The position numbers and the translations under genes were made by a program. This document shows, one piece after another, positions 1 to 64,000 of a stretch of DNA of 64,000 nucleotides. Position 1 is the first letter of the stretch. Each line of letters starts with the position of its first letter. The stretch covers positions 4,307 through 68,306 of IMG/VR virus record IMGVR_UViG_3300020121_000439; one strand, given 5' to 3'. The notes below the pieces were generated by a model. The model searched no databases and was not told the DNA's origin. It worked only from the letters and a program-made list of their open reading frames with translations. Origin of the DNA: a virus.

Positions 1-385
1 GGCCGCGCCTGGCGCACACTGGCGTGCACGGAGGGGAGGTCCGAGACGCCCGGGGGCGGTTTTGAGAGAGGTAACATCCATAATGCGGTAACTTTACAGT
101 TTTTCGAAAACGGAAGGTCGTAAACACGCGACTCTACGCCAATTCACGGTCGGATTCTAAAGCCGAGGCGAAAACCGCTTCAGAATCTAAGGTTAGGAAA
201 TGGGGAAGTCGTTGAAAATCACGGATCGTTTCCCGCGAGAAGCGTCGGAGGCGAAGGTTCACTTCCGCGAGAACGAACGGACGCGTCTGGGGTCAAATAC
301 GGCCTGGCGCGGGGGCATTTAAACGCAAGGTCGGGTCGAGAACGGGCGTTCTGGGTTCTCGAATCACGAATGGACACTTTTCGGG

Positions 386-414
386 TTGACGCCCGCGCTC
401 GGGAGTGTTAGAGT
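386..414 (+). promoter_or_regulatory. sigma70-type promoter, near-leaderless transcript
   Basis: TTGACG-17 nt-TAGAGT, ATG 6 nt downstream at 421. Confidence 0.7.
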
Positions 415-420
415 AGCGAG

Positions 421-921
421 ATGAGAAACGCACTCAACACTTCAACGGATTTCACCTCGCACCATATCGAAGGGATCGCTCGGGAGGGTAATGTGCCGTT
501 CAGCGTCCCGCTCATCACGCCGATTGACGAAGGGTTCTGGCAAGGTGGGTGTATCGACGGTGTGTCGCTCGTTGGGAAATTCAAACACGTCATTAGTTTG
601 TATCCGTGGGAGCGGTACGAGCCGGGGTGTGAGCTGGACACCGCGCTCACGATTCGGTTGTATGATTCTGGCACGGTGCCGGACCCCGCGCAACTCTACT
701 CTGTCGCGACGTTGGTGAACGTCTGCCGCAAGCTCGGCCCGACGCTCGTGCATTGCCAGGCGGGGTTGAATCGTTCGGGGTTGGTGGCGGGTCTCGCGCT
801 GGTGCTCGGTGGAATGGAACCGGACGCGGCGATTCAAAAGTTGCGGGAGTCACGGTCCCCGGCGGTGTTGTGTAACAAGGCGTTTGAGAAGTGGTTAAGG
901 GAGCAGGGGGTGTCGAAATGA
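421..921 (+). CDS. dual-specificity/tyrosine protein phosphatase
   Basis: Catalytic loop VHCQAGLNRS (HCxxGxxR). Confidence 0.85.
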   Translation: MRNALNTSTDFTSHHIEGIAREGNVPFSVPLITPIDEGFWQGGCIDGVSLVGKFKHVISLYPWERYEPGCELDTALTIRLYDSGTVPDPAQLYSVATLVNVCRKLGPTLVHCQAGLNRSGLVAGLALVLGGMEPDAAIQKLRESRSPAVLCNKAFEKWLREQGVSK

Positions 922-1199
922 GCGAACGACTTTTCCAAAAACTCCCGCCGGTCGATCCCAAGCTTGAGCGGTTGCTCGACCAAGCCCGTGCTCTCCCGCC
1001 CATGACGCCCGAGGAACGCGAGGCGCAGCGGCGGTCGTTCGCGTACGGCAACTGCGCGATCGAAAATCTCGCGGTGACGAGGGAGGTGGTGGACAGAGCG
1101 GCGGACGAACTCTCCCATCGCGAACTGCCGTCTCATCACCTTGGACACCACATCGGCGCGGTCCATCCCGACATCCTGAAATACGAGAGGCCGAAATGA
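918..1199 (+). CDS. hypothetical protein
   Basis: ATGA overlap with neighbours on both sides. Confidence 0.6.
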   Translation: MSERLFQKLPPVDPKLERLLDQARALPPMTPEEREAQRRSFAYGNCAIENLAVTREVVDRAADELSHRELPSHHLGHHIGAVHPDILKYERPK

Positions 1200-1708
1200 A
1201 GGTGATAATTCTCTGTGGCGGGCGGACGTTTTCGCGCTACTCACTCATCTACGCCGCGCTCGAAGCCGAGCGCCCGAATATCAAGTTCGTGGTGCAGGGT
1301 GGGCAGTCCGGCGCAGACTCGCACGGGAAGAACGCCGCGGTCATACTCAAGCTGCCGCACCTTCAGGTTGACGCGGAGTGGACGAGGTTCGGGCGGAGCG
1401 CAGGAATGCTGCGAAATGAAAAGATGCTCGAAGCTGCGACGAAGCTCGTGGGCGAGGGCGATTATGTTGAGGTGTGGGCGTTCCGAGATGATCTGTGGGC
1501 GCCGGACCCGAACACGGGTGGGAATGGCACGTTGGATATGTGCGCCAGGGCGCTCTCGATTGGTGTTCCCGCGCGGTGGTATTCGCGGTCGTTGGGATTC
1601 AAGCCGTTGATTTGGGCGGACGATCGCGTCGTGGTGAATGGCGGGGAGACGTTCGCGCACGATATCGAAGCTTGTGCAACCGCCGCTGCTAAACTAATTG
1701 CAGGATGA
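1196..1708 (+). CDS. YspA/DUF2493-like SLOG family protein
   Basis: IILCGGRTF, VVQGGQSGAD, AEWTRFGRSAGMLRNEKM and GNGTLDM motifs. Confidence 0.75.
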   Translation: MKVIILCGGRTFSRYSLIYAALEAERPNIKFVVQGGQSGADSHGKNAAVILKLPHLQVDAEWTRFGRSAGMLRNEKMLEAATKLVGEGDYVEVWAFRDDLWAPDPNTGGNGTLDMCARALSIGVPARWYSRSLGFKPLIWADDRVVVNGGETFAHDIEACATAAAKLIAG

Positions 1709-2229
1709 ACCGCGCTACCGCCACGAAACTCTTCCCTGAACCCGTCAAGAAAGCTCTCTGCCATCCCTCGCGCCCCGAGAAGGCGAAGGGGATGTGCTCG
1801 CCGTGTTATAGGGCGGACTTGAAGGCGAAGGCCGAAGCGGCGGCACTGGAGCGGTCAAAAGCGACCGAGGGCGATAAGAATGAGACGGCGATTCTACGCG
1901 ATCTCGAAAAGGATCCGGAAGCGAAGAAACGGTTCTACGAAATTATGTGGGCGTGGTTAGATGCGGCGGCGAACGTGCCGGAGTGTTGGAAAACGGAGAA
2001 TGGTAAAAGAGTCCGGGATTACGCGACCGAAGCGAAGTTGAGCGAGATCGCCCAGCGGAAAGGTGATAAAGCGGCGACGGTGCTCGGGCGCGCTTACGTC
2101 GTGGAGAAGAGAGAAGAGATTAAACCCGAGCCCCTCCCACTCGGACCCGAGATCGACGCGAGCGGGTGGGAGCCGGACGAGATGGGTGCGAACGAAACCG
2201 ACGAAGGAGCCGAACGTGAACAAGAATAG
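1705..2229 (+). CDS. possible terminase small subunit with N-terminal zinc-binding motif
   Basis: CHP...GMCSPCY, helical body, acidic tail; upstream of TerL; preceded by TAAACTA. Confidence 0.4.
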   Translation: MNRATATKLFPEPVKKALCHPSRPEKAKGMCSPCYRADLKAKAEAAALERSKATEGDKNETAILRDLEKDPEAKKRFYEIMWAWLDAAANVPECWKTENGKRVRDYATEAKLSEIAQRKGDKAATVLGRAYVVEKREEIKPEPLPLGPEIDASGWEPDEMGANETDEGAEREQE

Positions 2230-2659
2230 TTTTCCCAGAGGCGGTTCAGCGCAGAGCGGAGGCCCAGCACCAGGCGGCAATGATATGAGTGCGACTCTCG
2301 CTCCCGCACCACCGCCGTTGCCCGCGAACGCCGGCCCCGGCACGGTACCGATACAGAATTCGACACCCACGATGAACGCCGCGCCTCCCACGTCGGGACT
2401 TGCGGACATGCGTAACGCCGGGCCGGGGCCGCTACCGTCCACGTACGGCTCTTCGCCTCAGGATATTGTGAATGCCGCGTACGGCTCCAAGCTCCCGAGC
2501 GACACGGCGGCGGGCGGTAACGCGTATGGAGATTTGATCGCGGCGAGCGGTGCGCCCGCTGTCGTCCCACAGACGGGCTCGGGAGCGCAGGCTCCCGCTC
2601 TTGCGCCTCCGCTAACGCCGCGGCCGAGCGGGATTGACAGAATACCGAACATGGTTTAG
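2216..2659 (+). CDS. Pro/Ala/Gly-rich hypothetical protein
   Basis: GTG start overlapping upstream gene, followed by terminator. Confidence 0.5.
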   Translation: MNKNSFPRGGSAQSGGPAPGGNDMSATLAPAPPPLPANAGPGTVPIQNSTPTMNAAPPTSGLADMRNAGPGPLPSTYGSSPQDIVNAAYGSKLPSDTAAGGNAYGDLIAASGAPAVVPQTGSGAQAPALAPPLTPRPSGIDRIPNMV

Positions 2660-2662
2660 AAT
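2634..2662 (+). promoter_or_regulatory. sigma70-type promoter
   Basis: TTGACA-17 nt-TAGAAT. Confidence 0.55.
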
Positions 2663-2677
2663 CACGCTTAATGCACG

Positions 2678-2713
2678 AAAGCGGTTCGGGATTGCAGACT
2701 CGGGCCGCTTTTT
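2678..2713 (+). terminator. intrinsic terminator
   Basis: AAAGCGGTTCGGG...CTCGGGCCGCTTTTT hairpin with U tract. Confidence 0.6.
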
Positions 2714-2816
2714 CGCGTTCGGGCTGCCCGCTACACTCTCCTCTCTCCTGTAAACTATTATCTGAGTGCTCCACCGGGCGACGGCCCGTATCTTCGAATT
2801 CGAGGTTCGCAGCAAA

Positions 2817-3800
2817 ATGAAAAAGTCCATGAAAATTCTGGCGACGACACTGTTCGCGGTCGCCCTCATACTAACGTCCACGTCCGCCTTCGCACAGGGT
2901 GGGTGTATTTTGTTCCCCACTCCGCCCGAGTACCAAGGCAACCCGAATGCGACGAACGTGTATCGCGTCGCGTCGGGAATCAACGCTTCCGGCGCCCCCG
3001 TCACCACGACCCCGATCTCCACCGACTCGACCCTGGCGACGACCGTAACGCAGCCCGTTGCCGTCCCGCAGAACATCGGCACACCGCTCACCATCTGCGC
3101 GCCCGCTGGCCCGTACACGTTGCAATTTAACACTTCGAACGCTGGTGGAGGTTTCTTCAATTACAACTTTATCGTCCCCGCAGACGCCACGAAAACGGTC
3201 GCGAGCGTGTTCAAAATCGTGGACGGCACCGATAATACGAAAGTCCTCGCGTTCACCACTTCCGGCGAAACCACGGGAATTACAGGGACAATCGCTGCGG
3301 CGTTCACCACAGCGAAGACCCTCACGCTCCCCGACGCCACGGACACGCTGGTTGGAAAAGCAACCACGGATTCTTTAAGCAATAAATCCTTCCCGACCGC
3401 GGGTGTGGGGTTTACGAACGCCACGTCTGGGACCGTGACGGTAGCGGCCCCCACCGGCGCACTGGGCACGCCGACTGTTACGCTTCCAGCGCTGACGGGT
3501 TCGCTCGCTACGGGTTATTCTTGTGGTGCGTCGTTGGCTGCGGGTGGAACCTGTCCAAATACGTCGCTGGGCGGCACCGGGCATTTTGTGGTGGGGACGT
3601 TTTTGCTGGCGGGAAATACGTCGGCGGTTGTGGGTATTTCTCCCGCGTTCACATCTTCGACTTCCTGGAACTGTGTGGCGAATGATATTACGACTCGCGC
3701 GAACCCAGTGCAGGCGATTCCTCAAAGCGGCACGGCATTTACGATCACGAACACCACCGGCGCGACCGATTTGATATCGGTGATTTGCGCCGGGAACTAA
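2817..3800 (+). CDS. fibre-like Thr/Gly-rich protein with Sec signal peptide
   Basis: MKKSMKILATTLFAVALILTSTSAFA|Q; fibre-like TLTLPDATDTLVGKATTDSLSNK segment; six Cys. Confidence 0.7.
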   Translation: MKKSMKILATTLFAVALILTSTSAFAQGGCILFPTPPEYQGNPNATNVYRVASGINASGAPVTTTPISTDSTLATTVTQPVAVPQNIGTPLTICAPAGPYTLQFNTSNAGGGFFNYNFIVPADATKTVASVFKIVDGTDNTKVLAFTTSGETTGITGTIAAAFTTAKTLTLPDATDTLVGKATTDSLSNKSFPTAGVGFTNATSGTVTVAAPTGALGTPTVTLPALTGSLATGYSCGASLAAGGTCPNTSLGGTGHFVVGTFLLAGNTSAVVGISPAFTSSTSWNCVANDITTRANPVQAIPQSGTAFTITNTTGATDLISVICAGN

Positions 3801-3852
3801 AACGGGTATTTCGCGTTGAAGTCGTCCGCCGATTAATGACACGGGACTTCCG

Positions 3853-3882
3853 GGGCCGGGCCAGAGATGGTTCGGCCCTTTT
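3853..3882 (+). terminator. intrinsic terminator
   Basis: GGGCCGGGCC...GGTTCGGCCC TTTT. Confidence 0.6.
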
Positions 3883-3906
3883 CGCGTTCGGTTAAACTTA
3901 GAGTAG

Positions 3907-5496
3907 ATGAACCCCGCGCCCCACGCTTTCAAGCCCCGTCTCACTCCCTCACAAAAAGCCTACATCGATTTCCCTAAAGTCGGCCAGGTAGAGAAGGGCT
4001 ACACCGTTTTTCAGGAAATGATCGAAGGGGGCTTCGCGAGTGGCAAGTCGCACATAGGACTACAGAAATCCCTCTATCTCCTCGCGAAGTATCCGAAGAA
4101 CGAATGGATGTTTGCGAGAATGCGTGGGAGTGATTTGGAGAAGACGTTGATTCCGGAATTTTTTAAGCAGTGTCCGGAGAGTTGGATCGCGCACGTGCAT
4201 AAACGCGGCCAAACGGGAATGGTCGTGCATCTCAAAAATCAGTCAATCGCATATTTCCAGCACATTCGCGACGCGAGTGCGCTCGGCACGAAGACCCGGC
4301 GCACTGGCCACAACCTCGGCGGATTTCTTGTCGAGCAAGCGGAGGAGATCACGCGTGAGGAATGGGTAGCATTGAACGGACGGTTGCGTAACCCGAATGC
4401 GAAGGTGAGGTTCGCGTTGGGGAATGCTAACCCCGCCGGGCGCGATTGGATTTATGAAGACTTCTTTCCAAACTACATCCCACTTGACCCGTTGAACGGC
4501 GTTTTCTACCGTTCCTATGTAAACGGAAATAAACTCGGCATTCACGTTGACTCGCTCGAAAACCGCAAGAGCAACGGCGGGTTCGTGGACGACGGATTCT
4601 TCGATAACTACATCCAGAACTCTCCGCCCGAGTTCGTCCGGCGATACATCCACGCGAGTTTTGAGAACTTCAGCGGGAAGGTCTATAGCGAATACACCCT
4701 AACGTCCGTTCATAATATCGAGCCGCTCCCCCGCGCCCTCACCGACTCGTGGGAGTGCGTGGTGCCGATTGACGTGGGTGGGAGCTGTCCGTGGGGAGTG
4801 CTTGACATCCGCGTGGACGATTTCGGGAATTTGGTGGTGATTGGGGAGTTTGCGGAGGCGACGGCGGTGACGGAACACGTCGCGGGGTGGATCAAGAAGA
4901 ACGTGCCGTACGATTCGTTTCGAACGACGTTTGTGATTGATCCAGAGAATAAAGTCGCGGCTGAAGACCTGTCGCGAATGGGGATTTATTGTCGCGTGGC
5001 GGAGAAGCACGTTTACGCCGGGACGTTGCGGGTCGCCTCGTACCTCCACCTCAACAAACAACTCCTCGCGCCGAAGTGGTTGAGAGAGTTACAACCGGAG
5101 TTGGCGGAGAGGATTAAACGGGAAGGTTGTCCCCGGATGTTCTTCGTTTCGACGTGCGGGAAGGTACGGAGCGAGCACGACCGCGTGACGTGGGACGAGA
5201 GGTACACGAACCAGATTAAGAAAACGGCGACGGATCGCTTCGATCTGGTGGACGCGGCAAGGTACGGGGTCGCCACCCGCCCCGAACCCACGAGATTGAT
5301 CGTCGTGGACGAGACGATGAAGAGGTTGAGGGTAGAGTCGCCCGAGGCGGCACAGGAAGCGGAAATGGAGCGGAAAGTCTGGGCCGCGGCGATGTCGCGC
5401 AAGAGTCCGGTGAGCGGCGCGTTTGAGGACGAGGGGATTTGGAACCAGGGTGAGAGCGGGTTGTATTTGCCGGTGGGGAAGATAGAGTGGGATTGA
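3907..5496 (+). CDS. terL: terminase large subunit
   Basis: Walker A GGFASGKS, Walker B FLVEQAEE, GRLR and NANP motifs, RNase H-like IDVG, C-terminal DLVDAARY. Confidence 0.92.
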   Translation: MNPAPHAFKPRLTPSQKAYIDFPKVGQVEKGYTVFQEMIEGGFASGKSHIGLQKSLYLLAKYPKNEWMFARMRGSDLEKTLIPEFFKQCPESWIAHVHKRGQTGMVVHLKNQSIAYFQHIRDASALGTKTRRTGHNLGGFLVEQAEEITREEWVALNGRLRNPNAKVRFALGNANPAGRDWIYEDFFPNYIPLDPLNGVFYRSYVNGNKLGIHVDSLENRKSNGGFVDDGFFDNYIQNSPPEFVRRYIHASFENFSGKVYSEYTLTSVHNIEPLPRALTDSWECVVPIDVGGSCPWGVLDIRVDDFGNLVVIGEFAEATAVTEHVAGWIKKNVPYDSFRTTFVIDPENKVAAEDLSRMGIYCRVAEKHVYAGTLRVASYLHLNKQLLAPKWLRELQPELAERIKREGCPRMFFVSTCGKVRSEHDRVTWDERYTNQIKKTATDRFDLVDAARYGVATRPEPTRLIVVDETMKRLRVESPEAAQEAEMERKVWAAAMSRKSPVSGAFEDEGIWNQGESGLYLPVGKIEWD

Positions 5497-5549
5497 GCGA
5501 CGGTCGCACCGAGCGTGGTGTCGCGTAAACTAGTGGGAGAGACGCTAAA

Positions 5550-5879
5550 ATGTGGATTAAGCGGGCGAAATACGACGAATTGGTGCGGGCCGAGGCGTTG
5601 AACGCCCACCTCCAAAACGAAATCGAATACTGGCGCGGGAAGTTCGAGGACGAGCGCGCACGGGCCGATCGCATTGGGGACCGGGCGTTTGAGATGGACG
5701 GGCGTGCTCCCGTGAGCGTGACGGGGATTCGCGAGGCGAGGGTGGACGCGAAGGCGATGAAGGAAGAGATGGAGAGACGAATTAAAGAAATGTCCGGCGC
5801 GTGGGAAGAAGACGACGGTAGCGAGTTTATTCACGACGACCAGATCGAACTCGTGGTGGAAGGCGGGGAGAATAAATGA
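5550..5879 (+). CDS. coiled-coil hypothetical protein
   Basis: GGAGA RBS, lies between TerL and portal. Confidence 0.7.
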   Translation: MWIKRAKYDELVRAEALNAHLQNEIEYWRGKFEDERARADRIGDRAFEMDGRAPVSVTGIREARVDAKAMKEEMERRIKEMSGAWEEDDGSEFIHDDQIELVVEGGENK

Positions 5880-8347
5880 TCGACGGTTCAGTCGAAGTCG
5901 ATGACGCGAAAACAGGGTTGGAGTCGGTGGGGATGCTGCCGGTCGAAGCGGGGGAGAAGCCCGAGCCGTATGACGCCACGAATCCCGCTCAACGTTTGCG
6001 AGTGTCGAAGCTAATCGACGAGTTTTTGCGTATCCACGATTCGTTGAGGTTGCAGTTTGAGTGGGCGGCGTTCCGTAATTTATGCATGATCGCCGGGGCG
6101 CACGACGTGATTCGAACGAAAGGGCGCGTTCGACTCCGTAATATTCCTGATACGTTCCCGCGCACCTACACAAACAAGATTCGGGAGAAACGCAACGATT
6201 TGGTGAGCGCCGTAGCGCAAGGCCGCGTTCCGATCAAGCACCTTCCCGCTACGGACGACGACGCGGCGCACGCCACAGCGGAAATCGGCGAGCGCGTGCG
6301 GGACGTGATTTACACCGAGACCGCGCTGGACGAGAAGGAAGCGGAGATCGCCGGTTGGTTTATTGATACGGGGAATGTGTTTCTCCACCCGTATTACGAT
6401 TACGACGAAAAGTACGGGACGGCGCCGAGTGCGAAACAGAATTGTCCACAATGCGGCGGGATGTACGGAGCGACGGAACAAGCGGAACACGATATTGATG
6501 AAGCGGCACCGATGTGTCCCGAGTGCGGGCCGGATTTAGAGAACGGCCAGAATGGGAATCCGCCGTCCGCGCTCCAGCCCGCGATCTCGCCCGAAGAATT
6601 AGCGGCGTTAAAGCCCGAGGACGCAGCGAAGGATGATCGTGTTGATATGCTGCCGATCGGCGCGTTGTGCGTGGATGTGTTGTCGTCGTTCGAGGTCCGG
6701 GGTGATTACCGTATTCGTGATTCGCGAAACTGGACGTGGTGGGTCAGGATACAGCGGTATGATGTGTCCGACGCGAAGGAGAAATTTAATTACGATGGCG
6801 GCGCAGACGAGACCACCGACGGCACGAATCATTCGTTATTCTATCTCGACGTAATCGCTGCGTTGAGCGACCAGTTTAATCCTCAAGGCGGTTTGGGAAA
6901 CGTCGCGGCGAGTTCGCGCAAGATGCCGAAGGTCACGGCGTACACGTTGTTCATGCTGCCGAATGAGGATTTTCCCGAGGGTTTGTGCGCGAAACGAATC
7001 GGCAAACTCCCACAATACGTAATCGACATCGACCCGCTCGACACCGAGTACGGCGTGGGTGTGAAGAAGGGGAAGAAGTTTCTACCGCTCGTTCACGGGA
7101 AAGCGGTGGCGCAAAGCGGGCGGTTGTTGGGCTCCTCGCCCCTCGACGACGCCGTTCCGCTCCAGAAAGAACGCAACAACGTCCGCCGGGCGATTGAGAT
7201 GGAGATTCGCAGGATGGCGGGGAGCGGGTGGTTAAACCCAAAAGGTTCGGGATTGGAATCAACATCGTTCACGGGCGACGCGGGGTTGGTATTGGGCTAT
7301 AACCCGGTGACACTGGGCGGCACAACGCCGCTCAAGCCCGAGCGCATCGTCCCACAGCTCCAATTCCTACAATACCTGCTTGAGCAAGTGAAACAAATCG
7401 ACGATGAGATTGAGCGGGTGACGGGAACGTATTTTCTCGCCGGGGGGGACAGTCCGCCCGGAGTTTCGGCCGCCAGTGCTTTGTCGCTCCTTGACCAACG
7501 CTCGAAGAAAGCCATCGGGCCGATGATGCGCGGGTGGGCCAAGATGTTTCTCGAACTCGACAAGCAAACGCTCGAAATCGCCCGGAAGCATTGGACGGAC
7601 AAACGCATTCACGTCGCCGCCGGCCAGAACAAAGATTACGAAGTCGCGAGTTTTATGAACTCCGATTTGCAGGGCGCGGTCACGATGGATATTGATTACG
7701 AGAGTTTGTTCCCGCAGAGCGAGGCGACGGAACGGGCCGAGATCACGCAGTTGATTCAGGGGCAGATTATTAATCCCCAAGACCCGGAGCAAAAACTCGA
7801 AGTATTGCGGCGGTTTGGGAAGATGGGGATGTTGCCGAGCGAGAGCAAGCATACACGCCGGGCGAGGATTGAGCAAAGCACATTCTTGAAGACCAGCCAG
7901 CCTCCCACGCTCCTTCCGATGGTCCACAATTCGATGATTCATATTCGAGAGCACGTCGAGTTCGCAAATACGGACGAGTTTATGGCGCTCGCACCCGAGT
8001 TACAACAGTTGTGGATCGCCCATATTCAAACCCATTTTGTGGACGAGGGCGCACGGCGCGGTTTACTCGCGGAGATGCAGCTCAACCCCGACGCGCCGGG
8101 AGCGGGGGATATTACCGAGGGCGGGGCGGTCGCTGCGGCACAGGGTGTAGGGAGCGTGATGGGTGGAGCGCAACCGGGTTCGACGGTGGGCAATCAAGTA
8201 GGGAGCGGCGGGCCACAGCGCAAACCGGGATTCACGGGTGGTGGGCCGAATCAAGCGAAGGCCGCGGACGCTCGCAGTCAACAAGTTCTGACTCAAGCTC
8301 CGGCACAACCGGCTGATTTGGCCGGCGCGGTCGAACCGGGGCAGTAG
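5876..8347 (+). CDS. portal protein (P22-like) with zinc-ribbon insertion
   Basis: 823 aa after TerL; SPLDDAVPLQKERN, IERVTG and SASALSLL motifs; CPQC...CPEC insertion. Confidence 0.85.
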   Translation: MIDGSVEVDDAKTGLESVGMLPVEAGEKPEPYDATNPAQRLRVSKLIDEFLRIHDSLRLQFEWAAFRNLCMIAGAHDVIRTKGRVRLRNIPDTFPRTYTNKIREKRNDLVSAVAQGRVPIKHLPATDDDAAHATAEIGERVRDVIYTETALDEKEAEIAGWFIDTGNVFLHPYYDYDEKYGTAPSAKQNCPQCGGMYGATEQAEHDIDEAAPMCPECGPDLENGQNGNPPSALQPAISPEELAALKPEDAAKDDRVDMLPIGALCVDVLSSFEVRGDYRIRDSRNWTWWVRIQRYDVSDAKEKFNYDGGADETTDGTNHSLFYLDVIAALSDQFNPQGGLGNVAASSRKMPKVTAYTLFMLPNEDFPEGLCAKRIGKLPQYVIDIDPLDTEYGVGVKKGKKFLPLVHGKAVAQSGRLLGSSPLDDAVPLQKERNNVRRAIEMEIRRMAGSGWLNPKGSGLESTSFTGDAGLVLGYNPVTLGGTTPLKPERIVPQLQFLQYLLEQVKQIDDEIERVTGTYFLAGGDSPPGVSAASALSLLDQRSKKAIGPMMRGWAKMFLELDKQTLEIARKHWTDKRIHVAAGQNKDYEVASFMNSDLQGAVTMDIDYESLFPQSEATERAEITQLIQGQIINPQDPEQKLEVLRRFGKMGMLPSESKHTRRARIEQSTFLKTSQPPTLLPMVHNSMIHIREHVEFANTDEFMALAPELQQLWIAHIQTHFVDEGARRGLLAEMQLNPDAPGAGDITEGGAVAAAQGVGSVMGGAQPGSTVGNQVGSGGPQRKPGFTGGGPNQAKAADARSQQVLTQAPAQPADLAGAVEPGQ

Positions 8348-8350
8348 AAT

Positions 8351-8536
8351 ATGAATATGCCCGAACTCACAAAATTACAACGCGAACTGTTCGATTTTGC
8401 GCACCGCGCCGACCACCTCAATTCCGAACTCCGCGAATTGAAGGAGAGTGAAGATTACATCGAGGTCAATAATCTCCGCGATTACCTCAACGTGATCGCG
8501 CGGAAGGCGGAGTACGTGTCGAGCGTAGTAAAGTAG
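8351..8536 (+). CDS. hypothetical protein
   Basis: Tightly packed ORF in head module. Confidence 0.55.
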   Translation: MNMPELTKLQRELFDFAHRADHLNSELRELKESEDYIEVNNLRDYLNVIARKAEYVSSVVK

Positions 8537-8551
8537 GAATAGGAGTTGCAC

Positions 8552-8755
8552 ATGCCCGCTTTTTTAGAGTCGAAGTTGAAGAAGGAATATCCCGGCGATA
8601 AAGCCGCACCTTTTAAAGTAATGAACTCCATCGGCGCAATGCGGGGGAATGTTGAGACTCCGCTCGGTCGCGAGATGGAAGCGAAGCACAACGCGAAGAA
8701 ACCGAAGTCGTCCGGATTGGCGAAGATGCGCGACACCGATAAGGACGGGGTTTAA
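8552..8755 (+). CDS. small basic protein
   Basis: AGGAG RBS; ends ...KSSGLAKMR, like the next gene. Confidence 0.65.
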   Translation: MPAFLESKLKKEYPGDKAAPFKVMNSIGAMRGNVETPLGREMEAKHNAKKPKSSGLAKMRDTDKDGV

Positions 8756-8756
8756 C

Positions 8757-8972
8757 GTGGCGAAACTCGACTCCGCAACCCGCAATGCACTGCCATCAAA
8801 GTCGTTCGTGTTTCCCGCCGAACGTAAGTACCCAATTCCCGATTCTTCTCATGCTATCGACGCGCTTTCTCGCGCCTCCGCCCAAGGCGGGGACGTGAAG
8901 GAGAAAGTTGACGCCGCCGTCCACCGTAAGTTTCCGGGTATTGGGAAGTCCTCTGGCCTCGCCAAGATGTAG
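8757..8972 (+). CDS. small head-module protein (KYPIPDxxHAxxAL type, DUF6582-like)
   Basis: RNALPSKSFVFPAERKYPIPDSSHAIDALSR. Confidence 0.65.
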   Translation: MAKLDSATRNALPSKSFVFPAERKYPIPDSSHAIDALSRASAQGGDVKEKVDAAVHRKFPGIGKSSGLAKM

Positions 8973-9085
8973 TTCCCTGCACTTTCCCCTTGACAAATCC
9001 TTCCTTCCGTGCTCCATACGATACACTATCTATAGCACAGCACCAACATTACGAAAGCGTCAGAAGCGTTAAGGAGTCTCTCAAA

Positions 9086-9517
9086 ATGGCAATAGTCGTG
9101 AAAGATTGGAATGAATATGTGATGGAACTGTCGGTTCCCGGCACTCAAACGGTCGCGAACGATCTCGAAGTAATGGTCGTACCGTTTCCCGGCGTCATTC
9201 GAGGGATTCTGGCGAGGCTCGACACCGCGGGAGTTACCGGGACGCAGATCACCGATATCAAGAAGAACGGAACGTCAATTTTTTCGGGTTCTGGGAAGCT
9301 GAATTTTGGCGACGGTCTCCGCGTGCCGACGTACGGCGTGTATACGGCGAACCCGACCGTGGTGGCGAAGGGCGATACGCTATCGATCCACACCACACAG
9401 GTGAATTCCGGCACTCCGGGCAAGTCGCTGGCGATCCAGATCAATATCCGCCGGTCGCGTGCGTCGCAACTGGGCACCGATAACGACTCGATCTCGGCGA
9501 CGAGCGACGCGGTTTAG
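9086..9517 (+). CDS. putative head decoration/cement protein
   Basis: AAGGAG RBS, beta-rich, head-module position. Confidence 0.55.
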   Translation: MAIVVKDWNEYVMELSVPGTQTVANDLEVMVVPFPGVIRGILARLDTAGVTGTQITDIKKNGTSIFSGSGKLNFGDGLRVPTYGVYTANPTVVAKGDTLSIHTTQVNSGTPGKSLAIQINIRRSRASQLGTDNDSISATSDAV

Positions 9518-9598
9518 TAAAGTTCGGGGGACGCGCGGCAACGTGCAGTTCCCCTATCTCAAAACGCTGGTTACTCCAGCGTGGAAAAGAAGTGAAAA

Positions 9599-10570
9599 GT
9601 GGACGATCCAAATCTTGCTACTCAGGAATTGGAAGGCGCAGGACAGCCCGGCGCGGAAGGTGGGGCTGGCGGTGGAGGCGCGGAAGGCGGCGCACCCAAC
9701 GAACCGTTTCTGCAAGTAAACGAACGCACCATTTACAAGACTCCGGACGAGGCGAAAGCCGGCTTCGTCGAAGCCCAGAAAACGATCACTTCGCTTTCGG
9801 GAATGAAAACGCTGGTTGAGAGTTATGTGGGCAAGGGAAACGCCTCGCCCGAAGTAATCAAATCGCTTTTCGAGGAGTTGGTGGCGGCGCGGGCGGAGAA
9901 AGCAGCGGCGGCGGCCAAAACGAAGAATACTTCTTCGGGTGGCGACGATGACCCTCGGTTCGAGGGTAAGTCGGCGGAGGAAATCAAGGCGATTAAGGCG
10001 GCGGACAAGTGGTACAAGGAGCAGGCCGAGAAACACGGGTTTGTTTCGAAGGACCAGGTGGACTCGCTCAAAGCCGAGATTGAAGCATTGAAGGGCGCGC
10101 CCGAGAAACAACTCGAAGCCGCCAACTCCGATGCGATCCGCACTGGACGGGAATGGCTGGATTCGCAACTCGCCGCTTCGAAACTCGCGTTAACCGACGG
10201 GGAGATGAAGAAGTTGACGGGCAGGATCCAGGCGTACGTGGACGGGGACGAGGAAACGCTCGGGAAATGGTGGAGCGCGGTACGGAGCGGGAATGTTGAC
10301 GCCCAGCGCGCGATTATCAAGGAAGCTGCGGAATACGCGCTTCCGTCCATCAAAGCCGGAGCGAAGTTCGGTCCTCCCACGGCGCCGTCCAAGACCAAAG
10401 CACAACTCATGCAGCGCACTGCGAGGCCGCTGCCCCAGCAAGGAGCCCCCAAGAACGACGCCGACAACCAACGGCGCTCGATCATGGCTGAGCCGAAGGG
10501 CCTGAGGAGCAAGAAGCTCACGGCCGAGGCGGACAAGTTCCTGGCGGAGGCACTGGCGGCGCAGGAGTAG
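9599..10570 (+). CDS. capsid scaffolding protein
   Basis: Acidic/Gly N-terminus, helical coiled coil, directly before capsid gene. Confidence 0.7.
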   Translation: MDDPNLATQELEGAGQPGAEGGAGGGGAEGGAPNEPFLQVNERTIYKTPDEAKAGFVEAQKTITSLSGMKTLVESYVGKGNASPEVIKSLFEELVAARAEKAAAAAKTKNTSSGGDDDPRFEGKSAEEIKAIKAADKWYKEQAEKHGFVSKDQVDSLKAEIEALKGAPEKQLEAANSDAIRTGREWLDSQLAASKLALTDGEMKKLTGRIQAYVDGDEETLGKWWSAVRSGNVDAQRAIIKEAAEYALPSIKAGAKFGPPTAPSKTKAQLMQRTARPLPQQGAPKNDADNQRRSIMAEPKGLRSKKLTAEADKFLAEALAAQE

Positions 10571-10626
10571 AGCACGGTACGTGCTCGGGCGGCGTGAGTC
10601 CCAACCTGAAGGAATGGTGAATTAAC

Positions 10627-11913
10627 ATGGGTTTAGATACCAGCGTAGCCGGCGGACTTTTGAAAAAGGTCTACGAGCCGGATATGCGCGAGCAATTGAA
10701 CAATGAGGTGCCGGCGCTCAAATTCTTCGTCGATGGCGAGATGGACGACGGCAAGTGGGAAGGCGATTCGATCAACATCTCGCTGCACACGGGGCGTAAC
10801 GCGTCCGGTGTGAAGGCGATTGCGATTGATTCGGGATTGCTGCCGGTCGCGGGCAACCAGGCAACCACCCTGGCGAACGTGCCAATCCGCAAATGGATGG
10901 GCCGGATTCAGCTCACCGCCGACATCATCGCGAAGACGCAGAGCGATCGCGGCGCGTTTATGAAAGCGGTCGTGCTGGAGCAAGAGAAGTTGGTGGATGA
11001 TTTGAGCCGCCAACGCAACCGCGGGATCAATTATTTCGGCACCGCGACTCTCGCGACGGTGAGTCCGGGCGCGAACTCGATCACGCAAACGCTCACCGCC
11101 CCCGGCGGCGTCACGGGCACGACCAACATCATGCGCTTCATCCAGGTCGGAATGTTGCTGGCGTTCACGTCCAGCGACGGCACGATCCTGCGCGGGGTGC
11201 AGAAGGTCGTGTCGGTGAACAACGGCGCGGGGACATTAGTCCTCGACTCCGCTCTGAACACCACCACGGGCGATCTCGTGTCGATCGGCACCAACTCCGC
11301 CGCTCCAGGCGAGTCGTCCTACAACCTCGAACCGTACGGAATGCTCGCGCTCGTCGATGCCACGACTTATCAGTCCAACATCTTCGGGATCGATCGTTCC
11401 CAAGCGGCGAACGCGTATTTTCAATCGACCGTGCTCACTTCTGTGGGTTCGCTGAATCCCGATTTGCTCAACCGCGTTATTGATAATAACGAGGAAATCT
11501 CCGGGCGCAAAATCGCAAACTGGTACGCTCACAACTCGATCAAACGCGAGTTCTACAAGCTCACTGAGCAGGACAAGCGGTATAACGTGGCGCCGGGCGA
11601 CAAAGGCGCGAGTTTCCAGGCGGGACCGTCGAGGGATGGTTCGTGGGGATTCGGCGGGATCGACGGCACCGCGGATCGTGACGCGGCGTACGGCACGTTG
11701 TTTGGTCTGAGCGAGGGGCATTTTAAGCGTTACACCCTCGGGACGACCGGCTGGGCGGACGACGACAACACCGTCTTCCTGCGCCTGCCGAACCAGGACG
11801 CGTACGAAGCGCGGTATCGCTTGAGGGAGAATTTCTTCAACGATCAGCCGAATAGTTGTTCGAGGTTGGACGGCGTGACTGCGAGTGTGACTAGCGGCGC
11901 GTTCCAGGCTTAG
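10627..11913 (+). CDS. major capsid protein
   Basis: 428 aa after scaffold; LKKVYEPDMREQLN and GRIQLTADII segments; followed by terminator. Confidence 0.85.
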   Translation: MGLDTSVAGGLLKKVYEPDMREQLNNEVPALKFFVDGEMDDGKWEGDSINISLHTGRNASGVKAIAIDSGLLPVAGNQATTLANVPIRKWMGRIQLTADIIAKTQSDRGAFMKAVVLEQEKLVDDLSRQRNRGINYFGTATLATVSPGANSITQTLTAPGGVTGTTNIMRFIQVGMLLAFTSSDGTILRGVQKVVSVNNGAGTLVLDSALNTTTGDLVSIGTNSAAPGESSYNLEPYGMLALVDATTYQSNIFGIDRSQAANAYFQSTVLTSVGSLNPDLLNRVIDNNEEISGRKIANWYAHNSIKREFYKLTEQDKRYNVAPGDKGASFQAGPSRDGSWGFGGIDGTADRDAAYGTLFGLSEGHFKRYTLGTTGWADDDNTVFLRLPNQDAYEARYRLRENFFNDQPNSCSRLDGVTASVTSGAFQA

Positions 11914-11935
11914 TTTGGACGGCGTGACTGCGAGT
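11866..11935 (+). repeat. 21-bp direct repeat around the capsid stop codon
   Basis: TTGGACGGCGTGACTGCGAGT at 11866-11886 and 11915-11935. Confidence 0.9.
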
Positions 11936-11936
11936 T

Positions 11937-11964
11937 TGGGGGAGCCTTCGGGCTCCTCCTTTTT
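11937..11964 (+). terminator. intrinsic terminator after capsid gene
   Basis: GGAGCC-TTCG-GGCTCC followed by TCCTTTTT. Confidence 0.8.
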
Positions 11965-12043
11965 GCTACAATAGTCTTAGCATCTCTCCTCCTCCGTTCG
12001 GGTTTAGGCTCGGGCGGAGGGAGACGCGTTTTAGGAGGCTCTC

Positions 12044-12232
12044 ATGCGTAAGTTCGCTATCGCACTCGTTGTTTTCGTCGCTCTCTCCCTCGTCCCCGTC
12101 CACGCCGGGGTCGCGAAGTTCGCGTTCAAGCACGCGGTGAAGCCCGCAGCGCACGCGGGAGTGAAAGCCGCGAAGGCATTGGGGCACGGCGCGAAGAAGT
12201 CCGCGAAGTTCGCCGCGAAGGTGATTTGGTAG
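12044..12232 (+). CDS. secreted cationic amphipathic peptide
   Basis: AGGAGG RBS; signal peptide ending VHA; 41-aa mature part with 9 Lys and no acidic residue. Confidence 0.75.
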   Translation: MRKFAIALVVFVALSLVPVHAGVAKFAFKHAVKPAAHAGVKAAKALGHGAKKSAKFAAKVIW

Positions 12233-12260
12233 TTGACAATGGCACCAACATTATGATAGT
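12233..12260 (+). promoter_or_regulatory. probable sigma70 promoter for HNH gene
   Basis: TTGACA-16 nt-GATAGT. Confidence 0.45.
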
Positions 12261-12269
12261 GTAATTTGT

Positions 12270-12680
12270 GTGCCATACGCTTCGGCCTCTGCCCAAAAAG
12301 AGTATCAACGCCGTTGGATAGCAAATCGGCGTCGAGAATACTTTAACGGAAAAGTATGCGTAGACTGTGGCTCCTCGGATAATCTTGAGCTTGACCATAT
12401 TGACCCCGCTCAAAAAGTCGATCACAAAATATGGTCTTGGTCGGCGGATAGACGTGAGGCAGAATTAGCCAAATGCGTTGTTCGTTGCTTCTCCTGTCAT
12501 CGAAAGAAAACCAACCAAGATTTTAACTGGGGAATACTCGTTCACGGAAATGTTCATCGTGGATATCGTCGTGGATGTAGATGTGACCTTTGTCGAGCTG
12601 CGAACGCTCGCTCTCAAAGAGAATACCGCCAGTTTCAGACAATTCCTTCAGTAACGGCGGATTTAAGACCCGCTCAGTGA
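12270..12680 (+). CDS. HNH endonuclease
   Basis: CVDCG...LELDHIDP...CFSCHRKKT; AT-rich. Confidence 0.85.
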   Translation: MPYASASAQKEYQRRWIANRRREYFNGKVCVDCGSSDNLELDHIDPAQKVDHKIWSWSADRREAELAKCVVRCFSCHRKKTNQDFNWGILVHGNVHRGYRRGCRCDLCRAANARSQREYRQFQTIPSVTADLRPAQ

Positions 12681-12706
12681 GAGTTCGAATCTCTCCGACC
12701 GCACCA
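12657..12706 (+). pseudogene. 3' fragment of tRNA-Leu(TAA)
   Basis: Anticodon arm GCGGA-TTTAAGA-CCCGC, T arm GAGAG-TTCGAAT-CTCTC, 3' end CGACCGC-A-CCA; no matching 5' acceptor strand or D arm upstream. Confidence 0.7.
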
Positions 12707-12784
12707 CTCTGTTACACTATTATTAAGCCGCGAGGATTCTCCCGGAATCTCCCGCCGCCCCGTACCACCAAGGAGTTCTGCCAA

Positions 12785-13231
12785 ATGAGTAAATTGGTAA
12801 CGCTGCGCCTCACCGAAGACCCCGAAAAACTTACCGCCCTGCGCCTCACGAAAGGATTGAGGCAGTGGGGAGGGACGAAGGCGAAACCTTCGGGTCCCGA
12901 GCAATATATTGTGCGGATGGACGGCACCGCTTACGTGTTCGAAGCGGGCAAGGCGCTCGATCTCCCGGAGCGCATCGCGAAGTCGCTGGTGAGGAGTTCG
13001 GGCGTGTTCGCACACGGCACCGAGAAACAAACGCAATGGGGCGACACTTATATCTCTGCAATGGACTCGGATTTCGTGCCCGTGCTGGATATCCTGGACG
13101 AGTGGGAAGTGGGCACGCCGCGGCGCTCCACGATTTGTCCGTTGTGCATTACCGACCAGAAAACGGTCGAGGGGTTGCGCAAACACGTCGCGACGTGCGG
13201 GAAAGAGCCCGCGAAGGAAGTCGCGTTGTAA
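12785..13231 (+). CDS. hypothetical protein with C-terminal zinc finger
   Basis: AAGGAG RBS; CPLC...HVATC. Confidence 0.65.
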   Translation: MSKLVTLRLTEDPEKLTALRLTKGLRQWGGTKAKPSGPEQYIVRMDGTAYVFEAGKALDLPERIAKSLVRSSGVFAHGTEKQTQWGDTYISAMDSDFVPVLDILDEWEVGTPRRSTICPLCITDQKTVEGLRKHVATCGKEPAKEVAL

Positions 13232-13734
13232 TGGCTGATTTCAAAACAGCGTTTTTACGGACGATGGCGTTTGAGGACGATCCCACACATCCCGGGCGGG
13301 TCACGCCCGAGCCCCACGGAGGGCGCGCCAGGTTGGGCGTTAATTCGTTGGCCCACCCCGAACTGCCCGACGACTTTTGGACCAGTCCCTACGAGCACGC
13401 GCTGGAATTCGCCGAGAAATTGTTCGAACGCGATTACTGGGCGCCGCTGAAGCTCGATTCCGTCGCGTCGCAGGACGTGGCGAATAAGCTCTACGACATC
13501 GCGGTGAACCAAGGGGCGGGTACGGCGGCGCGGATGCTCCAGAGCGCGCTCGGAGTGAAAGTGGACGGCAAAATCGGGCCGTTTACGCTCGGCGCGGCGA
13601 ATTCGATCGAGAGCGGGGTGCTAGCCGAGAAGCTCAAGGCTTTAGCCGAAGCGCGTCATCGCAAACTCGCGGAAGCGAAACCCGAAGTTTACGGGCCGTG
13701 GCTCCGCGCCTGGCTCGAACGGGACGCGAAATAA
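13231..13734 (+). CDS. endolysin, glycoside hydrolase family 108-like
   Basis: DFKTAFLRTMAFE, YDIAVNQG and LQSALGVKVDGKIGPFTL motifs. Confidence 0.85.
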   Translation: MADFKTAFLRTMAFEDDPTHPGRVTPEPHGGRARLGVNSLAHPELPDDFWTSPYEHALEFAEKLFERDYWAPLKLDSVASQDVANKLYDIAVNQGAGTAARMLQSALGVKVDGKIGPFTLGAANSIESGVLAEKLKALAEARHRKLAEAKPEVYGPWLRAWLERDAK

Positions 13735-14372
13735 TGCGCCCTCCCGACCACATCGTTAACTTACTAACCGCGATGGATTCGCTCCTACGCGTCCGCTGGG
13801 GCTCGTTCGTGCAGAAATGGGTTGTGGACCGTGTTGCGGTGACGCCCGTGACCGAGCTTAAATGGCTGCTGCGCCGGCGTGAACGTTATGAGCGGTGGAT
13901 CCGGACGCGTGGGGAAGAGGGGAAGAAGTATGTTTCCGACCTCGCGTCGTTGAACGAGGAAATTGCGTCGATGCAGGACGTTCCAGCACGCCGGGTGATT
14001 ATCACCACGTCTGTGCTCGACATGAAAGTCTATGAGGCGTTGTGTTTGGGCGACATCCGAAAGTACGGCGGTTATTCGCGCTACGCCGACGAGATGGAGC
14101 GAGAGATGGATCGAGAGAGAGAGCGTTCACGTGCGTCCTACCTCTCCCGGGTCGAATCCGTCACCCACGAAGCGTACGGGCGCGGCGGGATACACGATTT
14201 CATGGTATCGAAGAAGCGGGTGGGGGTGTTGGGAGAGTTGCAGCGCGGAGAGAAGACGCTGGAGCAGATTTTAGGGCTGCGGCCCGGACAGTCCGTAGTG
14301 GGCGATTCGGCGCCGGTCGAGCCCACCCGCACACGAGTCCTTGTTGATACCCACGGACGCGCCCTCCTATAA
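13734..14372 (+). CDS. hypothetical protein
   Basis: Translationally coupled to endolysin. Confidence 0.65.
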   Translation: MRPPDHIVNLLTAMDSLLRVRWGSFVQKWVVDRVAVTPVTELKWLLRRRERYERWIRTRGEEGKKYVSDLASLNEEIASMQDVPARRVIITTSVLDMKVYEALCLGDIRKYGGYSRYADEMEREMDRERERSRASYLSRVESVTHEAYGRGGIHDFMVSKKRVGVLGELQRGEKTLEQILGLRPGQSVVGDSAPVEPTRTRVLVDTHGRALL

Positions 14373-14397
14373 ACTAGATTTACAGGAGCGTTTCGCG

Positions 14398-15114
14398 ATG
14401 TCCGTTTCATACGCCCAAATCCTCTCCGATGTGCAAGCCCGCATGGGAGGTCGCGCCAATGCCTCCACGCCGTCACAGTACAACTCCGCAATTAACGAGG
14501 GCGTGGCGGAAGTGTGGAAGGCGCTGGTGGCGACGGCGGACGATTTCTTTCTCCAGAGCACCACGACCACCGCTTCACAACTTAACACGTTCGTCGCGTT
14601 GAACACGACCACGCGCGAATACGCGCTGCCGGGAGATTGTTTACGGCCGCGTTTTATCGAAGTTCTCACTGCGGGCTACGAACGCGTTCAGTTTCTCTAT
14701 CGCAAGATTAACCACCCCGAGTTTATCGAACAGCGGAACGACGCGACTGCGAACGGCCCGGGGAGCACCTCGGCGTTCTCAAATTCGTTCCTCCCCGCTT
14801 ATTTTTACACGATCGGCGGGAAGGGAACGTTTATTCTCGCGAAATACCCTGAGGTCGCGTTTACGCTCAAAATCTGGTACGTGCGTGCCCTACCACTGTT
14901 GCAATCCGGCGGTTCGCTGGACGAAATGGTCGCGCCGTTCACCAACGACATCACGACGTTCGCCGTGAAGCGATTGCAGTCAATAAACGACCCAACCGCG
15001 TTTGCAATGTGGGCGGAGGCGTGGCGTTCTGGAATTGTGGGAACAATCCAGGCAATCGGTCCTCGCTCTGAAACTAATCCCGTCACCGCGATCGACGCCT
15101 CGTACATGGATTAA
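14398..15114 (+). CDS. head-tail adaptor / tail tubular protein A-like
   Basis: YAQILSDVQARM, INEG and EYALPGDCLR motifs. Confidence 0.7.
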   Translation: MSVSYAQILSDVQARMGGRANASTPSQYNSAINEGVAEVWKALVATADDFFLQSTTTTASQLNTFVALNTTTREYALPGDCLRPRFIEVLTAGYERVQFLYRKINHPEFIEQRNDATANGPGSTSAFSNSFLPAYFYTIGGKGTFILAKYPEVAFTLKIWYVRALPLLQSGGSLDEMVAPFTNDITTFAVKRLQSINDPTAFAMWAEAWRSGIVGTIQAIGPRSETNPVTAIDASYMD

Positions 15115-15120
15115 TGCGAA

Positions 15121-15687
15121 ATGATTACACAAGAATTCTGTCGGCGTGGCCATTTAAGAACTCAAGAAAATACGTACGCCTATGTTTGGCAAGGTCAAAA
15201 GAAACGCGCTTGTAAGATTTGCCGTTACGAATATGCCCAAAAACAAAACGTTTCTGATCCGAAACAGCTAAAGGCTCGTCGAGAATATCAAAAAACATGG
15301 CGCGAAAAGAATCGTGCTTCGGACAGAGCGTCTAAGGATAAGTATAAAACGAAGAACGCAGCTCAAGTGCGAAGACAAGCTATCCTTTATGCCCGTGAAC
15401 GCAATGCTCGCTTACGCCAACACATTTTAAATCTCTACGGTAGAAAATGTGCCCGTTGTAACTTTAGTGATGAGCGGGCTTTACAGCTTGACCACAAAAA
15501 GGGGTTCGCTAAAAAATACGAATTCAACGGCAAAAAATACCCTTATCGGGGGGTCATTCTTTATTCGCGAATTCTTCTAGGAGAACTGCCGCAAGATGAC
15601 TTTCAACTCCTCTGCGCTAATTGCAACTGGATTAAGCGACATGAGAATGGTGAATTTCATAAACGTTTACCCGATGGAGCGTTTTAA
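15121..15687 (+). CDS. HNH endonuclease
   Basis: CRRGH, CARC...LQLDHK...QLLCANCNWIK; AT-rich. Confidence 0.85.
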   Translation: MITQEFCRRGHLRTQENTYAYVWQGQKKRACKICRYEYAQKQNVSDPKQLKARREYQKTWREKNRASDRASKDKYKTKNAAQVRRQAILYARERNARLRQHILNLYGRKCARCNFSDERALQLDHKKGFAKKYEFNGKKYPYRGVILYSRILLGELPQDDFQLLCANCNWIKRHENGEFHKRLPDGAF

Positions 15688-15689
15688 AA

Positions 15690-17867
15690 ATGGGTAAATT
15701 AAACTCTACCAAAGATTCAGAAAGTTACATCTTCAATCTTTGCGGCTCAGAAGAAACCCTCGCTGGGCAGGATGCTCAGTCACCAAATACGGCTCGACGT
15801 GTGCTTTCTTTTGTGCCTTCAATCTCTGGTGAGCTTGCGCGAGAGTCTGGTCAAGCGAAATATTTAGCAACTCAAATCGGCGCACCTTCAAAAGTCGGTG
15901 CTTTAGCGCAATACGATTGGAATGACACGTCCGGTGTCCGGCACTCGGATCGTTTCGCGGCAACATCAACACAACTCTACCGGGAAGTTGGTGGAGCATG
16001 GATACTCCAGTCAATTATGAACCCCGCGATGGGATTGGTTACGACCACTCCGTTCACGGATTATCCGCAGTTCATTGTGTTGAACAACCTTTTGCATTTT
16101 TGCGACGGCGTGACCAACTGGATCTACGACGGCCCCAACGCGACCTTTGTAGTCGAGGGCTTCCCGATTCCCACGAACAAACCCGGGATTGATACGGGCA
16201 CGGCGGGCACGCTCACCACGACGGTCGGACGTTATTATTGGTACACGCTAGCGGACGAGACCGCTGGTCGCGTTCACGAATCCTCGACTTCACCGATCTC
16301 CGACACCACGGGCATCATCGTCAACAAAGAAGTCAAGGTGAGTGTGACGGCGGGAACCGCGTCGAGCACTCTCGGCGACACCCACGTTACGACGACGAGT
16401 ATTTTCACCGCGGCGATGGTCGGGCAGTATCTTTACATTAACGGGACGTTCATCGGTGTGTTCGCGTCGATCACGAACGCGACGAACGCGGTCTTGGCGG
16501 CGGGCGCGTTGGCGACCACGGTGGGTGGTGGGTACTTGGTCGTGCCGCCTCGAACCACGCACATTCATTTTTACGGTTCGGAGACCGAGGGCTCGAAACT
16601 CGGGAAGTTTCTCGGGCACATCGCCGTTACCGCGAACCCGCCCGTTTACATCGACCAGGCGACGTTTATCACGGATCCCACGTCCACAATTCAGAACGTC
16701 GATCGCCCAATCCGCAACGACCCACCGTTCGGCTCCCGTATTGTCGAGGTTCACAAATCGCGAATCTTCCGCCGGCAGGAGACGAAGCCAGCGTTCGTGG
16801 GGTTCTCCGCGAACGAAGAGGTGTCGAGCGGGAACGGGAACGGGTCGCCCCAGGAATCGAATCCTGGTCAGGCGGGCGCCGCCACACTAAGCGACATCGT
16901 GGACGTGTTCGCGTATCCGCAGGAGGCGAATCGTATTCGGGCACTAAAATCCCACGCCGACGCGTTGTGGATGGGAACGGAGTCCGGGATTATTCCGCTT
17001 TACGGTAATTCCATTGATGATTTCGGAATAATGCAGGTCGTCACGATTGACGGCGGGGTGATTTCGCGCTGGGGCATGGCGTCAACGTCACACGGGTTGG
17101 TGATTTTTGGGTACGATAAATTGCTGAAGAACTACCCGCCGATTTCGCCGATTTACGGAAATATCACACCACAAGATTTTAACGTGACGGACCAGCTCGT
17201 CGAGATCGGCCGGCCGATGCGGACGAAGTTCCTCACGATTCTCGCGTCGGATATTGATAACGTGCGGATTTTGCCGTACAAATACAACTCGCGGGATTGG
17301 TTGGTCGTGTGTTACCAGGACACCTCTAACGTCTACCACACCTACGTCTACGACTGGCCGACGAAGAGTTGGTGGGAATCGCAGCGGGGGTTTGTGAGTG
17401 TGGCGGTGTTTGAGCCCACGGCGGGGAACAAAATTCTCGTGGGCGGCGGAACGGACGGCTTCGTCTACGTGATGGACGATGTAAGCGGGACGTACGTGAA
17501 CGCGACGTTACCAGCGGCGACGTTCCGCACGGCGCTCATCAACTTCAACCGCCCCGACATCATGCACGTACCGGATTATATCGAGTACGAGACCTCGACC
17601 GCCGCGCTCGCGAACGACGTTACGATAAATTTCTACCTCGACCCACAGAACGCGGATTCGCCCGGGACGCCGTTTGGGCCGATGAACGCGGCGTTGGTGC
17701 CGGATTCCGCCTCCCGCTACCGCGCGTACTTCGCCGCGACGGACGGCGTGGTGGGGGTAACGTGCAAGAGATTGATGGTAGAGATTCTGGTGGCGGCGAG
17801 TACGAACGCCGGTTCGCTCCGGGGAATAATGCTGAAATCCGATCCCGCGAGCGAAACGATAAAATAA
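15690..17867 (+). CDS. tail nozzle / stabilisation protein (P22 gp10 or T7 gp12-like)
   Basis: 725 aa, beta-propeller-like repeats (YVYDWPTKSW, GGTDGFVYVMD), follows adaptor. Confidence 0.7.
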   Translation: MGKLNSTKDSESYIFNLCGSEETLAGQDAQSPNTARRVLSFVPSISGELARESGQAKYLATQIGAPSKVGALAQYDWNDTSGVRHSDRFAATSTQLYREVGGAWILQSIMNPAMGLVTTTPFTDYPQFIVLNNLLHFCDGVTNWIYDGPNATFVVEGFPIPTNKPGIDTGTAGTLTTTVGRYYWYTLADETAGRVHESSTSPISDTTGIIVNKEVKVSVTAGTASSTLGDTHVTTTSIFTAAMVGQYLYINGTFIGVFASITNATNAVLAAGALATTVGGGYLVVPPRTTHIHFYGSETEGSKLGKFLGHIAVTANPPVYIDQATFITDPTSTIQNVDRPIRNDPPFGSRIVEVHKSRIFRRQETKPAFVGFSANEEVSSGNGNGSPQESNPGQAGAATLSDIVDVFAYPQEANRIRALKSHADALWMGTESGIIPLYGNSIDDFGIMQVVTIDGGVISRWGMASTSHGLVIFGYDKLLKNYPPISPIYGNITPQDFNVTDQLVEIGRPMRTKFLTILASDIDNVRILPYKYNSRDWLVVCYQDTSNVYHTYVYDWPTKSWWESQRGFVSVAVFEPTAGNKILVGGGTDGFVYVMDDVSGTYVNATLPAATFRTALINFNRPDIMHVPDYIEYETSTAALANDVTINFYLDPQNADSPGTPFGPMNAALVPDSASRYRAYFAATDGVVGVTCKRLMVEILVAASTNAGSLRGIMLKSDPASETIK

Positions 17868-17876
17868 GGGTTTCCG

Positions 17877-18695
17877 TTAAACTCCACACATTCCTTCACA
17901 CTCGTTTCCAAATTTATTCACGTGATCTTCTTGGGGATCAAATTGAACTTGATCGATTGGTAATAAAGATTCGTGCAGAAATGGGATGCCTTCTGTTACT
18001 TCGTCGCTTTTAGTTAAGCGTTGATATTCTTGCTCCCACGCAGCCACTTTGGCGAACTCTTCTGGTTCTTCGGTTTTGAACTGAAGCCACATCGCATCGC
18101 TGTGATACGGACAGCGTTTGCAAGCGGATTTTGGTGGTTCGGGGAAGCCCTTCGCTCGCATCCACGCGTAACAATCATCCCGACTCATCCCTTTATCAAT
18201 CAGTGGCCAACTATTGACAATCCAAGGCACAACGGAATCTTTCATACGGTGTGCTTCATCTTTGGATATGCCCATCCAACAATTTACAAGAACCGGAGAT
18301 TTCGCGGGAATTCGTTTCAGGCCCAGCAGCTTTCGAATTTCTCTCCGAACCACGACGATCTTAAAATCCATCGTGCATTTCCGTGGCATCATACCTTTTC
18401 CACCGTCGGGTTTGAGAAGAAACACGGGGATTAGATTCTTGGTGTAGAGTCGTCCGGTCTTTTGACTCCGCCGCTGTTGAAGAGTGATCTGCATGAGATC
18501 ACCAGCGGTTGCTTCAATTACAGGGTAGGGTAGTTGTGTTTTGAGCCATGCCAACCATCTATACACCTTTTCGGGCTCGTCTTGGGTGTCGCCAAATATC
18601 GCCGCGTCGGGCATTGGCGTGATTTCACCGCACGCAGCCATGAGCGCGAGGGTGCTGGATTGAACTCCGGCTCCAAGACTGATTATATTTTTCAT
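17877..18695 (-). CDS. PAPS-reductase-like PP-loop protein
   Basis: IISLGAGVQSS, FGDTQDE, CTMDFKI, PKSACKRCPY and ECEGMC motifs. Confidence 0.75.
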   Translation of the reverse strand: MKNIISLGAGVQSSTLALMAACGEITPMPDAAIFGDTQDEPEKVYRWLAWLKTQLPYPVIEATAGDLMQITLQQRRSQKTGRLYTKNLIPVFLLKPDGGKGMMPRKCTMDFKIVVVRREIRKLLGLKRIPAKSPVLVNCWMGISKDEAHRMKDSVVPWIVNSWPLIDKGMSRDDCYAWMRAKGFPEPPKSACKRCPYHSDAMWLQFKTEEPEEFAKVAAWEQEYQRLTKSDEVTEGIPFLHESLLPIDQVQFDPQEDHVNKFGNECEGMCGV

Positions 18696-18883
18696 TTGGG
18701 TCGGAAGAGTACGGCTTGAGCCTTTCCAAGAAAATCGACTGTTCTGAACAGTTGCCAATGTTCTTTCTTCGCGGCTCAGAAAGGCACGTCAATTAGGTTG
18801 ACGGTTTGCCACTCGAAATCTTCAATTTTCAACGATCCGCATTTGTCAGCGGCCATTCCACACAGAGGACAGTATGTTTCCAT
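18692..18883 (-). pseudogene. small Cys-motif ORF with internal TGA
   Basis: METYCPLCG...DVPF*AAKKEHW...RPK*; internal stop at 18776-18778; final stop overlaps next ATG. Confidence 0.5.
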
Positions 18884-18891
18884 ATTTTGAG

Positions 18892-18920
18892 AGAGTACCA
18901 TGCGCGTAAACTAAAGTCAA
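18892..18920 (-). promoter_or_regulatory. sigma70 promoter of moron
   Basis: TTGACT-17 nt-TACTCT. Confidence 0.6.
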
Positions 18921-18934
18921 GGAGTCCGTCCGCA

Positions 18935-19105
18935 ATGGCCGTCGTCACCACCATACGTTTTTCGGATTTCGTGATCCTCTCGCAGCGACCGCTCGAATGG
19001 GCCGAGATCGAGGGCGTGCTCTACGCGACGGACGGGGTTAAGACGTGGGAGTTGAGGCAGGTCGCGGAGAACACGAATTTCAGTGGGTCGAAGGGGACGG
19101 CGTAG
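18935..19105 (+). CDS. small late protein
   Basis: TAAACTA motif and AAGGAG RBS upstream. Confidence 0.55.
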   Translation: MAVVTTIRFSDFVILSQRPLEWAEIEGVLYATDGVKTWELRQVAENTNFSGSKGTA

Positions 19106-19349
19106 GAATGTTCAAGTTTTCCAAATCCCAGATTTCAATGACAACCGCATCGTAAGCGCCAATTCTAGCTGGATACCCTAACGCCACTAACTCAGCACAA
19201 ACCTTTATCGCTTTAGTTTTTAACCTTTCGTGACGTTCCTCTGCTTTACGCGTACGTTCTTGCTCTGCGGCTTTTGCTGTCGGGTCGCACGGGCGTCCGA
19301 GATGAAAGTCCGACGCGCCGCAATCTGTGCAATACTCGTGATTTCCCAT
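19080..19349 (-). CDS. hypothetical protein (CxxC)
   Basis: Own extended -10 promoter at 19356-19384. Confidence 0.6.
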   Translation of the reverse strand: MGNHEYCTDCGASDFHLGRPCDPTAKAAEQERTRKAEERHERLKTKAIKVCAELVALGYPARIGAYDAVVIEIWDLENLNIPTPSPSTH

Positions 19350-19426
19350 GCCCCCACTCTACCACAATATAAACTAGATGTACAGCGCGAAAACGGACAT
19401 TTTAGCGGACATTGTGTCCGGGATAC

Positions 19427-19912
19427 TCACACGTTCGGACGCATAAACACGAGCCAGTGCGTTTTCGCGGTCTTCCCGCACCGCTGCCCGAATAACGGCT
19501 TCTCCGGCGTGAGCGCGAGAATTTGCGAAACCGGAATCTCGTGTTCGTTCCATTTGAATACGAGCGTTCCATTGGGCTGGAGAACGCGAAAGCACTCAAC
19601 AAATCCCTTCCGCAACATCTCCCGCCACTCGCCCGTCAACTTGCCATATTTCTTCGCTTGCCAACCATTCGGACCGTTTCGCGTCAGATGCGGCGGGTCG
19701 AAAACGACGAGATAGAATGTGGCGTCGGCGAACGGGATTTGCGTGAAATCGGCGAGGATATCGGGCTTTATTTCGAGGTAACGCCGACCGCCCGCGCTGG
19801 AGTTGTCGGGCAGCGAGTGGGATTCAGCGCGATTGTCCATAAATATCGCGCGGTCGTCCGTTCTATCAAACCAAAACATCCGTGACCCGCAACACGCGTC
19901 CAGAACGTCCAT
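19427..19912 (-). CDS. class I SAM-dependent (DNA amino-) methyltransferase
   Basis: VLDACCGSRMFWF and VVFDPPHL motifs. Confidence 0.8.
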   Translation of the reverse strand: MDVLDACCGSRMFWFDRTDDRAIFMDNRAESHSLPDNSSAGGRRYLEIKPDILADFTQIPFADATFYLVVFDPPHLTRNGPNGWQAKKYGKLTGEWREMLRKGFVECFRVLQPNGTLVFKWNEHEIPVSQILALTPEKPLFGQRCGKTAKTHWLVFMRPNV

Positions 19913-19918
19913 TTCGAC

Positions 19919-19947
19919 AGGATAAACTAGTTTATGAGGAGTGTCAA
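19919..19947 (-). promoter_or_regulatory. sigma70 promoter, leaderless, containing a 14-bp palindrome
   Basis: TTGACA-17 nt-TATCCT; ATAAACTAGTTTAT at 19922-19935. Confidence 0.7.
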
Positions 19948-20447
19948 TGGCCCAGAACACGATACCAACGATTACCGCGATTCCGGGCCTCGCCCAATGG
20001 CAAGCGGGTTTGCGGCAAACTCTCTTCTCCCCCACCTCCCCGCCCATCCCCGCAAACTTCGCCGTCGCGTCGAAACAGGGAGGTAACTATCTGACGTGGA
20101 GCGCGGTAAAAGGGGCGGACGGGTATCAGGTCCAAGTGAGCGCGAACGGCGACTTCGCCACGATTTTAACCGCATACTTGCTCCCAGGCAACAACGCGAA
20201 CGCGTATTTTGATACTGTGCCTACGGCGGCCGGCGCCGCGCCGACGATCCGGTATTATCGTGTCGCAGCGACCGCGGGGACGGTGAAGAACCCTCAGAGC
20301 GTGTTGGGGAAACCCACGAGCGTGTTAAGTTCGACCGCAATCGCGCCGAACGACACCGTAACGGCATCGGTCACGGGACGCGATTTATCGAACCGCGATT
20401 CACTCAACGCGAAAAGCGGGAACGGGAATTATATAGATTTGGAGTAG
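19947..20447 (+). CDS. virion protein with fibronectin-III-like domain
   Basis: LTWSAVKGADGYQVQVS...YYRVAA. Confidence 0.6.
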   Translation: MAQNTIPTITAIPGLAQWQAGLRQTLFSPTSPPIPANFAVASKQGGNYLTWSAVKGADGYQVQVSANGDFATILTAYLLPGNNANAYFDTVPTAAGAAPTIRYYRVAATAGTVKNPQSVLGKPTSVLSSTAIAPNDTVTASVTGRDLSNRDSLNAKSGNGNYIDLE

Positions 20448-20460
20448 GAGATTCGAACGA

Positions 20461-20961
20461 ATGAAATCAATATTTCTAACGCCGTTGGAGAACTCGGAGC
20501 AGGTCAGAACACTCGAACGATACCGTAGGGCGTACACGAAAGGCGACCTCGAAATCCCCCACGATTACAACTCGTGCGGCGGTCACGTCGAGACTTCACT
20601 CGCGGTGAAAAACGGTGAAATCATCGCGTCGCTCACCGCGATCGATGCGGTCGTGCTCGACCCGTTGATTAAGAACCCCAACGCGTCGGCGTCGGACGTG
20701 TTCTCGGCGCTGGTGAAGCTCGAAACGTATCTGAGTCACGCGGCGCAGAAGCGTTCCGGGGCGGTCGATATCTACATTGCGATTCCCGAGAGCGAGGAAG
20801 ATTATTTGCGGCTGCTCAAGCACTATGGGTACGACGTTACGGTGCAACGGTGCGTTGTACTAAGACGGGCAATGCGGCCGGATACCGTACCGCTTCTGGG
20901 CGCGGAACGCGATGCCGCCGAACGCGTGGCTTTACAATCTTCTCTCAACTCCCCAGAGTAA
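20461..20961 (+). CDS. GNAT-like protein preceding internal virion proteins
   Basis: Position, plus LRLLKHYGY C-terminal GNAT-like motif. Confidence 0.45.
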   Translation: MKSIFLTPLENSEQVRTLERYRRAYTKGDLEIPHDYNSCGGHVETSLAVKNGEIIASLTAIDAVVLDPLIKNPNASASDVFSALVKLETYLSHAAQKRSGAVDIYIAIPESEEDYLRLLKHYGYDVTVQRCVVLRRAMRPDTVPLLGAERDAAERVALQSSLNSPE

Positions 20962-20980
20962 ACTATAACCAGGCGGTGGT

Positions 20981-21655
20981 ATGAGGATTACGCGAAAAAT
21001 CGAAGTCGATATGGCGACGGGTTGGGTGTTGGACCACGATTGGGTTATTTACGCGGGGCCAGTCGAGCAGAATAAGAAAGGCCGAGAAACGGCTGCGGCC
21101 GCAACCGATCAAGCAATGGCGAACTCCTCCGCCAACGCCGCGAAACAGAATACGCAGTATAACGCGGAGCAACCGGATATTACGGGTTTGGAAGCGTCAG
21201 GGCCGGGGGGTTTAGGCCAGTCGTCCGCCGCATACCTCGCGAACTCACTCGCCGATATCAACCGAAATTACGGGAACGCCCGACAAAATGTCGCTCGCGT
21301 AAACGCACAGCGCGGGTTCGCGGGCACGCCCGACGCGGCGTTTGCGTCCGGAGTGAACTCCGCCAACGTCGCCCAAGCCGGGAGCGAGAACAAAGCCTAC
21401 AACGATGCGTTGATGTTGCAGCGAGAGAACACGCTCGCTGCGATGAACGCGAGAAGTGGGTTGCAGAATCTCTACGACCCGAACCGTCCACTTTCGACCG
21501 CACTGTCCGGCGCGGAAGCGCAATCTCAAATGGGCTCGACTCTTGGCGATATCGGCAAAGGTGTGGCGACGGGCGTGTCGTTGGCGGGGTCGATTGCGGG
21601 ATTGCCCGGAGCCTTCAAAGGCTTCGGCGGTTCGCCCGGAAGCGGAGGGGTATAA
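20981..21655 (+). CDS. internal virion / DNA ejection protein
   Basis: Ala/Asn/Gln-rich with Gly-rich hydrophobic C-terminus. Confidence 0.6.
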   Translation: MRITRKIEVDMATGWVLDHDWVIYAGPVEQNKKGRETAAAATDQAMANSSANAAKQNTQYNAEQPDITGLEASGPGGLGQSSAAYLANSLADINRNYGNARQNVARVNAQRGFAGTPDAAFASGVNSANVAQAGSENKAYNDALMLQRENTLAAMNARSGLQNLYDPNRPLSTALSGAEAQSQMGSTLGDIGKGVATGVSLAGSIAGLPGAFKGFGGSPGSGGV

Positions 21656-23190
21656 TGGCCGATCCGGTAGACATGACGAAACAGGGATTTAAAATCCCCT
21701 TCGTGCCGCCCACAAACGCGATCCCTCCCGAGGTCGCCGCGGCGATACGCGGGGGGTTGGGGGGAGATGCGAATGCCGTTCCTCCGCCCCTGCCCACTGG
21801 CGATGCGGCCGTTAACGCGGCCGAACCCCCGCCCCAAAACGTCCTTAACGCCCTCACGTCCGGCGACAATCCCGTGCCCCCGGCGCCAAATTTCGTCCCA
21901 GGGCAGCCCCAGAACGCTCCGGTACCTGAGAACCCCCTTAACACGCTGGCGACGCCTCTACCGCCCACTAAACCCCAACTCGCCCCACATAAAACGACGG
22001 TGGGGGAGAGAATAAGGAAAATTTTACCGTATGTGGGGGCGATCGGCGGGGCGCTGGAAGCAGCGGGCGGTCCGGTGGGTCACGCCCCAGTCGGCGCGGA
22101 GATGTTGCAGCAGAGTATCGCCGCGCAGAGAGCGGCAGCGATGGCCCGGGCGAAACTCGAAAACGTCGAAATTCCCGAGGCACAGGCGAGGTCGAATTAC
22201 TATAATTCGTTCAACCCGACGAAAGTGGGAGTCGCGAAGATTGGTGCGGAAGCGAAAGAGAGTGTCGCGGAAACCGGCGCGGAAACAAAGACTGCGTTGG
22301 GACGCTACAAAGCCGTCCCCGGCGTAGGGTTGTTTGACACGCAAACCCGCCAAGTTATTCCCGGAACCGAGCAAGGCGTGATTCTAACCCCCGACATGGT
22401 GAAGAATTACGACCTCCCACCCGAGTTCGTGGGGCGTCCAGTGAAAATCACGGACCTCGCCGCGAAGGAGCGTTCCCAAGCGATGAATATCGTGCCGGTG
22501 CAGGGAGCGCAGGGACCGGCGTTAGCGAACAAGCGCCAGGGGACGGCGAAGACATTAGGACTCGGGAATCCCGGGGCTGCGGCGCGTCAAGCGGGCGTGA
22601 GCGACGCGGTGCTGAACGGTAACGTCGTTCCCATGACTGATGCTCAACGGCTCGCGGCGGGTGCGCCGAAAGCTGGAACCGTCGAGTCCGTGGGCAAGGC
22701 GCAGAACAAAATCTACGATCCCGCCGTCGAAGCCGACACACGCTTGAAACAAATGTATGAACAAGCGACGGACGTGAGTGGTGCGAGCGACATGGCGTTG
22801 TTGTTCAATCACATCGCGATGACCGGCGGAAACGTGAAGGGACTGCGAATGGGCCAGTTCCTTACGGACGAACATCGCAAGGCACGGAGTATTCCGGAAG
22901 ATTTGGGTGCGTTGTGGAACCACGTTGCGGCGGGCCAAGTGCTCTCGCCCCAGCAACGGGTGAATTTTGTGCGTTTAGCGGAAAACGTGCGCCAAACGCG
23001 ATGGGACGCGGCACAGCGCCAAGCGTCGCAAATGGGCATCGACCAACCTCCGCCCGCCGACCCCGATCTTCCCGCAGTTCGTGCCGTGACGGACGTGAAT
23101 CGACCGGCGAGACCGGCTGCGCAGAAAGTCGCAGGGCCGGGGGCGACAAAGAAGCCCGCTGCGAAAAAAGACACTTTAGGAATTCTCTAA
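21655..23190 (+). CDS. internal virion / DNA ejection protein
   Basis: Low complexity, coupled to previous gene, podovirus synteny. Confidence 0.55.
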   Translation: MADPVDMTKQGFKIPFVPPTNAIPPEVAAAIRGGLGGDANAVPPPLPTGDAAVNAAEPPPQNVLNALTSGDNPVPPAPNFVPGQPQNAPVPENPLNTLATPLPPTKPQLAPHKTTVGERIRKILPYVGAIGGALEAAGGPVGHAPVGAEMLQQSIAAQRAAAMARAKLENVEIPEAQARSNYYNSFNPTKVGVAKIGAEAKESVAETGAETKTALGRYKAVPGVGLFDTQTRQVIPGTEQGVILTPDMVKNYDLPPEFVGRPVKITDLAAKERSQAMNIVPVQGAQGPALANKRQGTAKTLGLGNPGAAARQAGVSDAVLNGNVVPMTDAQRLAAGAPKAGTVESVGKAQNKIYDPAVEADTRLKQMYEQATDVSGASDMALLFNHIAMTGGNVKGLRMGQFLTDEHRKARSIPEDLGALWNHVAAGQVLSPQQRVNFVRLAENVRQTRWDAAQRQASQMGIDQPPPADPDLPAVRAVTDVNRPARPAAQKVAGPGATKKPAAKKDTLGIL

Positions 23191-23194
23191 CCCC

Positions 23195-25633
23195 GTGGCC
23201 GATCCCACCGCAAATCCGAGCGCGCCCGGCGCGGGGAGTCCCACGTCTCCACTCTCGGTGGACGAGTTCGCCTCGCGCGTCAAAGCGAAATACCCCGAAT
23301 ACCAATCTCTCGACAACGCGACGCTTGCGCAGAAAGTCGTCGCGAAGTACCCTGAGTATAAAGGGAAGGTGGCGTTGCCGGATTCCGCGAATCCGAACAA
23401 TACGGGCATCGTCGGACCGGACCAAACCGTCCCAAAACCTCCGCCACTCACCTTCTCGGAACAAATGGACCGAGCGCGAAGAACTCCAATCACGCCGAAT
23501 ACGTCGATAACCGCGGGTGGACCCGCGAAGCCCGCGCCATTAGATCCCTACGCCGTGAAACCTAACACCATCGGGAGTTTTCTCAGTCACGCAGGGATTC
23601 CCACTTCGGAACCCGCGATTACCGAAATGCTCCAGGGGGCGTTCATGCCCCAAAGCAATCCGAGCCACGACGCGGTTTCCCGGTTCGTCGAACACATCCC
23701 GATTATTGGGGGCGATCAACGCGCACGGTACGATCTATACCAACGCGGCGATAAAGAAGGCGGGTTGACGGGTCTTGTGCATAAGGCCGCGTCGATAGTG
23801 CCGTTCGCAGGGCCGGCGCTCACGGCATCGCAGGACGCGATGGACCAAGGAGATTACGCGGGGTCGGCAGGGTCGGGAGTGAATGCGTTTCTTTCGCTTT
23901 TGGGGCTGAAGGGCGCGATCAAGCCGAGGGTTGAGCCAGCGTTGGTTCCGGGGAAGACGCCGGAGACGCCGCAACTCACGCCCGCGCCGGCGCGTTCCGC
24001 CGCGAACATTCCCGCTAACCGCATTACTACACCCGCACAGGAATCCGCGTTCAACGTGTTGCATCCGGAGAATGCGGTCGCGAAAGAAAGCGTGTTGCCG
24101 GAAGTGCGGAATGCCGCCGCGCAACAAGGCGTGACGAAGGTTCCGAAGGGACGCGCCGGGGTCGAGCTGCCGCAGAAAGTAATCCAGGGCTCGATCGACA
24201 ACCACGAAGCCCAAGTGAACGCGATCAAAGCACCATATCGCGGGGCGGTCGTGGACAATACCGCCGTCGCCGACGCGGCGTTGAGCAAGATCACGCCGGA
24301 GATGCGGGCGGCTGCGGCAGCGGGGGATTCGGGTGTCCAACGGTCGATTTCCCAAATTGAAGCCGTCGCGACCCGCGCGCGCGGTGCGAACACCATCGAC
24401 TTGACCGACCAACTACGACATTCGTGGAATGACGAGCTTTCATCGGAGTTAAGTAAGTCCGCGGCGTCCCAGGACGTGAGTTCCGCCGCGACGCAGGCGA
24501 AACGCGCCGCGGCGTCGGCTCTCCGTTCGAATATGTACGACCGCTTGGCGGATTTGTCGGGACGCGACGACGTTCGCGCTTTGGCCCAACGCGAGGGCGC
24601 ATTAATCGAAGCAAAAGCGGGATTGACGAAAACCGCGAACCAGGCGTTGATGTCGCGGCGGAACGATCTCGGCGATTATCCTCGGGCGAACGCGCTTAAA
24701 AAAGCGGCGTTGAAAGTGCAGTTGACGCGCCCGGCCACAATGGTCAAAGCCATCCCAGATATTATTCAAGCGGTGGTGAATCCGGAAGCGAAAACTCCTA
24801 TTGGCCAGTACCAAGACCGCGTGATGCGGTCGTTGTCAAATCTCGGCCCCGCGACACCGGACGCGCCGCTCTACGCGCCGCCGCAACCCGCGGGGCTGCT
24901 CGGCCCCGGCGCTACGCCCCTTGGGCCGAGTTCGATAGAACACGGAACATTAGCACCTCCGCCGGTCGCTTCGACTACTCGCGCACAGCGTCTCGGGGTA
25001 ACGCCACCCTCGGGCGCGGGGTTTGAGCACGTTCCTTATAATTCGCAAGCGAACGCCTCAGCGCTGCCGAACGCCGTGCGCGTTCCGCAACAAATCGGCG
25101 CGGGGCCGAACATTCGTGGTTTGCTGCCGTCTCAGGTCGAGAGCGCGATCGGGTTACCGGAGAAGTCGCAGAGTACGCTCACGAACGGCCGCACGATTGA
25201 ATCACCCGCCGCGAATGAAGGTGTGATTCCGTCGCTCGTACGAGATTATTTGAACCGTCAAAACGTGAGTGGGCATAATTCGATTAACGGCGGGTCGTTG
25301 GAGGAGTTGGGTCGCGGGCAGACGCTTAAAGTCTCGCCCAAATCCGGTGCGGTCGGCGTCCACGGTGGCTCAATCGACGTGGGGAACGGCGAGGCAGTGT
25401 TACGGCAGCGTCCGGACGGTTCGCTGGAAGTGGCGAACAACAACTCTGGGTTGGCGGATTCCGAGATCCTTAAACGTTTCTCGGGGAACGCGGCGCAGAC
25501 GTTCGGGAAACCGGGCCGGGCGCCGGGGACGATCGAATTAATCCACCGCTCGGGCGAACATGGGGATGTGCCTGCGTCGCGCGTTGGCGATTATCTAAGT
25601 TCCGGGGAGTATCGTTTAGCGCCGAGACGCTAA
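23195..25633 (+). CDS. large internal virion / DNA ejection protein
   Basis: 812 aa, N-terminal KAKYPEY repeat, Ala-rich. Confidence 0.6.
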   Translation: MADPTANPSAPGAGSPTSPLSVDEFASRVKAKYPEYQSLDNATLAQKVVAKYPEYKGKVALPDSANPNNTGIVGPDQTVPKPPPLTFSEQMDRARRTPITPNTSITAGGPAKPAPLDPYAVKPNTIGSFLSHAGIPTSEPAITEMLQGAFMPQSNPSHDAVSRFVEHIPIIGGDQRARYDLYQRGDKEGGLTGLVHKAASIVPFAGPALTASQDAMDQGDYAGSAGSGVNAFLSLLGLKGAIKPRVEPALVPGKTPETPQLTPAPARSAANIPANRITTPAQESAFNVLHPENAVAKESVLPEVRNAAAQQGVTKVPKGRAGVELPQKVIQGSIDNHEAQVNAIKAPYRGAVVDNTAVADAALSKITPEMRAAAAAGDSGVQRSISQIEAVATRARGANTIDLTDQLRHSWNDELSSELSKSAASQDVSSAATQAKRAAASALRSNMYDRLADLSGRDDVRALAQREGALIEAKAGLTKTANQALMSRRNDLGDYPRANALKKAALKVQLTRPATMVKAIPDIIQAVVNPEAKTPIGQYQDRVMRSLSNLGPATPDAPLYAPPQPAGLLGPGATPLGPSSIEHGTLAPPPVASTTRAQRLGVTPPSGAGFEHVPYNSQANASALPNAVRVPQQIGAGPNIRGLLPSQVESAIGLPEKSQSTLTNGRTIESPAANEGVIPSLVRDYLNRQNVSGHNSINGGSLEELGRGQTLKVSPKSGAVGVHGGSIDVGNGEAVLRQRPDGSLEVANNNSGLADSEILKRFSGNAAQTFGKPGRAPGTIELIHRSGEHGDVPASRVGDYLSSGEYRLAPRR

Positions 25634-26258
25634 CCACTGTTCGAGGATGTATTTGCTGTAGGCGGGAGGAATCGCTTGAGATAACTCGCCGCGATTCGTC
25701 CAATCGATGCCCATTGCAGCGCGTTTTTCGGCAATCGTTGGATTAGCATGAAACCCCCGCGCTACTCTTTGTTTCGCAACCCATGAGGGCGTTCCATGGC
25801 CGCATACCGTGATTATGTCTAACGGATGATTACAAGGGGGCATCGTTAATTTTCGCGCGTCGAAGAATTCGAACGCCCGGTGTCGTACGACTTTTAAGCC
25901 AAAGTGACTTCCGCATAGAACTACATCATGCCGGAGCGGAGCTTCTGTAACGTTCTCTATCACCCACGGAATTCCGCTTTGCAATCAATATCTCACGCGT
26001 TCCCGCGACAAGATCAGCATAGACCTTGCCATTCATACGATGCGATAGACCGGCGGTAGAATATTTCTGGCACGGCGGCGATGCCCAGATGAAATCGTAC
26101 CCTTCAAGCGGAAACATCATTGCGTCAGCTTGGACAAAAGTGAACGGATAGCGGGGTTGTGGCACCGTGTCCACACCCGTAATCTCGGCCTCGGGGCACG
26201 CTTGGTACATCCCCATCGCCGCACCTCCCGCGCCGCAGAACAAATCGAGTATTCTCAT
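25616..26258 (-). pseudogene. dcm: C5 cytosine DNA methyltransferase, frameshifted
   Basis: LDLFCGAGG and WASPPCQ in one frame; IENV, RHR and SQAIPPAY in another; break at ATATTGATTGCAA near 25985. Confidence 0.85.
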
Positions 26259-26269
26259 GGTTTCCGAAC

Positions 26270-26299
26270 ATTGTAAACTAGCTTTAGCATGAATGTCAA
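26270..26299 (-). promoter_or_regulatory. sigma70 promoter of dcm moron
   Basis: TTGACA-18 nt-TACAAT. Confidence 0.65.
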
Positions 26300-26843
26300 T
26301 CATCCGTTGGACTTCCAGAGCACGGGCACGTTCTCGCCTCCGAAGACACCGTTTTCAGGGACGCACTTCAGCGATAATCAAATATCGGACGGTGTACTCC
26401 ACGGAGCACGACGTGGATCGTCTCCCCAAGCGTCGGACGCTCACCGGCTGCACCTTGGCGGCGGTGCCCCCGCCGGCAGTCATGTTTATCGCCGGGGCTC
26501 GGTGGGCCACCCCGCTATTTCCGCGCGGAAACACGCATATGGAGTGAGTGGCGACAAGGCTATTGCAAACATCGATTCGGACCCGGTGGCGCGGAAGGTT
26601 TTTGGGGATGCGCTTACGGCGGCGTATAAAGACGCGATTTCGTCCGGGGCCGACCCGCAGACGGCGAAATTCACCGCTCAGAATGCGGCGGAGCACGCTC
26701 TTTTAGCGAGCGGTTATGACGGGTATGAAAGTCCCAAGTCGTCCGTGGGCGGGGTGTTCCTCTTCGGCGACACAAAACTTGATCCTATAAATGGAGCGGG
26801 AAATGCGAAAAGTTCTTCTTCCAATTCTTCTACTGTGGTTTAG
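26289..26843 (+). CDS. hypothetical protein, possible ART-like polyvalent-protein domain
   Basis: GTHFS...GYDGY pattern; preceded by TAAACTAG. Confidence 0.45.
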   Translation: MNVNHPLDFQSTGTFSPPKTPFSGTHFSDNQISDGVLHGARRGSSPQASDAHRLHLGGGAPAGSHVYRRGSVGHPAISARKHAYGVSGDKAIANIDSDPVARKVFGDALTAAYKDAISSGADPQTAKFTAQNAAEHALLASGYDGYESPKSSVGGVFLFGDTKLDPINGAGNAKSSSSNSSTVV

Positions 26844-29181
26844 CGCGGTTGCGTTCGGGCAGACTGTAAACGTGACTGCGGACGCGAAATCCATCCTCGC
26901 CGGAGCGCAGTCGAGCAGGATTAAGTTGTGCCTCAGTCTCGTGGACGTTACGGGTCAAGTTGTTGGAGACGCACACGTCGTAGGGGTAGGCGTGATCGTA
27001 CCACAAGAAGCGTGTGTGACACCGGATGCGAACGGACATTTTTCGACGACGGCGTACGCGAATGATTCCGTGACGAGTGGCGGCGCGACGAACACGACAT
27101 TATACAGAGCAGAATGGTTATACAACGGGAGTCCCGTGGCGGGAGCGGTGTATCAATTTCTACTGGCAGACGGAAGTGAGGATCTTAATACAAAATCCCC
27201 CGCAAACGTCGTTCCGCTTGTGACCGTCGTTCCCACCGACGCCACGTACATGCGCATCGACGCTGGGAACTCACCGGCTACCGGCACGTGGAAATTCTCG
27301 AACGGCGTTTGTTATTCGTATGAGAACGGTAAAGCGGTTGTTAAGGTTTCGGCGGCGTGCGGTTACACGACGTGGGCCTTAGCACTGGCCGCGTGTCCGT
27401 CAACTGGGTGTATTCTGGACGGCACCGCAGCCGACACGCCCCTTGCGATGGGCGCGTTCGACACGGGCTCGAACACGAAGCCTGTGACGGTGCGGTTGGG
27501 AAGGACTTTGGCGTCGGGGTGTTTCACCGCGACCCAGATCACCGTCCGCCAGGGACTTGACTTAGGAGGAGTCGATATCCTCGATTCCTGCCTTACCTCG
27601 GCCGGCACGAACGCCCAGCCCATACTTGTCATTCCTCAAACCAACAACAACGCGATCACCACTAAAATTCACGATTTAACAATCAACGGCCTTCCCGGGA
27701 ACACATCTCAAGACGGAATATTCTTCGACGCGTCAACGCTGACAAACGCCGGAACCGAGTTGACTCAATACGATAACTTGATATTCTCGGGCTTCAACGG
27801 TTCGTCGATCCACCTCAAAGCGACGTTGGACGGGGTGTCCGGCTCGATCGGCGCGATTCAGGGAATCACACTCACCAATATCACGGCCACGCGCCCGACC
27901 GGCGCTACTGGCGCGACCCAGAACGCTCTACGAATCGAGGGCGGGGTCGGTCAGATTAGCCTCCACAACTGCTGGCTTAACGGCGCGACGAACGATACTG
28001 GGACGAACGTGTTCGTCGGAACCACCGGCACCCAAGCGCCGTATTCAATTCACTTCTACGACACAACGTGCCAGAACGGAAATTGTTATCTATTCGACGG
28101 CGGCACCAGCATCACGACCGAGAACGACCACTTCGAAAACATCAAAGGCGCGTATAGTCTCGCTAATACGTCGCAGCTTTTGGTGGGAGTTAACCTTAAA
28201 ACTCCCCACATCAACGCGAACGTCGGCGTGAACGCAGGGAACGGTTACGTCATCAACATCCCCAACACCGTAACGAACGCGGACGTGACGCTGGACACGC
28301 CGTTCGTCTACTCCACCCCAGACAATTTAGTGAAGAACTCGGCGGGGAATTCTGCGTCTGTGCACGTCCGCAACGTCCAGACATTCAACAGCTCGACGCC
28401 GACGAATGTTTACGTGAGTAGCGGTGTGACGGGAACTCTCGCTCCGACAGCGACGGTTGATCTGAAGTGCTGGGACACTGTTCAAGCCACCGCGTCCGGT
28501 ACGTCAATGACGACATTTAGAAGCTGCAAGATGCCGGGGGAGTCAATAACGATCTACGCTACGGGCGGCTCTATTCAATTCGCGACGGGCGGGAATCTGT
28601 CGCTTGGCACCCAGACTTCGCCGATGGTCGTGCCGTCGGGCGATTCCGCGACATTTATGAGGGTGGACGCCGGGACACCGGCGTTCGTGCTCACGGCACT
28701 TTCGACCAAAACGCTTACGAACCCGGTAATTAATGGGACGCTAACAGGAACGGGCATCGCGACGGGAACGTTAAAGAAAGGCTCGGGATCTGGGTATACC
28801 TCAGCGTCCACCACCTACGTTGTCGTGGACGCGACGAATCTCTGCTACACCGTGACGATTCCGACGGGCTGGAAGTTAGGGATTCAGGTGGCGGGGACGG
28901 CGGGAACTTCTACTGCGGCGGTCGCATTCAGCGTCGCATTGACCGACAACGGCGCGTGCTCGACCGCTAATGCCGGTTTGCTCCAGGAAATCTCCACCAT
29001 CGGCCCCAGCGCGGGAACGGCCATCCCCTTTGCGTTCTCTTACATGATAACCGGAGATGGCGCGTCCCATAACATCGCGCTGCAATACAAGACTTCAAAC
29101 GGCGCGGATTCCGTGCTGATTGGGAATTCGAGCGCGTCGTTAACGCCGACAATGGCGTTTACACTGTTCCCCGCGAACTAA
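26803..29181 (+). CDS. tailspike / receptor-binding protein with beta-helix and Sec signal peptide
   Basis: MRKVLLPILLLWFSAVAFG|Q; pectin-lyase-like rungs (IHDLTING, DGIFFD, ITLTNI); many Cys. Confidence 0.75.
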   Translation: MRKVLLPILLLWFSAVAFGQTVNVTADAKSILAGAQSSRIKLCLSLVDVTGQVVGDAHVVGVGVIVPQEACVTPDANGHFSTTAYANDSVTSGGATNTTLYRAEWLYNGSPVAGAVYQFLLADGSEDLNTKSPANVVPLVTVVPTDATYMRIDAGNSPATGTWKFSNGVCYSYENGKAVVKVSAACGYTTWALALAACPSTGCILDGTAADTPLAMGAFDTGSNTKPVTVRLGRTLASGCFTATQITVRQGLDLGGVDILDSCLTSAGTNAQPILVIPQTNNNAITTKIHDLTINGLPGNTSQDGIFFDASTLTNAGTELTQYDNLIFSGFNGSSIHLKATLDGVSGSIGAIQGITLTNITATRPTGATGATQNALRIEGGVGQISLHNCWLNGATNDTGTNVFVGTTGTQAPYSIHFYDTTCQNGNCYLFDGGTSITTENDHFENIKGAYSLANTSQLLVGVNLKTPHINANVGVNAGNGYVINIPNTVTNADVTLDTPFVYSTPDNLVKNSAGNSASVHVRNVQTFNSSTPTNVYVSSGVTGTLAPTATVDLKCWDTVQATASGTSMTTFRSCKMPGESITIYATGGSIQFATGGNLSLGTQTSPMVVPSGDSATFMRVDAGTPAFVLTALSTKTLTNPVINGTLTGTGIATGTLKKGSGSGYTSASTTYVVVDATNLCYTVTIPTGWKLGIQVAGTAGTSTAAVAFSVALTDNGACSTANAGLLQEISTIGPSAGTAIPFAFSYMITGDGASHNIALQYKTSNGADSVLIGNSSASLTPTMAFTLFPAN

Positions 29182-29807
29182 AACGATCCCACTAAGACCC
29201 AGTGGACGGTCGAGCCCGCACACAAATCCGCGAAGACGTTTTGCGTCAACGAGACGATTGGGATGGGAGCGGGAAACACGGTTTGTGGAATCACATAACT
29301 CGTCGTGTCCCCGGCGTTGAAGAAGAAATTCTTGCCGCCGACGATGTGGCCGATCACGCCGGCGGGCGAAGTCGAGTCCCACGTCGTTAGAACACCGTTG
29401 TTGTTGCACCAGGAATCAATACTTCCCGTGCCGTGGATTTCGAGGAGATTTATCGGGACGGGGAGCGTAAAGGTCGTTTGGTGCAACGCCGTTCCGTTAA
29501 ACCCTTCCTCGCTGATAATCTGAAACGTTCCGTGGCCGTCCGCGCCAATCGCTTCTGAAAACTGGTCGGTGCGATAAAACGACACGCCGTCGCTGAACGT
29601 GCATTGCTGTCCGCCACCGACGAGAATATCTCCGGTGCAAGTAAGTGGTTGAGGCGGGACGAAGTTGGGGTTGGGAGTGGGAGTAGGAATAGGCGTTGGC
29701 GTGGGTGTAGGAGTTGGGTCCAATCCTCCGTCTCCCGGCATAACGATCTGAGCGCCACAACTGCACGCCGCGATGCAGAGAATTACTACGAGCGTAATTT
29801 TGTACAT
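29178..29807 (-). CDS. exported protein or lipoprotein with Pro-Thr linker (moron)
   Basis: MYKITLVVILCIAAC lipobox-like; PTPTPTPTPIPTPTP. Confidence 0.7.
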   Translation of the reverse strand: MYKITLVVILCIAACSCGAQIVMPGDGGLDPTPTPTPTPIPTPTPNPNFVPPQPLTCTGDILVGGGQQCTFSDGVSFYRTDQFSEAIGADGHGTFQIISEEGFNGTALHQTTFTLPVPINLLEIHGTGSIDSWCNNNGVLTTWDSTSPAGVIGHIVGGKNFFFNAGDTTSYVIPQTVFPAPIPIVSLTQNVFADLCAGSTVHWVLVGSF

Positions 29808-29902
29808 GTTCCGAAGTTCCTTTTCGTGAGTTTTAACAACGGCGTGAATTCTCATGGCGGGAGTATGCCACATTCTCCGGTCCGCGAGCAATCACGAAAA
29901 TC

Positions 29903-29931
29903 AGGTTATCACGCTCTCACAACCCCGTCAA
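29903..29931 (-). promoter_or_regulatory. sigma70 promoter
   Basis: TTGACG-17 nt-TAACCT. Confidence 0.55.
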
Positions 29932-29983
29932 CTCCCTGCGATATACTATCTTCAGGCGGTATTTCGCGCGTCCACTTCACAAA

Positions 29984-30211
29984 ATGACCCCCATCGACAA
30001 CCACGACCTCCAAGTCGCCCACGATCTCGGCACCGTCGAGGGTAAACTTGCGGCGATCCTCGAAAACACCAAAATCCTGCCTGAGTTAATGCGTAAGGTC
30101 GAGGCCCACGATACGCAGCTCAGCATGATTCGCTGGGTGGGAACGACCGCAATCGGGGGCGTTATCGCCTTCTTCGTCGCCTGGTTCAAATCCCGGCTCC
30201 TGGGGCACTAG
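29984..30211 (+). CDS. XhlA-like membrane protein (lysis-associated)
   Basis: Coiled coil followed by a C-terminal TM helix. Confidence 0.6.
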   Translation: MTPIDNHDLQVAHDLGTVEGKLAAILENTKILPELMRKVEAHDTQLSMIRWVGTTAIGGVIAFFVAWFKSRLLGH

Positions 30212-30249
30212 CGCGGACGGGGTAAAATAGTAAGTAGGAGCCCTACACG

Positions 30250-30582
30250 ATGAATTTCGTCCAAGTCCCCAAACCGATATCAAAAAAGAACGTGGGTTCC
30301 ACCGCCGTCGCGGTAAAAACCACTCAGTGCGATGTGCACGGGCTCGTGGTGGTGAACCAAACCGCCGCAGAGGCATTCCTTCAGGTCTATGATCTCGCTC
30401 TGGGCTCCGTGGTGGTTGGCACGGCCGTAGATTATTTCATTCCAATCCCAGCGTCCGGCGGCGTCGTGATCCCGCTCACCAAAGTCGGTTTCCAGCATTT
30501 TAACGCCGTCTCTATCGCGTGCTGCACCGCGCCAGATAACAACGTCGCCGCGCTGTGCGACGTTACAATGTTCATAAAATGA
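30250..30582 (+). CDS. putative virion structural protein
   Basis: AGGAG RBS, beta-rich. Confidence 0.55.
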   Translation: MNFVQVPKPISKKNVGSTAVAVKTTQCDVHGLVVVNQTAAEAFLQVYDLALGSVVVGTAVDYFIPIPASGGVVIPLTKVGFQHFNAVSIACCTAPDNNVAALCDVTMFIK

Positions 30583-31112
30583 GCGCCTCTGGACCCAAGA
30601 TTTGCGCCACCGCGACCGACGAAGGGTCGCATAGCGGTATTGCGTGGACGAACCCCAATAATATTACGGCGAACGACGGCGTTTTCGCGACGTGCGCGAT
30701 GGGCGGGGGCGACACCACGAATCCCCTCCTCGCGTCGAACTTCGGTTTCGCGATTCCCGGCGGCGCCACGATTCTCGGGATCCAAGTGGACGTGAAGCGT
30801 TTCGCGTCGGGCGGCACGGTGAAGGACAACGGTTTGTTCCTGCAATCGGCCGCGGTGGACGTGAGTGCCGACAAATCCACCGCCTCGAACTGGGCCGGCG
30901 CGTCACAGCTCGATAGTTATGGTGGGGCGGCGGACACCTGGGGTTGGGTCGGAATCAGCGCGGCGTTAATCAACTCCGCGACGTTCGGTTTCGAGATTTC
31001 GGGCCAACAAGCGACCGGCACGCCCACCGCTCAAATCGACTACGTACAAGTCACCGTAACGTACTCGGGCGGGGTCGCCAAATCGCTAATGACGATGGGC
31101 GCAGGAACTTAA
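30579..31112 (+). CDS. putative virion carbohydrate-binding/structural protein
   Basis: WTNPNNI, FGFAIPGGATILGIQV and IDYVQVTVTY jelly-roll-like segments. Confidence 0.6.
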   Translation: MSASGPKICATATDEGSHSGIAWTNPNNITANDGVFATCAMGGGDTTNPLLASNFGFAIPGGATILGIQVDVKRFASGGTVKDNGLFLQSAAVDVSADKSTASNWAGASQLDSYGGAADTWGWVGISAALINSATFGFEISGQQATGTPTAQIDYVQVTVTYSGGVAKSLMTMGAGT

Positions 31113-31135
31113 CAAATGAAAGGAGAAGCACGAAA

Positions 31136-31324
31136 ATGGAATACTTTGTTTACTCGGACGGCAGCGGCGGTTGGATCATCGACCAGGGACGCGGTTCGCC
31201 GCAGCAGAACTTCGCCGCAGTAAATTTCAGTGCGGCGGGAACGGCGGAGAGTGGTTCGGCGGCGTTTCACTTCCTCTCCGCGACCTTAACCGACAACCAC
31301 AACGGCACCGCGACGTTGACGTAA
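31136..31324 (+). CDS. hypothetical protein
   Basis: AAGGAG RBS. Confidence 0.55.
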   Translation: MEYFVYSDGSGGWIIDQGRGSPQQNFAAVNFSAAGTAESGSAAFHFLSATLTDNHNGTATLT

Positions 31325-31347
31325 AATAGTGGTAAGGAGTTTCAAAC

Positions 31348-31542
31348 GTGTTTTTCCGCGACCATTTCGACCACTTTCTGCTCGCCGCACTCGCCGTGCT
31401 TTCGGGCGTAGCGGGCGTGTGGTGCCTGGCACACGGGTTGAAAGATGCATCGCAATGGTTGTTTGGACAAGCGGGCGGGTTGATTGGAGCGTTGATGTTG
31501 CGGATGAACCCCCGGCCGCCCGGCCCTTTAGCGCCGGCGTAG
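31348..31542 (+). CDS. holin candidate (two TM helices)
   Basis: AAGGAG RBS; two hydrophobic helices; end of late operon. Confidence 0.55.
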   Translation: MFFRDHFDHFLLAALAVLSGVAGVWCLAHGLKDASQWLFGQAGGLIGALMLRMNPRPPGPLAPA

Positions 31543-31636
31543 TTGACACGCCTATAATCAAACCATGCTTGAAGTCTCGAAGAAAATACGCATCTCACGT
31601 AACTTGGTCGATATTACCGGTCAGGAGGAAAATAAC

Positions 31637-31987
31637 ATGTTCGGATTTGTTTCAGTATCACATTGGGTAGCTAGTGTCGGAAAAAAGATCAAAGCTTTCG
31701 CCTCTGCCGCCGGCCCGGTCCTGGCAAAAATCGACCACACCATTGAAGCCAACCTTCCAGTAATCGAGGGGTTGACGAAGCTCGTTTCCCCACAAGCCGC
31801 TGCAATCGAAGATGCAGCATACAATCTCTTCGGACAGGTGGTGGACGCCGCACAGAAGGGTGGCGCTGCGGCCGCACAGAACGGTTTGTCGCTCTCCCTA
31901 GACAAAGATTTCGTCGCCGCGATCCAAGCGTTGATTCCGGCGATAGAGGAGTTCGCCCGGAACCATGGAGTGCAAAAGCCGACATAA
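31637..31987 (+). CDS. hypothetical amphipathic protein
   Basis: AGGAGG RBS. Confidence 0.65.
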   Translation: MFGFVSVSHWVASVGKKIKAFASAAGPVLAKIDHTIEANLPVIEGLTKLVSPQAAAIEDAAYNLFGQVVDAAQKGGAAAAQNGLSLSLDKDFVAAIQALIPAIEEFARNHGVQKPT

Positions 31988-32006
31988 AATTTGACAGACC
32001 GCATTG

Positions 32007-32036
32007 AAAGGGCCGGGCTCGAAACCGGCCCTTTTT
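32007..32036. terminator. bidirectional terminator between the two genome arms
   Basis: AAAGGGCCGG-loop-CCGGCCCTTTTT at convergent gene ends. Confidence 0.8.
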
Positions 32037-32301
32037 ACTGGGCAGCGTCTTTAATCGCGACGAGTTGTTCTTGAACGATCTTCCGCACTTGAGCTTCGTC
32101 TACCTTGGTGAAAAACTCTTCGGCCTTGTCCCACCCATTATCGTCGTCTTCCCATGAAAGCGCGGCGGAGCACACGCCGAGTTCTGGAGGTTGAAAGAAG
32201 AACCTCACCTCCGGCCCCATTGTTTCTTCGTGCCGGTCGATTTTCACAAGAAGCTGGCCAAGATCGGTCGTTTCGAAAAGTTTGCAAAATTTATTGGACA
32301 T
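32035..32301 (-). CDS. hypothetical protein
   Basis: GAGG RBS, coupled to upstream gene. Confidence 0.6.
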   Translation of the reverse strand: MSNKFCKLFETTDLGQLLVKIDRHEETMGPEVRFFFQPPELGVCSAALSWEDDDNGWDKAEEFFTKVDEAQVRKIVQEQLVAIKDAAQ

Positions 32302-32962
32302 GGAACCTCGTGAGTATTTGTTCGAACACCCTTTCGCTCTCACGCTGCAACGTCTCCAAATCCCCCTTCGCCGCACGGATCACGTTGTCGCGGAAATCGT
32401 GCTTGCGCCACTCGCGCTCAGAAACGTGCGACGCCACGGCGGGATCTTCGACTTGCCCGATCTGCCCGATCTGCTCGACCTTCACGGCGGCGTGACAAAT
32501 CGCCAACTCGTTTTCGAAGCGCACGTCCGTGATAACCGCGATCTGGGGCGAGTCCTCGGCGATGCGTTCCAACAATCGATTGACCCAATAATCCGGTTCT
32601 TGGGCGCGGCGCCACTCGGTCCCGCCGAGTTGCAGCATCTTCCGGAGATCGTTTTTATTCGCGTTGACCCACGCGATTTTCTCTGCGTCCGTCCGCGCCT
32701 CGTTCCACCTCGGTTGGGGCCGATTGCTCACGAGAAAACCGGAACGGTACGAATAGAAATCCGCCGCGGCGAGAAGATCGTAGGTTTCGATTTTCAACGC
32801 GTCGGCGAGCGCGTATTGCCTCACGTCCATTCCCCAGCGCAGGTCGTCGGGAGCGAGCGGCACCGGAAGCGTCTTACGTCCGTACTTCGCGATGATGTGG
32901 TCGGCGACGGTATTTTTTCCCGCACCCGCACTTCCGGAAATTCCTATGATAAACGTTGACAT
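32291..32962 (-). CDS. deoxynucleoside monophosphate kinase
   Basis: GISGSAGAGKNT, LADALK, RKMLQLGGTEWRR, ITDVRFENE and HVSE motifs. Confidence 0.88.
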   Translation of the reverse strand: MSTFIIGISGSAGAGKNTVADHIIAKYGRKTLPVPLAPDDLRWGMDVRQYALADALKIETYDLLAAADFYSYRSGFLVSNRPQPRWNEARTDAEKIAWVNANKNDLRKMLQLGGTEWRRAQEPDYWVNRLLERIAEDSPQIAVITDVRFENELAICHAAVKVEQIGQIGQVEDPAVASHVSEREWRKHDFRDNVIRAAKGDLETLQRESERVFEQILTRFHVQ

Positions 32963-33517
32963 TTCAATTCTCCTCGAAGATATCGCACAGCTTTGTTAAG
33001 CAGACGTAGGTCGTCAGAAAAACTTCCGAGTCCAAGATTGCAAGAAACGCACAACAAACCTCGTACTTTTTGGGTTTTGTGGCAGTGGTCTACAGCGTGT
33101 CGCCGCTTAAAAGCACTGTACTGTTTCCGACCACATATTGCACAGCCGCCCTTTTGTCGGCGTAGCATTGCGGAACGGAGTTTTCCCTTTTGTTAAAAGA
33201 GATATTCGGTAATTGGGGTCGTTCTTATATCGTTCGCGTAAGTGAGCATTTCGGGCCATACGTCCTTTAGGAGTCTTTTCTTTACGACCAAACAGTCGCC
33301 GATTCTCGTTTCTTCGGCGACACATCTCTTCGCGAGACATTTTTGGGCGAGGATGCGGAACATAGTGTCGACGCTGCCAATCCTTCTGTGCCAAATAACA
33401 TTTTCGGCATATTAACTTACCCTTGTCTCGGGGCGTCCGTCCACAAGATGTGCATCGGCCAACCTTTTTCCAGTACGCATATCTGCGCTTATAAAAATTA
33501 GGGCCGCGTCGAACCAC
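32944..33517 (-). pseudogene. endonuclease VII-like HNH nuclease, frameshifted
   Basis: CAIC...VDHCHKTQKVRGLLCVSCNLGLG lies in a different frame from the N-terminal zinc-finger part; break near 33190. Confidence 0.7.
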
Positions 33518-33982
33518 CTACTTTCGCTTCTCCTTCCTCTCCCGCTCCTCGCGTTTCTCGAACTCCCGTAAATTCGCCACGATCTCGTCCGGGCGCATTC
33601 GGGCGATTTGCGGCGCGACGGGTTCGAGACCCACGAATTCCATCACTAAGCGGAACTCGGCGTGGTGAAACCACTCCTTCGCGTCGAACCTCGCGTCGTA
33701 GCGGTCGCCCAACGCGGTCGGGTTCTTCGCGGCGACATCGTTCTCCGGTTCGTCCACCACCTCCAAATCCTCCATCTCGATCTCCCCCGCGTCTTTCGCC
33801 GCCCGGCCCACCACCGCCAACCACAGCTTCTTGTGGTTCCACAGCGTGTCGTGGGGGTGGACTTCATGGGCGCCCCGGGTCGTGCCCAACCTCCCCCGTT
33901 CGATGTCGTGCTCGAACGAGTTTATGTCGCTCTGGCCCGCCACTAGCTCGATATGGGATGTTACACGATGAGAAGGAGTCAT
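33518..33982 (-). CDS. hypothetical protein
   Basis: Own promoter TTGACT-17-TAGAAT at 33997-34025. Confidence 0.65.
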   Translation of the reverse strand: MTPSHRVTSHIELVAGQSDINSFEHDIERGRLGTTRGAHEVHPHDTLWNHKKLWLAVVGRAAKDAGEIEMEDLEVVDEPENDVAAKNPTALGDRYDARFDAKEWFHHAEFRLVMEFVGLEPVAPQIARMRPDEIVANLREFEKREERERKEKRK

Positions 33983-33999
33983 TAGCGGATAGTGGGATT

Positions 34000-34857
34000 C
34001 TAGCGCGTTTTCGCGTTGGAGTCAATAGCGTTCGACGTTGTGAGTTGCCACCCGCCTACCAACACCCGCTTCCGATCCCGTTGTTCGATGTGAAACTTCA
34101 CCGGGCGAATCTGGCCCGCCGCATAGAGTTTCTCAATCATCCGCGCCGCGGTGGACTTCGACACGCCGTTCTCGCGCATGTATTCGGCTTGGGTGAAGGA
34201 GCCAAGCGGGCGTTCGTGGAGCGGAGTCGTGGAGACTAGTGAAGCCGCAACCGACGCAGGGGACGGCCCGACCGTGATCGCCCCCACTAACTCCACCGAC
34301 CGATCCCCCGCCAACTCGCTGTACCTCGCCAGGAAGCGCCGTTCGGCTTCGTCGGGGGGCCAGAGGCGTTTGTGATCTTCCGAAAGCACGAAGATTTCCT
34401 CGCCATCTTCAACCGGGCGTTTCCACAACAGAAAACTCTCCGTAACGTACATCGCGCGGTCGGTCGCTTTCACCGCGTCGCAGTTCCAAAGCGCGGGGAT
34501 GTGCAACGCTTCGTAAACGACCGCCAATGCCGCCTGATCCAACTTGCGATATGGTGCGAGCGGCGCGGAGTGTTTCAGCGGTGTAGTTAAGTCGCGAAAT
34601 CCCAGTGCCTCTGAACTATCGTGCAGAAGGAACGCCAGGGGCTCGGCGCAGTAATACGAGCCGACGACCGAGTGCTGGGCGACGGTGAGGCGGGATTGCG
34701 ACGAATAACGGTACTCCCCCGCGAGCCCGTACGCGATGTTTCGCACGTCCACGTCCTTCACGCTCGGGCGCAGAGGGTTAAAGTGTCCGTACCTCATCCT
34801 CATACACCCGCGTTTCATCCCGACAACGCCACGTTCGTCTTTGGTTCCGGTTGGCAT
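34000..34857 (-). CDS. HD-domain deoxynucleotidase (YfbR/YfdR-like) with C-terminal HTH
   Basis: IAYGLA..YRY, TVAQHS, LLHDSSEA, DLTTPLK; SKSTAARMIEKL. Confidence 0.8.
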   Translation of the reverse strand: MPTGTKDERGVVGMKRGCMRMRYGHFNPLRPSVKDVDVRNIAYGLAGEYRYSSQSRLTVAQHSVVGSYYCAEPLAFLLHDSSEALGFRDLTTPLKHSAPLAPYRKLDQAALAVVYEALHIPALWNCDAVKATDRAMYVTESFLLWKRPVEDGEEIFVLSEDHKRLWPPDEAERRFLARYSELAGDRSVELVGAITVGPSPASVAASLVSTTPLHERPLGSFTQAEYMRENGVSKSTAARMIEKLYAAGQIRPVKFHIEQRDRKRVLVGGWQLTTSNAIDSNAKTR

Positions 34858-34860
34858 CGC

Positions 34861-35058
34861 TCAATCTCCTTTTACGAATCGCCGCAATACTACGGTGTCC
34901 CAAAACCCGTCTTTGAACTCCGTTAAAACGGGAAACACCCCGAACCCCACGACATAATACGTGCGGTACCATTCTTTGTCGAGCACCCACACCGCGCCGG
35001 GCGGGAGTTCGGTGGGGTCGAGCACGAAGGGGCCGGAGAAGGGGTTGAGAGTGGTCAT
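34861..35058 (-). CDS. hypothetical protein
   Basis: Coupled ORF. Confidence 0.55.
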   Translation of the reverse strand: MTTLNPFSGPFVLDPTELPPGAVWVLDKEWYRTYYVVGFGVFPVLTEFKDGFWDTVVLRRFVKGD

Positions 35059-35558
35059 TGAACGTACGCCCAGTTAAGACCACGATGAATCGCCTTAATT
35101 GTGTCATATGTCACATTAAACGTATCCGCGATATCTCGACGGGTTTTCCCGGTTCGAAGCATTCGTTTAATTCTACGCACCTGGCTTTCGCGGAGTATTG
35201 CGCTTGGGTTCCTCTCGCCCCATGTAGACCGGCCCTTCGCTTTCATATCAGCGGAGTTCTGCGCTTTGGTGCCGACAAACAGATGTTTCGGATTCACACA
35301 CGAAGGATTATCGCAGTCGTGACAAACCACAAGATCAGGAGACACAGTGACGTTGTGATGAAGCTCGTAGCTAAAGCGATGTGTGTACTTCCGAACTTTC
35401 CGCCCGCTTGGAAGTTCCGCGAGGTGCGGCCAGTTTATCAAACCATAGCCTTTGCTCGTTTGTTCTCCCATCCACAACCAACACGGCCCTAAATGTGTAC
35501 GATGCGCAGGAATGGGGCCGTTAGTGTTGACGCGTTGCCAAAAGCCTTCAAGGGTCAT
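35055..35558 (-). CDS. HNH homing endonuclease
   Basis: CWLW.G, THRFSY, VCHDCDNPSCVNPKHL..GT..N. Confidence 0.9.
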   Translation of the reverse strand: MTLEGFWQRVNTNGPIPAHRTHLGPCWLWMGEQTSKGYGLINWPHLAELPSGRKVRKYTHRFSYELHHNVTVSPDLVVCHDCDNPSCVNPKHLFVGTKAQNSADMKAKGRSTWGERNPSAILRESQVRRIKRMLRTGKTRRDIADTFNVTYDTIKAIHRGLNWAYVQ

Positions 35559-35563
35559 TGGGT

Positions 35564-36595
35564 TTAATACCTCTTCTCGTAAAACCCACGATCATAAAAC
35601 GGATTCCACTCCACTTTGAAACGGGTGACGTGGCCATCCGTCGGGTCTTGCTTCAGATCAATCCGCACGAACCCAACATGTGCGCCCAGCTTATTCTTAC
35701 GCATGAACATCGTCTGGTCCTCAACGGTGCCACACGACACAAAATGGACTTCACGTGGGTAACAATAATCGAATTTATGGTAGTGCCCACCAATTACCAC
35801 CGCCGGCTTTTCACCACCCTGAAACGACTCCACGATTTTCTGGGGAGCGTAACTAAACGCATACGACGACCCACCACCGGGGTGCATGACTTTACAAACC
35901 GCCGAACCTTTGCCGCATCGCAGCTCCACGTCCGCCTCAACATGACCGATAAAGCGCAGATCGTTCCTCCCGGCTTTCTCCGCTTTCATCTGCATGTACT
36001 GGCCGATGTTGATGCACTCCCGTTGAACATACCAACCTTCATGATCGTCACCAGTAATGAAGTACGTCGTCATTCCCTTCTTCACCGGCGTGGTGTCGAT
36101 CCAATAATCAATCTGCGCGTCCATGCCGTGAACAAGGAGTTCGTTCTTGTTGAACCGCGCTTCGCCGTCGAGAATGTTTCCGGCATTGAGCACCGATGTG
36201 ATACCGTCGTGCTCGAAACGATCATAAGCGGCGTCCTCTACGTCCTGGCGATGGTGGCGGTTCCCCTTGTGGTTGTCCGTTATCACGCCGAACGTCGTCC
36301 AGCCGTTCTTCGCCGTAGAGAGCGTAATGCGACCGCCCGCATCCACGATGCTCGTGAGAAATACTTTCCCGGTCGGCAGAGTGCGGAAGTTTACGCCGGA
36401 ATTGCGTAACGCAGTGAGCGCGGTGCGAACACGGGACGGCGGCAGATTCAACGCGTCCGCCAACTCCCCATCGCTCATCGGTTGCTTGGTAAGGAGTTTC
36501 TTGAGTTGACGGGCGAGTTTCTGGGGGTCGATTTCCTCGACCCGTAATGCGTCGGCCTGTTCCGCCGCGGCTTTAGCTGGGGATTTCGTGGACAT
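35564..36595 (-). CDS. calcineurin-like metallophosphoesterase with N-terminal HTH
   Basis: TDNH, GNILDG, GDDHE, MHP and GHYH motifs. Confidence 0.85.
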   Translation of the reverse strand: MSTKSPAKAAAEQADALRVEEIDPQKLARQLKKLLTKQPMSDGELADALNLPPSRVRTALTALRNSGVNFRTLPTGKVFLTSIVDAGGRITLSTAKNGWTTFGVITDNHKGNRHHRQDVEDAAYDRFEHDGITSVLNAGNILDGEARFNKNELLVHGMDAQIDYWIDTTPVKKGMTTYFITGDDHEGWYVQRECINIGQYMQMKAEKAGRNDLRFIGHVEADVELRCGKGSAVCKVMHPGGGSSYAFSYAPQKIVESFQGGEKPAVVIGGHYHKFDYCYPREVHFVSCGTVEDQTMFMRKNKLGAHVGFVRIDLKQDPTDGHVTRFKVEWNPFYDRGFYEKRY

Positions 36596-36818
36596 TGGTG
36601 GAGGTCTCCGAAAGAATAGGATTCGTTCTCTGGCGCGAGCGACGCAGTAACGCCGCACACAACCAACGAGGAACGTTAAAACTCGTAAGACTGTTCGTTA
36701 AGCACACCTTCCAACCCCGTTCGCGGGGCCATTCGCCCACGGTCTGCGTGTCAAGCGAGACTTTAAGTTGGATGTGAAGTGAAGGCCGGAGATGCGTAAA
36801 GCGACCATGAATCTTCAT
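36573..36818 (-). CDS. hypothetical protein
   Basis: GGAG RBS, ATGA overlap. Confidence 0.45.
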   Translation of the reverse strand: MKIHGRFTHLRPSLHIQLKVSLDTQTVGEWPRERGWKVCLTNSLTSFNVPRWLCAALLRRSRQRTNPILSETSTNVHEIPS

Positions 36819-37345
36819 TCTCCTGGCTCCGTGGAGATAGGATTTTGTACAGAATCTTGGGCGTTGGGGGCGGTAGCGTCGGTAATTGCGGACGTTACGT
36901 GTTTTTTGCGGGGAGCGCGCACCCGGGGATGCACGACCGCTATAGGAGGATGCGACTCGTAGAATCTAAACTCCGTCCGAAACTTCCCGTTCGCCCGGGG
37001 CTCGACGACCAAAATCCCCATCACGATTTCGCCACACTCGAACGCCGACTTCCAATCGGCCGAGGATGGGGCGGCATCGCATTCACCCGCTTTGCCCGGG
37101 TGCGAGTGTGCGACCCCAAGAAACCCGTCCGTGTCCTTCCCCGTCGTGATCGCGTCGTCGTGGTAGTATTCGATTTTGTTGAGCGTAGACTTCGCTTCCG
37201 CAATCGGCACGAACCGCGTTACCGTCACCGTATCCCCCACCACCCGCCCCCGTATCGCCTCGGCGTGCTCGCGCGGAAACGCCGCGATCGCCGCCTTTTT
37301 AAAAGCGGTCTCGACGCGGGGCGGGATTATCACACGGACGATCAC
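36815..37345 (-). CDS. JAB/MPN+ (JAMM) metalloprotease-domain protein
   Basis: FPREH, AHSHP...PSSAD. Confidence 0.85.
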   Translation of the reverse strand: MIVRVIIPPRVETAFKKAAIAAFPREHAEAIRGRVVGDTVTVTRFVPIAEAKSTLNKIEYYHDDAITTGKDTDGFLGVAHSHPGKAGECDAAPSSADWKSAFECGEIVMGILVVEPRANGKFRTEFRFYESHPPIAVVHPRVRAPRKKHVTSAITDATAPNAQDSVQNPISTEPGE

Positions 37346-37656
37346 AGACGCTCCCGGTTAAATTCGTCGAAACCAAGTGTTTTAATCTCGCGCTTTGGCG
37401 AGTTACCCAAGATCGCCTTCCCAAAACCCTTCGCGCTCCACGGCGTCCCGGAATACGACCACCACGAACCCTCTTCCTCAATCCCACAATCCAAACAAAC
37501 GCGAACGGGAAACGTGAGAGTTCCGCCCGGAAATACCCCCGACCAATGGGCGACTTTCAAATGCGGGCACTTGGTTTGAATCACTGTGATCCTTCGCTGT
37601 TCGCGAATTTCGAATTTTTCCCGTGCGGAGAGGATGCGTTGTTTTGCGGTGGACAT
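37342..37656 (-). CDS. hypothetical protein (CxH, CxxC)
   Basis: Coupled ORF. Confidence 0.6.
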   Translation of the reverse strand: MSTAKQRILSAREKFEIREQRRITVIQTKCPHLKVAHWSGVFPGGTLTFPVRVCLDCGIEEEGSWWSYSGTPWSAKGFGKAILGNSPKREIKTLGFDEFNRERL

Positions 37657-37896
37657 CTAAACGACCTCCGGCGGACGCCCCAGGAACAACTCTACAATAT
37701 CCCGTGTCTCACGGCCTTTTAGCTCAATGCTCTTGAGCATCGTTTTGAACCACTGGCGAATGCAACTATCACAAAGATCGAGAATAATATCGCGAGTGTC
37801 GGGCGAACCCGCGCCGTCCGTACACTTCTCGACCGGAATCGTGTGTCGCGTCGCGGGGACTTTCGAACATTTATCGCAGCAAAGAACGGTGGCCAT
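37657..37896 (-). CDS. zinc-binding hypothetical protein
   Basis: CDKC...DLCDSC. Confidence 0.6.
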   Translation of the reverse strand: MATVLCCDKCSKVPATRHTIPVEKCTDGAGSPDTRDIILDLCDSCIRQWFKTMLKSIELKGRETRDIVELFLGRPPEVV

Positions 37897-38195
37897 TATT
37901 TCGCTCCTCCCGGCCCCATCATCACATCCGGGCACTCGTAGCGTTGGTGTTTCCAGTCTTTTAGTTTGCACCGCTTCGCCGCGTACTGTAACATCATTCC
38001 GTCGTTATAATTAATCCGTAACGTCGCCGGGAGCGGCGTGTCGATGCGAGTGCGAGAGAACGTCATGATCGCCTTGGCGCAGTACGTGAAACTCCCCACC
38101 GTCTCGGGCTTCCGGCAGTGTAATGTGGCGATCGCGGTCGGGTCGAAGGTGAGGTGGGACGCGGCCACAAACGCGAACGCTAGAATTGGAAGCAT
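37896..38195 (-). CDS. hypothetical exported protein
   Basis: Hydrophobic N-terminus, four Cys; promoter TTGACT-18-TATAAT at 38203-38232. Confidence 0.6.
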   Translation of the reverse strand: MLPILAFAFVAASHLTFDPTAIATLHCRKPETVGSFTYCAKAIMTFSRTRIDTPLPATLRINYNDGMMLQYAAKRCKLKDWKHQRYECPDVMMGPGGAK

Positions 38196-38259
38196 AACGG
38201 GAATTATACGGGAACTCCGAACGCGAAGTCAAGGGGTAAATACGACAGAGTGTCGGACG

Positions 38260-41200
38260 CTAGATTATAGGCGACATATCACGCCAGTTGGAGATTTTCA
38301 CAAGAGACGCCTTGTGCTCGGTCGGTATTATCATTCCCGGCATCTCGACCGTCTCCCGCGACATCAACCCATTCGCCCACCACGCCGCTTGCTTCGGTTC
38401 CACATCATTCCTTACTTCCCACAGAATCGAGTCGTGAACCTGCAACACGGGACGCATGGGTCGGCCTTTCACCATCTCGCGCCAACCGTCCACTAAAGCG
38501 AGTTTCGTCAAATGCGCTATGGGATTCGACCCCGCCATCGCCGCAGCAGTTTTCATCTTCTCCTCATCCTCGCCGAGCATAGTGAGATAGTATCCGTGTG
38601 GACTCACGTACGCTCCCTGACGCTCAATCATCTCCCCAATCTTCCGCTGGAACGCGCGCGCTCCCGGATACGCCCCAAACAACCGCTTCAACACCTCCAA
38701 CGCCTTGATCCTGTTCTCATACGTCTTGTCCCCGAACGCGCGCTGCGCCAGATTACTCCCCGTGAACGTCACGATTTTCCCGTTAAACTTCCACTCGGGC
38801 CAGATTTCCCTCGCACCAATATCAATTTCTTTCTTCACCTTCCCCGTGATCTCGCGGGGGAGCTTGAGCTGAATGCCCTCTAAATAGAACGACCCGTGCG
38901 TGGCCGACTTCGCCGCTTGCCGAGTCTTCCCTCCTCCCGTTAATTTTACAAACTCCATCTCCGCCGTAAGCCCCATCATCTCCGAAGTTTGCGTATGACC
39001 ATCTACGTCCAGCGGAATGCTATGTCCGGACTGGTGCAGGAAACATCTGTTTTCCGCGTTGCTAAAATCTGATTCGAGAAGGTAGTGCCCTGGCGACGCG
39101 ATAATCCCCCGGCGCACGAGCTTGCCTACGGATATACCCTTAAACTTCGCGCACGTCAACGTGGGGTGCTTCTCGATCCTCTCCCCGCACTCGCAGTTGT
39201 GGCGGTCCATGCGACGGGCCGAGACGTTCTGCAAGTTCGGTGAAACACAGTTATGAGCGCATATTTCCCCAGCGATAAAGTTGTGCGTCTCATCTATTTC
39301 CAGATCATAGACATCGACCTCACCACGCAACCGTTCAACGCTAGTAATGATGTGGTTGTAAGGAACAAACCCAGCGCGTTCTTGAATTTTGCGGAAACGG
39401 TAATAGCACATCGGCAGCTTCTTCATTGCCCGAATGTAACCGAGGCGTTTGAAATTTCGTCTATGACGAGCGATAAATTTAGCGTCTACTCTCTCCGAAC
39501 CACAAAACTCTTCCGCGATTTTCTTCCAGGACACACGCTTGCGCTTTAGAAGTTTCTGGAAACACTCGTAGTCGAAATGGTGCTTTCGGCACACCTTCAC
39601 AGGCGAACCCTTCGCAGCACGCAGCTCCTTTTCCAACCACTCTTTCGAACGGTTTAGTTGTAGCTTGCAGTTGTTGCGACGAAGAACCTCCAGAAAACTC
39701 TTTCTCTCTCTCTTCCACCTGCGTTTCATGTGAAAGCTACGAATATCATGAAGCTTCACTGCAAAGCCTGGCGCATGATCTTTCATGTGCTGTGAGTGCG
39801 TTTTACCTTCGAGATTATCAGGAACATTGTTCAAACGATTGTGGTCTTTGTGGTGAACCGCTTGGGGCCGTTTGTTAAAGAGCTTCCGGTAAACGAAGCG
39901 GTGCTCCCGATTGATTTCTCTGTGACCTGTGGCCCACAATCTCGCGTATCCAAGAGAGGTACCGCGAGCCAACGACAGCGTGCGGTCTCCGGGCTGAAGC
40001 AACCCGGCTTCTTTGTACGACCCATCCACCAACCGAATCCGATGATCCGGCGTTACGTCCACGAAGCCAGTCTTTCTCTTGCTTCCTCCAGCTTTCCAGT
40101 GAACACGAACGACTTCACGTTTACCGTTGCAAAAAGTCTTAAGAACGCGGCGTAATTGCAACCTCTTTCTTTCGTCGAAGGTGTAAGCCCAATCCCCAAC
40201 CCGCACGTCCTCAATAGGAATTCCCTTGGGAAATTTCACGACATCCCGAAGAACCTCAATCGGCGTTCCTTTAGCGATGCACTGAAGCCGCCCAGTGGAA
40301 GTAAACATCCCTAACCTGGGATGAATCTTCCCGTACGCGTCCATATACCCCTTCCAGTTCCCGCTTTTGTCCTTCGTCACCGGAGCGTACCAGCGCGCGA
40401 CGCCTGCGCCGAGTTCTTTGTGGTCGAGGCTTAAGTGGAGTTCTTCGTCCTCGTACTCCTCACACGCCTCGCGAATTGTCGTTTCCTGCCAGTCGTCGAG
40501 CACGATACCTTTCTTCTTAAAGTGCTCAATCGCAGCTTTGTTAGACTTCGGGTTGAACGGCAGAATGCCTTCGATGTGTGCTTTCTGGCGTTCGAATTCG
40601 CCCTGAAGCCCGCTCTCTCCGTCTTCTCCATAAAGATATTTCTTGTCCGCCTGCACCCCATACCGGGCCATCTCGCCCAGCACGTACGCGAGTTCGCGAT
40701 GGAGAGGGTAGAGTTTCTCCACTCCCCGGATAATACTGGATTTCAGAATGTGCGGGAAACCCCACACGGGACCGAGCGAGTCCACGGCGTTATAGGCGTA
40801 CTCCGAGTGAATACGGCACGGTCGCGAACCGTCACACCCGTTCTCCATACCAATACACGCCTTATAGTTCCGGAGCGAGGTGTAGAGTGAGAGGAAAGTC
40901 CACAGATTCATGTAGCCCTTTCCCTTGCTCGGACCTTCGTCGTCTTCGCCAGACTTTACCCCTTTACAGAGGTGCGCGGAAACCAAAGCGTGCCGAATAA
41001 TCGTGTCTTCGATATTCTCCAACTTCAACGTCAACCCAACCTGGCGAAAGGCAAAGAAGTCGGCGGAAGTGAACGCGTGGCCGAGAAAACGCATCTCGGG
41101 GTGACGCCGGAGCAATTCTTTAAAGTACGGTAATCCGTCGTGAAACGGAACGCTTATGTGCAACGCGCCGTCGCTCACACCGAGAATTGTGGGGACTTCT

Positions 41201-41382
41201 ACGTACCTCTCCGGCTCGTTGTATTCGAGATCACACCCGAGAATGGGAGCGGTGGTTTTGAGGAGCGATTGAGCGAACTTCTGGTAAGGCACGCTCTCCG
41301 GCCCGAAGAGATTGAGGATGCGGGAAGCGTCTTTCTCTATTTTCGGCCATTCCCGAGTAGGAATATACTTCACCGCGACCAC
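38260..41382 (-). CDS. polA: family A DNA polymerase with intein
   Basis: Exo DLE; TGRLQ/C.SPNLQN; motif A DFSNAENR; motif B RQAAKSATHGSFY; motif C VHDS. Confidence 0.92.
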   Translation of the reverse strand: MVAVKYIPTREWPKIEKDASRILNLFGPESVPYQKFAQSLLKTTAPILGCDLEYNEPERYVEVPTILGVSDGALHISVPFHDGLPYFKELLRRHPEMRFLGHAFTSADFFAFRQVGLTLKLENIEDTIIRHALVSAHLCKGVKSGEDDEGPSKGKGYMNLWTFLSLYTSLRNYKACIGMENGCDGSRPCRIHSEYAYNAVDSLGPVWGFPHILKSSIIRGVEKLYPLHRELAYVLGEMARYGVQADKKYLYGEDGESGLQGEFERQKAHIEGILPFNPKSNKAAIEHFKKKGIVLDDWQETTIREACEEYEDEELHLSLDHKELGAGVARWYAPVTKDKSGNWKGYMDAYGKIHPRLGMFTSTGRLQCIAKGTPIEVLRDVVKFPKGIPIEDVRVGDWAYTFDERKRLQLRRVLKTFCNGKREVVRVHWKAGGSKRKTGFVDVTPDHRIRLVDGSYKEAGLLQPGDRTLSLARGTSLGYARLWATGHREINREHRFVYRKLFNKRPQAVHHKDHNRLNNVPDNLEGKTHSQHMKDHAPGFAVKLHDIRSFHMKRRWKRERKSFLEVLRRNNCKLQLNRSKEWLEKELRAAKGSPVKVCRKHHFDYECFQKLLKRKRVSWKKIAEEFCGSERVDAKFIARHRRNFKRLGYIRAMKKLPMCYYRFRKIQERAGFVPYNHIITSVERLRGEVDVYDLEIDETHNFIAGEICAHNCVSPNLQNVSARRMDRHNCECGERIEKHPTLTCAKFKGISVGKLVRRGIIASPGHYLLESDFSNAENRCFLHQSGHSIPLDVDGHTQTSEMMGLTAEMEFVKLTGGGKTRQAAKSATHGSFYLEGIQLKLPREITGKVKKEIDIGAREIWPEWKFNGKIVTFTGSNLAQRAFGDKTYENRIKALEVLKRLFGAYPGARAFQRKIGEMIERQGAYVSPHGYYLTMLGEDEEKMKTAAAMAGSNPIAHLTKLALVDGWREMVKGRPMRPVLQVHDSILWEVRNDVEPKQAAWWANGLMSRETVEMPGMIIPTEHKASLVKISNWRDMSPII
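39250..40281 (-). mobile_element. intein (344 aa) with HNH endonuclease
   Basis: N-terminus CIAKGT, block B TPDHRI, block F VYDLEI, terminal HN followed by +1 Cys; internal VHHKDHNRLNN..DNL. Confidence 0.92.
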
Positions 41383-41440
41383 ATCCGTTTAATCGCCCGG
41401 AGTTGAACGAGCACGAACGCGGTGGGGAGGGTGGAGTAGG

Positions 41441-41746
41441 TCATAAACGCTCCAACGCTGCCGTTGCTTCCCGAATGCAATTCCGGCGATGCTGCTCGAA
41501 CGCGGCGTCAATTCCCGGCACGACGCACCCGCCGTTCATTTGTGAGAGCGACCGTCCTACGATTTTAAACCCATTCTCGTAACCGTTTACGTGGTAAACA
41601 ATCACCTTCCCACCGTCCTCCAACTCCAAATCGTGCGGCTCGGTGTGTAACCACACGGTAGCGCGTTGTGACCACGTTTTCGCGGCCCAACTGCGCTCGG
41701 GCACAGTCGAGATTCCAAACAATTCGTTTTCCAATCGTATTCTCAT
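41441..41746 (-). CDS. hypothetical protein
   Basis: GGAGG RBS, ATGA overlap. Confidence 0.6.
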   Translation of the reverse strand: MRIRLENELFGISTVPERSWAAKTWSQRATVWLHTEPHDLELEDGGKVIVYHVNGYENGFKIVGRSLSQMNGGCVVPGIDAAFEQHRRNCIREATAALERL

Positions 41747-42261
41747 TTCACTAACCTCCTCAACTCCCTCACCGCCCTGAACGCCGTCGCGCGGACGGTG
41801 TTGCGATTACCACTCGGTCCGGCAATCTCGCGATACGTCTCGCCGCAGACATAATGCCGATGAATAACCCGGCGGTCACGGGAATTCAATCGTTCGACGG
41901 CGGCGTTCATCGTGAGCAATTCCGGAACCAACTCGACCCGGCGGTCTCGCACGACAAGTTGCCGAGGGAGCGGTTTTCGCTCACCTTCCTCGTTCTCCAC
42001 GACCACTTCGAGCGGTTCGAACCTTACGCCGGCCCGGGCGTCCTTTCGCAACACTAGCAACGCACAATTCACCGCGACACGATAGATCCAGGTCCACGGC
42101 GCGGCGTCGCCGCGAAACTCCCCCAATCCCCGCCACACCCTCAACCACGTCTCCTGCGCGGCGTCGTCGATGTCGTTGGGACGGTAGCGGAGGATCAAGG
42201 CGATCACCGCACGGACGCGGGGGGCGTAGCGGGAGTGGAGGGTGGGGAAGTCGGGGGTCAC
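41743..42261 (-). CDS. ECF-type RNA polymerase sigma factor
   Basis: DDAAQETWLRVWR, F.GDA..WTWIYRVAVN, TYREIA...NTVR. Confidence 0.85.
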   Translation of the reverse strand: MTPDFPTLHSRYAPRVRAVIALILRYRPNDIDDAAQETWLRVWRGLGEFRGDAAPWTWIYRVAVNCALLVLRKDARAGVRFEPLEVVVENEEGERKPLPRQLVVRDRRVELVPELLTMNAAVERLNSRDRRVIHRHYVCGETYREIAGPSGNRNTVRATAFRAVRELRRLVK

Positions 42262-43268
42262 GGGATAGTGGACTCCGGCGTAATGGGCGCATTCGACCCG
42301 CAAACACACGACCCCTGCTGGCACACCAAACACAGGCCGGGACGTGGCTTCTTCGGGCGTGGGGGCGGGGTTAGAACGCCGGTCACAACGTCAATCAAAT
42401 CCAGCAAATTAGGGCTGGGCACGATCGCGCCGAGATTGTTCAACGTGGTGATGATACGGTCGGCTAATTCCGCTCGTGCAACCTCCGCCTTCGATTTCTT
42501 CTTCGGTCGTTCGCTCTTCGGCATCGCGCTTCTCCTCGCCTTCTCCGCTTTGATACTAAGCGTGTTTACGCGTGTTGTCAACCAGTTTTCGTTGACAAAT
42601 TCATAATGCCCTCTACTTTTGGTCACGTTTTTAAAATATCCAAAGTACGTGTCCACCGCGTTGCCGCCCATTAGTAAAAGGACGCGTTCGCCCTGGTCCG
42701 CGAATTCCTTCACTTTACGCAAATCCTCGACGATGAGCAAATATGGAGTGGTCTCCCTCAAGACCGCACTTGGATGTATGGAAAATACCACGACCGTCGG
42801 CTTGAACTCGTCGATGCGATCGTACCGGCGACATGCGTGCGCGGCGATGTTCTTCGCGTTGCCCGTGGGCCAGTTCGCGCCGCCCTTCGACTTCGGCGGA
42901 ATGCACCGCAGGGCGTTGTCGATCATTATTCGATCTCGTTGGATTCCCGCCGCTTCGAGCATTTGGTTGAAGAGAAACCCGGTGCGGCCGACGACGGGAA
43001 CGCCCCGCGCCAGCAATCTCGGCTCAATCTCGGGATAACGCTCCCGGCGTCGTTTCATCTCCGCCTGGGACTCCCGCACCTCACCCAACACGTACCGTTT
43101 CTTGTTCCCCGGCGGGGGCCACACGGAGAAGTTCACTTCTTCAAGGTAGGGCGATTCGAGGACGATCATTATATTCGTGCGTGCGGGATCCCCGCAGCCC
43201 ACGACGAAGCCTTTCCCAAGACCGTACAACGAACACGCCGAACACAAAGGTGGGTGCCAATTCGACAT
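42258..43268 (-). CDS. uracil-DNA glycosylase family 4-like protein
   Basis: CSACSL, IMIVLESP, PVVGRTG, NALRCIPP and HPSAVLR motifs. Confidence 0.75.
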   Translation of the reverse strand: MSNWHPPLCSACSLYGLGKGFVVGCGDPARTNIMIVLESPYLEEVNFSVWPPPGNKKRYVLGEVRESQAEMKRRRERYPEIEPRLLARGVPVVGRTGFLFNQMLEAAGIQRDRIMIDNALRCIPPKSKGGANWPTGNAKNIAAHACRRYDRIDEFKPTVVVFSIHPSAVLRETTPYLLIVEDLRKVKEFADQGERVLLLMGGNAVDTYFGYFKNVTKSRGHYEFVNENWLTTRVNTLSIKAEKARRSAMPKSERPKKKSKAEVARAELADRIITTLNNLGAIVPSPNLLDLIDVVTGVLTPPPRPKKPRPGLCLVCQQGSCVCGSNAPITPESTIP

Positions 43269-43272
43269 CTCG

Positions 43273-43704
43273 CTAATCCGGCATCCTGAACCCGCCCACA
43301 ACCGGATGGTTCCCGGCTTCGTGCGCGGCAGCAGCGTCTATCGCCTTATCCCCAATAAACTCGACCAAATTCGCGAGATCACCGAGTTTTATCAATTCCT
43401 CGATCTCGTCGTGATACTTCTCTGCTAGATATACTGCATCTCTCATCGTGAACCTCTCCTTCGTTTCGCCGCGTTCTGTGCTCGAACGAACGCGTCTCGG
43501 AACCGCGCTCAAATCCGGCTGCGCCCACCTTCCGGAACCGGGGGATTTAGTGAGGTGATAATGCGCCGTCCCGTCCGCTTCCAAATTCGGACACTCGTAC
43601 GCACGGAGCGGAAAGGGCGTCCACGCGGTCGAAGCGAATTTTAAAGCGGCATCCTCGCTCACGAACCTCGCTTTTGAGTAGCACATCTTATCGAGCGGCG
43701 TCAC
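43273..43704 (-). CDS. hypothetical protein
   Basis: RAYECP...HYHLT motif. Confidence 0.6.
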   Translation of the reverse strand: MTPLDKMCYSKARFVSEDAALKFASTAWTPFPLRAYECPNLEADGTAHYHLTKSPGSGRWAQPDLSAVPRRVRSSTERGETKERFTMRDAVYLAEKYHDEIEELIKLGDLANLVEFIGDKAIDAAAAHEAGNHPVVGGFRMPD

Positions 43705-43958
43705 GGCGTTACCTTCCGCACCCGTTTCTTCCGCCGCGTGTTCGCCTCAATCTTCCTGAGCGTGCGGGGAATCGCAAGAGTTTCGGAACAGTTGTAGCGA
43801 TTCTGTAGCGTCTCTAATCTCTGATCCACGCTCTCCAGCACGTTGCGAATGGATTCGAGCAGTTGCGCCGAGATCGCGCCATGTTTGAACGAATCGCCAT
43901 CGAGAAAATTAAAACTCGGCCTCACGTACTTCCCGCCGCGTTGAATGTTTGAACTCAT
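43701..43958 (-). CDS. hypothetical protein
   Basis: GGAG RBS. Confidence 0.55.
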   Translation of the reverse strand: MSSNIQRGGKYVRPSFNFLDGDSFKHGAISAQLLESIRNVLESVDQRLETLQNRYNCSETLAIPRTLRKIEANTRRKKRVRKVTP

Positions 43959-43995
43959 CGTTAAAATCTCCCGTCCGACAAAGTGTCGTTTCGCG

Positions 43996-44307
43996 CTACC
44001 GCACGATTCTCCGCACCAGCTCCAAATCCAACAACGCCTCGCGCAGACGATTCCCCTGCTCCGAGAAGTTCGCGGATAGACTCGCGTTCGTCCGGCGCAA
44101 TTCAATCACTTCGTTACGGAGCGAAGACAACTCTCCTCGAATCTTGTTCACCACCACATCCGCAAACGGATACCCCGTTCGTCCAATCGAGTCCCACAGC
44201 GTCCAGCCGTCGTTGGGGTGGTCGAGATGGAAATGGTTGATTAGATACTGCGCGTCGTCGAAACCTTTTCCGCAGACGTTACAACGGTAATCTTTCGCTT
44301 TGGACAT
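43996..44307 (-). CDS. C2H2 zinc-finger protein with coiled coil
   Basis: YRCNVCGKGF......INHFHLDH. Confidence 0.65.
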   Translation of the reverse strand: MSKAKDYRCNVCGKGFDDAQYLINHFHLDHPNDGWTLWDSIGRTGYPFADVVVNKIRGELSSLRNEVIELRRTNASLSANFSEQGNRLREALLDLELVRRIVR

Positions 44308-44412
44308 TTTGTTCTCCGGCGTGCTCGACCGCGTGTTTACGCGGAACGACCCCACCACTTTACGCGATGGGGTCGTGGGTTGTCAATCGTTAAATTGCGT
44401 CGTGGTGACCGT

Positions 44413-45102
44413 TTACTCGGCCCACATTTTGCGAACGTCCTTGAAAAAGCCCTGCGTTTTCGGGTTCGTCGCGGACTCGGGTTCAAGAACGCGCTTGATC
44501 TTGAGTTCGCCATCGAACCGGGGATCAGCGTTGGTTTCGGGCCGGCGCACAATCACGGTTTCGGTGTCCACCAGAACGGCGTTGAGCACGGCGACATACT
44601 CGTCCGAGTTGGTGGGCGTCGAGAGACCGAGCGCACTCGGCGTGCGTCCCTGTTTCTCGGCGATCGTGATGAGGTTCTGCACCTCTCCCGTTCCTTTGCT
44701 GTTCGAGATATTCCGGGCGTAGGATTGCGCAGGACTCTGCTTGGGCCGACCGGAATCGTTCAATCCGGGTGACTCCCGCGACAGGTTCTCTGCGTGAAAG
44801 CCGTTCGCGCTCCAGTTCGACGTGTCGAAGAACTCGACCGGCGGGAACAACGAAAGCGTGAAATCACGCCCCCCAGCGCCGGTGTCGATGGATTCGAATT
44901 GGACCTGCAACGCGGTGGTCCCGGAGTCGAAAGTCTTCGTGCCGACTCCCACCACCTTCGCGCGGTGTGCGTCCGCCGCCTTCGGATCGAGCTGGCCGGC
45001 GGGCGTGCCGAAGCCGGATGTGGTGGGAGCGGTCCCGGTGTTATCGTGTGTAGTCTCCATGTGTGTCGTGATCTCCTCGTCTGTGATTGTCGTAGTGTCC
45101 AT
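44413..45102 (-). CDS. putative single-stranded DNA-binding protein
   Basis: OB-fold-like strand pattern; in recombination/replication module. Confidence 0.45.
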   Translation of the reverse strand: MDTTTITDEEITTHMETTHDNTGTAPTTSGFGTPAGQLDPKAADAHRAKVVGVGTKTFDSGTTALQVQFESIDTGAGGRDFTLSLFPPVEFFDTSNWSANGFHAENLSRESPGLNDSGRPKQSPAQSYARNISNSKGTGEVQNLITIAEKQGRTPSALGLSTPTNSDEYVAVLNAVLVDTETVIVRRPETNADPRFDGELKIKRVLEPESATNPKTQGFFKDVRKMWAE

Positions 45103-45193
45103 GTGATTGTTGTGAATCTCTCCTTCGTTTCGATTTTACGCGTTGGGCGTGGGCGGTGTCAACTATCCGATGTAACCGCCGTCCGGGCCGTAG

Positions 45194-45361
45194 TCATCGG
45201 TAATATTGTCTGCGGTCGTAGGCGGAGTTGTTATCGGCGCGACCGTCCCTACTCACGTTCGGCGCGACCTTTGTCGTGCGCTTGGTTGTGGTTGTGCGAC
45301 GCTTCTTTACGGTCGTCGCTTTTTTCTTGGTGCGTTTCGTGACTTTCTTTTTTGCGGCCAT
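45194..45361 (-). CDS. 55-aa Lys/Arg/Thr-rich basic protein (not in ORF track)
   Basis: AAAGGAGG RBS; MAAKKKVTKRTKKKATTVKKRRTTTTKRTTK... Confidence 0.75.
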   Translation of the reverse strand: MAAKKKVTKRTKKKATTVKKRRTTTTKRTTKVAPNVSRDGRADNNSAYDRRQYYR

Positions 45362-45470
45362 TTGTGGTGGCTCCTCCTTTTGAAATTCGTTAGTGCTCGG
45401 GTGTGAAAGGGGCCGCTGGAACGCCTCGTGCTTATCTGACGACGGCGCTTTAGGGTCGGCCCCGGCTCCC

Positions 45471-45725
45471 CTAAACTTCTTTGTCCGGTTCCGCTTCGTC
45501 TGAGTACAGCGTGTCGTCGTCCTCGTCCGGCGGCGGTCCCAGCACCTTTTCCATCCGCTGCCACGCGGCCTTCAACGCTTTGTGAGCATCGCGGAAATCC
45601 CGCGCCTTCACCTCGGGGAATGACGAGCCCGTAATAAAATACTCAAACCCGCCTTCCCATTGGAGCTTGGCCCACACCTCGTGTTTCTGCTCGGGGGTCA
45701 TTTTGGTGGATTTCGTTTTTGCCAT
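45471..45725 (-). CDS. hypothetical protein
   Basis: GAGGAG RBS. Confidence 0.65.
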   Translation of the reverse strand: MAKTKSTKMTPEQKHEVWAKLQWEGGFEYFITGSSFPEVKARDFRDAHKALKAAWQRMEKVLGPPPDEDDDTLYSDEAEPDKEV

Positions 45726-45811
45726 CGCGTTTTCTCCTCAATTCGAATCGGCCAGCCATGTGTACGGTTGCCGCCGTAATCGCCGTCTGCCCAGCAAGGC
45801 ATCGACGACCG

Positions 45812-45926
45812 CTGGCCGAACTTTCGCCAAAGGTGCTCTGCCCACTGAGCTACGGCAGGCAGTCCTGCCGAGGGGGATTCGAACCCCCGACCTCCTTGGA
45901 CGCTTTTTACGAAAGTGGCCCGGCCC
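45812..45926 (-). ncRNA. YrlA-like Y RNA (circularly permuted tRNA mimic)
   Basis: 5'->3': ACTTTCG..CCAAGG, AGGTC, T arm GGGGG-TTCGAAT-CCCCC, loop-closed acceptor stem CGGCAGG-ACTG-CCTGCCG, TA, D arm GCTC-AGTGGGCA-GAGC, CCTTTGG, CGAAAGT. Confidence 0.8.
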
Positions 45927-46350
45927 CGAAGGACTGGCCCAAAGAGGCGTCGGGCCCATAAGACCCCCGCCACCACCTCTCGTAACTTTAGCGGTCGAAT
46001 GTGCTCGACCACTAAACCTCCGGGAACGGGCTGAACAGCACTGTGCTGCCCATTTAACCCGCTGTTCTCGTCAGCAGTACCGATTCCCGGCATCTGGGTC
46101 AACGGAGAGGGAATGGAGAACCCCTCCGCCTTATGCTTATCCGCCGCTCCGTAACCCCAGGGGTCGCTCCATACAACATGGGGCTCGAACCGAAACGGCG
46201 TTTTTACCCAGTACAACTCGAAATGAAAAGCCCCGCGTAGTGTCAGAGCTGGTTGACTCCGACCATTTTACACACCCTCTCTCAGCGTGTTCTCTCCTCG
46301 GTTACGGGGACAAGGTGCACGGCGGCACCACGGAATCACTCAAGAATCCG

Positions 46351-46889
46351 TTAAATTCGTCCTTCAAACCTCGGTTCGTCCCAGGCATCCACAAAATAAA
46401 TCTCGTCTCCGTTCTTCGCGACGAGAAACGGATCGGCCTTGGGATCGCTAAGGTGCTGAATATAGAACTGCACCTCCGGCAGGACCTCCTTGATGCGGAT
46501 GGCCTTGTCCAGCACAAACTCCGGCACCGGGCGTTTGTATTCCGATAGCAGCGTATGTTGCCACGACGCCACTGTGAACCACCCCGACACCCAATCTTTC
46601 AGACGCTCCACCGCAACTTCCTTGGTGCGTCGGCCGATCTCTTCCATCTGGTAGTCGATCACCATATTGGCGTCGAGAACGTCCATCTCAAGTTTTAGCA
46701 GTGTTTCGGTGAGCTTCCCTGAAAACACGCCAAAACTGCTCACCCCAGAAACATCGGTTACGAGAGCTTTGTAGCCGCAGCGCGACTGGCGAGACGCCCA
46801 CGTTCGCTGGACAAAGCGTAGGTGTTGACATCCTGAACGGATGTTTGGACTCCGGCACGGTGCCGGGGAATGTCTTTTAGAGCTATCAT
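46351..46889 (-). pseudogene. hypothetical protein, apparently frameshifted
   Basis: GGAGG RBS and ATG at 46889; frame changes near 46775 (RLASRA / GYKALVTD). Confidence 0.55.
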
Positions 46890-47086
46890 CGTGTTTCCTC
46901 CTGTAAATTTGTTCGTTCTAACCTCTCCTGCGCCTCCTGCAACCCCCGCAACGCCGGCACGAGCACTTCGTACGCCGCAATGCCCGCCAACTCCGCCCCG
47001 CATTCCACAACCGCCGCTACGACGCGAACGAGCATTACAGCGACAATCGCCAAGACGCGCAGGACGAGGGAAATCGGCTTAACCAT
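46886..47086 (-). CDS. small membrane protein
   Basis: Hydrophobic N-terminal helix. Confidence 0.5.
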   Translation of the reverse strand: MVKPISLVLRVLAIVAVMLVRVVAAVVECGAELAGIAAYEVLVPALRGLQEAQERLERTNLQEETR

Positions 47087-47300
47087 TTCTTTTCACCTTC
47101 ATCCCCTTCGTGACCTGGCGTATCTGTTCTCGTTGAGCTTCGGCGGCAGTCGTAAAAACTCCGGTAACGTCCCTGCTTAATGCAAACGTCCCCAAATACC
47201 CCCACATCGTGTCGATGTTTCCCCACACGCATTCATCCGTTCCCTCGTTCGGATCGCGTGTCCAGAACACGAAATACGCACGTTTTAGCGGGATTTTCAT
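47079..47300 (-). CDS. hypothetical protein
   Basis: ATGA overlap. Confidence 0.55.
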   Translation of the reverse strand: MKIPLKRAYFVFWTRDPNEGTDECVWGNIDTMWGYLGTFALSRDVTGVFTTAAEAQREQIRQVTKGMKVKRNG

Positions 47301-48343
47301 TTTGGCGCCCTCTTCCCACTGACACGACACCAAAGTTTCTGGAGCGTCATGTCCTCAAGATCCTTGATTTCAGCCGCATCTTCTAATGCCGGTTTAATTT
47401 TGCAACACACCGTGCGCCGGAGTGGAACGATCTGCTTCTTATTATCAATCTCCCGCTCGACCTGGAATGTCTCTTTGTAATCCCGCGTGCGAAATTTCCA
47501 CTTCGCCTTGTCGATGTAAAGCACCATTTCGAATCCCACCATAACCATTTTGAGCATGGCTGGCGGGAGGTCGGGGGCGTAAATCTGCTCGGATGGCGTG
47601 ACGGGCGATTCATCGCTCCGCGCCAGGGCGGTCATAATAAAGTTCTGGGGGTCGCGGAGGGTTTTGCGAATTAAAACGTCCCGCAACGTGGTGCCCGCCG
47701 CGCGGTACGTCCGCCTCGCGTCCTTCACCACTTGCCCATTAATAATCTCATTCCCCTCGATCAACATCTGAACGCCCTCGGTTCCGTCGTCCAGAACGAG
47801 CGTTCGGCGTTTATCAGGGTCCGGCCTCCCCGCCCACTCCGGCCATTTCTTCTCCGCGTTTTCGAGCAACCAGACGAGTTCGGCTTCGTCATGTGCAATG
47901 GCGTAGGTGTAGCCGCGTTTGCGGACGGGCGTAAGTTGCTCCTCATTCCTAGTACCGATGATCCGTACCCACTCCGGGTCGTCGAACGTCGCCGCGGTCG
48001 TCGTTTTGCGGCCGTCGTACTCGGAGAACAACACGGCGTGGAGGAACGAGGAATCCAAGTCCGCCGTATTCCCGTCCTTAATCCCTTTCGGGGCCGCTCC
48101 CAACGCGTTTTTCGCCAACGCCGCGACCGTGGTGACGGGTTTCGTGGGAGTGGTGGCCGGTCGCGCCAGCGGCAAATTCGACGCTATCTTCTGCGGCGGC
48201 GTCGCACCTATCGCGATCTTATTCGGCGGCGTCTGCGCTGTGACGGGCGTTTCGATTCGCGCCACAACCCCGTCCCCCTTCTCCATCTCCGCGATCAACG
48301 CGTTGGACGCCGCCACAACTTCGGGCTTCATTGGCTCGGTCAT
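47297..48343 (-). CDS. AAA_24/Sak4-like ATPase
   Basis: Divergent Walker A FSEYDGRKTT, Walker B LVLDDGTE. Confidence 0.65.
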   Translation of the reverse strand: MTEPMKPEVVAASNALIAEMEKGDGVVARIETPVTAQTPPNKIAIGATPPQKIASNLPLARPATTPTKPVTTVAALAKNALGAAPKGIKDGNTADLDSSFLHAVLFSEYDGRKTTTAATFDDPEWVRIIGTRNEEQLTPVRKRGYTYAIAHDEAELVWLLENAEKKWPEWAGRPDPDKRRTLVLDDGTEGVQMLIEGNEIINGQVVKDARRTYRAAGTTLRDVLIRKTLRDPQNFIMTALARSDESPVTPSEQIYAPDLPPAMLKMVMVGFEMVLYIDKAKWKFRTRDYKETFQVEREIDNKKQIVPLRRTVCCKIKPALEDAAEIKDLEDMTLQKLWCRVSGKRAPK

Positions 48344-48993
48344 TTCGTTTCGCTCTCTTTCCACAAGTTTTCGCGGCACCACTCCAGCCCTTCTGCGGCG
48401 CCCACGGGCATTTTCGGCATACCGCTCCGTCCCAATATCCCCAGCAACAACCAGCACAACTCCTCGGCCCGGAGCAACCCGGTCTTACCACGCACTTCCG
48501 CGAGTTCGGTGTTAACGATAAACCCGACCCGCGCCTTGCCGTCCGTTTCGCACTCGAACAACGTGATTGCGTGGCCGATCTTGCTGAGTTTTGACATGTC
48601 GCGGAGAACGGTGCAGAACGATTCGACCCGTTCGTCCTGCGACCGCTCAATCTCGCTCACGTACACGAGGTCGAGGGGATTCAAAGGGCCGGTTGCGTTC
48701 GGCGGGACAGCGAACCGAATAAGCTCTCCACCCAACTCCTTCGCTTGTTCCCGTGATAAATACAACGTCCCGGAATCCCCATCATCCACCCTCACTCCAA
48801 TCGGATGCGACTCTGGCCCGTCCTCCATCAACCAGATGTGGTCGGTGGCGCAGCCGGAGAGGTGGAGAGGGGCTGTGGTTAAGGGCTCGGGTGTACTCGG
48901 TGTGCTCGGCGGTGTGCTCCCGGGCTCGACGCCCACCATGCTCGGCCATCTCCCCGCGTACGGCAGTTTCGAATTCTCTTTTTCGCTGTGCAT
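48340..48993 (-). CDS. hypothetical protein
   Basis: GGAG RBS, ATGA overlap. Confidence 0.55.
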   Translation of the reverse strand: MHSEKENSKLPYAGRWPSMVGVEPGSTPPSTPSTPEPLTTAPLHLSGCATDHIWLMEDGPESHPIGVRVDDGDSGTLYLSREQAKELGGELIRFAVPPNATGPLNPLDLVYVSEIERSQDERVESFCTVLRDMSKLSKIGHAITLFECETDGKARVGFIVNTELAEVRGKTGLLRAEELCWLLLGILGRSGMPKMPVGAAEGLEWCRENLWKESETK

Positions 48994-49053
48994 GTCCGTA
49001 TTCTCCCACTCCTCCGCGAAGGAGTCAATAGTAAAATGGCGGTCGCGGACAAA

Positions 49054-49221
49054 TTATTTCAACGCCGCGTTTGCTTTCGCCGTCCACGCCACCGACGAAA
49101 TATGCGCGGTGTTGGTGGACGACACGTAGTAACGATCTACGTGCGTGAACGCGAACAAACTCGCGAAAGCCCCGATAACCACGACTCCAATTACTCCGGT
49201 AACTACGTGAATCCATTTCAT
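49054..49221 (-). CDS. small membrane protein (not in ORF track)
   Basis: AGGAG RBS; MKWIHVVTGVIGVVVIGAFASLFAF... Confidence 0.6.
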   Translation of the reverse strand: MKWIHVVTGVIGVVVIGAFASLFAFTHVDRYYVSSTNTAHISSVAWTAKANAALK

Positions 49222-49230
49222 GTTTTTCTC

Positions 49231-49920
49231 CTAGAATAATGTTGCCGTCGCCGCACCGAGCTTGAGCGCGGTGAGTCCCCACCCCAACGCGAGCGACTTC
49301 CGCGACGGATTCAGAGATTTATGGAGCGATTTATTGAGGTCCGCCGACATCGCGTTGAGGTTTGCGGTCACGCCGCTCACATGCTGCAACGTGACGTTAA
49401 TCTCCTTCGTCGCCGCGTCGATGTTCGCCAGCGTCGCGGGGATATCACTATTTGACAGGACGCGGTTCGCTGACGTTATTGTGGCGTTCGTCGCGTCGAG
49501 GAGCGCCGGGACACGTATGAGCGAGTTGTGAACGTCCTCCGTCGTCGCCCGGATGTTGCCGGCGAGGGAATCCATCACGACGTTGACGTGATTCACGGTT
49601 CCGAGAATGTCGGTGTCGAGCTGCGCCGCCGCGACCCTCTGCTGCCTGGACGTAATCGCCGCCTCTCCCACCGCGCGATCGGCGTGGAGGGCGGTCGCTT
49701 TCACGATATCGAGAATCCCGCCTTTCGCGTTCAAGGCGGCGTTCGTCGCTAAAACCGTGCGATCGGCGTCCGTAACCGTCTGATTCACAGACGTGAGCGT
49801 AAGCGTGAGCGCGTCCGAACTCGCCTTAACGTGCTGAAGCACCCTTACCGCCTCCACGCCCACCACAGTCATCACGCACAACAACGCGAACTTTGCCGCT
49901 TTAATTACGTTGTCCATCAC
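49231..49920 (-). CDS. membrane-anchored coiled-coil protein
   Basis: N-terminal TM helix, heptad repeats, hydrophobic C-terminus. Confidence 0.65.
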   Translation of the reverse strand: MMDNVIKAAKFALLCVMTVVGVEAVRVLQHVKASSDALTLTLTSVNQTVTDADRTVLATNAALNAKGGILDIVKATALHADRAVGEAAITSRQQRVAAAQLDTDILGTVNHVNVVMDSLAGNIRATTEDVHNSLIRVPALLDATNATITSANRVLSNSDIPATLANIDAATKEINVTLQHVSGVTANLNAMSADLNKSLHKSLNPSRKSLALGWGLTALKLGAATATLF

Positions 49921-50153
49921 TTCACCTCCTCATAATGCTTGAACTTCGGATACGCGTGGTTCTCACCACACCCCGGTGCGGAACAAAACACCGCGAAACA
50001 CGTCACACAAACGTAAAACGGCTTGCCTCGTAAATCCGCGCCGCAATTACACACGGTTGGACGATGGGATTCGGGAACAGGCTCGTCTCCAGCGAACGGC
50101 TCTAAACCATCATAATTCGGCATCGCAGCGATAACAGCATTCCTCACGTCCAT
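49917..50153 (-). CDS. zinc-finger protein
   Basis: CNC, CVTC, C...C..H. Confidence 0.55.
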   Translation of the reverse strand: MDVRNAVIAAMPNYDGLEPFAGDEPVPESHRPTVCNCGADLRGKPFYVCVTCFAVFCSAPGCGENHAYPKFKHYEEVK

Positions 50154-50194
50154 GCTAATACCCGCTCTCCTTCATAATTTCATCGAACGCCGCG

Positions 50195-50350
50195 TCATTC
50201 CATTTCCTCCAACCGAAGCGGCTTAACAAGTTTTCCGTCCGAATCCAGCACGTAATGCGGACGATAATAATTCGGCAGGACTCCGGTGTCAAGTGATATT
50301 GCCTTTACGTTCGGGCCAAATAACGTCGCGCAGAAAACGCAATCGCACAT
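50195..50350 (-). CDS. 51-aa hypothetical protein (not in ORF track)
   Basis: MCDCVFC...LEEME*, directly after nuclease stop. Confidence 0.45.
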   Translation of the reverse strand: MCDCVFCATLFGPNVKAISLDTGVLPNYYRPHYVLDSDGKLVKPLRLEEME

Positions 50351-50352
50351 TT

Positions 50353-51330
50353 TCAGTATCCATTCTCCTGCATAATTTTGTCAAAAGCGGCCATGCCGGC
50401 ATGTAACACCGTTCCCGTGTCCATCGCTTCGTTCGCGTCCTCACGCGTGGCCCCGATCGACTCCTGGCGCCACAGCTCCGGACATTGCTGGGCGGACTTA
50501 AAACTCGACGCCGAGAGTACCACGTACTCATCCGCGCGGTCAAGCAATATTCTCCCGGTCTCGACCAGGTATTTCACGACACTCTCCGAGCCCGGCGACA
50601 AGCCTCGCAAAGGAACTCCGCCTTGAGGGAAATCCAGCGTATCGTGACAAACGCTCCACGCCGAGCACGGCCGCTTCGTAAAACCGAACGTCAACGTGCA
50701 TTGAAATCCCGGTGTCTGCCACGGCACCACGCCAATTTCCTGCCGGGCGCGTATCGCCGCCGCTTCCGTTCGAAATGCGTTCCACTGTGCATTGAGACGT
50801 TGGGGAGAGAGGTTTAGCCAGGCACCATTCGCGTCTGGCCACATTTGCGGGGGTTTGGACTTCGTGATCGCCCGGGCTAGAACTCGCGGAAAACCCACGT
50901 TAAACGCCTTCTCAACCACCACATTCTCCACCGCTTCCGTGCGCCGGAAAATAAACGTCCCGCGTTGTAACGCAAGCGCATACGTCGCGACCTGGGGACC
51001 GGCTTGGAGATCGCCCAACCATTTATCCACGGTCCATGTCTTCGACGAACTCGTTGTCTTGCGCTCGAACACGAACGGGTCTTCGTTTTCGCTCCCTGGT
51101 TCCCACGCGAGCTTGTCAATCGCCCCGACACAATACGTCCGTTCATCAAGCGCGATGAACCACCCGACTTCGAGCCCGAGCGTGCGGTAGCGTTGGTCGG
51201 CGACGGCGCAATTTTCGACCCATGCGTCCACCAGCTCTGAACCCGCCTCCACCGCTTTCGGGTTCGTGACCCCCGACGCTAAAATCGCCGCGAATATCCG
51301 TCCGGAATCGATCTCGGGCACCCCGCTCAT
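50353..51330 (-). CDS. PD-(D/E)XK Cas4/AddB-like exonuclease, circularly permuted
   Basis: LE, GAIDKL, ERKT and QVATY motifs, Cys cluster, then LSASS...CP...GTVLH at the C-terminus. Confidence 0.8.
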   Translation of the reverse strand: MSGVPEIDSGRIFAAILASGVTNPKAVEAGSELVDAWVENCAVADQRYRTLGLEVGWFIALDERTYCVGAIDKLAWEPGSENEDPFVFERKTTSSSKTWTVDKWLGDLQAGPQVATYALALQRGTFIFRRTEAVENVVVEKAFNVGFPRVLARAITKSKPPQMWPDANGAWLNLSPQRLNAQWNAFRTEAAAIRARQEIGVVPWQTPGFQCTLTFGFTKRPCSAWSVCHDTLDFPQGGVPLRGLSPGSESVVKYLVETGRILLDRADEYVVLSASSFKSAQQCPELWRQESIGATREDANEAMDTGTVLHAGMAAFDKIMQENGY

Positions 51331-51521
51331 GATACGACGATCCCCTTCTCCACCGTCGCACAGAGCTGGAAAATCTGCACCTTCGACGCAGCGCGGTTTG
51401 AGATCTGATCTCTTGCTGCTTCTGTCGCTTGCTCAAACGTGTCATGTTGCTTCGCACTCCACTGATAACTGGTCTTTGGCTCCGCGTCGTACGTAATGTA
51501 AAGAAAAAATCGGCCTCTCAT
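51327..51521 (-). CDS. hypothetical protein
   Basis: ATGA overlaps. Confidence 0.5.
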   Translation of the reverse strand: MRGRFFLYITYDAEPKTSYQWSAKQHDTFEQATEAARDQISNRAASKVQIFQLCATVEKGIVVS

Positions 51522-51889
51522 ACTCCCACCTTCCCCACCACCCTCATCTCTCGGGCCACCAATACCCTCGCGCCATTCGTTCCACCGCTCCCATCCGTTC
51601 CCTCCGTTTCCACACCCCTTATCTCCACCTTCATCACCGTCGTGCTCGCTGCCCACGTCATTCTCTTTCGCATCGTCTCCGCGTAAACATGAAAGCCCGA
51701 GAGATAATTCTCGTGAACGCCATTTGTGACAATCGTCGTCCGATGCGCCTTTAACCATTTCCCTCGCACCGCGCATGATCCCATGAATGGGAATATCAGT
51801 TCGCCATGATTAAGCTCAAATGCCTTCCACCCCACGCGAACCGTTCCGTCCGGCTTCTTGAACCTCTTCGTAATCACGCTTAGACACAT
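51518..51889 (-). CDS. hypothetical protein
   Basis: GGAGG RBS; YLSGFHVY motif. Confidence 0.6.
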   Translation of the reverse strand: MCLSVITKRFKKPDGTVRVGWKAFELNHGELIFPFMGSCAVRGKWLKAHRTTIVTNGVHENYLSGFHVYAETMRKRMTWAASTTVMKVEIRGVETEGTDGSGGTNGARVLVAREMRVVGKVGV

Positions 51890-51919
51890 TCGCTACACCT
51901 CCGCTTGAACTCGACCGTG

Positions 51920-52204
51920 CTATCCCGGCAACACTCCCGTCTTCACCGCGTAATCCAAAAACATCATTCCCGCGAACGCTTTCTTCTCGTACTCGCGCTT
52001 GATCTCGTCCACCTTCTCCCCCTGCCCGACCGCCCGTAAATAACTCTCTAGCGCGATGCACTCGGGCGCGAGAACCGTGGTGTTCTGCACCGCGTGCCAT
52101 TGGTCCCAGTACGCGGCGAAGCGGTGGAGCTGGAGGAGGGTGAGTTCAGAGGGAGCGGGGGAAACGGGAACAATCGTTTTCGTGCGTTTCGGCGTTCGTG
52201 ACAT
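51920..52204 (-). CDS. hypothetical protein
   Basis: AAAGGA RBS, first gene after promoter. Confidence 0.6.
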   Translation of the reverse strand: MSRTPKRTKTIVPVSPAPSELTLLQLHRFAAYWDQWHAVQNTTVLAPECIALESYLRAVGQGEKVDEIKREYEKKAFAGMMFLDYAVKTGVLPG

Positions 52205-52237
52205 CGGCGTGGTTCCTTTCGTTTTCGCGATGGGGGA

Positions 52238-52266
52238 ATTCTAACGCGGCGGCGCGGGGGTGTCAA
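52238..52266 (-). promoter_or_regulatory. sigma70 promoter for recombination/replication operon
   Basis: TTGACA-17 nt-TAGAAT. Confidence 0.75.
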
Positions 52267-52287
52267 GGGCAATTCGCGTTTGCGCGG

Positions 52288-52686
52288 CTATTTTGGTTTG
52301 CCCCGCAACACAAACTGGCAAATGGGCGATGGCCCTGGCATCGGTTGTCCCGTATCTGCGCTTACCCATTTCACGCGGCCCAAAGAACTCAATTCCGCAC
52401 CGGCCTCTAGCATCAAATTCACGTAAGACTGAACCGGCAACACCAACACTGAAGTCTTACCGAGTTCGGCTTCGGCTATTGCCTTTCGCACAAACGCAGT
52501 CGGGCCGCAACCGTCCACGCCATCGTGCTTGCGAAACGGCGGGTTAACAAAGTTACTCTGACCCCATGGAACTAGCAAGCTGTTATACCCCTCTGGCCGT
52601 GGACACGGACACGGGTCAAAATCGAAGTGGAACTCCGCGTCCAATTTCGCATAGAGATCGCGTGGAAACAACCAAAAACGGCTCAT
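52288..52686 (-). CDS. phage DNA N6-adenine methyltransferase (Dam-like)
   Basis: FHFDFDPCP and FVNPPF motifs. Confidence 0.8.
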   Translation of the reverse strand: MSRFWLFPRDLYAKLDAEFHFDFDPCPCPRPEGYNSLLVPWGQSNFVNPPFRKHDGVDGCGPTAFVRKAIAEAELGKTSVLVLPVQSYVNLMLEAGAELSSLGRVKWVSADTGQPMPGPSPICQFVLRGKPK

Positions 52687-53065
52687 GGGAGAATTTTATT
52701 TGAAGTGCGGTGCGGAGTCAACAAAAATCCGTTCGTGATCGACCGTGCCCACGACAAAGTGTCGCACGGGGGAATCACGGGGTCCGAGCTGCGAGACGAC
52801 GTTCACATTCCTCTCTCGCTTCCACCTCGTACTCACCCAACGAAATCGCCTCTCTTGCATTCGCCGCTCTCGCTTCATAAATCCTCGCTTGTTTGCGTTT
52901 CCTGGCGCGGAACGATTCCAACGCTTCTCGCAACGTCGGACCGCGCGGGGAGAGTCAAGGGGGAACGCGGGCTGTAGTAAACTATCTAATGAAGCAGCTA
53001 CTTTCTATGGGGCTGGGGTGCCTGACACACCCCACCCCGCCTCTTGTCAGGAGATGCAATAAAAA

Positions 53066-54511
53066 ATGTCCACAACGACCGCCGTTCCGGTAAGCGCAAA
53101 TTTTAAAATCCCGCCCGCTTCTATCCTTCACAAAGTAAAGCACTTATTCGCGCTAACCCACTACTACCGTGACTACGCCCTCTCCGATCTCGGCAACGCG
53201 CGTATGTTCGCCGACATCTTCCGCGAAGCCCTTCGATACAACATGGACACCGAAAAATGGCTGGGCTGGTGCGGCCACACTTGGCGAGAACTTCACGCGA
53301 ACGAAGTCATAGACTACGCCGCATTGATGCTTGATCTACAACGCCACCAAATCGACCAGGAAACCGCGAGCACCAAAGAAGGTCTTTCCTTCATCGCATT
53401 GATGCGGACCTTCAACTCAAAATCCCAATCTCACGAACGCATTCGTGCAATGTTGAAACTCGCCGCGGCACAACCTCACTTCCGCACCACCAACGCGCAC
53501 TGGAACCAAAACGACTATCTCCTCGCCACACCAAACGGCGTGATTGATTTGCGGACGGGCGAGTTTGGACCCGGAAAATTAAAAGACTTCGTTTCAAAAT
53601 CCATCCCGGTTGAGTGGGACGAGAACGCAACCGCGCCGAGATTTGAGAAATTTCTCTCCGAAGTTCTACCGGACGCCAACGACGCAGCCTTCATCCGACG
53701 CGCACTCGGCTACTCAATCACCGGCGATACTTCAGAACAAATAATGTTCTTCGCATTGGGCGAGGGCTCAAACGGAAAATCCAAGCTCCTTGAAATCGTC
53801 GCGAAGATCCTCGGCGGGTACGCGCATGTCCTCAATCTCGCCGCGTTGGATGACCGCAACTCCTCCTCCATCCCAAACGACCTCGCGCAACTTGGCGGTA
53901 AACGCTTTGTAATCGGCTCGGAAACCAAATCCTCCTCACGCTTCAATGAAGCGAAGGTGAAAATGCTCACGGGTGAAGCTGAGATTTCTGTGCGCTTTCT
54001 TCACAAAGAATTCTTCAACCTTCGCAACCAATCCCACTTCTGGGCCGGCGTCAACCACCTTCCCGCCGTCCAAGACGCGACCGATGGTTACTGGCGCCGC
54101 ATTCGCATCATCGAATTCAACACGAAATTCTCAGAAGAGAAAATGGACAAGCACCTGCCGGAAAAACTCTGGGCGGAACGCGCAGGGATTTTAAAATGGC
54201 TCGTTGCGGGGTGTTTAGAGTGGCAGCGCGTGGGCCTGGCCGCGCCCGAGCACATCCGCGCCCGCACCGCGCAGTACCGGGACGATAACGATCGCGTGGG
54301 GCAATTTCTCCAGCTCCGGACCCGGATTTCCCCCGAGCTTGAAATCGGCGTGACGTGTTTGTTTAAGGAATTTGAGAAATTCTGGAAATCGCGCTACCAC
54401 GAGGAATGCCTAAACTGGCGCGTGTTCAATGCGGCGTTGCGGAAACGCGGGTTCGAAACGCGAAAGAACAACGTAACCCTGTGGTGCGGGATCGGTTTGG
54501 AGCCGGAATGA
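53066..54511 (+). CDS. D5/P4-family SF3 helicase (no primase domain)
   Basis: DLGNA, NGVIDLRTG, Walker A GEGSNGKS, DGYWRRI. Confidence 0.9.
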   Translation: MSTTTAVPVSANFKIPPASILHKVKHLFALTHYYRDYALSDLGNARMFADIFREALRYNMDTEKWLGWCGHTWRELHANEVIDYAALMLDLQRHQIDQETASTKEGLSFIALMRTFNSKSQSHERIRAMLKLAAAQPHFRTTNAHWNQNDYLLATPNGVIDLRTGEFGPGKLKDFVSKSIPVEWDENATAPRFEKFLSEVLPDANDAAFIRRALGYSITGDTSEQIMFFALGEGSNGKSKLLEIVAKILGGYAHVLNLAALDDRNSSSIPNDLAQLGGKRFVIGSETKSSSRFNEAKVKMLTGEAEISVRFLHKEFFNLRNQSHFWAGVNHLPAVQDATDGYWRRIRIIEFNTKFSEEKMDKHLPEKLWAERAGILKWLVAGCLEWQRVGLAAPEHIRARTAQYRDDNDRVGQFLQLRTRISPELEIGVTCLFKEFEKFWKSRYHEECLNWRVFNAALRKRGFETRKNNVTLWCGIGLEPE

Positions 54512-54514
54512 TCT

Positions 54515-54740
54515 TCGCGGGAGCACGGGAGATGGGAGGAGGGGTCGGAGTCGAGCCTAATACTTTTGCTGGAGGTAATGTCTATCTCTCTCTTCTTCTC
54601 CCGTAAAAAAATAAAGAGAGATAAGAAGAAAGGAATCAGTAGTTTACGGGGAATTTTGGATTTTGTTAACGGGAGAAGGTGCCGAAAATCGCACTTAACT
54701 CCATGAAAACAAACATCGACCCTTCTCCCGTGAGACCAAT
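54515..54740. other. candidate replication origin
   Basis: AT-rich, purine-skewed gap after helicase; CTTCTCCCGT at 54595 and 54722, inverted copy at 54669. Confidence 0.45.
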
Positions 54741-54743
54741 TTT

Positions 54744-55106
54744 ATGACCGGTCAATGCTTCTATCCGCACTGCGATTCGCCCGCCGAACACGATCATCAC
54801 GTTACCTATAACCCGCCGGTAACAAAGCCTTTATGCCGGCTTCATCACGAAGAAATCACGATACTAAATTGCAATCACGCTCAACGTCGGCGTCACGGGA
54901 GGAGATTTCAGAAACTCTCGAATAAGTACCGGTGGTGGATCTGGTTTCAGTGGTTAGAGGGAAATTTGACTCCCAGGCGAACCAAATCCGCCTTGGAATG
55001 GATAGCGAAGTGGAAGTGCCGGAAAAGCGAAACAGAAGAAGACGGGCCGGATTACGACGCGATCATCGCGCGCTCGCCGGCCCAGAGGGCTGAAATAGTG
55101 GTTTAA
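54744..55106 (+). CDS. HNH-like protein
   Basis: C...C....HDHHVTY...LCRLHH. Confidence 0.55.
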   Translation: MTGQCFYPHCDSPAEHDHHVTYNPPVTKPLCRLHHEEITILNCNHAQRRRHGRRFQKLSNKYRWWIWFQWLEGNLTPRRTKSALEWIAKWKCRKSETEEDGPDYDAIIARSPAQRAEIVV

Positions 55107-55268
55107 GCCGCCCTCCCACGCTCCAGCACGACCGCCTCGCGCAGGGCGTCCCGGTAGTTTTCCAAACACCGGAGCGTTTCGAGGTGCAGCAACCGTTCGG
55201 CGGCTTCGGCGTCGCGCAACGCCGTCTCGGCCCGGCGCAACTTCTCAATCGGATTCATACAGACCTCC

Positions 55269-56021
55269 TTACGCGGCTTTCTTCGTTCCCCCGTCCTCCC
55301 TGCGTCCCTGCATCACGAGCAATTCGCCCCACCCCAGGGACTTCAGCGTGCGCTTGAGCACTTGTGAAAGGAACGTCACTTGCGGACGCTTCTCCTCAGC
55401 GTAACGCTCCACCGCAGAAACGAGTTGAGTGGACGCCCGCGCGGTCGGGTCCACACGCTTCCGTGCGGCCGCTTTCTCCTTCGCTTGGACAACCAGGACG
55501 CGTCCCAACCACACCCGGGCGCGCTCGGTGTCGTGTTCCGCCCGCCCTGTGTCCCGCGGCGGGGCGCCCACCTTCTTAACCGCCCCCGTATACCGCCCAA
55601 ACGGCTTCTCCGCGACCGATCCCGCGATATCCACGCCCGAGGTCACAGCGAGCGCCAGAACGCTCTCAGGCAGCTGTTTCCGCGCCATCTCATAGCGTTT
55701 AATGAAGCGTTCCCCGGTCCGACCGCTCATCCCGGGGATACGGTTGAGGAACGCCCCCCAGACGCCCAGGGGCTTGAGGGTCGCCCGAGCTTCGGCCAGG
55801 ACGCGACCGATCTTCAACCCGGCCTTCCCGAACGCGACCATATCTACGCGCAACTCGTAGTACCACGAGTCCACTTTCTTCCGCAACGCCGGATCCAACG
55901 CGCCCACATCCAACACGACTTTCGCGCCTTCGCGTGGGGGCAGGATCGTGATGGGGACGGAAAGAGCGGGGGGTTTAGCAGTAACGGGATCGTTCTTCGA
56001 AACAATCTTTAAAGCTGTCAT
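55269..56021 (-). CDS. DUF3102-like hypothetical protein
   Basis: IGRVLAEAR...GVWGAFL....MSGRTGERFI. Confidence 0.55.
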   Translation of the reverse strand: MTALKIVSKNDPVTAKPPALSVPITILPPREGAKVVLDVGALDPALRKKVDSWYYELRVDMVAFGKAGLKIGRVLAEARATLKPLGVWGAFLNRIPGMSGRTGERFIKRYEMARKQLPESVLALAVTSGVDIAGSVAEKPFGRYTGAVKKVGAPPRDTGRAEHDTERARVWLGRVLVVQAKEKAAARKRVDPTARASTQLVSAVERYAEEKRPQVTFLSQVLKRTLKSLGWGELLVMQGRREDGGTKKAA

Positions 56022-56290
56022 AAATTTCGATTCCTCCACGATAGTTACTAGCAAATGAAGGGCCATTTATTTTCTCTCTGAACCGGCGCGGGGAGTGGGA
56101 ACGCGGAGTGAGAGGAATGGAATCGCCGTGCTCAATCACGGAATCGGGGGCGTCAATGCTTTCTGCCATCCCATTTCAATCCGGGCTTCATCCAAACGCC
56201 TCACAATATCCTTCGTGCGAGGATCGAACATCGCAACGAGCTGGTTGCTCAATATCTCCGCCAGCGCCTCTAAAATCAGGGCTTCGTTTT

Positions 56291-56581
56291 TCATCGTTTT
56301 CCTCCGTCCGTCATTTTGTCGCGCCGCGCCGGTCGCCGATTATTCAGGAGCGTCCGGTGCATCCACATCCGCGCTCTCCGCGCCAGATCGTGCTCCAACG
56401 CGGTCAACTCATACTTGTGCCGCTTCCACTCCGGGCAGACGTGGACTGGGAGCACCGTAAGCCCGGACGTTCCGAGATGATGAATCCTCGCTCCTCCCGC
56501 CGCCGCAAGCACATAACACCCGCACGGCATCTCCGCCCGGAGCACGGCTCCCACAATCGTCCGCGTCGCTTTAACTCGCAT
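56291..56581 (-). CDS. hypothetical protein
   Basis: In-strand early ORF. Confidence 0.5.
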   Translation of the reverse strand: MRVKATRTIVGAVLRAEMPCGCYVLAAAGGARIHHLGTSGLTVLPVHVCPEWKRHKYELTALEHDLARRARMWMHRTLLNNRRPARRDKMTDGGKR

Positions 56582-56762
56582 CCTTCGCCCCCTTCCTCCC
56601 CCGTATCACGGCGTCCGTCCCCCGGCGCCACACCAACGTCCCCGCCACGCCACACTTACAATGAAACGCCTTATCGTAAAGCGACTTCACACACGGCGCG
56701 ACGGTGGCCACGGTCCGAGCGCAGGACGGGCATTTAATCGCGGTTACGTGATCGGCGCTCAT
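56571..56762 (-). CDS. zinc-ribbon protein
   Basis: CPSC...CKC. Confidence 0.5.
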   Translation of the reverse strand: MSADHVTAIKCPSCARTVATVAPCVKSLYDKAFHCKCGVAGTLVWRRGTDAVIRGRKGAKDAS

Positions 56763-57121
56763 TCCTTCGGCTCCTGCGCCACGCCGGGTGCTTTAGGTTG
56801 ATAGTTGAAATAGAACCACGGGTAATACGAATCGCTATGGTCTGTGCCGAATGTGAGCCATTCGTGGCCATCCTTAACGTCAATGAGCTTGTAATCGCCG
56901 TCATCGACAACCACGCGCACTTTGGCGATTGAACGCTTGAAGAAAATAGCGTCCGACACCTTGCGCTCAATAGCTCCAAGGCAGCTACGATAGCCATCTT
57001 CCTCGTCTTCGAGAACTTCCCAGATCATGCTGCCAATCTTGAATTGCTGCTCAGTCGCTCCATAGAAGGCGAACTCTTTGCCGTTCAAGGCATCGAAATC
57101 AGTGATATTTTCAGTTTTCAT
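56759..57121 (-). CDS. hypothetical protein
   Basis: EDGYRS and GTDHSDSYYP motifs; AGGAG RBS. Confidence 0.65.
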   Translation of the reverse strand: MKTENITDFDALNGKEFAFYGATEQQFKIGSMIWEVLEDEEDGYRSCLGAIERKVSDAIFFKRSIAKVRVVVDDGDYKLIDVKDGHEWLTFGTDHSDSYYPWFYFNYQPKAPGVAQEPKE

Positions 57122-57305
57122 TCTGTGCTCTCCTGCGCCACGCTGCATCTTTTGCAATTTGTTATTCCGTGCGCCTTGCATTGCGGAACGAACTTTGAGC
57201 ACGTTACGAGATGCACGCCGAAGGAACACTTGCATTCTGTGCAATAGCCTTCTTTGGGATTGACGTATTCAGTTTTCTCAAACATCCTGGCTCTCCTGCG
57301 CCACG
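56771..57305 (-). repeat. 13-bp repeat CGTGGCGCAGGAG at three consecutive gene junctions
   Basis: Copies at 56771-56783, 57130-57142 and 57293-57305. Confidence 0.85.
57118..57285 (-). CDS. 55-aa Cys-rich protein (not in ORF track)
   Basis: MFEKTEYVNPKEGYCTECKC...VAQESTE*. Confidence 0.55.
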   Translation of the reverse strand: MFEKTEYVNPKEGYCTECKCSFGVHLVTCSKFVPQCKAHGITNCKRCSVAQESTE

Positions 57306-58831
57306 GGGGCGGACAGCGCGGCCCGCTCGTTAATGGTTTTGAATGCTAGCGTTCTTATCTTGTCGATGCGGCCTGATGGGCCAATTTGGTAATCGACGGC
57401 TAATTTCTCGATGGCCCGCAACGCCGCTTCCAGTTGCGCGGTTCGCTCGTAAGCCCTCGTCAATGCTTTCTCTTGCATGCTCGACAACCCTTCCCATTTG
57501 TCGGCCCATGCTTTCGCTTCATTGCGCTCTCTGCGTAGCGCGTCCATCTCCCCCACGGCTTCCTCTGCGCGTAGTTTTTCTTTGGCGTGTGAGTCTTTCC
57601 AGTCTTTTAACGGCTGTTGGTTGCGCTCATCGCGTAGGGCCTTTATGTAGGCATCGGCTTCAAAATGCTCATTGATGCAGGCGCGATGGAACGATGCGGT
57701 ACAGTCGGCACAGCGGTAGCTTTCATGCTGCAAAACTTCTTTCCCGCAACCGCCAACATGGGGAGCACTCATGCCATAGAGAAAACCGCAGACATACCCC
57801 GGTGCCTTTATCTCGTCAGACTGTGGCGAAAATGGAAACTTACGATTTCCCTCTTCTACAACTTGTAGCAGCACGGATAATAGTTTTGGCGGGATTTCTT
57901 CTGTGCCGTGCGATTCCATGTAGCCAACTATGAGCTTGCTCATCGTATCGCGGCTGACATGAATCGATTTGTCCAACTCCCCTCCGCGCCCCTCCAGGCT
58001 GCGGGATAGGCCGAGTCTGTTTATTTCATGCAGCAATTCGCTCACGTCATCATTGCTGAAGCTGACCACGTTCGCTTCACAGCGGTCGCATATATTTTTA
58101 ATCGTTGGTGGATACTCATATTCATCTCGTAAGGCCGAAATCTTCTCCATCGTGGCCGCTATGCCATGAATCCTCGATGAAAGCATATGAGCATCTCCAG
58201 TTTCAGATAGCTTCCAAACTTCATCTGCAACCGTGCGCAACGCTTGCGCGATCCGCTCCAGCCCTGCGTTAGAGGTCGATTCCCTGTTCGTAGCAATCGC
58301 GCTCAAATTGATCGACGCAGCGTTTTGAGCAGAACCACTTGCCATAGATTTTCCAAGCGTTAGCGATGTTGAGCATTCGTTGGCAGATGTGACACATGTT
58401 TCCTCCGGTTCGTCAAAGTGTTCGTGCAAATCTGTACGCGGGCAACGAGGGCATGGAAATTTGGGCCGCTCCAGCCCTGCCGGGGACGCGCCGGGGGCCG
58501 CAAGTTCTCTAATCTTTGCTAGCATTGGCTCAAATCCAGGCATCGGCTCATGCGGCAATCCGAGCACATCTGCAATCTTGTCATGGAAGCTCTTGCACAT
58601 CTGCTCCCAGCAACGTTCCTCGGCAGCGGGGCCAATCAAACTTCGCCAGCCGTCCTGCGGGGCCGGGGCTTGGGGAGATGCCGCAGCCGCGCCGGATTCT
58701 TTGTCGAATGGCGGGAATCCTGACCACTTGTCGAGCACAAGCCGCAATCCTGCTTCGGTAGGCTTGCCGTGAGCAGATTCAACTTCGTCCACCAACCATT
58801 GACCAAATGCTATTTCCTGTTCGTCCGTCAT
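57278..58831 (-). CDS. mosaic early protein (zinc fingers, coiled coil)
   Basis: 517-aa ORF, several CxxC modules. Confidence 0.65.
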   Translation of the reverse strand: MTDEQEIAFGQWLVDEVESAHGKPTEAGLRLVLDKWSGFPPFDKESGAAAASPQAPAPQDGWRSLIGPAAEERCWEQMCKSFHDKIADVLGLPHEPMPGFEPMLAKIRELAAPGASPAGLERPKFPCPRCPRTDLHEHFDEPEETCVTSANECSTSLTLGKSMASGSAQNAASINLSAIATNRESTSNAGLERIAQALRTVADEVWKLSETGDAHMLSSRIHGIAATMEKISALRDEYEYPPTIKNICDRCEANVVSFSNDDVSELLHEINRLGLSRSLEGRGGELDKSIHVSRDTMSKLIVGYMESHGTEEIPPKLLSVLLQVVEEGNRKFPFSPQSDEIKAPGYVCGFLYGMSAPHVGGCGKEVLQHESYRCADCTASFHRACINEHFEADAYIKALRDERNQQPLKDWKDSHAKEKLRAEEAVGEMDALRRERNEAKAWADKWEGLSSMQEKALTRAYERTAQLEAALRAIEKLAVDYQIGPSGRIDKIRTLAFKTINERAALSAPVAQESQDV

Positions 58832-59976
58832 TGTCCCGCCTCTTTCTGTGCGCTGAAGAATTGCGCGAAGTCCACCGGCTGCTTAATCGTGAAGTGGAAT
58901 TTACACTTGCCACACGCTAGATTGCCCAAACTGATAATCTGCAACGCTAAATCTCCATCGCCGCACTTCGGGCAGCGTAGTGTGAGGCTCGGGGCCACAG
59001 CAGTCAGTTTACGGAGAAGTGTTTCGCACCAGTGCTGACAGGGTTCCGCCATGTTCATCCCGCATACCGTACAACTAAATTGCGCTGTCTTGGCTGGCCA
59101 TGAGACCCACTCATGCACCTTTCCAGTAGAGTCTCGCCCCATATGATCGTGCTCATGGTCGAACGATTTCTCGCAGCGAATATCGCCCAGAGTAGAAATG
59201 CACGTCCGTGGCCCCGCGCTTTCCTCTGTGCCGCTCACCGCTGCTTGGGTGGGCTGGGAGTATAATTCGGTTTCTCCGCGAGAGGGGTTGATGCGAATAT
59301 CGGCGTCCACAAATGCGTCTAGGTTGGTGAATCTCATCACGCATTGTGTGGCCAATTCGGTTGAGCCACAAGGCGCACAGCCTAAAACTCTTAGCCGCCA
59401 ATACCGCGCAGCATCCCGCTGTAAATTTTCCATATTTAAACTCCTTTCAACTTTGGACGCGGATGGCTCTGTGCCGCTCACGGGACGGGCCGCGCCCTTG
59501 ACCTTATCGAGAAGATATTTTCTGTGTGCTTCCAGAGTTTTCTTCTCAGCAATCCTCTCGCGGAGTTGACGGATTAGCTTCCATGTTAGCGACCCTGCCT
59601 CACATTGCCTCTCCATTGAAGCTAAATCAGGCTCAGTAAAATCCAACTCCGGCGGCTGCTCCCCCGTGGATGCTTCGCCCGCCGCTACTTCCATCTGCTC
59701 AATCCTGAAATCGTGTAGGGGGTCTTTGCAACCAATAAACGAACACGCTCCAGTGGTTAATCGCTGCGCCCCACATAACGTACAGCGAATCTCCATGAAC
59801 TCGACGGGGGACGCTTCGCCTGAGATGGGCTCGGGCGTATGGTCATGGTTTTTCCCGTTAGGCAGATGTGACCAAATCAGCGTACCAACCGCATTTTCCC
59901 AAGCAAATATTTCATCGCCACAGGTTACGCAATAACCGTGCCGTCCGCTATTTGCCATCGCCGCCTCCGCGCTCAC
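58828..59976 (-). CDS. mosaic early protein (multiple zinc-binding modules)
   Basis: 382-aa ORF, repeated linkers. Confidence 0.65.
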   Translation of the reverse strand: MSAEAAMANSGRHGYCVTCGDEIFAWENAVGTLIWSHLPNGKNHDHTPEPISGEASPVEFMEIRCTLCGAQRLTTGACSFIGCKDPLHDFRIEQMEVAAGEASTGEQPPELDFTEPDLASMERQCEAGSLTWKLIRQLRERIAEKKTLEAHRKYLLDKVKGAARPVSGTEPSASKVERSLNMENLQRDAARYWRLRVLGCAPCGSTELATQCVMRFTNLDAFVDADIRINPSRGETELYSQPTQAAVSGTEESAGPRTCISTLGDIRCEKSFDHEHDHMGRDSTGKVHEWVSWPAKTAQFSCTVCGMNMAEPCQHWCETLLRKLTAVAPSLTLRCPKCGDGDLALQIISLGNLACGKCKFHFTIKQPVDFAQFFSAQKEAGQ

Positions 59977-60142
59977 GCTTTACTATCGCGATTATTTGTT
60001 TTCTGCTTTCTTTGACCGTGAAGCGTGAGCCATCATCCAACCTGACAACAGTCCACTCTCTATCCGGTTTTAGCCAGAGCAGCCGATGAATCGGGAACGT
60101 TACTTCTTCCTGACCAACTTCTTTAAGCGTGATGAATCTCAT
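59948..60142 (-). CDS. small hypothetical protein
   Basis: GGAGG RBS; TVVRLDDGSRFTVKES. Confidence 0.55.
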   Translation of the reverse strand: MRFITLKEVGQEEVTFPIHRLLWLKPDREWTVVRLDDGSRFTVKESRKQIIAIVKRERGGGDGK

Positions 60143-60483
60143 CGCCCTACCCCTCCCTCTTCCCGGCCCAGCGTTCGCGGATCGCCGCCGCGTCACATTC
60201 TCCAGTGCTTGGAAAACGGCCATTCCATTCGTGAATCCAAGTCTCCATTTGGGCATTCGCTTCGCAGGCTCATACTTTCCGATTCCCCTGCAAAATGAGC
60301 ACACATCCTTGCAACACCGCTCCATCTCGGCCTCGCGCTCGGATTGGGCGAAGGCTGCTAAATGTTCAGCTAATTGACTCTCAGATAGACAGATTGGACA
60401 CGTACCGCTTGCGCAACTCGCGTTGAAGCAAATCTTATCTGCCGCCTTCCGCGCCCGTTCCCGTACCTCTTCCAGCCCCGCGC

Positions 60484-60729
60484 TCACGGTCTCGCCTCAC
60501 TGTTACTCGCGGCGTCCCACGCGATACGGCGACGGACCCGTCGCGGCATATTGTAACCGTACGTTTCGAGAAGTTCGCGGTTGCGGCGGACGAACGCCGC
60601 ACGACGCGAACGTTGCCGGGAAGCCGTGTGCGAAAGCATGTTTACGCGGTGTCCCTGGTTCGTGAACCCGAGTTGTAGTAGGGTGCGGAGTTTCTCGCGC
60701 CACGTCACGCGGTGGGTGAAGTCGGTCAT
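60484..60729 (-). CDS. hypothetical protein
   Basis: AAGGAG RBS. Confidence 0.55.
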   Translation of the reverse strand: MTDFTHRVTWREKLRTLLQLGFTNQGHRVNMLSHTASRQRSRRAAFVRRNRELLETYGYNMPRRVRRRIAWDAASNSEARP

Positions 60730-60956
60730 TTGGAGTTCTCCTTTTTGTGTTCAGACGGCAACCAGCGTTTTTGATGTCCAGAAATCGCCAGGGCCGGAGT
60801 AACGATGATACGTTCGCGTTTCGCAATACCTCCGCAACCACATCCATTGGATATGTTGGACAGGTCCGATGTAGATAGTAACGCGGGTTGGAAGCCATGC
60901 GAACGGGGTAGCGAATATTTCCGCGCCGTCAGTGGGCCGGATTTTATCTCTAAATC

Positions 60957-61322
60957 TCACAACTCCCCTCCGTCCCGTCCGCGCCACCGCATCGCGATCA
61001 CTCTCGCTTCCGTCGCGCCGGGGTCGCCCGTCCACCCCAGCGCCGTGGTCACGTCCAACGCGCGGGATTCCACGAACCCATGCCGCCGTGTCGTTCCACA
61101 CCTCTCGCACCGTAGCGCCGGCGTGGGTTCGGGCGGGAACACGCCCGTTCGTGTTGTGGCGTGGCCCCACACCCGGCGCCGTCCGCACTCCGCACAGGAG
61201 TAGATTTCACAGAGGTCCGTAGACGAACGGGTGAAGGTGGGGGTGTCGCGGTCGAGTACGCTCGTCTGTGGGCTCCGCGGCATCACAACCCCCACGCTAG
61301 TAACGCCAGTGTCATGACGCAA
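60957..61322 (-). CDS. hypothetical zinc-binding protein (start uncertain)
   Basis: CAEC...CERC. Confidence 0.45.
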   Translation of the reverse strand: MRHDTGVTSVGVVMPRSPQTSVLDRDTPTFTRSSTDLCEIYSCAECGRRRVWGHATTRTGVFPPEPTPALRCERCGTTRRHGFVESRALDVTTALGWTGDPGATEARVIAMRWRGRDGGEL

Positions 61323-61913
61323 CCGATTAAATACGCGCCGAACGCGATGTTTCCGAGTGTTTGATTCACTTTCATTGTTTCCTCCAGGCAGCAGGAGAGT
61401 GCGGCGAACACGCTGTTACCCACTTCTTGTCACGGTAATCCAATGTCCCAATGTAAACTGCGTCCTTTTGCGCTTCGTTCATTTGAATGCCGGGGCACTC
61501 GCTCGTGGTCGCGCCTTCCGCTGAACCGCACAGTGAGCAGAGAAATAAGTCATCTTCTCGAATAACTGCAGTATGACCATCGTGTGTCATTGAAACCTCC
61601 TCCAGATCTCCGCTACAACGCGGATCACCTCGTACCAGAAAAATCCGAGTATACCGACCGTGACCGCGAACTTCACTGGCCACGGAATTTTTGTGTTCAT
61701 GGCGTGATTCTCCCCTTTCATGTCTGGACGGATTGCGATTCCAGCCATTGCTGATAGTCGAAGTTGAATTTCTCGCGGTCTTGTGCATAAAGATAATCGC
61801 CATAAGGCCGCGTGCGCTGCTGATAACGAAAATGCCGATGCTTGGGCTGGCCTTCGGATTCCCGATTCAGAAACTCACGGAATGCTTTCTTTGTTAGCTT
61901 CCGCTTCGCCGTG

Positions 61914-62225
61914 TCACTTGGCATCGTGGGCCTCCCGCGACTTGGACTTTTTGTTGATTTTAATATCGCGTGGATTTTTACCTCCATGCCACGAACAATC
62001 TAGAACTTCAAAGTATGCCGAGTGGCTAGGATCGCCCTGCGCAGCCCACATTGCCTCACGCGGATCATGCCCGTTAAACGAGCAGGACGGATATTCCCTG
62101 GAGTTGGCAATGCAGTACTGAATGTACTTTGGCGTGGCGAACTCAACAGCATTACGGCACATCTCTGGCTTCCAGCCGCTTGATGACTGAAGCATGATTA
62201 ACAAAATAAAAATAACTGTGTTCAT
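61914..62225 (-). CDS. hypothetical exported protein
   Basis: GGAGG RBS; MNTVIFILLIML; four Cys. Confidence 0.55.
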   Translation of the reverse strand: MNTVIFILLIMLQSSSGWKPEMCRNAVEFATPKYIQYCIANSREYPSCSFNGHDPREAMWAAQGDPSHSAYFEVLDCSWHGGKNPRDIKINKKSKSREAHDAK

Positions 62226-62420
62226 TTGCGCCTCCCGCGCCTCCCCTGGTTTGCCGCCATACCGCTCACCAATTTCCACCAGCAGTATCGGCCTCACCAA
62301 AAGTGCAAGGCCCACACATGCCTGTTTCTGGGACTGTCGGCACTGCTCCGCAAACTTCGCACGGAGTTGTCCAGTCCGGTTCCGACTCCATCTCTTTAGG
62401 TTTATTTTTCGCCATCCCAG

Positions 62421-62795
62421 TTAACCCGCCTTCCCGGTAGCCGCCGGTTCGTAATTCAGTAATGCCGCGATTGCCTTGAGCGTGTCGTAAATCGAAACGT
62501 CCACGCTTCCCTCGTAAGCATTCCGCACAAGGCTATGCAGAGATTTTTCGATGTTGTTGGCATTGGCCCGGAGCCATAGGATTTTCTTGGCATCTTCTGT
62601 TGGCAGCGGCATCCATTCGGAACCATCTTTCTTGAGGTTCGTTACGACTTCAGGGTGCGAAGTGCGCCGCACTTTCCAGAGCGTTTTAGTTTCGCCAATA
62701 ACTGTGAAGTCCAGCGGGTCGCCACCCGGCCCATAATGCCCAGTGACTTGTCGCGCCCAAAAATCAGAGCCAATTTTCAGTTCCGTGGTCGCCAT
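62421..62795 (-). CDS. hypothetical protein
   Basis: In-strand early ORF. Confidence 0.6.
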   Translation of the reverse strand: MATTELKIGSDFWARQVTGHYGPGGDPLDFTVIGETKTLWKVRRTSHPEVVTNLKKDGSEWMPLPTEDAKKILWLRANANNIEKSLHSLVRNAYEGSVDVSIYDTLKAIAALLNYEPAATGKAG

Positions 62796-63250
62796 TTCCG
62801 TTACCCCTTTCCCGTCTGCCCCGCCCAGGGTTTATGCGGTTTTCTCGTATTGCTCGTAATCTCTCTGCCGTGCCAGTGCATCTGCAAGAGCGGCTTCATG
62901 TGATAGGCCATCGTTAACAACTAAGTTTCCGCGAGTGCAGACCACATCAAATAGACCTTTCGCGGTTTCATCTTTACTTGGGACAACTTTGTAAATTTTC
63001 GCCATTTTCCCATCCTCCAGCGGAGCAGCCCCCGCGCCCCCTATTTAAAAACTGTCTAAAGCGTTCGATTTCTGCACGGCTGATTCCAATACTTGCACTC
63101 GCCGCAAAAGGTTCTGCATCGCGGCCCTCAATTCGGCTGGCTCACAATCGTACTCAAGTAAGCTGTCTACGGTCTCCAAATCTCCATAAAGCATTTCGCT
63201 AAGTCTGCTCATTTTGTCCTCCCTTTCCGTGCGGCCCTCGATAGCCGCGT

Positions 63251-63487
63251 TTAAATCGCTGGGTCGCTGTACTGCGGAATCGTCCGCCCGGTCGTTCCAA
63301 TCAACGCCCGGTATTCGCGGTAGTACTCCGCGATCTTCGCTTCGGTCCGCTCCTCGACCGACAACACCCCGACCTTCGTGACCGCCGCTTCGATCCGCGC
63401 GATGGGGCCGTCGAGGTAGGGCGTGAGCAGGATCTCGTGGAGGAACGAGGCTAGATTGTGGTCGTCGTTTTTCGCGTTTGTGCTCAT
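63251..63487 (-). CDS. hypothetical protein
   Basis: ATGA overlap. Confidence 0.5.
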   Translation of the reverse strand: MSTNAKNDDHNLASFLHEILLTPYLDGPIARIEAAVTKVGVLSVEERTEAKIAEYYREYRALIGTTGRTIPQYSDPAI

Positions 63488-64000
63488 TTCGACACCTTCC
63501 GCTTGTCCATCAAATCCACGATATGCTCGAACATCTCCGCTTTGTCGGAGCTAGACATCGGCTCCTCGTAATTGTTAGCGATGAAATCCTCGATCTGATT
63601 CAGAGTGTCGGATTGCGGGTCTATCGCTGGCGCATCGTCGGGGTCGAGCTGAAAGGACTCAATCGCGTCTTGCCATGCTTCCTCGCGTGTCTCCCCGTCG
63701 CCGCCGAGCGTAAGGTTAAATTCGTATCTCATCACAACCCACCCGTCGCCACGCTGAACAACGCGAGAATGAGCGAACCGAACACCACCGCTGTCCCGAA
63801 CCCTACCACGAACACGAACCACCGCGAGGGTTGTAAAGTTGATTGTTTACGTTCCATAATCTCTCTCCTTTCGAAATCCTAACACCGTTTCGTTATGACG
63901 CAACGGAATTATTTTTTCGTTAAATATCTGGCCTCAATCGGACCGCGAAACAAGAAAGCGAGATACTGGTATTCGGTATCGGCCCGGCCAACCCGCCGCG

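Follow-up and report, generated by a model that had tools for sequence, protein, structure and literature searches.

The window analysed here is a stretch of 64 kb (bases 4307–68306) of a 68,306-bp virus record that has direct terminal repeats and is rated complete. Its first half carries structural genes on the plus strand (terminase, portal and major head protein), and its second half carries, mostly on the minus strand, genes for replication and nucleotide metabolism. The replication block encodes a Sak4-like protein, a family A polymerase with an intein and an HNH domain, a UDG-superfamily protein, a PD-(D/E)XK nuclease, a primase-helicase, a dNMP kinase-like protein and a sigma-70-family factor. 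The head protein shares 24–36% identity with its matches, which belong to two uncultured Caudoviricetes records and to Arthrobacter and Microbacterium phages. The phage is distant from its nearest cultured counterparts, and no close relative was found in the viral-contig collection with the Sak4-like protein, the major head protein, the 84-aa protein described below or its homologue P0077 as queries.

Two minus-strand genes are separated by a gap of 625 nt (45726–46350), which we refer to as the tract and which has a GC content of 0.57–0.61. The gene upstream of it (46351–46743; stop codon 46351–46353) is a member of a family (about 182 aa; 72 homologues), and it is frameshifted, its displaced N-terminus being encoded in the ORF 46758–47003. 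The C-termini of the window gene and of the family coincide, so the tract is not a lost C-terminal part of this gene. The gene downstream (45471–45725) encodes an 84-aa protein that matched no family. It starts with the ATG at 45725, preceded by the Shine-Dalgarno sequence GAGGAG at 45739–45734. Two homologues of the 84-aa protein were found (74% and 71% identity); the first, P0077, is encoded on a contig of 70,207 bp that probably represents a true relative, and the other, P0078, on one of 2,906 bp. The first-pass annotation had described the genome as otherwise tightly packed, which is roughly the case: a crude ORF map and two spot checks revealed plausible ORFs in the other large gaps.

The same annotation had seen no convincing ORF in the gap, and this is borne out by protein, tblastn and Pfam searches, in which no ORF across the gap had any relative. 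Of the minus-strand ORFs that span the gap, the longest (172 aa) gave no match among 1.84 billion representative proteins and none in phage genomes by tblastn. The part of a 293-aa plus-strand ORF that lies in the tract (residues 20–228) gave no protein match, and neither ORF matched Pfam. A protein-coding gene was ruled out because the ORFs over the gap are without homologues. The codon-position periodicity of GC, which is clear in both neighbouring genes, amounts to 0.00–0.16 across most of the gap. It is partly kept at about 45850–46050 (spread up to 0.30), and this residual bias, which is not fully explained, counts against a non-coding reading. On balance, the tract is non-coding.

Loci that carry the upstream gene elsewhere lack the tract. 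A nucleotide search with positions 45400–46800 gave no match in 50,697 phage records. With the alignment of the upstream-gene family, 17 metagenome loci were fetched, and the tract was found in none of these 17 by blastn. Other neighbour genes of the window were not shared by the 17 loci either, the sole extra match being the ORF 46758–47003, which is the upstream gene's own N-terminus. Among viral contigs the upstream gene matched only one (L002), which does not have the RNA element, and a scan of genome contigs with the upstream-gene alignment found nothing. Where at least 400 nt of downstream sequence was available (11 metagenome loci and L002), the next same-strand ORF lies −53 to +89 nt from the stop codon in 12 of 12 loci. 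As these 12 loci are without the tract, it is an accessory piece of the window's lineage, and we regard it as a likely accessory insertion in the replication-gene block of the phage.

Predicted structure of the tract

Folding strength relative to shuffled sequence was a check named beforehand, and the minus strand of the tract folds better than all 120 dinucleotide shuffles (−283 kcal/mol; z = −5.12, and z = −4.0 with 20 shuffles). The plus strand scored z = −3.2 and, in the second test, z = −2.5, with 1 of 120 dinucleotide shuffles as good. We also scanned the whole 64 kb, with no prior choice of region, in 638 overlapping segments of 300 nt, the scores of which were corrected for GC. On the minus strand, the segments from 45901, 45801, 45701 and 46001 took ranks 1, 2, 6 and 9 of 638, as opposed to ranks 319, 248, 217 and 446 on the plus strand. 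The minus strand of the tract is the best-folding part of the 64-kb window, and the structure is strand-specific, the plus strand being unremarkable. This asymmetry fits G-U pairs, as expected for structure in an RNA with the orientation of the flanking genes. A good folding energy in a single sequence would in itself be weak evidence of function.

About 430 nt on the 5' side of a tRNA-like module and 70 nt on its 3' side are predicted to form closed domains, with helix probabilities mostly between 0.73 and 0.99. The per-domain z-scores (−1.65, −2.75, −3.34, −5.69, +0.15, −2.76 and −4.29, with 200 shuffles each) are inflated, since the domain limits were picked after the helices had been seen. 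On the minus strand, two small hairpins directly follow the upstream stop codon (46314–46350; GGUGC/GCACC, probability 0.72). Domain D0 (46231–46311; z −1.65, 13 of 200 shuffles as good) is a three-way domain with CCCCG..CGGGG as its closing helix and CUUUUCAUUU after it. A weak terminator-like site was detected at 46250–46229, and D0 with the following CUUUUCAUUU could be a terminator-like element. D1 (46094–46211; z −2.75, 1 of 200) has two arms and is closed by CUGGGU/ACCCAG, with helix probabilities of 0.98, 0.95, 0.99 and 0.76; CUGGGU/ACCCAG and the nested GGCGGAGGGG/CCUCUCCGUU have pair probabilities of 0.98 and 0.76. D2 (46020–46090; z −3.34, 1 of 200) is closed by CCGGGAAU/GUUCCCGG (0.73) and contains two hairpins. 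D3 (45987–46016; z −5.69, 0 of 200) is a 12-bp hairpin with a probability of 0.98 that includes one U-G pair, which would be a mismatch if read on the plus strand. D4 (45924–45985) is poorly defined (z +0.15, 105 of 200 shuffles as good; probabilities 0.35–0.78) and includes a UUCG hairpin at 45934–45923 (0.78). Beyond the tRNA-like module, D6 (45748–45819; z −4.29, 0 of 200) is closed by a 9-bp helix between 45748–45756 and 45811–45819 (0.96) and has two inner hairpins.

The first-pass annotation had described successive closed domains on the minus strand, and the present folds agree with it to a large extent. All helices that it named are present in the sequence, including UUUAGUGGUCGA/UCGACCGCUAAA (pair probability 0.98), and the computed folds contain them with one exception: GAACAGC/GCUGUUC exists in the sequence but is unused by the minimum-energy fold, in which CUGCUG/CAGCGG and UGGGCAGCA/UGCUGUUCA replace it. 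The proposal that the 9-bp helix competes with the base of the Y RNA stem is true in a narrow sense only. The GGCC at 45817–45814 is shared and pairs either way, its alternative partner being the GGCC at the 5' base of the Y-like stem, and the minimum-energy fold takes the 9-bp helix.

Another check named in advance, a search of Rfam, left the tract undescribed apart from the Y-like module. Outside this module no family was matched at E ≤ 10 (45400–46700, both strands), which includes GOLLD, ROOL, group I and II introns, RNase P, ribozymes and riboswitches, and at the Rfam gathering scores no family was matched in the whole window. Within the phage's own genome there is no second copy of the tract, and no promoter- or terminator-like sites were found between the domains. 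A hammerhead-like CUGACGA was ruled out because it has no GAAA after stem II and no Rfam match. A mobile element with terminal repeats was likewise rejected, the 9-nt inverted repeat pair I6 and the 17-nt direct repeat pair D1 (not to be confused with domain D1) being close to chance by our estimate.

A long-range helix, P0, which the first-pass annotation had not listed, is predicted between CUUUUCA.UUCGAGU (46216–46230, minus strand) and AUUCGAA.UGAGGAG (45734–45748, minus strand), with mean pair probabilities of 0.99 and 0.88. Its 3' strand contains the GAGGAG Shine-Dalgarno sequence of the 84-aa gene, and an adjoining predicted CGCG/CGCG helix extends to 45726, over the spacer before the ATG. 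As predicted, P0 would close about 480 nt into one superdomain and mask the ribosome-binding site of the 84-aa gene. The energy of the P0 duplex (−18.4 kcal/mol) is equalled by 0.45% of 2000 one-arm shuffles and by 0.56% of 7109 genomic 27-mers. Since this test was run only after the fold had suggested P0, and since the shuffles were mononucleotide shuffles, P0 is a lead rather than a result. Long-range pairs in folds of 650 nt are often wrong.

An orphan tRNA-mimic module of the YrlA class

The tract contains, at 45825–45922 on the minus strand, a tRNA-mimic module of the YrlA class that consists of a T arm, a closed acceptor-like hairpin, UA and a D arm. The T arm (45888–45872; GGGGG-UUCGAAU-CCCCC) has a tRNA-type T loop and a pair probability of 0.87, and the acceptor-like hairpin (45870–45853; CGGCAGG-ACUG-CCUGCCG) is a closed 7-bp hairpin with a probability of 0.98. 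The UA linker leads into the D arm (..CCG-UA-GCUCAGUGGGCAGAGC), the D loop contains GG, and the last base of the variable loop (AGGUC) is a C. When the 110 nt of 45923–45814 are folded alone, the flanking CCAAGG/CCUUUGG and a lower stem GGCCACUUUCG/CGAAAGU(UC)GGCC are formed. In the whole-tract fold the anticodon-like stem has a probability of 0.17–0.25, and CUUUCGUAA pairs with an upstream segment (0.40) in place of the Y-type lower stem.

Bacterial YrlA RNAs have a tRNA-like fold, form a complex with Rsr and PNPase, and are modified by TruB and DusA (PMC4201824; 10.1101/312249). The elements of the window module follow the same order as those of YrlA (RF02553), namely T stem-loop, acceptor-like hairpin, UA, D stem-loop and a stem formed by the flanking strands. 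The T- and D-loop sequences are tRNA-like in both. The UA linker, the D-loop GG and the final C of the variable loop are the features that Wang et al. (2018) describe as conserved in YrlA (10.1101/312249). The 7-bp acceptor-like stem recurs in the M. smegmatis RNA, which RNase P cleaves and in which this stem is linked to the cleavage (10.1101/312249). The module differs from YrlA in the part that concerns Rsr. Chen et al. (2014) proposed the motif GNCGAAN0-1G, near the 5' end, as the contact with Rsr (PMC4201824), whereas its sole exact match in the tract, GGCGAAAG at 45831–45824 (minus strand), lies on the 3' strand of the stem, and the 5' strand of the module stem has no match. The Rfam YrlA match (45813–45912, minus strand) is the only substantial one at E ≤ 10; with 31.6 bits (E = 1.3e-4) it stays below the cut-off of 69, and in its alignment the middle helix of the Rsr-binding module is deleted. 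Unlike YrlA, moreover, the module has no rsr gene in its genome and lies inside a much longer structured tract. Thus the module keeps its tRNA-like effector part, but its Ro60-binding part is doubtful. The label 'Y RNA' that the first-pass annotation had given to this element calls for a qualification: it suits the YrlA-type tRNA-like module, yet the genome has no Ro60/Rsr gene and the 5' strand has no Rsr-site motif.

The module is not a tRNA: ARAGORN called no tRNA in the window, no Rfam tRNA match was obtained at E ≤ 10 (45400–46700), and the order of the arms is permuted. A tmRNA, either one-piece or permuted, was also ruled out, since ARAGORN found none in the window and the Rfam tmRNA model aligned to no more than the 18-nt T arm.

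We gathered phage loci with a pattern that combines a T loop and a D arm, which gave at least 120 loci, most of the matches being neighbouring tRNA genes. Among the matches listed, 18 non-tRNA modules with a hairpin as the spacer were kept (L009, L021, L023, L025, L033, L043, L050, L057, L062, L070, L083, L086, L088, L095, L098, L099, L116 and L121), and these are the basis of a model, R1, that was built without the window. In their alignment the T and acceptor helices covary, with double changes in 7 of the 14 predicted pairs, and the T arm and the acceptor hairpin of the window fall in the covarying columns of this phage-module family. R1 assigned 48.3 bits to the window module (E = 4e-10, and 3e-12 in a second search), the lowest score among primary copies, versus 66–89 bits for the 18 modules. 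Based on the R1 score and the covarying T and acceptor helices, we classify the element as a tRNA-like module of the YrlA class and as a weak member of it. The Rfam cut-off also misses the rsr-linked modules, as no YrlA match was obtained in 20 scanned loci, which included 17 of the 18. With filters off, R1 found no second module in 45300–46800, where the next best match had 1.8 bits; a candidate second tRNA-like unit around GGUUCGAGCC (46191–46180) was rejected at 1.1 bits. No R1 match was present in any of 18 loci carrying the upstream gene, and a stricter pattern of T arm plus D arm had no match among either viral or genome contigs. When the tract was compared by blastn with 120 of the pattern loci (among the matches listed), only the tRNA-like part matched (tract positions of about 455–520), and the upstream flanks of the 18 modules had no similarity to the window's flank.

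The collected modules are closely associated with Rsr. A TROVE (Ro60/Rsr) ORF is present in 17 of the 18 module-bearing records, and in the 14 mapped loci the Rsr ORF lies on the same strand, about 30–460 nt downstream of the module (within about 500 nt). In the remaining record, the 5.3-kb fragment L033, an HMM of phage Rsr gave 326 bits to an ORF of 488 aa, this ORF being itself among the 14 from which the HMM was built. Tandem YrlA-like units (two or more of at least 30 bits) occur in 10 of the 18 loci, and L062 is a possible eleventh case, in which the second match overlaps two called tRNAs. In the complete genome of the window's phage no TROVE match was found, and the HMM of 14 phage Rsr ORFs gave no match in its six frames (best E = 1.6). 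The window module is thus an orphan, located in a complete phage genome without a Ro60/Rsr gene. It shares T arm, acceptor hairpin and D arm with the rsr-linked modules, but ahead of the T arm these have a conserved GUUACUUC and a short hairpin whose 7-nt loop resembles an anticodon loop, and the window's version of this part is degenerate; and whereas they adjoin Rsr, 10 of 18 in tandem, the window module is single and without Rsr. A narrow full-text literature search, which is no proof of absence, retrieved no YrlA-like RNA in a Ro60-less phage.

A related case is that of the Thermus phage phiLo, whose Ro60 and Y-like RNAs assemble with the host PNPase; the authors propose that it is the RNAs that recruit this enzyme (PMC12135203). 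The phiLo RNAs Yrl1 and Yrl2 resemble the window module in being phage-encoded Y-like RNAs with a stem between 5' and 3' parts and a CGAA motif. They adjoin and bind the phage Ro60, however, which the window's phage does not encode (PMC12135203).

Possible roles of the tract

Our preferred reading, to which we assign a probability of about 0.5, is that the tract is a transcribed, non-coding, multi-domain leader RNA of the minus strand that carries an orphan tRNA mimic of the YrlA type. Transcription would run the same way as in the neighbouring genes, with the region forming the leader of the 84-aa gene. By analogy with bacterial YrlA, the tRNA-like module may be recognised by host factors that handle tRNA (RNase P, TruB or enzymes of the Dus type), by a complex of host Rsr and PNPase, or by both; a host Rsr is an assumption here. 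The five or six surrounding domains may stabilise or present the module, and they may also control access to the downstream start site, with P0 joining the U-rich stretch 46230–46216 to the ribosome-binding site. Transcription, processing, protein partners and the single-unit fold of the tract are what we infer. The weakness of the module counts against this reading, as the module is a weak member that falls below both its family (48 versus 66–89 bits) and the Rfam cut-off. So do the low probability of its anticodon-like stem and the loss of the lower stem in the whole-tract fold, the missing 5'-strand motif, and the searches above, in which the parts outside the module had no homologue.

The tract might instead be a cluster of separate small RNAs, in which D1, D2, D3, the Y-like module and D6 would each be cut out and only one would keep a tRNA-like domain. 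We hold this to be rather unlikely, even though tandem YrlA-like units are found in 10 of 18 rsr-linked loci and every domain of the window is closed by its own high-probability helix. The phage phiLo likewise has two Y-like RNAs upstream of Ro60, for which no tRNA domain is described (PMC12135203). The tract, however, has no second R1 module (next best match 1.8 bits), the GNCGAAN0-1G/CGAA motif is absent from D1–D4, and no promoter- or terminator-like sites separate the domains. The predicted P0 also favours a single folded unit over several small RNAs. That such RNAs would act as decoys, as the first-pass annotation had inferred, is without support from any computation that we made.

It is more doubtful that the tract is a decaying rsr-Y RNA cassette from which the Ro60 gene was lost, one weakened Y-like unit being left and the remainder drifting without function. 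Such decay would agree with the downstream Rsr ORF that adjoins all comparable collected modules, with the position of the window module as the lowest-scoring primary copy, and with its variable-arm region, which is degenerate relative to the family. The frameshift in the upstream gene hints at decay nearby, or at a sequencing error. A drifting sequence, on the other hand, should not be the best-folding and strand-specific region of the genome. Furthermore, the six frames hold no trace of an Rsr reading frame, and the ORFs in the gap are without homologues.

GOLLD and ROOL are RNAs of several hundred nucleotides and many domains that are found in phages and are linked with tRNA genes or with parts that resemble tRNA, and these families have been defined by covariation across many members. 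The tract resembles them in length, in its many domains and in its tRNA-like part, but it matches neither in Rfam at E ≤ 10 and is a single sequence. We give no more credence than to a decaying cassette to the idea that the roughly 500 nt of 46230–45734 make up a single large and ornate phage RNA of a novel type, which would be closed by P0, include the YrlA-type mimic as an arm, do without a phage Ro60 and gate the translation of the next gene. In such an RNA, and at the same low level of credence, the module could for example serve as a tRNA-shaped handle for host tRNA enzymes or for the host Rsr-PNPase.

Even less probable is a purely cis-acting leader whose structure would serve to terminate the upstream transcript and to regulate the 84-aa gene at the level of translation or stability, with RNase P processing as the sole use of the tRNA-like module. 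The 7-bp acceptor-like stem, which in M. smegmatis YrlA has been tied to cleavage by RNase P (10.1101/312249), would suit such a leader, as would the terminator-like hairpin with its U-tract on the 5' side and the predicted cover, by P0 and the CGCG/CGCG helix (0.88–0.99), of the Shine-Dalgarno sequence and of the spacer up to the ATG. About 500 nt and six domains nonetheless far exceed what is needed for masking a ribosome-binding site, no riboswitch or leader family is matched at E ≤ 10, and in the relatives' loci the neighbouring genes are joined without a leader. Finally, a DNA-level element (an origin of replication, or a signal for single-strand initiation that relies on hairpins in one DNA strand) is highly improbable: strand-specific hairpins are typical of single-strand origins and the tract does lie inside the replication/recombination block (Sak4-like protein, family A polymerase, PD-(D/E)XK nuclease, primase-helicase), but it has no iterons and no significant direct repeats and is not AT-rich, and a tRNA mimic that is permuted but keeps its T and D loops intact makes sense only as RNA.

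It is the partnership with Ro60 that defines Y RNAs. The class of tRNA mimics is already known; what is new is that an orphan copy, inside a long structured tract, occurs in a complete phage that has no Ro60. The published searches for bacterial and phage Y RNAs started from genomes that encode TROVE proteins (PMC4201824), and orphan Y RNAs could therefore not have been seen. If the surrounding 500 nt are unconserved, they are a curiosity, a single sequence with a strong predicted structure; if they are conserved, they would represent a new large structured phage RNA. The presence of a YrlA-type mimic in a complete phage that lacks Ro60 suggests either that the Ro60-PNPase of the host is borrowed or that the module is used independently of Ro60. 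A Ro60-independent use of the module would bear on the question of what binds the conserved elbow of YrlA (10.1101/312249).

YrlA-like RNAs at phage rsr loci

YrlA-like RNAs, resembling the bacterial Y RNAs that carry a tRNA-like domain, were found at 18 phage loci encoding the Ro60 (TROVE) protein Rsr. These loci, on other phage contigs, are L009, L021, L023, L025, L033, L043, L050, L057, L062, L070, L083, L086, L088, L095, L098, L099, L116 and L121. None of these RNAs was detected at the Rfam gathering score in the 17 of the 18 loci that were scanned (all but L099). Tandem arrays of YrlA-like RNAs are present in 10 of the 18 loci. The modules at the phage rsr loci have two elements in common, namely the segment GUUACUUC and a short hairpin, the 7-nt loop of which resembles an anticodon loop (Y-U-NNN-A-A).

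The viral contig L122 carries a bacterial RNase P RNA of class A, complete in length (positions 3063-3440, minus strand; 170 bits against a cut-off of 100), located within a tRNA-rich part of the contig. This RNA could be phage-borne, or it could represent host DNA included in a provirus call.

Repeats, codon-position bias and the split upstream gene

Window positions 46283-46299 and 45723-45739 form a 17-nt direct repeat with 82% identity. The latter copy lies over the 84-aa gene's ribosome-binding region, and the former resembles it close to the tract's 5' end; we estimate that a repeat of this kind is about what chance would produce. Some codon-position GC bias remains at 45850-46050, with a spread of up to 0.30, in a gap that is otherwise aperiodic, and no homologues were found for the ORFs in this region.

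A frameshift (minus strand, 46745-47003 region) divides the gene that lies upstream of the tract between two reading frames. That of ORF 46758-47003 encodes the first ~45 residues of the ~182-aa family, and that of 46351-46743 encodes the remainder; ORF 46758-47003 shares 72% identity over 43 aa with the start of the homologue at locus L123. The frameshift could be a sequencing error, mark a pseudogene or reflect programmed shifting.

Polymerase and sigma factor genes of the phage

Also on the minus strand, a 1040-aa ORF (38260-41382) encodes a family A DNA polymerase that contains two additional domains, one for intein splicing and one of the HNH endonuclease type, and positions 41743-42333 encode a sigma-70-family factor with regions 2 and 4. 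Since the phage encodes its own sigma-70-family factor, phage promoters may deviate from the sigma-70 consensus that was used in the promoter scan.
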